32,000 nt of DNA from Bacilli bacterium (GTDB lineage Bacteria; Bacillota_I; Bacilli_A; RF39; UBA660), in the NCBI GenBank assembly GCA_022009835.1, contig CP091726.1:1163678-1195677 (forward strand), written 5' to 3'. The position numbers and the translations under genes were made by a program. Of the stretch, positions 1-32,000 are shown one piece after another. The notes under the pieces are model-generated. The model saw only the letters and a program-made list of their open reading frames with translations. It was not told where the DNA came from and made no database searches. Every line of letters begins with the position of its first letter. Within the stretch, counting starts at the first letter, position 1.

Positions 1-891
1 ACTACAATTTTACAATTATCAGCAGTATTATTAGCAGTTAACGTTGGTGCATAACCATTTTTGAGAAAAAAATTCTTGATGCTTGAGCAAACTTACATTC
101 TTTATCAATTCCACAAACACCACCATTTTTTTATATTTATTTATATTTATATCGTATGTTCTATTTAAGTTATTTTTTTGTTATGAAATAAAATATTATT
201 TTTTTATCAATAATTTCGTAATTATTATCTGTTAAATAATACTTTTTCATTAACATTCTTTTTCCAAATAGTCTAATAATGTTTTATTGCATCCTTTGCC
301 ATCAATAAATTTAAAGTCTATGTCATTATCTAAGATAGCAATTAAAAAATATCTTCTTCTAGTTTGCGGTACATCATAATCAACAGCATTTAAAACTTTA
401 TCATGCAATGAATATCCTAATTCAATTAAATCCTGTTTAAACAATTTCAATGTTTCACTAAATGCTTTACTAGTTATATTAGCAACATTTTTCAAAGATA
501 ACATACTTAGGTTTTTACCTTTACCTCTCTTAACAGTCTTATCATTTCCCATCCTAAACTTGATCTGGTTGAACTTTTAAAGTCAAAACCTCTCATTCTA
601 CCAGCACAGCAAATATCTTGGCAAGGAAAACCACCTATCCATATATCACAATATGGTAAATCGGTTCCTTTAATATCTGTAATACTTTCCTAAATTTAAT
701 GTTTCATCAACATTATGAATAGCACAAAAAGATTTTATTGCATTTTTATCTATTTCAGAAAAAAATTCTAATTTATAATCTTTAATAACTCCTTCTTCTT
801 TTAATCTTTGAAACGCTTTTTCTGGTGCTCCAATACCACTAAAAAAAGTACCAACTTTTATGGTACTTTCACAATATTTATTATTTGGCAT
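1..891 (-). pseudogene. DNA (cytosine-5)-methyltransferase; 3' end runs off the window; split into at least 4 frame segments
   Basis: Minus-strand translation gives C5-MTase motifs in the canonical order. Motif I 'TFFSGIGA' is in ORF 670..939. Motif IV 'GGFPCQDI' is in an unlisted frame at ~553..669. Motif VIII 'QTRRRYF' is in ORF 250..552. A TRD-like 'KNGYAPTLTANN' lies at ~1..120. The likely start is ATG 891..889, preceded by AAGGGGG. The segments are in different frames. Confidence 0.75.
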
Positions 892-1205
892 AATATCAAC
901 CCCCTTCATTGTTACAAAAACCAAATCATCTTCCCACAATTCTTCTGAATTTATGTTTAATTTATTAATATTGTTATAAATCGCATTTTTTTCATATATC
1001 CATATTTGTTTTCTATTTTATATCCTTCTTCATCATAAAATTTGTTTTTTACAACTCTTGGTACTATATAATGAATAATTTTTTTATTAAATCAACGAAA
1101 TCATTTTTCTTCTAATAGTTCTTCAAATAAATCATTATAATAAAAAAATCTGTGAATCATTCTCATCTATATATCCTTTTTTTATTAACTCTAATGTTAA
1201 ATAAT

Positions 1206-1628
1206 TTATATTTTTTTATCAAAATTGGTTTTTATCGTCTTTATCAATTTGTATATTAGTACTTTTTTTGTGTAATATTTTTCCATATCTAGTTCATCCA
1301 TATACCGATTTTCTATATCTGGAATCAAGTCTATTTGTTTAGGCACTTCATATATTAAGTATTCATATTCAAAATAGCCTTTTTTCCCTCTTATTTTATT
1401 TATTGACAAATATCCATACAATTGTAATTCTTTTAAAGTAGATCTAATAGCTGTTTTATTTTCTTTACATATAGAACACAACCCTGTTAGTGAGTAATCC
1501 CAATCTTCTGGTAATGATAACATATAAGATAATAATCCTTTTGCCTTTAAACTCAAACTTTTATCTTGTAAATGATGATTACTCATAATTGTAAAATTTT
1601 TATTTTTTTCTATTTTAAATACAGCCAT
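1206..1628 (-). CDS. Phage/plasmid-type replication HTH protein (DnaD/replisome-organizer-like N-terminal domain)
   Basis: Intact 140-aa ORF. The N-terminus 'FTIMSNHHLQDKSLSLKAKGLLSYMLSLPEDWDYSLTGL...TLKELQLYGYL' matches, from memory, the conserved N-terminal HTH of phage/plasmid replication-initiation proteins. Confidence 0.5.
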   Translation of the reverse strand: MAVFKIEKNKNFTIMSNHHLQDKSLSLKAKGLLSYMLSLPEDWDYSLTGLCSICKENKTAIRSTLKELQLYGYLSINKIRGKKGYFEYEYLIYEVPKQIDLIPDIENRYMDELDMEKYYTKKVLIYKLIKTIKTNFDKKI

Positions 1629-1669
1629 AATTATTCCCCCTTTACTGCAACAAAAAAAGATATAGTTTC

Positions 1670-1849
1670 CTATACCTTTATAGTTATATTAAAATGTTCT
1701 TTTTTATAGTTCTTTTCTTTTCGTACTATTATCATACCCACTCTATGCTTATGAAAAGTTGGATTACCAATATGTGGATCCTCAACAATACAATTACGAT
1801 CTTCAACTAATGATAAAATCTCCCATCCTTCTCTAAAATAAGTCTCCAT
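1670..1849 (-). CDS. hypothetical 59-aa protein
   Basis: Open frame found by hand translation (METYFREGWEILSLVEDRNC...). It is co-directional with and directly downstream of ORF 1862..2230. No family recognised and the RBS is weak. Confidence 0.25.
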   Translation of the reverse strand: METYFREGWEILSLVEDRNCIVEDPHIGNPTFHKHRVGMIIVRKEKNYKKEHFNITIKV

Positions 1850-1861
1850 TTCACATTGCTT

Positions 1862-2421
1862 TTAAATATTGATTAGGATTAAGGTTATCTGTATTTTTTT
1901 ATCATCTAACCACATCAAATATTCTAAATACATAATTCCATCATCTTTTACCAAGCTTTTTAATTTTTCTATTTTTCTTTTCATAGGTATATGAGAATAC
2001 TCTTTTCTACTTAATCCTCTTTTAGAATAGACAACATCATATTGTCTATTACAGCATTCAAATATACTTTTATTATATAATCTAACTCCATCATGTAATC
2101 CCTCTATATTAATTCTATCTTCTGCACCATACATTGTTCTTCTTTGCAATACACCTTGTCCATCTTCATAAATTATTGGCATTTGAATATGTCCACCATA
2201 TATATATATTTCATTCATTTCAAAAAGCATCTACTAGATATCCTTTTTTTAAGAAACGGAATAGTATGTAATCCATCTAAACAACCAAAATCGCATACTT
2301 CTAAATTTTTCTCCATCTTTTTTTCATTTAAAAAAATTTTTAATAATGAGTAAAATGTCGTATTTACCCTTCCAAACGAACTAACTCTTGTTGTTACTGT
2401 TCCCATTAAAGTTACCTCCAT
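1862..2421 (-). CDS. hypothetical protein, probably one gene split into ORFs 1862..2230 and 2215..2421
   Basis: Two co-directional ORFs overlap by 16 nt across an A/T run. No family recognised. Confidence 0.3.
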
Positions 2422-2475
2422 TTTCTTATATTGAGCACGGTAATTTTATAAAAAATATCAATAGAAACCTCGGTA

Positions 2476-2643
2476 TTAGTATATTTTACAATGGTTATCA
2501 CCAACAACCAAGAGATGATTAATCACCCAACAACCAAGTACAGTATCAACTATAGCATCAGTATTTACCTTATAAGTATTTTTATAATACTTCTTGCCTT
2601 TTCCTACTACTGCCTTGGTTACAATTTCCTTATATGCTGACAA
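2476..2643 (-). CDS. CotE-like (outer spore coat morphogenetic protein) N-terminal segment, truncated or frameshifted
   Basis: TTG start at 2643..2641, 6 nt after GAGGGGTG. The product 'MSAYKEIVTKAVVGKGKKYYKNTY...TVLGCWVINH' parallels the B. subtilis CotE N-terminus as I recall it ('[21 protein letters not shown]...SILGGWIINHKY'). The frame stops after 55 codons. Confidence 0.4.
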   Translation of the reverse strand: MSAYKEIVTKAVVGKGKKYYKNTYKVNTDAIVDTVLGCWVINHLLVVGDNHCKIY

Positions 2644-2784
2644 AAGATATCACCCCTCACCATAATTTATGTTATAGATAAGAAAAAAAGTACCATTTTT
2701 TTGATACTTTACTATTTTTAATAAATCATCATTTCTAATAATAAAGATATTCTTATCTTTGTAGAAGGCAAAGAAAAACATCTT

Positions 2785-3368
2785 CTAATACAATATTCTT
2801 TTTTTATCTAAAAAAATTATATACCCATTTCTTATCTTTTTTTCAAATGTTTCAAAAGTATCTTCTTGAATATCACCATCTAATATAATTGGTAATGGTA
2901 ATGGTGAAATCTCTTTCTTATAAGGAAACACCGATAAAGTACCACTACTTTCTAACACAGCATATTCTACTTCCTCAATACTACGATATCCCTTATCCCT
3001 AAGTTGTACTAATAAATCATCTAAATTATATCTTTGTTTTTAGCATCTCATTATAATTAATTTTTCCATTCTTAATAATTAAAGAAGGATTACCCTCTAG
3101 AAAAAAAGCCTAAATTTTTGGGTTTTTTCAAACTAAAAGTAAGACAAAAATACATTGTAGTAATACCAATATCACTATTGGAATTAAAGAATATAAAATA
3201 CTATTCTTATAATTTTTCAATACTAATAACCGTAAGTTCTGCTATTAACAAAGATACAATTAAATCAGTTATACTAAGCTGACCAACTTCTCTCTTTCCC
3301 ATTATTCTATATATTAAAAAAATATAAATAAATAAAAAGAATACTGTTCTAACTACTACTATTGTCAT
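2785..3368 (-). CDS. DUF421 (YetF/YrbG-like) membrane protein, frameshifted
   Basis: ATG at 3368..3366. Three family-typical stretches are spread over different frames: 'IMGKREVGQLSITDLIVSLLIAELT', 'EGNPSLIIKNGKINYNEM' and 'LRDKGYRSIEEVEYAVLESSGTLSV'. Confidence 0.6.
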
Positions 3369-3441
3369 AATTATCACCATTAACATTATGTCCTAATGTA
3401 TATTTTTTTATTCAATAACATAATATTTATTGGTGATATTT

Positions 3442-3801
3442 ATGATGATAAATTATTTAAAAAAAGTTCTATCTGGACAATTAGTATCTTACTTATATCT
3501 TCTATTATTGTTACTATCTTTAATTATTTCAATAGAATAAGTGGTATACCCCTAAAAAAATACTCTTTCTCTTAATACCATTAATAAGTATATTTATTGG
3601 TAGTTATAAGTTAGGAAAACTATCAAATCAAAAAGGTTATATAGAAGGTATAAAAATATGGTAGTATATATCTTATTATCTTTCTAATTATAAGTATTAT
3701 AACTAAATCATTTACTTACCTATCAATAATATATTATATAGTACTAATGATAATATCCATATTAGGTAGTATTCTTGGTATTAATAAAAAGAGAATCCTA
3801 A
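3442..3801 (+). CDS. small multi-pass membrane protein (possibly TIGR04086/YrzE-like), frameshifted
   Basis: Hydrophobic segments ('LVSYLYLLLLLLSLII', 'YLSIIYYIVLMIISILGSILG') and 'GSYKLGKLSNQKGYIEGIK' appear when read across frame breaks. The family assignment is tentative. Confidence 0.3.
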
Positions 3802-4329
3802 AAAGTATAAGGGTTACGATATATATTACTAACAATAATATCAATAATAAAGATAAACATTACTATATAAGTATAATTATAATATTTCTTATTAAAATAT
3901 TTATCAATTACTGGTAATAATAAATAATTAAGAATAAGAGAACCTATAGCAAAAGAAAAAACACTTCTAAAACAAACAATACCATCTATGTTCAAAAATA
4001 AACCACTATAATCCCATAACCTTTGATCAAAAAAATTAATACTAATATACCCAACAACATATTCTAATAAACCAGTTATCAATATACTAAAAAAATAAAT
4101 AATAATATTGGTCTCTTTTTTTAAATCCCTTTAATAAACTTAACAAAACAGCTCCTACACCATATATTGGAAGCCAAGGGCCATATAAAACACCCCAATT
4201 ATTAAATATACCAAGTGTCATATAATAAAAAAACAACTTCATATATATATCCAGTAAAAGCTCCTAATAAAAAAATAACAAAATAATATAATAACTTATC
4301 TACAACACCCTTTTTTTCTTCTTACTCAT
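3798..4329 (-). CDS. integral membrane protein of the 'putative ABC-transporter type IV' family, frameshifted
   Basis: ORF 3798..4082 ('LLEYVVGYISINFFDQRLWDYSG') plus an upstream frame ('WGVLYGPWLPIYGVGAVLL') match that family's conserved segments as I recall them. ATG at 4329..4327. The length is not a multiple of 3. Confidence 0.5.
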
Positions 4330-4385
4330 AATAATACCTTACCTACCATAAAAAGTATAACATATTATAATTATTTATACAATAG

Positions 4386-4420
4386 AAAACAAAGACTATT
4401 TAACCAAAGTCTTTGTTTTT
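4386..4420 (-). terminator. Rho-independent terminator downstream of the lipoprotein gene
   Basis: Perfect 11-bp stem AAACAAAGACT/AGTCTTTGTTT with T-runs on either strand. Confidence 0.5.
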
Positions 4421-4507
4421 ATTATTATAAAAAAATATATCTTATCTAACATATCAGGGTAATCAGATAATTCGCTTTCTAATTCTTTAAATTCTTCTTC
4501 ACTTAAA

Positions 4508-5311
4508 TCATATAAAAGGTACTATAAATAAATTATCATTAGATATCTTACCCTTAATACCAAGATAACTTCTATAAAGAAGAAGAGAATAATAACCATC
4601 ACCATTATAAGTCATAACAACATTAGTAGTATTAAAAGAATTACCTGAAGTAACATCATTAAACTCATACTGAATAGTATTACTATATTCTGGTATTACA
4701 GCCTCACTTTGTGTACCTTTTAATAAAATATATTTAGGAAGTTTATTCCTATATTCTAAATGATCTCTTTTACTTTTTTTATTATCATAACTATCTTTAA
4801 TCTTCAATACAAAATACTCATCATTAATATATTCTTTCTTACCAGTATTTAAAATATTATAAACATCGTTCTCTTTATAATCTTTCTTCTTAATATTCTT
4901 AATACCAAGAATCTCTCTTCTATAACCACTACCAGGATTAATAACCCAAGAATTATTACCACTAATAACATAACCATCTGGAGTTTTAACTTCGGTTAAA
5001 ATATATATCTTATCTTCTAAACCAATTAATCTATGAGCCTTCTTATCACTAACCCAACTATCGATTAAATTATTATACTCATCCTTAAGAATAAATTCTG
5101 CTCCCTCAAGTATATTATCATTATAGTCCTCAACAAAAATATCACAAAACCATTCATCAGGACCATTCTTAATTTCTTCATAAATAGAGGCTTTTTCACT
5201 AGTAGCATACTGTCCCCTTTTCTTACCACAACTAGTTAAACCAAATGAAGTAATTATTATACTAGTAGCCAAAAGTAACGACACTATTCTTCTTTTACCA
5301 TTATCATTCAT
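4508..5311 (-). CDS. lipoprotein with a prealbumin/SpaA (Cna-B)-like domain
   Basis: Intact 267-aa ORF. It has a lipobox signal peptide ('LLLATSIIITSFGLTSCGKK'). 'FVEDYNDNILEGAEFILKDEYNNLIDSWVSDKK...LTEVKTPDGYV' resembles SpaA-type fold repeats. Confidence 0.6.
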   Translation of the reverse strand: MNDNGKRRIVSLLLATSIIITSFGLTSCGKKRGQYATSEKASIYEEIKNGPDEWFCDIFVEDYNDNILEGAEFILKDEYNNLIDSWVSDKKAHRLIGLEDKIYILTEVKTPDGYVISGNNSWVINPGSGYRREILGIKNIKKKDYKENDVYNILNTGKKEYINDEYFVLKIKDSYDNKKSKRDHLEYRNKLPKYILLKGTQSEAVIPEYSNTIQYEFNDVTSGNSFNTTNVVMTYNGDGYYSLLLYRSYLGIKGKISNDNLFIVPFI

Positions 5312-5366
5312 TACAATACAATTCTCCTTTGACCACTATTATATCAATAATTAAAAATAAAGTCAA

Positions 5367-6087
5367 CTATTCAGTAAGTAATTTAGATAAAGAAACAATA
5401 TTATAACCTCTACTAGTAATATATCTAATAATAATATCAATATTATCTATATCATTAAGTAATATAATACTACCATTACTAAGCTTATTCTTAATATCAC
5501 TATAATTACCTATTATTGTAGGAATAACTGCCATCATATTATTACTATTACATATATTTAAATAAACACTATTCTTTTCTTTAAATAAACAATATTTAGA
5601 ACTATTATTACTTATCCTATTAATTAAGGCATTATCATTTTCTAATATACTATCACTATATATTCCATTATTACCATAAGTATATAATTCATTATTCTTT
5701 AGTTTTTTTAATATTATTAATATTAATATCATTATGATTTAAATATAACGATAAATTATTAATACCCTTAATCTTATCATAATCCCTATCATTATATATA
5801 ATAACTAAGGCAACATTCTTCTTATTACTTCCTCTAATAATATACTTATCCATATTATTAACTAAACTATTACTAGGCATAATATTTCTATATACCAAAG
5901 CTTCTTCCCTAAAAATACCCCCTAATTTCATTTCTTCATAACTCTTATCAACATCAACTTCTATTCCTTTAATACCTGGTATAATAGTATCATTATTAAT
6001 AATAGCATTAACAGGTAACACTTCATAACTATCCTTAATATCATTTAATTTAATCATTAAAGGATCTCTATTATTAAGTATATTCAT
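5367..6087 (-). CDS. divergent polysaccharide-deacetylase-like protein, frameshifted (ORFs 5367..5732 and 5692..6087)
   Basis: Two overlapping co-directional ORFs. 'IIPGIKGIEVDVDKSYEEMK', 'NKKNVALVIIYND' and the C-terminal 'GSIILLNDID...IIRYITSRGYNIVSLSKLL' resemble the deacetylase fold layout. Catalytic residues are not verifiable by eye. Confidence 0.35.
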
Positions 6088-6327
6088 TACTTTATCAGTA
6101 TAATAAAAAAACTAAAAACATACTAATCCAATTATTAAAAAAATATTCTAATTATATTTTTTTCAAGATAACCACCTAATTAAATATATGTATATATATT
6201 AAAAAGTATACAATAAAGACCTAATAGAAAGAATATATAAATAATATTAAATCCCAAATTCCTATCATACAAAAGATACAAAAAGTATCCTTTTTCTATA
6301 TATCATATTTAAAACAAACAATTAAAA

Positions 6328-6774
6328 TTATTTTTTAGCTTGTTTTAAAGCTTTTTCTAAAGCAGCATATAAAGCATCAATTTTAATAGTACAACCACTT
6401 ACAGTATCAGTATAACCATCATCATTTAAAGTAATTTTATCTAAACCTTGGTTGTCAACAACATTTTTTTCTAATGCTTCTACTTGAGTATACCATTCAC
6501 CTATTTTAGAACCATAAGGATGATTATACATACCATAAGCATCTCCTAATGTTTTTTTAGTAGTTTCTACTCCATCTTTAGTATAAGTAGTATCTAAATT
6601 AACATCAGTAATCTTACCATTTTTATCTACTGTTACAATAGCAGTAGCAGTATTATTCTGACCACCATAACTATCAGTAGCGGTTCCTGTATATACTCCT
6701 TCTTTATATCCTTTAGAACAGCCAGTTAAAACTAATAATCCTATTACCCCCAATGCAAATAGTTTCTTTTTCAT
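6328..6774 (-). CDS. FMN-binding-domain lipoprotein
   Basis: Intact 148-aa ORF with lipobox 'LLVLTGCSKG'. 'GVYTGTATDSYGG...ATAIVTVDKNGKITDV' and 'DTVSGCTIKIDALYAALEKAL' fit the FMN_bind pattern. Confidence 0.65.
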   Translation of the reverse strand: MKKKLFALGVIGLLVLTGCSKGYKEGVYTGTATDSYGGQNNTATAIVTVDKNGKITDVNLDTTYTKDGVETTKKTLGDAYGMYNHPYGSKIGEWYTQVEALEKNVVDNQGLDKITLNDDGYTDTVSGCTIKIDALYAALEKALKQAKK

Positions 6775-6874
6775 AACTTCCTCCTACTTAAATATTATAA
6801 AATATTTTTTTTAATTTTACTAGTCCTAAATTACTACTTTATTTGCATTTTACAATATTATCTAACTTTTTCTA

Positions 6875-7048
6875 TTATATTTTAAATCCATGGCATAGTC
6901 TCTTAATTTTTTTAAAGTATCTAAAGTAGGTTTTTGTATATTCCTCTAAAGTCATACCATATCCTTCTAATTCTTCATAACTAGGATGGTTTAATTTACT
7001 CATAAAGATAAAAAATGCTCTATCTATTTCTTTATTTGTCATATCCAT
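6875..7048 (-). CDS. hypothetical 57-aa protein
   Basis: Hand-translated intact frame (MDMTNKEIDRAFFIFMSKLNHPSYEELEGYGMTLEEY...). It is preceded by a strong RBS, GGGAGGTG, 5 nt upstream. It falls below the ORF-track length cutoff. Confidence 0.4.
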   Translation of the reverse strand: MDMTNKEIDRAFFIFMSKLNHPSYEELEGYGMTLEEYTKTYFRYFKKIKRLCHGFKI

Positions 7049-7107
7049 ACCATCACCTCCCTTCTAATAACATAATAATATCTTATGAAAACAAAATAAT
7101 AATATTA

Positions 7108-8340
7108 CTACTTATTATCAATTAATCTCTTAATAGCCCTATTAACGATAATTTTACCATATTTATAACTAATAGAACCTTGTTGATAGGCAATATAAGG
7201 ACTTCTTAATGGTCCATCACAAGATAGTTCAATAGAACTACCTTCAGTAAAACTACCTGATGCCATAATAATTTTATCATCATAACCAGGCATCTCTGAA
7301 GGCATAATTGTAGCTCCACTATCAACTTTAGAATTATACTGAATACCTCTTACATATTCAATTAAATCATTTTCATTATTAAAAATAATATTTTGAACAA
7401 TATCAGCTCTATCATCATTGTATTTAGGACTAACATTATAACCTAGTTTTTCAAATAAATAAGCCGTATAAACCGCTGTTTTAAGTGCATTAGCAACCAC
7501 CATCGGAGCAAAATATAATCCCTCTAAAATATATCTATTTTGATTTAAAGAAGGACCAACTTCCCTGCCTTGCCCAGGAACATTAAGTCTATCAGCACAT
7601 AATTCTACTAACTCTTTTTTACCAACAATATAACCACCATTTGAAGTAATAGCTCCACCTAGATTTTTAATAAGTGAACCAACACAAATATCTGCTCCTA
7701 CTTCAGTAGGTTCTTTAGTACTAACAAGTTCACAGTAGCAGTTATCAATCATAACAATAATATTTTTATCAATACTTTTAATTAATTTAATTACTTTCTC
7801 TATCTTATCAATACCAATACTCTCTCTTGTACTATAACCTTTACTTCTTTGTATCTCAATTACTTTTTACTTTATTATTACTTAAATAATCCCTAATACT
7901 ATTATAATTAAAATCATTATCTACTAAATCAATTTGACTATAATTAATATTATAAGCCTTTTAAAGAAGAAGGATTATCATTAAAGCCAATAACACTATC
8001 TAATGTATCATAAGGTTTTCCACTAATAGACAAAAGAGTATCTCCTGGTCTTAATAATCCAAAAAAACAAGTAGTAAGAGCATGAGTACCAGATATAAAT
8101 TGACATCTAACTAAAGCAGCTTCAGCCTTAAAAACATTAGCATACACATCCTCTATCTTATCTCTACCAATATCATTATAACCATAACCAGTAGTACTAT
8201 TAAAATGAACCTCACTAATACCATTATCTATAAAAGCATTAAGAACCTTCTCACTATTATATTCCTCAATAAAAATCTATTTTTATCATTAATCTCTTTT
8301 TAAATCAATATTACTACTTTTTAATAAAATCATCTAACAT
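7108..8340 (-). CDS. methionine gamma-lyase family / 'aluminium resistance' PLP enzyme (YnbB-like), frameshifted
   Basis: 'TTGYGYNDIGRDKIEDVYANVFKAEAALVRCQFISGTHALTTCFFGLLRPGDTLLSISGKPYDTLDSVIG' and ORF 7108..7752 ('IMASGSFTEGSSIELSCDGPLRSPY') are family-typical. ATG at 8340..8338. There are several frame breaks around 7750..7950. Confidence 0.75.
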
Positions 8341-9073
8341 TTCTTACCTCCATCTATTCTAATAATACTATTATTAATATATTTAGCTTCATCACTAATT
8401 AAAAAAATAAACAAGATTAGCTACCTCATAAGCTTCACCAAATCTTCCCAATAATATCTTATTTTTTTCTCACTAGTAATAAAATCATCATCTAAATTAT
8501 TATTCATATTAGTATTAATCCATCCAGGACATATTGTATTAACTCTAACATATGGTGCCAAATAATTAGCAATATTATTAGACAAAGAAATAAGTCCTGC
8601 TTTAGAGGCATCATAATCCAAACTCTCTACATAAGGAGTATCAATTCCATTAGTAGAACTAATATTAATAATTACTCCATCCTTATTTTTCTTTCATCTT
8701 TAAACCAATCTTTTTTTACATAAAAGAAATGGAGCAATAAGATTAACTCCTAATATCTTCATAAAATTATCCTTATTCTTATCCTCAAACATTGTATCAA
8801 TGGCAATACCAGCATTATTAACAAGAACATCTATCTTATCATACCTATCATAAATAACATTAATTATATTATTAATATCTTCTTCATTAGATAAATCACC
8901 TTTAACTAAAAAGAGTTTCCCTATTATACTTATTATCAATATCATTTTTTTAATTTAAGAGCCTCATTATAATTACTATTATAATGTAATATAACTTCAT
9001 AATCACTAGCCAATTTACTAGCAATTTCTTTTCCAATACCACTAGAACTACCAGTTATCAATGCAACCTTCAT
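8334..9073 (-). CDS. short-chain dehydrogenase/reductase (FabG-like), frameshifted
   Basis: N-terminus 'MKVALITGSSSGIGKEIA' carries the TGxxxGIG motif. 'VLVNNAGI' (NNAG) and 'YDASKAGLISLS' (YxxxK) follow. The three segments are in different frames. The stop at 8334..8336 overlaps the downstream ATG. Confidence 0.75.
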
Positions 9074-9183
9074 AATACACTTCTTCCTTTCATCTATGGT
9101 ATTATATCATATTTTAAATATTTTTTAAAGAAAATACTTGTCAAAAAAAACAAAAATATATGATATTATTGATATTGTCTTAT

Positions 9184-9260
9184 GGCGGAATTGGTGAAGT
9201 GGTTAACACGGTGGATTGTGGTTCCATTATACGTGGGTTCGATTCCCACATTCCGTCCCA
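9184..9260 (+). tRNA. tRNA-His (GTG)
   Basis: A cloverleaf folds by hand. It has the extra G(-1), the 8-bp acceptor stem typical of tRNA-His, anticodon loop TTGTGGT, T-loop GTGGG-TTCGATT-CCCAC and an encoded CCA. Confidence 0.92.
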
Positions 9261-9271
9261 GATAGTAATTT

Positions 9272-9308
9272 AACTAACTTATTCATTTAAGTTAGTTTTT
9301 TTATTTTT
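9272..9308 (+). terminator. Rho-independent terminator after tRNA-His
   Basis: 9-bp stem AACTAACTT/AAGTTAGTT with an 8-nt loop, followed by a T-run. Confidence 0.6.
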
Positions 9309-9310
9309 TA

Positions 9311-9495
9311 CTACCATTTGGATAAATTTTCTATTTCCAAATACTATCCAAATTATATCATAAATATTATTTTATTCTCTACCCTACTTGTAAAAGCATT
9401 AACTGCTACATTAAAGTCAGTTTCTCCATAACCGTGAACCTCCATATCTTCTATATTCTTCTCAGTTCTAATATCATGAAAGTCATAAAAATATC
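9311..9495 (-). pseudogene. decayed fragment of a second metallopeptidase-vWA gene (3' end only)
   Basis: 9311..9350 aligns with 10535..10575 and 9362..9490 aligns with 10621..10750, the C-terminal coding part of the vWA gene. There are scattered substitutions and an internal ~45-nt deletion. Confidence 0.7.
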
Positions 9496-9594
9496 ATAAT
9501 TAAAACTAAGTAAATACTTACTTAGTTCTAATTTGTTTTTATTTCATTATATTTATTACTAACATTTTTTTCTGACTAATACTTTAGGATTTTT

Positions 9595-10004
9595 TTAAAA
9601 ACTTAATGTTTCACTCTCAATTCCTGCTGCTGCATTTATAATTCTTACTTTTTTTGTTCTAATTCAAAAATCATAATATGAATATGTTGAATACTCATTT
9701 CCTAAGTAGTCTTTTCTATTAATAAATGCTTTAATATGCTCAGGATTACTTTTTTTAATAAAGTATCTAATTCTTCATATATCTTTTGATAAAAAAAGTA
9801 GAATAAATAACTTCGCCTTCTTTTAATATAGATACCCTAAAATCAAGTGTAGGAATATCCATCAAATAATCAAGTTGATTTCTAAAAGTACCTCTTCTTG
9901 TACTTATAGATAAAGATAAGTCTTTATCTATAGCAATATTATTATTCTTATTAAGTAAATATTCAGTTAAAAGCAATATAATATAATTTTTTTCTAAATG
10001 TCAT
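9595..10004 (-). CDS. hypothetical protein, fragmented (includes ORF 9767..9976)
   Basis: ATG at 10004..10002 lies behind a strong RBS (GAGGGGGA). The reading frame breaks at A/T runs. No family recognised. Confidence 0.3.
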
Positions 10005-10110
10005 ATTTATTTCCCCCTCACAAACAAGTAAATTATAACACATTAACTATTAAAAAGTCAAATTTTTGTCCATACCCATTTTTTAAATATTACATCCATT
10101 ATAAATAAAA

Positions 10111-10403
10111 AAATATAAATAAAATAACATAAAAAGCACCATAATAATAAAGAGGTGTATATATAAATGAATAATAAAATAATAAATAAACTAAAAAGAA
10201 GAAACTAATAATAGTAGTTATATAATTTATAGAGAAAAATATATAAAAAAAATAAAGATAGATATAATATATAACGAAGCATTAACAGATCAAGATAAAA
10301 TGTCTAATTATATATATAGAAGTTTAGACTATATAGATAGCATATATAAAGGAAAAAGATTCATTATATGATGTCATAAAAAAATAACATAAGTAATATC
10401 AAA
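10111..10403 (+). repeat. Direct repeat, left copy: orphan duplicate of the gerA upstream region, RBS and first ~80 codons
   Basis: Aligns end to end with 18204..18494, with only a few substitutions and homopolymer-length differences. Both copies contain AAAGAGGTG-N9-ATG 'MNNKIINKLKRR'. Confidence 0.85.
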
Positions 10404-10435
10404 TTACAAATATAAAGTAGTATATTCTACAAAAA

Positions 10436-10472
10436 TCAAAAAAATCAATAATTTAAACTATTGATTTTTTCT
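10436..10472 (-). terminator. A/T-rich hairpin terminator at the 3' end of the AAA-vWA operon
   Basis: On the minus strand: AAAAAATCAATA-gtttaaat-TATTGATTTTTT. It overlaps the vWA stop codon and is followed by a T-run. It is AT-only and therefore weak. Confidence 0.4.
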
Positions 10473-19705: not shown

Positions 19706-20884
19706 ATGAAAAAAATTAAATACCTATTACTATTAATATTACCCATATTAAGTGGCTGCTACAACTATCGAGAATTAAATGAATTAGGTATAACAACCGC
19801 TGTTAGTATTGATTATCAAGATGATAACTTCCATGTAATTGCAGAAGTAGTAAATCCAATTAAACAGCAAGATGCCTCAAGTAGTAATAATTCACCATTT
19901 GTAAATTATAGTGGTTCAGCATCTACTCTACAAAATGCCTTTCGTAATATAGTTTTAGAATCTCCAAGGCAACTGTATGCTGCCCAATTAGAAATAATTG
20001 TCTTAAGTGAAGAAGTAGTAAGTAATCATCTCGAAGAAGTATTAGAATATTTCACGAGAGATCCTGAAACTAGAACAGAAATAAAAATAATTGTTGCTAA
20101 AACCGAAGAAAGTACTAAAGGTATAACTTTGCAAACTCTTCTAACAAGTTTTTTTCTTCTTCAAATATTCTAAAATCCCTAGAACTACAAAAATAAAGTT
20201 CTAGGTACAACTTATCCTGTAACTTTAAATGAATTATTAAATATGTATATAAACCCCTATGAAGAAGTCATCTTACCATCGATGACTCTCTATGGCAATC
20301 CAGAAATAGGTGATGAAAAAGAAAACATAACAACATCAACTCCTAAATCTAGAGTTGAAATAAGCGGTACTACTATTACTAAAGATAACCAAGTACTAGG
20401 TTATTTAACTAACGAAGAATCAAAAATATTAAGCATAATCAATAATAAGGTAAGTGAATTTTTTTAATAACTACTAATTATAATAATGGATATATCGTCT
20501 TTGAACCAAATAGAATAAAAGTAAAAAGAGAAGTAGATATTAAAAAAACAATATCATTAAAGTTAAAATATCGGGTTATTCTAAAATTAAGGAAGTAGAT
20601 ACATATATTAGCTTAAAAGATCCAAAAGAAATAAAAAAACTAAATAATAACCTAAATAAAGAAATTGAAAATAACATAAAAAAAACATTTAATTATATTA
20701 GAGAAGAATATAATACTGACATATTTGGTTTTCAAGAACTATACTATAAAACTGACTATAAATATTTTAAACAACATTGCACCAATTGGTACGAAGAAAT
20801 ATATCCCAAAAATTAAAATTAGAAGTAACATCAACTATAAATTTATATGAAAAAGGGAAACACAATAGGAGGCTTAAAATATGA
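19706..20884 (+). CDS. spore germination lipoprotein, Ger(x)C family, frameshifted
   Basis: Lipobox 'LLLILPILSGCYNYRELNELGITTAVSIDY', which is the typical GerC N-terminus. The gene continues through ORF 20243..20467 and further frames. The 3' end is approximate. Confidence 0.75.
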
Positions 20885-21962
20885 AAGAGAAAAATAAATA
20901 ATCTTGAACTATCTAGTACCGTATTTCTCATCTTATTCTCATGTACTATTGGTATAGCTCCTTATACTACTATCAAAATTGCTGGCATAAATGCATATAT
21001 TGGAGTAATAATTGGGACCATTATTGGACTAGTACCACTTCTAATGTTTATCTATATATCTAATTATGAAATAGATAAACCACTCTACATCAAAACAAAA
21101 ATAATCTTTGGTAAAGTTCTAGGTACTATTATTAATATTATTCTAATAATACTATATCTTATATTAGCCACTACCATCCTCTTTAACACTAGTAACTTTA
21201 TCATATCACAATATTTAACAGATACACCTATTATTCTTGTAACTATAATATTTGCTTTAACTGGTTATCATGCCATAAATAAAGGAATTAATACTATTAC
21301 TAAAACAAGTTTAATATATACCATCATTATCATTATATTATTTATATTAGCCACCATTGGACTAATTCCAGAAATAGAACTAGATAACTTAAAACCTATT
21401 TTTAGAATATGGTATCAATAAACCTTTCATAGCGGGTTTAACCTATAGTCTAATCTTAACTATTCCAATAAGTAGTTTAGTAACAATACCTAAAAGCAAT
21501 ATTGATAACTATCAAAAAACCACTAAATATATCATTATAACCTATCTAATTACCACAATTATGGTTTTCTTTATGTCTAGTGTGACAAGTGCCTGTCTTG
21601 GCAAATATCTTTTACTACAATATCAATACCCTGTTTATATAACCTTAAAAAGAATATCTATCTTTGGTTTTATTGATCGTATTGAAAATTTTTTATCTAT
21701 TGAATGGATATTAAGTTCTTTTTATAGCTTATACTATTCCATTATGTTATATCAAAGATACTATAACGAATAAAAAAAATAATAAAATAATAAATCTTAT
21801 TATTATAATCATAACCATCGTATTATCTATTAATATCTTCAAAAAAATAATACTAGTTTTAACTACTATTTAGATAGTATTTATCCATATATTCTTCTAT
21901 CTCTTTTAATAGTATTTATCATAATATTCATATTCACATGTATTAAAAAAAGGAAAAAATAG
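20881..21962 (+). CDS. spore germination permease, GerAB/GerKB family, frameshifted
   Basis: AGGAGG lies 8 nt before ATG 20881. The product is a polytopic membrane protein ('LSSTVFLILFSCTIGIAPYTTIKIAG', ORFs 21044..21421 and 21561..21773), arranged as gerA-gerC-gerB. Confidence 0.7.
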
Positions 21963-22004
21963 AATATAATAATAATACAGTAAGATAAATTACTGTTTAG
22001 ATAT

Positions 22005-22032
22005 AGAGATTACTTATGTAGTCTCTTCTTTT
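22005..22032 (+). terminator. putative terminator of the ger operon
   Basis: AGAGATTAC-ttat-GTAGTCTCT (one mismatch) followed by TCTTTT. A second small hairpin lies at 21977..21996. Confidence 0.4.
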
Positions 22033-22095
22033 ATTATATTAGCCCATACACTAATAAACAAACATCATAATATATTAGTGTGGAGTTGATTAATA

Positions 22096-22912
22096 ATGTT
22101 AACATTTTTAGAACAACAAAGTCCTATATTACTTGCTTTCTTTGCTACTTTATTTACCTACAGTATAACCATTCTTGGAGCCGCTATTGTATTTTTTTTC
22201 AAAAAAGTTAAAAAGAATATCATGGATGCCATGCTTGGAATAGCAGCAGGTATCATGATAGCAGCTTCTTTCTTTTCATTAATTGAACCAGCCCTTAAAA
22301 TGGCAGAAAGTCTTAAAATGATACCATGGATTATAGTAACGATTGGATTTATATCAGGAGGATTGCTTTTATTTATTGGAGATAAAATATTTACAAAATT
22401 AGAAAAGAAAATAGCAAAAAATAAAGATAATAACAAAGAAGGAACAAGTCTAAAAAGATGTATAATGTTAATTCTTTTCTATAACCCTTCATAATATACC
22501 AGAAGGCTTAGCTGTTGGAGTTGCTTTTGGTGGTATTGCTTATGGTATTGAAGGAGCAACCTTAAGTTCTGCTATTATGATTGCCCTAGGAATTGGTATT
22601 CAAAACTTTCCAGAAGGTACCGCTGTTAGTGTTCCATTAAGACGAGAAGGACTAAGTAGAAAAAAAGCCTTTTTCTTCGGACAACTAAGCGGACTTGTTG
22701 AACCAATATCAGGTGTATTAGGAGCCTTACTTGTATTAAAAGTAAGAACTCTCTTACCATTCTTACTTTCTTTTGCCGCAGGTGCTATGATTTATGTAGT
22801 AGTAGAAGAATTAATACCAGAATCACAAACAAACAAAAGAAAAGAATTAATGGCATTATTCACTTTAATAGGATTCTCTATTATGATGATATTAGATGTA
22901 TCTTTAGGTTAA
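22096..22912 (+). CDS. ZIP-family divalent metal transporter (ZupT/GufA-like), single frameshift
   Basis: ORFs 22096..22494 and 22577..22912. Removing one T from the T4 run 22475..22478 gives a continuous '[22 protein letters not shown]...GIGIQNFPEGTAVSVPL', the ZIP signature. Confidence 0.85.
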
Positions 22913-22941
22913 AAAAAACAAGTATTAACTTGTCTTTTTTT
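22911..22941. terminator. bidirectional terminator between convergent genes
   Basis: A-run, ACAAGT-atta-ACTTGT, then a T-run. Confidence 0.5.
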
Positions 22942-23545
22942 ATTTATTACAATCACTAGTACAAATATTAGTTTTAGTATCTTCAAACATCTTAGCAAGT
23001 TTTTCTTTAAGACCATCTAAGTCTTCATTTTTCCAATATTCTTCTGGAGTCTTATAGCCCTTAGTATCCCAAGCTGTTTCATCATCAAAATCTAATATTT
23101 CACCATCTTTTACCGCTATTACAGAAGGAGCATAAATTCTCTTATTTCCCTCTTCATCAAATTTTAAATAATCTTTAAGAATATCTACCATTTTTTTATA
23201 ATTATCTGTATTATCTTTTCTATCATTTAAAATATTATAATAATAAACTTTATCTACATCATTTGCTTTAGCTACTTCATTTAAATATGGTACATAAGCA
23301 GTACACCATGGACACTCTGGAAAACCTAGATATACTACTCCTGTTCCATGTTCTAATATATTAATTATTTCTTCAGCACTTCTATAAACAAAGACATTAT
23401 CTTTGGTAACACTGGTATACTCTTCAGCAAATTTCTTACCATCAATATTGGTATTTTTTCTTTATTTAAGTAAAGATATCCTAAAAACTCCTAACGCTAT
23501 AACTAAAACTACTCCTATTATAATTATTATTTTTCTCTTTTTCAC
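22940..23545 (-). CDS. membrane-anchored thioredoxin-fold protein (CPWC), frameshifted
   Basis: GTG at 23545..23543 follows AGGTGA. An N-terminal TM segment ('IIIIIGVVLVIALGV') is followed by 'VVYLGFPECPWCTAYVPYLNEV' (CxxC) and ORF 22940..23191. Confidence 0.6.
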
Positions 23546-23629
23546 TTTCTCACCTCATAATCAGTATAAATTATTTATTATTTTTTTACTATATAACTTA
23601 AGTTGAATTAACTAAACTCTAAGTTGAGT

Positions 23630-24352
23630 TTAATTACAGCTCTTATTCATAGATAATGGAACCTTGTAAATAGTAGTTTTATCTTCTTCATCAGTAGCAC
23701 TTATTTCTAGTGTTATATTACTACTCTCTATATTCTTGCATTCCTTAGCGAAATTATCTATACTAAAGTTTACATCTTTTAAAAACTCATTTAACTTAAT
23801 ACTACTATCTTTTTCATAAGTATAATTACCTATTTGTTTTTTTAACCATACCATGTTCTTCATATAATATACATTCAATCTTTTTATATAAATTATCATC
23901 AGTACCACCACAATAATCTATATTAGATATATATAAATATGATTTATTCTTATTATAAGCTATACTACCTGATATTTCAAAAATTAGAACAATTTGAAGA
24001 TACTGTTTTTAAAAAGTAAAAAGAATCGTCATGAAACACAATAAATAAAATTATTATTAATATAAGTAATAATACTCCTAATGAAATATATATTATTTTT
24101 TTCTTATTTACTTTTTTTACTTTGATTATTCTCACTATTTTTTTACCATCTAATAAATCATTAATATTAATATCATAATCATCACATATTTGTTTAAGTA
24201 AAGATATATCAGGAATATTTTTTTACCATTCTCCCATTTACTAACTGCTTGATATGTTACACCATACTTTTCTGCAAACTTTTTCCTGTGTTAAATTATT
24301 CTTTTTTTACGAAGTTCTTTTTATTAAATTACCAATTCTTTTCTTGATCCAT
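23630..24352 (-). CDS. XRE-family HTH protein with a TM anchor and an extracytoplasmic domain, frameshifted
   Basis: 'LTQEKFAEKYGVTYQAVSKWENGKNIPDISLLKQICDDYDININDLLDGK' is followed by the TM segment 'IIYISLGVLLLILIIILFIV' and then ORF 23630..23911. Confidence 0.55.
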
Positions 24353-24487
24353 ACTACCACTTCCTATGTATAAAAATATCTACATATATTATTTTTATCA
24401 TATTTTTTTATTTTTGGCATATATAAAATTTAAAAAAAGCAGTAATTTTTTTATTTACCACTTTCTTATTTTTTTAGAATTAAAGTT

Positions 24488-25246
24488 TTATTTTTCTTCG
24501 GCCACTTCTACATCATTAAATACTTCTTTTTGATTCTTCTAAATATATTTTTTTATCTTCTTCTGGCCAAAAAGTGTATTAATAACAATTTTTTTAGCAT
24601 TAGAATTATTTGCCAATAACCCAGCATCATAGGCTGTCATATGTGTACTACTATTAGAATTATATCTTCTTAAGAGTGAACTCTCACAAATAATTAAATC
24701 TGCATCCTTACAAAAACTTATTAAATCAGTAAGATTAGAAGTACCAATATCAGAAGTATATATAATCTTAAAAATCTTTTATTTTTGTAATTTTTACCAT
24801 AAATGCTTCTATGGTATGAGATTTATTATCATGAAAAAGTTATTTTTTTAAATCATCTATAAAAAAAATGAATAACTATCAGTTATATCAAAATACTTGG
24901 CATAACTCTCTTTACTAGATACTATAGATTTCTTATTGAAGTCATAATCGTTTTTTTGGGTAAAAAAATATATTTATCTTGTTATTAAGTAATCCTAAAT
25001 TATGATAGACATAAGATGCGTAGCAGATACTTCCGATATCTCCGAAATGATCTCTATGATAATGAGTAATTATCACATTTAAATCTTCTAAAGTATCAGG
25101 GAATTTTTAATAGTCTAGTTATTCCACTGCCACAATCTAATAGTATTTTTTTATTATTATAATTTATTAAAACTCCTGGGCAATTCATATTACCTTTTAG
25201 TATATGGAGAAATAGTTCCAAGTGGTGTAATTGTTATCTCACTCAT
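24488..25246 (-). CDS. MBL-fold metallo-hydrolase, frameshifted
   Basis: 'MSEITITPLGTISPYTK...', 'LLDCGSG' and the HxHxDH motif 'VIITHYHRDHFGDIGS'. Several frame breaks occur at homopolymers. Confidence 0.65.
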
Positions 25247-25251
25247 TTTTA

Positions 25252-25741
25252 CTATACTCCTCTTTTTTTATTAACATTTTTTTCTTTAATAGTAGGTTCT
25301 ACATACCTTATAATATCTTTATCAAGATTAAATAGTTCTTTTTACCATACTAGAAGAGACTGATTGATATTTAGTATCTGCAAATAAGCAAATAGTATTT
25401 ATCATATTATTAGATATTTCTCTATTTATTTCTTGCATAGTAACTTCATAATCATAATCACTTAAACTTCTAAGTCCACGAATGATAGCCTTACATTCAT
25501 TTTGAATTGCAACATCTACTGTCGCCCCACTACCAGATATAACTTTTATATTACTCATATCTCGATATAAATATTTAATCATTTCTAGTCTTTCTTCTAT
25601 AGAAAAGAATGAAATCTTTTTTGAATAATTTTGCATAACTGCCACTACGACCTCATCAAATAAATTACTTGCTTGCCATATAATGTCCATATGTCCCTTT
25701 GTTATAGGATCAAAGCTTCCCGGATATAAAACTCTTGTCAT
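25252..25741 (-). CDS. coaD: phosphopantetheine adenylyltransferase
   Basis: 'VLYPGSFDPITKGHMDII...RGLRSLSDYDYEVTMQEINR...SSSMVKE'. Removing one T from the T5 run 25339..25343 extends the ORF to a normal ~163-codon length, with the stop at 25252..25254. Confidence 0.88.
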
Positions 25742-25859
25742 AATATCTTCACCACCTTATGTAAATTAAACCTTTTTCCTTTCTTTACTTGTATTATAAT
25801 ACTTTTTGTGATATAATCAAAATACATATTTGTTATGTTTATCATAACTGGAGGTTATT

Positions 25860-26781
25860 ATGAATATAAATTTTGAATTATATAGAATATTTTATGTAGT
25901 TGCTAATCATAGTAATATTACTAAAGCAAGTGAAGAATTAAATATATCACAGCCTGCTATTAGTAAATCTATTAAGAATCTTGAAGATCAATTAGGAGGA
26001 AACCTCTTTATAAGAACTAAAAGAGGGGTTATATTAACAGAAGAAGGAAAAGAATTCTATAACTATATTAAACAAGCTATGGAATATATTAATAATGCTG
26101 AAAAGAAGTTTACCAATCTTATTAACTTAGAAACAGGATGTATAAAAATTGGAATTAATACTACTTTAACAAAAAGAATTCTTACTACCCTTTCTAGAAG
26201 AATTTCACTCTTTATATCCTAAAATAGATATTCAAATTATAACAGGACTAACTACAGAATTAATATCTAAATTAAAAAAATGGATTAATTGATATAATAA
26301 TATTAAATATTAACAATAAAGATTACGGTAATGATATTGAAATAATTAAATGCCAGAAGATAAATGATTGTTTTTGTAGTAAATAGTAAATTCAAAGAAT
26401 TAATTAATAAAGAAATATCACTAAAAAGATATAAACAATTATCCTTTAATATTGCAAAAGAAAGGTTCTAATACTAGGGATTTTTTTAGATAATATTGCT
26501 AAGGAAAAACGATGTTATTCTAAAAACCTAATATAGAACTAGCAAGTTATTCTCTAGTTGTAGAATTTTCTAAAATAGGACTAGGTATTGGATATGTAAC
26601 TAAGAAATATATACAAAAAAAGAATTAAAGAATAAAGAACTATATGAATTAAATATCAAAGAAAAGATTCCTAGTAGATATATAGGTATCGCTCTATCAA
26701 AAAAATCACTTACCTAGTTTTTAGTACTAAAAAAAACTTATTGAAATAATAGAAAAAAAGACAAATATAATTTTTAAATAA
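25860..26781 (+). CDS. LysR-family transcriptional regulator, frameshifted
   Basis: The N-terminal wHTH 'ITKASEELNISQPAISKSIKNLEDQLGGNLFIRTKRGVILTEEGKEF' sits in an intact 120-aa ORF. The effector-domain segments ('FHSLYPKIDIQIITGLTTELISKLKNGLIDI') are in other frames. The 3' end is approximate. Confidence 0.7.
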
Positions 26782-26802
26782 TTTTTATATCTGTCTTTTT
26801 TT
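26755..26802 (+). terminator. terminator after the LysR gene
   Basis: AAAAAGACAAATATAA ... TTATATCTGTCTTTTT (one mismatch) plus a T-run. Confidence 0.5.
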
Positions 26803-26870
26803 AGTTTTTATAATATATTCTTAGTACTATAAACTCATAACTGGCAGTTAAGCAAGTTCGAGTAAAATAG

Positions 26871-26906
26871 TACAAAAAAAGAGCTTGTTTTTGTTTCAAA
26901 CTCTTT
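26871..26906 (-). terminator. terminator of the tRNA operon
   Basis: On the minus strand: AAAGAGTTTG-aaacaaaaa-CAAGCTCTTT followed by T7. Confidence 0.5.
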
Positions 26907-26917
26907 TAAGTACTATT

Positions 26918-27001
26918 TGGTGCGGGTGAAGGGACTTGAACCCCCACGGATAAACCACTAGATCCTAAGTCTAGCGCGTCTGCCAATTTCGCCACACCCG
27001 C
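26918..27001 (-). tRNA. tRNA-Leu (TAG)
   Basis: Reverse complement GCGGGTGTGGCGAAATTGGCAGACGCGCTAGACTTAGGATCTAG... It has anticodon loop CTTAGGA, a long variable arm, a T-arm and CCA. Confidence 0.9.
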
Positions 27002-27008
27002 ACAATTA

Positions 27009-27085
27009 TGGTGGACCCTGCAGGACTCGAACCTGCGACCGCCCGGTTATGAGCCGGATGCTCTAACCAACTGAGCTAAGGGTCC
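27009..27085 (-). tRNA. tRNA with CAT anticodon, probably tRNA-Ile2 (lysidine) rather than Met
   Basis: Reverse complement GGACCCTTAGCTCAGTTGGTTAGAGCATCCGGCTCATAACCGGG...GGGTCCACCA. The cloverleaf folds. The acceptor and body resemble Bacillus/E. coli tRNA-Ile(CAU) as I recall them. Confidence 0.9.
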
Positions 27086-27166
27086 ATTACTATATAAATA
27101 TTAACTTTTCATACAAGATAAATGCTATCTACTATTGTTAGAGCATCCTTCTTGAAGAACAAATTA

Positions 27167-27195
27167 AGTATACCATTTTTAAGTACTTATGTCAA
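27167..27195 (-). promoter_or_regulatory. sigmaA-type promoter of the tRNA(CAT)-tRNA-Leu operon
   Basis: On the minus strand: TTGACA, a 17-nt spacer, then TATACT. Confidence 0.55.
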
Positions 27196-27261
27196 TAAGA
27201 TAAATAATTATTTTTAACTATTTTTTTACTATTTTTATGCACCTATTGAATAAAATTTACT

Positions 27262-27450
27262 ATGAATAATCAAAATATTGAAGATAAAGCATTGACTACT
27301 CTAGCCTTTGTTATAGGGCTTGCTCTTATAGATAATCTATCTAGCACTGAACAAAATGCTGTTGGTAACTGGATAATGTTAATAGCACAAACTCTTTGTA
27401 CTAATGGTAGTTATACATTTAATAAAGAATGGAAAAAGTCATACAAGTAA
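27262..27450 (+). CDS. hypothetical small protein (62 aa)
   Basis: Intact ORF with a hydrophobic core ('LTTLAFVIGLALIDNLSSTEQNAVGNWIMLIAQTL'). No confident family. Confidence 0.3.
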   Translation: MNNQNIEDKALTTLAFVIGLALIDNLSSTEQNAVGNWIMLIAQTLCTNGSYTFNKEWKKSYK

Positions 27451-27621
27451 TGGTAATACTCCTGTTACTAAAGATACCTTAGAAAAAAAGTTAGAGATAT
27501 TATTAATAATACTATAAGAAAAAAATATGTAAATTATTTTTAATTCATTTAACATTTTTCATTTTTTTAATTTATCTATATCTGTAAAAAAATAAATCAG
27601 TCCCCCTTTTCTTTAATCCAA

Positions 27622-28029
27622 TCATATTTTTTTAAATAAACTTTTAATTTCATTTTGTAAATCAGTTGGAACACTTAGTGGGACACCATCAACAGTATGC
27701 ACATGATCTATATACTTTTCTAATGTAGGAAATGCATTTTGAAGTAATATTGCAGCATCTTTGTCTGCTATTTTCCTAATTATAATTGTATTACAAAAAA
27801 ACCATAACGTTCTACCTTTTTTTATTAATTATTTTTTTGATATTTATCTACTTTTAGAACTTATTGGTATAAACCATAAGATATCTTTGTCTTTAATAGT
27901 AAAATAGGTTGGTCTCTTTTTACCCTTTTCATGATTTTGCATTAAACTATCATCATCTACAACATCAAAATATTCATCTTTAATATGATATAAATAACCT
28001 GTCTTAATTTCCATGGGCATCATCTCCAT
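27622..28029 (-). CDS. type III toxin-antitoxin toxin (ToxN/AbiQ/CptN-like endoribonuclease), frameshifted
   Basis: ORF 27844..28029 ('GYLYHIKDEYFDVVDDD...KKRPTYFTIKDKDILWFIPISSK') fits the ToxN/AbiQ N-terminal pattern (Y..yl...d, RPy, PlsS.K). It continues across A-run breaks as 'KKVERYGFFCNTIIIRKIADKDAAILLQNAFP...'. The upstream RNA-repeat architecture supports the call. Confidence 0.6.
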
Positions 28030-28035
28030 ATATAA

Positions 28036-28076
28036 TATATCACAAAATAAAAAGAAAACTCCATCATTTGATGAAG
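28036..28076 (-). terminator. intrinsic terminator/attenuator between the antitoxin repeats and the toxin ORF
   Basis: On the minus-strand RNA: CUUCAUCA-aa-UGAUGGAG (including one G-U pair) followed by UUUUCUUUUUAUUUU. The toxin RBS (GGAG) follows. Confidence 0.5.
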
Positions 28077-28093
28077 TTATTCTACATTTTCAA

Positions 28094-28193
28094 CCAGGAT
28101 CATTTATTAGTCGCACCACCTGGAAGCGAAAAAAACATTGTCGCCTGGAATCATTTATTATTCGCACCATCCAGAAGCGAAAAACATTTTCAC
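28094..28193 (-). ncRNA. tandem ~50-nt repeats (2 full copies plus a degenerate copy at ~28060..28093): putative type III antitoxin RNA
   Basis: R1 (28094..28143) and R2 (28144..28193) align along their whole length. Each contains an internal hairpin, CCAGG...CCTGG in R1 and CCTGG...CCAG in R2, with a compensatory A:T to T:A swap. The position and orientation relative to the toxin match the toxIN layout. Confidence 0.55.
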
Positions 28194-28214
28194 ACTAATA
28201 AGTGCAATATAAAT

Positions 28215-28242
28215 ATACTACATTTTTTTATGAAAATGTCAA
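28215..28242 (-). promoter_or_regulatory. putative promoter of the repeat-toxin transcript
   Basis: On the minus strand: TTGACA, a 16-nt spacer, then TAGTAT. It lies ~20 nt upstream of the first repeat. Confidence 0.4.
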
Positions 28243-28420
28243 TTAGTATACAATATTATTATATTTATTTATAAATAATTTATGTACTATAACTATTATT
28301 TTTTTAATACTACTTATACCATTCACCCCAAATATAATAAGTATGGTTGATACTTATTTGGAGATCAACGGCTCCAAATAACACTGATAAGACTTACATA
28401 GTAAGACTTATAGTGCATAT

Positions 28421-28457
28421 AAAAAAAGAACCTAGATAAATAACTTATTTAGGTTCT
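28421..28457 (-). terminator. Rho-independent terminator of ppdK
   Basis: AGAACCTAAATAA-gttat-TTATCTAGGTTCT on the minus strand (imperfect), followed by T7. Confidence 0.6.
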
Positions 28458-28464
28458 ATAATAA

Positions 28465-31104
28465 TTACATAGTCTCTTTTAATTTAGCTTGAGCAGCAGC
28501 TAATCTAGCAATAGGAACTCTATATGGTGAACAAGATACATAGTTTAGTCCTATATTATGACAGAACTCAACGGATGTTGGTTCTCCACCATGTTCTCCA
28601 CATATACCTAATTTAATATCAGGTCTAGTACTTCTGCCCTTTTCTGCGGCCATCTTAACAAGCTGTCCTACACCTACTTGGTCTAATTTAGCAAATGGAT
28701 CAATTTCATATATCTTATTTTGATAATAAGCATCTAAGAATTTACCAGCATCATCTCTAGAGAAGCCAAATGTCATTTGAGTTAAATCATTAGTACCAAA
28801 TGAGAAGAACTCTGCTTCTTTAGCGATAGCATCTGCGGTTAAGGCTGCTCTTGGTATTTCTATCATAGTACCAATATGATATTTCATATCAGAATTATAT
28901 TCTCTCTTAACTTCTTCAGCTACTTCTACAACGATATCTTTGACAAACTTAAGTTCTTTTTCTTCTCCTACTAAAGGTATCATAATTTCAGGTGTAATAT
29001 CATAACCATCTTCTTCTTTAACCTCAATAGCGGCTTCCATTAAAGCCCTAGTTTGCATTCTAGCAATCTCTGGATAAGTAACAGCAAGTCTACATCCTCT
29101 ATGACCCATCATTGGATTAAATTCATGTAATTCTGCTATCTTATTCTTTAAATGTTCTACAGTAACATTCATATCTTTTGCTAAAGCAATTATATCTTCT
29201 TCTAAAGTAGGTAAAAATTCATGTAGTGGTGGATCTAAGTATCTAACAGTCATTGGAAGATTCTTTAACTCTTTATACATAGCTTTAAAATCACCTTTTT
29301 GGAATGGGATTAATTCATCTAAAGCTTTTGTTCTATCTTCTACTGTCTCTGATAGAATCATCTTTCTAATCTTAGGTATTCTATCTTCTTCAAAGAACAT
29401 ATGCTCAGTTCTACATAGTCCTATACCTTCTGCTCCTAGTTCAATAGCTTTAGCAGTATCTCTAGGATTATCAGCATTAGTTCTAACACCTAGTGTTCTA
29501 TATTCATCAGCCCACTTCATTATTCTACCAAAATCACCACTAACAGTAGCCTCTTTAGTAGGAATATCTCCTGCATATATTTTACCAGTGTTACCATCAA
29601 GTGAAATATAATCCCCCTTATGGAATGTCTTACCTCCTAAAGTAAATTCTTCCTTTTCTTCATTAATATTAATAGCACCACAACCTGCTACACAGCATGT
29701 ACCCATACCTCTAGCAACAACGGCAGCATGAGAAGTTCTTCCACCTCTTACAGTTAAAATACCTTGAGAGGCAACCATACCTTCAATATCTTCAGGGGTA
29801 GTCTCTAGTCTTACAAGTACTACTCTCTTTCCTTTACCACCTTTACCTAATGCTTTTGCTTCTTCAGCAGTAAATACTACCATGCCAGCAGCGGCACCAG
29901 GACTAGCAGGTAATCCTTCACCAATAGAAGTACTCTTCTTTAATTCTTCAGCATCAAATGTAGGATGAAGTAATTGATCTAGACTCTTAGCATCAATTCT
30001 AAGTACTGCCTCCTCTGGAGTAATCATACCTTCATCTACTAGATCACAAGCAATCTTAATTGCAGCTTGTGCAGTTCTCTTACCATTTCTAGTTTGTAAG
30101 AAATATAACTTACCTTCTTCAATAGTAAACTCCATATCTTGCATATCTCTATAATGATTTTCTAGTTTTTGAGCAAGTTCCATAAACTCTTTATAACATT
30201 CTGGTAAATCTTCTTCTAGTTTAGTAATAGGTTCAGGAGTTCTAACACCTGCGACTACATCTTCTCCTTGAGCATTAATTAAGTATTCTCCATAAATACC
30301 TTTTTTACCAGTTGCAGGATCTCTAGTAAAGGCAACACCAGTACCTGAAGTATTACCCATATTACCAAATACCATTGATTGTACATTAACTGCTGTTCCC
30401 CAATCTCCTGGTATATCATTCATTCTTCTATAAACAATAGCTCTAGGATTATCCCAAGAACGGAATACTGCTTTAACTGCTCCCATTAATTGTTCTTTAG
30501 GATCTTGAGGGAACTCTTCACCATTCATGTGATCACTATATACTTTTTTAAATCTATTTACTAATTCTTTTAAATCTTCTACTGTAAGTTCAGTATCATA
30601 ATGAACACCTTTCTCTTCTTTTAATTCATCTATTATTTTTTCAAAGAAAGATTTATTTACTTCCATTACTACATCTGAATACATTTGAATAAATCTTCTA
30701 TAAGAATCATAAGCAAATCTAGGATTACCAGTCTTTTTAGCAAATCCTTCTACTGCTACATCATTTAATCCTAGATTAAGTATTGTATCCATCATACCTG
30801 GCATACTTGCTCTAGCACCACTTCTTACTGATACAAGTAATGGATTATTTATATCACCAAACTTCTTTCCTTGTAATTTTTTTCTAAATCTTCTAGTGCT
30901 TTTAAAGATTTGAGATTCTATCTCTTCAGATATTTCTTTACCATTATCATAATAATTAGTACAAGCCTCTGTTGAAATAGTAAATCCTTGCGGTATAGGT
31001 AATCCTAAATTAGTCATTTCAGCTAAATTAGCCCCTTTACCACCAAGTAAATTTCTCATATCCTTGTTACCTTCTTTAAAGGCATAAACATATTTTGTCA
31101 TCAT
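28465..31104 (-). CDS. ppdK: pyruvate, phosphate dikinase
   Basis: Intact 879-aa ORF. It has the typical N-terminus 'YVYAFKEG...LLGGKGANLAEM', the phospho-histidine region 'GGRTSHAAVVARGMG' and the PEP-utilizer C-terminus 'GICGEHGG'. Confidence 0.97.
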   Translation of the reverse strand: MMTKYVYAFKEGNKDMRNLLGGKGANLAEMTNLGLPIPQGFTISTEACTNYYDNGKEISEEIESQIFKSTRRFRKKLQGKKFGDINNPLLVSVRSGARASMPGMMDTILNLGLNDVAVEGFAKKTGNPRFAYDSYRRFIQMYSDVVMEVNKSFFEKIIDELKEEKGVHYDTELTVEDLKELVNRFKKVYSDHMNGEEFPQDPKEQLMGAVKAVFRSWDNPRAIVYRRMNDIPGDWGTAVNVQSMVFGNMGNTSGTGVAFTRDPATGKKGIYGEYLINAQGEDVVAGVRTPEPITKLEEDLPECYKEFMELAQKLENHYRDMQDMEFTIEEGKLYFLQTRNGKRTAQAAIKIACDLVDEGMITPEEAVLRIDAKSLDQLLHPTFDAEELKKSTSIGEGLPASPGAAAGMVVFTAEEAKALGKGGKGKRVVLVRLETTPEDIEGMVASQGILTVRGGRTSHAAVVARGMGTCCVAGCGAININEEKEEFTLGGKTFHKGDYISLDGNTGKIYAGDIPTKEATVSGDFGRIMKWADEYRTLGVRTNADNPRDTAKAIELGAEGIGLCRTEHMFFEEDRIPKIRKMILSETVEDRTKALDELIPFQKGDFKAMYKELKNLPMTVRYLDPPLHEFLPTLEEDIIALAKDMNVTVEHLKNKIAELHEFNPMMGHRGCRLAVTYPEIARMQTRALMEAAIEVKEEDGYDITPEIMIPLVGEEKELKFVKDIVVEVAEEVKREYNSDMKYHIGTMIEIPRAALTADAIAKEAEFFSFGTNDLTQMTFGFSRDDAGKFLDAYYQNKIYEIDPFAKLDQVGVGQLVKMAAEKGRSTRPDIKLGICGEHGGEPTSVEFCHNIGLNYVSCSPYRVPIARLAAAQAKLKETM

Positions 31105-31292
31105 ATCATCTCCTCACTCTAATATAATAACAAAATCAAATAAAAAAAGTTCAATAATAATATAAAATTTTTTTACTATTTCTTTACATTTTTTATCACT
31201 TTCAGCCTATAGTCTTCCAGTGTCATTTATAGTCTATAGTCTATAAATGATATATCAACCATATCTATCATATATAAGCCATTACTACATAC

Positions 31293-31320
31293 AAAAAGAA
31301 GTTACAATTAATGTAACCTC
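31293..31320 (-). terminator. terminator after rpsI
   Basis: On the minus strand: GAGGTTACA-ttaat-TGTAACTTC (9 bp including a G-U pair), followed by TTTTTG. Confidence 0.55.
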
Positions 31321-31327
31321 TTTTAAA

Positions 31328-31747
31328 TTATCTCTTACTAAATTGTGGAGCTCTTCTTGCACCTTTAAGACCATATTTCTTTCTTTCTTTAACTCTTGGA
31401 TCTCTAGTTATAAATCCATTAGCTTTAAGAATCTTTCTATATGAATCTTCGCTTCCTTCATTATCTTCATCATAAACTAGTAATGCTCTTGTAATACCAA
31501 GTCTGATAGCACCTGTTTGACCAGAAAATCCACCACCAATAACATCAGCATTAACATCAAATGTATTCTCGTTATTAGTAACTACTAATGGTTGTTTTAA
31601 ATCCATTACTAATACCTCATAAGGCATATATTCATGAACATCTCTACCATTAACAGTTATTTTACCAGTACCTGGAGTTAATGTAACTTTAGCTACTGAA
31701 CCTTTTCTTCTACCAGTTCCATAAAAACTTCTTTTTTCTTTAGCCAT
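31328..31747 (-). CDS. rpsI: 30S ribosomal protein S9
   Basis: 'YGTGRRK...[19 protein letters not shown]...[27 protein letters not shown]'. Confidence 0.97.
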
Positions 31748-32000
31748 TATTTGTTACCTCCCATTTCTAATACTTTTGGCATTTGAGCAGCATGTTTGTG
31801 GTCTTCACCAGCATATACAAATAATTTTTTGTACATTTGTCTTCCTAATCTATTATGAGGAAGCATTCCTTTTACAGCTCTTTCTACCATTTCTACTGGA
31901 TAATTTTGTCTCATTTCTTTAGCAGTTCTTTCTCTTAAACCACCTACATATCTAGAGTGATCATAATAAATTTTTCCCTCTAGTTTGTTACCAGTTAATG
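31747..32000 (-). CDS. rplM: 50S ribosomal protein L13 (C-terminal part; 5' end off-window)
   Basis: The minus frame reads '...[67 protein letters not shown]'. Its stop overlaps the rpsI start (TAATG). Confidence 0.9.

Follow-up and report, generated by a model that had tools for sequence, protein, structure and literature searches.

Organization of the minus-strand locus

The window, that is, the whole stretch of 32,000 nucleotides that was analysed, carries on its minus strand a toxin-antitoxin locus that is of type III and belongs to CptIN, a known family. Its elements are, in this order, a promoter, a 5′ hairpin, two repeats of about 49 nt, an intrinsic terminator, a ribosome-binding site and a toxin ORF, and the promoter, repeats, terminator and toxin of the original prediction were all found on this strand, on which every feature of the locus described below lies.

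The antitoxin promoter contains a -35 box, TTGACA (28237–28242), which reads TTGAC[AT] in 62 of 67 distinct relatives (the window counted), and a likely true -10 box, TATATT (28212–28217). The two boxes are 19 nt apart in the window and 17 nt apart in relatives, the arrangement TTGAC[AT]-17-TAnAnT being present in 61 of the 67; the longer spacer is peculiar to the window because the A-run at 28229–28223 holds two extra A residues (seven, compared with five in relatives). The TTGACA box had been recognized correctly in the original prediction, but the TAGTAT box placed 16 nt from it is probably wrong, this region being distorted, in all likelihood, by the homopolymer artefact that also affects the toxin ORF. 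The transcript is predicted to start at a 5′ leader hairpin, GCACU-UAUU-AGUGU (28192–28205), the arms of which covary among relatives (GCACU/AGUGU, GCUACU/AGUGGU, GUACU/AGUAC and CAGAUGAG/CUCAUC); the mean folding z-score of 53 distinct leaders is -2.3.

Downstream of the leader, a direct-repeat search of the window returned two 50-nt copies, 80% identical and 51 nt apart. Repeat 1 (R1; 28140–28188; 49 nt, AAUGUUUUUCGCUUCUGGAUGGUGCGAAUAAUAAAUGAUUCCAGGCGAC) has stem 1 UUCGC/GCGAA and stem 2 CUGGA/UCCAG, and repeat 2 (R2; 28089–28139; 51 nt) has stem 1 UCGC/GCGA and stem 2 CCAGG/CCUGG. R2 is 49 nt long in relatives, and its length in the window is most probably explained by bases added through the same homopolymer artefact, the T-run at 28135–28129 being TTTTTTT here and TTTTT in relatives, so that R2 would really be 49 nt. 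Comparison of the two stems 2 indicates that three of the five pairs differ on both sides; the compensatory swap between the repeats noticed earlier is therefore real and larger than had been claimed. What had been taken for a degenerate third copy is a junction motif only, AAUGU (28084–28088), which is the predicted 3′ processing site of R2 and is followed directly by the terminator; a profile search of the window for further copies found none beyond R1 and R2. In relatives the motif reads (A/C)AAUG, and junctions of all three kinds nearly always carry it, the few exceptions being one base off.

Exactly two units of 48–52 nt were found in 77 of the 81 loci in which repeat units were detected by nhmmer upstream of the toxin, with a period of 49 nt in the subgroup of the window. 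R1 and R2 are never identical within a locus (mean identity 85%), and related repeats of 44–49 nt are still recognizable in distant homologues with 36–46% amino acid identity. The repeats are thus conserved upstream of homologous ORFs, and they covary. Each unit can be drawn as an H-type pseudoknot with two 5-bp stems, a 2-nt loop 1, an 11-nt A-rich loop and an inter-stem loop of 4–7 nt with an invariant UGG. Across 74 distinct units, 96.5% of the cells are paired, compared with 29–50% when the partners were slid as a control, and 8 of the 10 base pairs show double-sided changes. Compensatory cells number 89, against 23.1 ± 3.5 in shuffles, none of 500 of which reached 89, although these covariation statistics are inflated because the repeats are phylogenetically related and the structure was derived by inspecting the same sequences.

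That the repeats and the resemblance of the ORF to a toxin are chance features of AT-rich DNA might be suspected from the failure of Tandem Repeats Finder, at a minimum score of 30, to report the array (two copies, 80% identity and an indel), and from the unremarkable nested folding of the single units (z-scores of -0.9 and -0.2); weak nested folding is, however, expected of a pseudoknot and is therefore evidence neither way. This explanation is already refuted by HMM and PDB matches far beyond chance and by the recurrence of the architecture, with compensatory changes, in the 77 loci, and its probability is negligible.

The repeats could instead be a cis-acting leader, either an attenuator or an array of protein-binding operators, which controls the nuclease gene rather than serving as an antitoxin. 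Their attenuator-like position, with a promoter on one side, a terminator on the other and a gene downstream, would suit such a role, as would the separate -10-like element adjoining the toxin and the lack of an Rfam family: at gathering thresholds, three tRNAs were the sole Rfam matches, none at the repeats, and at E-values up to 10 there was only noise from miRNA and snoRNA models (10–18 bits). The covariation, however, favours a pseudoknot within each unit over alternative pairings of a terminator and an antiterminator, the number of copies is constant at two, boundaries of all three kinds nearly always bear the conserved junction motif, and in the solved complex of the family such repeats are bound as processed pseudoknots (PMC4627078). 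We consider a cis-acting leader very improbable and treat the repeats as CptI antitoxin units.

The intrinsic terminator (28047–28078) has a 9-bp stem, a 4-nt loop and a U-tract (-12 kcal/mol, z = -3.9); its stem occupies 28078–28057 and is followed by the T-run. Both-sided changes in the stem among relatives are compensatory, and the hairpin with its U-run, as originally described, is both present and conserved. Beyond it lies an extended -10-like element, TGATATATT (28034–28042), which precedes the toxin ATG by 19 nt. The pattern TGnTAnnnT occurs in 53 of 63 distinct spacers, compared with 6.4 expected from shuffles, and in 36 of those 53 the distance to the ATG is exactly 19 nt; judged from its sequence, the element is a possible promoter of the toxin's own. 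The Shine-Dalgarno sequence GGAG (28024–28027) lies 9 nt upstream of the ATG at 28014, in agreement with the ribosome-binding site and ORF proposed before.

Toxin family and the apparently broken reading frame

The toxin gene, cptN, would encode about 155 amino acids and occupies 27534–28014; its end near 27534 is placed by homology and lies past position 27622, the end of the interval described originally. The frame-corrected protein of the window matches the equivalog model of the CptIN toxin (NCBIfam NF047359) with 162.6 bits (E = 5.8e-48; cutoff, 90 bits) over 148 of 150 profile positions. An intact relative (P0002), which is 93% identical to the toxin of the window, matches CptN of PDB entry 4RMO (chain 4RMO_A) with an E-value of 1.8e-20 and 35% identity, and this value falls within the 35–44% shared by validated CptN toxins (PMC4627078). 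Similarity to a type III toxin family is thus significant, and the earlier guess of a cptIN-like system is borne out. The label ToxN/AbiQ-like holds at the level of the superfamily only, because the match to Pfam ToxN_toxin (PF13958; 16.1 bits, E = 0.014) is below the gathering cutoff of 25. Pfam gave no match to the two ORF fragments of the window alone and PADLOC gave none; no family named TenpN appeared in the Pfam, NCBIfam and PADLOC scans, the libraries of which may hold no TenpN model. The Ser-Ser pair, the following Lys-Tyr and the equivalent of Asp81 are kept, the motif being PISSK here and PLSSR in Eubacterium rectale; a +1 insertion in the window directly follows SSK.

The coding region as it stands is broken by about eight insertions of 1–3 bases and contains five in-frame stops. 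The original prediction had placed the breaks at A-runs and had named assembly error and inactivation as causes; the breaks do lie at runs, and of the two causes an artefact is the most likely. All indels relative to relatives are insertions of 1–3 bases, nearly all of which lengthen A/T runs, and they hit non-coding as well as coding DNA, including the spacer of the promoter, R2 and the tail of the terminator. Runs of 5, 6, 7 and 8 A/T residues number 202, 38, 127 and 12 in the window and 3995, 1714, 740 and 146 in the pooled relatives; unlike in the window, runs of seven outnumber runs of six in none of 85 related loci. Among five-runs, a gain of exactly +2 is seen in the majority and a gain of +1 in none. 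In the same window, ppdK contains a pair of +1 and +2 insertions 20 nt apart, and a LysR-type gene (25860–26800) shows at least four frame switches.

Alternatively, slippage at A/T runs may have killed the toxin of this CptIN locus in earnest, leaving an orphan antitoxin array and a pseudogene. Besides the stops and indels of the gene itself, there is precedent for truncated CptN genes that keep complete sets of repeats (PMC3401426), and in one relative (L075) the same position is occupied by a degraded repeat and a truncated toxin. The expansions are also denser than in ppdK, an essential-type gene next to the locus, as selection would predict: +2 was gained by one of five reference five-runs in ppdK and by four of six in cptIN, and expansions of three- and four-runs amount to 0 of 88 and 3 of 31, respectively, a difference that fits uneven polishing as well as real mutations under selection. 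Against a dead toxin, however, stand the same expansions in the promoter spacer, repeat 2 and terminator tail and in ppdK and the LysR-type gene, and the excess of seven-runs, which no related locus shares, does not resemble a slippage equilibrium. The prevalence of +2 gains in five-runs, without any of +1, also speaks against it. Moreover, once the indels are set aside, the protein shares about 93% identity with intact relatives and shows no surplus of substitutions. Genuine inactivation is therefore conceivable but rather unlikely. The apparent breakage is probably an artefact of sequence quality, and, given miscalled homopolymer lengths, the real locus is probably intact; that this is a chromosomal CptIN locus in which the breaks of the toxin gene are most probably miscalled homopolymers is the reading that we hold with good, if not full, confidence. 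Because homopolymer errors are systematic in the window, any call of a broken gene there needs confirmation at the level of reads, and the apparent pseudogene is a warning for annotation of homopolymer-affected sequence.

Relatives and inheritance

In a genome scan built on an alignment of 9 sequences, at least 532 relatives were found, in uncultured low-GC gut Bacillota genomes, which places a well-defined CptIN lineage in these hosts. The toxin has 2657 homologues, the best 120 of which are mostly intact, about 155 amino acids long and 83–93% identical, and in the relatives L002, L003 and L005 the sequences of promoter, repeats and terminator hardly differ. Phage records gave no match, and plasmid records gave four distant matches, each of them carrying the annotation hypothetical protein.

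In gut Bacillota that are deeply diverged from one another, cptIN lies directly downstream of ppdK. Recent horizontal spread of cptIN into this site was considered and is ruled out because the four-fold-site identities of cptN and ppdK are equal (0.45 each). The toxin is about as conserved as the housekeeping enzyme. A bolder reading would see in this CptIN branch not a mobile element for addiction or defence but a chromosomal module that has been domesticated and is passed on vertically, in which R1 and R2 may act as a heteromeric pair with two toxins and the toxin may have its own promoter, so that two promoters and not read-through of the terminator would set the ratio of RNA to toxin; we put this forward tentatively, as something that is probably not the case in full.

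Proposed mechanism and comparison with known type III systems

According to the model that we propose, expression of the locus would start at a strong promoter, TTGACA with TATATT (17 nt apart in relatives), from which a short transcript consisting of the 5′ hairpin, the two repeats of about 49 nt and the intrinsic terminator would be made. Each repeat would take the form of an H-type pseudoknot bounded by the (A/C)AAUG junction motif. The downstream gene would encode the endoribonuclease CptN, which, by analogy with CptIN of E. rectale, would cut the repeat RNA at the junctions, and the excised pseudoknots would then bind CptN and keep the toxin inactive, as in the same system. The message for the toxin would be made when the terminator is read through, with the extended -10 element 19 nt before the start codon as a possible further source. 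Processing of the RNA, toxicity and neutralization are thus expected here on the example of E. rectale.

The CptIN family itself is already known. To our knowledge, three of its members have been tested and a single structure has been solved. The present locus adds one more member with modest twists, namely repeats that are not identical and are specific to their position, a possible promoter close to the toxin, and vertical transmission beside ppdK. The 74 distinct units are a large natural covariation dataset favouring the CptI-type pseudoknot, and the combination of position-specific repeats with a fixed number of two copies is a natural test of the extent to which sequence is read by a highly specific toxin.

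The closest characterized system is CptIN of E. rectale (PDB 4RMO; Rao et al., 2015; PMC4627078), which is likewise chromosomal, has a homologous toxin and shares the gene order of promoter, two tandem repeats, terminator and toxin. Its CptI likewise forms an H-type pseudoknot, in which a long, A-rich loop connects the 3′ strands of stems 1 and 2, and a locus with two repeats would suit the 2:2 heterotetrameric protein-RNA complex of CptIN, which the products of the window may also form. The E. rectale unit is, however, 45 nt long with a loop 1 of 1 nt, whereas the units here are 49–52 nt with stems of 5 bp each and a loop 1 of 2 nt, and the inter-stem loop with UGG has not been described for E. 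rectale CptI. In addition, the repeats here are never identical within a locus, two base-specifying residues of E. rectale CptN are altered (Tyr104 to His and Ser85 to Ala), and a conserved extended -10-like element lies beside the toxin.

The survey of 33 cptIN loci by Blower et al. (2012; PMC3401426) likewise found chromosomal loci in Bacillota-type hosts, although the uncultured gut MAG lineages to which the present relatives belong are absent from it. The copy number here, about 2.1, is within the surveyed range of 1.9–3.4, the toxin of about 155 amino acids compares with a mean of 149, and the repeat length of 48–52 nt is at or just above 40–48 nt (Table 2 of the survey), a range that is descriptive and not defining. 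According to the survey, CptI sequences could not be aligned. Repeats of cptI have since been described as nearly identical (PMC12283969), whereas those found here are diverged and position-specific.

ToxIN and AbiQ (Pectobacterium atrosepticum, Bacillus thuringiensis and Lactococcus lactis) share the logic of type III systems, in which the toxin processes repeat RNA into pseudoknots that inhibit it and a terminator sets the ratio of RNA to toxin. Unlike the repeats of the window, ToxI units are about 34–36 nt long, are present in 2.9–5.5 copies and form triplex-containing pseudoknots in 3:3 complexes. The original prediction had also invoked abortive infection, which has been shown for ToxIN and AbiQ but is established for no CptIN system, and the two CptIN systems that were tested in E. 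coli protected against no phage (PMC3401426). The repeats of TenpIN (Photorhabdus luminescens and relatives; PMC12283969) are, as here, about 50 nt long, few and non-identical, with an A-rich stretch, but the toxin of the present locus matches the CptIN model.

The toxin gene and its interrupted reading frame

The toxin open reading frame, which begins MEIKTGYLYHIKDEYFDVV... at the ATG at 28014 on the minus strand, contains five stop codons in its own frame, the protein resuming in other frames; joining these frames yields a reconstructed protein of 153 amino acids. The reconstruction scores 162.6 bits (cutoff 90; E 5.8e-48) with NCBIfam NF047359, 'type III toxin-antitoxin system CptIN family toxin', the alignment spanning 148 of the profile's 150 positions, and 16.1 bits with Pfam ToxN_toxin, below its cutoff of 25; a PADLOC scan gave no match. 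Among 2657 homologues found in the database search, the best 120 are mostly intact, about 155 amino acids long and 83-93% identical to the reconstruction. One intact relative, P0002, aligns with chain A of 4RMO, the solved CptN of Eubacterium rectale (E 1.8e-20, 35% identity); among validated CptN toxins, pairwise identity is 35-44% (PMC4627078). In the alignment, PISSK..DKY of the toxin corresponds to PLSSR..DKY of the solved CptN and Asp81 is kept, with Tyr104 replaced by His and Ser85 by Ala. Judged by the profile match and by homology to the solved protein, the toxin is a CptN. The original prediction of a ToxN/AbiQ-like toxin therefore stands only at superfamily level, and its guess of a cptIN-like system is borne out, whereas the ToxN profile itself falls short.

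Relative to its relatives, the window carries only insertions, of one, two or three bases, and nearly all extend an A- or T-run, the sole exception being a GG added after an A-run. They lie in the promoter spacer, in repeat R2, in the terminator tail and at about eight sites within cptN; against the closest relative, five-base runs have become seven-base runs in four of six cases, and the single six-base run has also become seven. Across the window, A/T runs of three, four, five, six, seven and eight bases number 1095, 374, 202, 38, 127 and 12, as against 21892, 9993, 3995, 1714, 740 and 146 in the pooled related loci, which fall off smoothly and in which seven-runs outnumber six-runs in none of 85 loci. 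The run-length distribution of the whole window is unnatural, and its homopolymer anomalies are systematic. The minus-strand gene ppdK has a one-base insertion near 30903 and, 20 nt away, a two-base insertion near 30883 that lengthens AAAAA to AAAAAAA; together they garble about seven codons (...IFKSTRRFRKKLQ...), after which the frame is restored, so that the 879-amino-acid reading frame is open yet locally wrong. A LysR-type regulator gene (25860-26800, plus strand) switches frame four or more times, in part at A/T seven-runs, its N-terminal HTH lying in frame 0 and LLPFLEEFHSLYPKIDIQIITG in frame +1. Reading frames of at least 80 amino acids span just about 56% of the window, and many genes thus look fragmented.

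The toxin frame had been described as broken at A-runs either by assembly error or by inactivation. The breaks do fall at A/T runs and, with the anomaly extending window-wide, the broken frame is most probably a sequence artefact. That cptN is a real pseudogene seems unlikely: runs in ppdK expand less often than those in cptIN, as decay of the toxin locus would predict, but uneven polishing would explain this difference too.

Repeat units, pseudoknot and junctions

A repeat search finds two 50-nt copies, 80% identical and 51 nt apart, corresponding to R1 (28188-28140, minus strand, 49 nt) and R2 (28139-28089, 51 nt). Tandem Repeats Finder did not report the array, no Rfam family matches the repeats, and a profile search of the entire window gives no unit beyond these two; the degenerate third copy proposed originally is merely the junction motif AAUGU (28088-28084). 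A scan of species-representative genomes yielded at least 532 relatives, of which the best 80 are nearly all metagenome-assembled genomes. Their sources are rabbit, goat, chicken, mouse and human gut, and their labels vary (Bacilli, Tenericutes, Mycoplasma, Erysipelotrichaceae or, in a few cases, other taxa); Clostridium sp. CAG:914 also belongs to this set. The promoter, leader, repeat pair and terminator recur nearly base for base in three metagenomic loci with intact toxins (L002, L003 and L005). Repeats do precede homologous reading frames: among 81 loci with detected upstream repeats, 77 have exactly two units, recurring every 48-52 nt (49 or 51 in most); the other four have a single unit or are cut or degraded. 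Among individual loci, L035 and L042 are natural variants with one repeat, L054 has lost the terminator stem, its repeat 2 being joined directly to the terminator tail, and L075, likewise linked to ppdK, is a decayed locus with a one-repeat remnant and a truncated toxin.

Within a locus R1 and R2 are never identical (mean identity 85%, range 65-98%, 70 loci), and the last base is C for R1 in 66 of these loci and A for R2 in all 70. Because identity between loci is higher for R1-R1 (83%) and R2-R2 (86%) than for R1-R2 (79%), the two positions are old and distinct rather than homogenised copies. Published cptI repeats, in contrast, are described as nearly identical (PMC12283969).

When 74 distinct units were aligned without structural guidance, two stems were tested: S1 (alignment columns 9-13 with 28-32; UUCGC/GCGAA in R1) and S2 (columns 16-20 with 44-48; CUGGA/UCCAG in R1). 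Standard pairs occupy 96.5% of cells, double-sided changes occur at eight of the ten pairs, and a shift of the 3' partners by 1-3 columns reduces pairing to 29-50%. Compensatory cells number 89, whereas shuffles give 23.1 +/- 3.5 and not one of the 500 attains 89, although the units are mutually related and the structure was derived from these same sequences. The compensatory swap originally noted in the repeat hairpin is real and larger than first stated, and the covariation supports an H-type pseudoknot in each unit. The order S1-5', S2-5', S1-3', A-rich loop (UAAUAAAUGAU), S2-3' is the CptI topology of E. rectale (PMC4627078); unlike that CptI, the stems are 5 bp, the first loop is 2 nt and a 4-7-nt inter-stem segment carries an invariant UGG.

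With a slash marking the boundary, the leader-to-R1 junction reads GAA/AAUGU in 54 loci, GUA/AAUGU in 11 and GGA/AAUGU in 5; the R1-to-R2 junction, GAC/AAUGU in 67 and CGA/AAUGU in 5; and the R2-to-terminator junction, UGAA/AAUGU in 46 and CGAA/AAUGU in 12. (A/C)AAUG is a near-constant core, its few exceptions each being one base off. Each RNA of the E. rectale complex terminates in G44-A45 with a cyclic phosphate (PMC4627078). By analogy, cleavage by the toxin may occur after the GA preceding the junction motif, or after an A inside AAUG.

Transcription signals

The antitoxin promoter comprises a -35 box TTGACA (28242-28237) and a likely -10 box TATATT (28217-28212), separated by a spacer whose A-run (28229-28223) is seven bases long in the window and five in relatives. 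The promoter scan gave TTGACA-16-TAGTAT, as in the original prediction, and this choice is explained by the run-length artefact: of 67 distinct relatives, 61 have TTGAC[AT]-17-TAnAnT, and a 19-nt spacer occurs in the window alone. A small leader hairpin (GCACU-UAUU-AGUGU, 28205-28192) is kept among relatives in structure, not in sequence, and the folding z-score averages -2.3 over 53 distinct leaders. The terminator predicted between repeats and toxin, a hairpin with a T-run (28078-28047), is confirmed at -12 kcal/mol (z = -3.9; no shuffle equally stable), one terminator-like site being listed against 0.3 expected.

Between the terminator and the GGAG ribosome-binding site (28027-28024) lies an extended -10-like element, TGATATATT (28042-28034). 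Its pattern, TGnTAnnnT, occurs in 53 of 63 distinct spacers (6.4 expected), and its end mostly falls exactly 19 nt before the ATG. In a subgroup (L022, L031, L032, L034, L037, L053, L057 and L062), the spacer from antitoxin terminator to toxin gene instead carries an inserted full promoter, TTGAC-N17-TAnnnT, 60-120 nt ahead of the toxin start; this uncouples toxin transcription from the repeat promoter. Given this conservation and the subgroup promoter, it is plausible that the toxin has its own, putative promoter; the motif could equally be a conserved portion of the 5' UTR.

Chromosomal setting and relation to known CptIN systems

The cptIN locus immediately follows ppdK (28465-31104) and precedes tRNA-Met(CAU) and tRNA-Leu(UAG) (27085-26918, minus strand), which lie about 450 nt beyond the end of the toxin gene. 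A 62-amino-acid reading frame (27262-27450) occupies the plus strand between the tRNAs and cptN. In 23 species-level genomes ppdK lies no more than 4.1 kb upstream of cptN, and in 14 of them no more than about 400 nt; this neighbourhood (28014-31104 in the window) recurs in L008, L011, L018, L021, L024, L039, L040, L044, L047, L048, L060, L067, L075 and other loci. Because amino-acid identity over 253 genome pairs is similar for PpdK (67%) and CptN (71%), and four-fold-site identity is 0.45 for both genes, the locus has diverged in step with its neighbour, a pattern that argues for long vertical inheritance at a fixed position in the chromosome rather than recent transfer.

Distant CptN homologues, 32-46% identical, are present on IMG/VR contigs (L087-L098) and plasmids. 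Fourteen predicted viral contigs have homologues, and those at 36-46% identity keep related 44-49-nt repeats ahead of a terminator; four plasmids (NZ_CP048628.1, NZ_CP075965.1 and NC_019558.1 among them) have homologues below 40% identity, all annotated hypothetical. Cultured-phage records contained no homologue. A 2012 survey placed cptIN on chromosomes only (PMC3401426).

In E. coli, the CptIN systems of E. rectale, Ruminococcus torques and Coprococcus catus show toxicity that only the cognate repeats neutralise (PMC4627078), and E. rectale CptIN stabilises plasmids (PMC4627078, PMC5086642). Against six coliphages, neither tested CptIN locus gave E. coli protection (PMC3401426); abortive infection by the present locus is therefore a possibility but not an expectation. 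The type III layout first proposed is upheld, with its elements on the minus strand, a CptIN toxin and conserved, covarying repeats. By its sequence the locus is a member, from an uncultured gut Bacillota, of the already known CptIN family, on which it represents modest variations: non-identical repeats of 49-52 nt, an extra UGG loop, a possible second promoter and apparent vertical inheritance beside ppdK.
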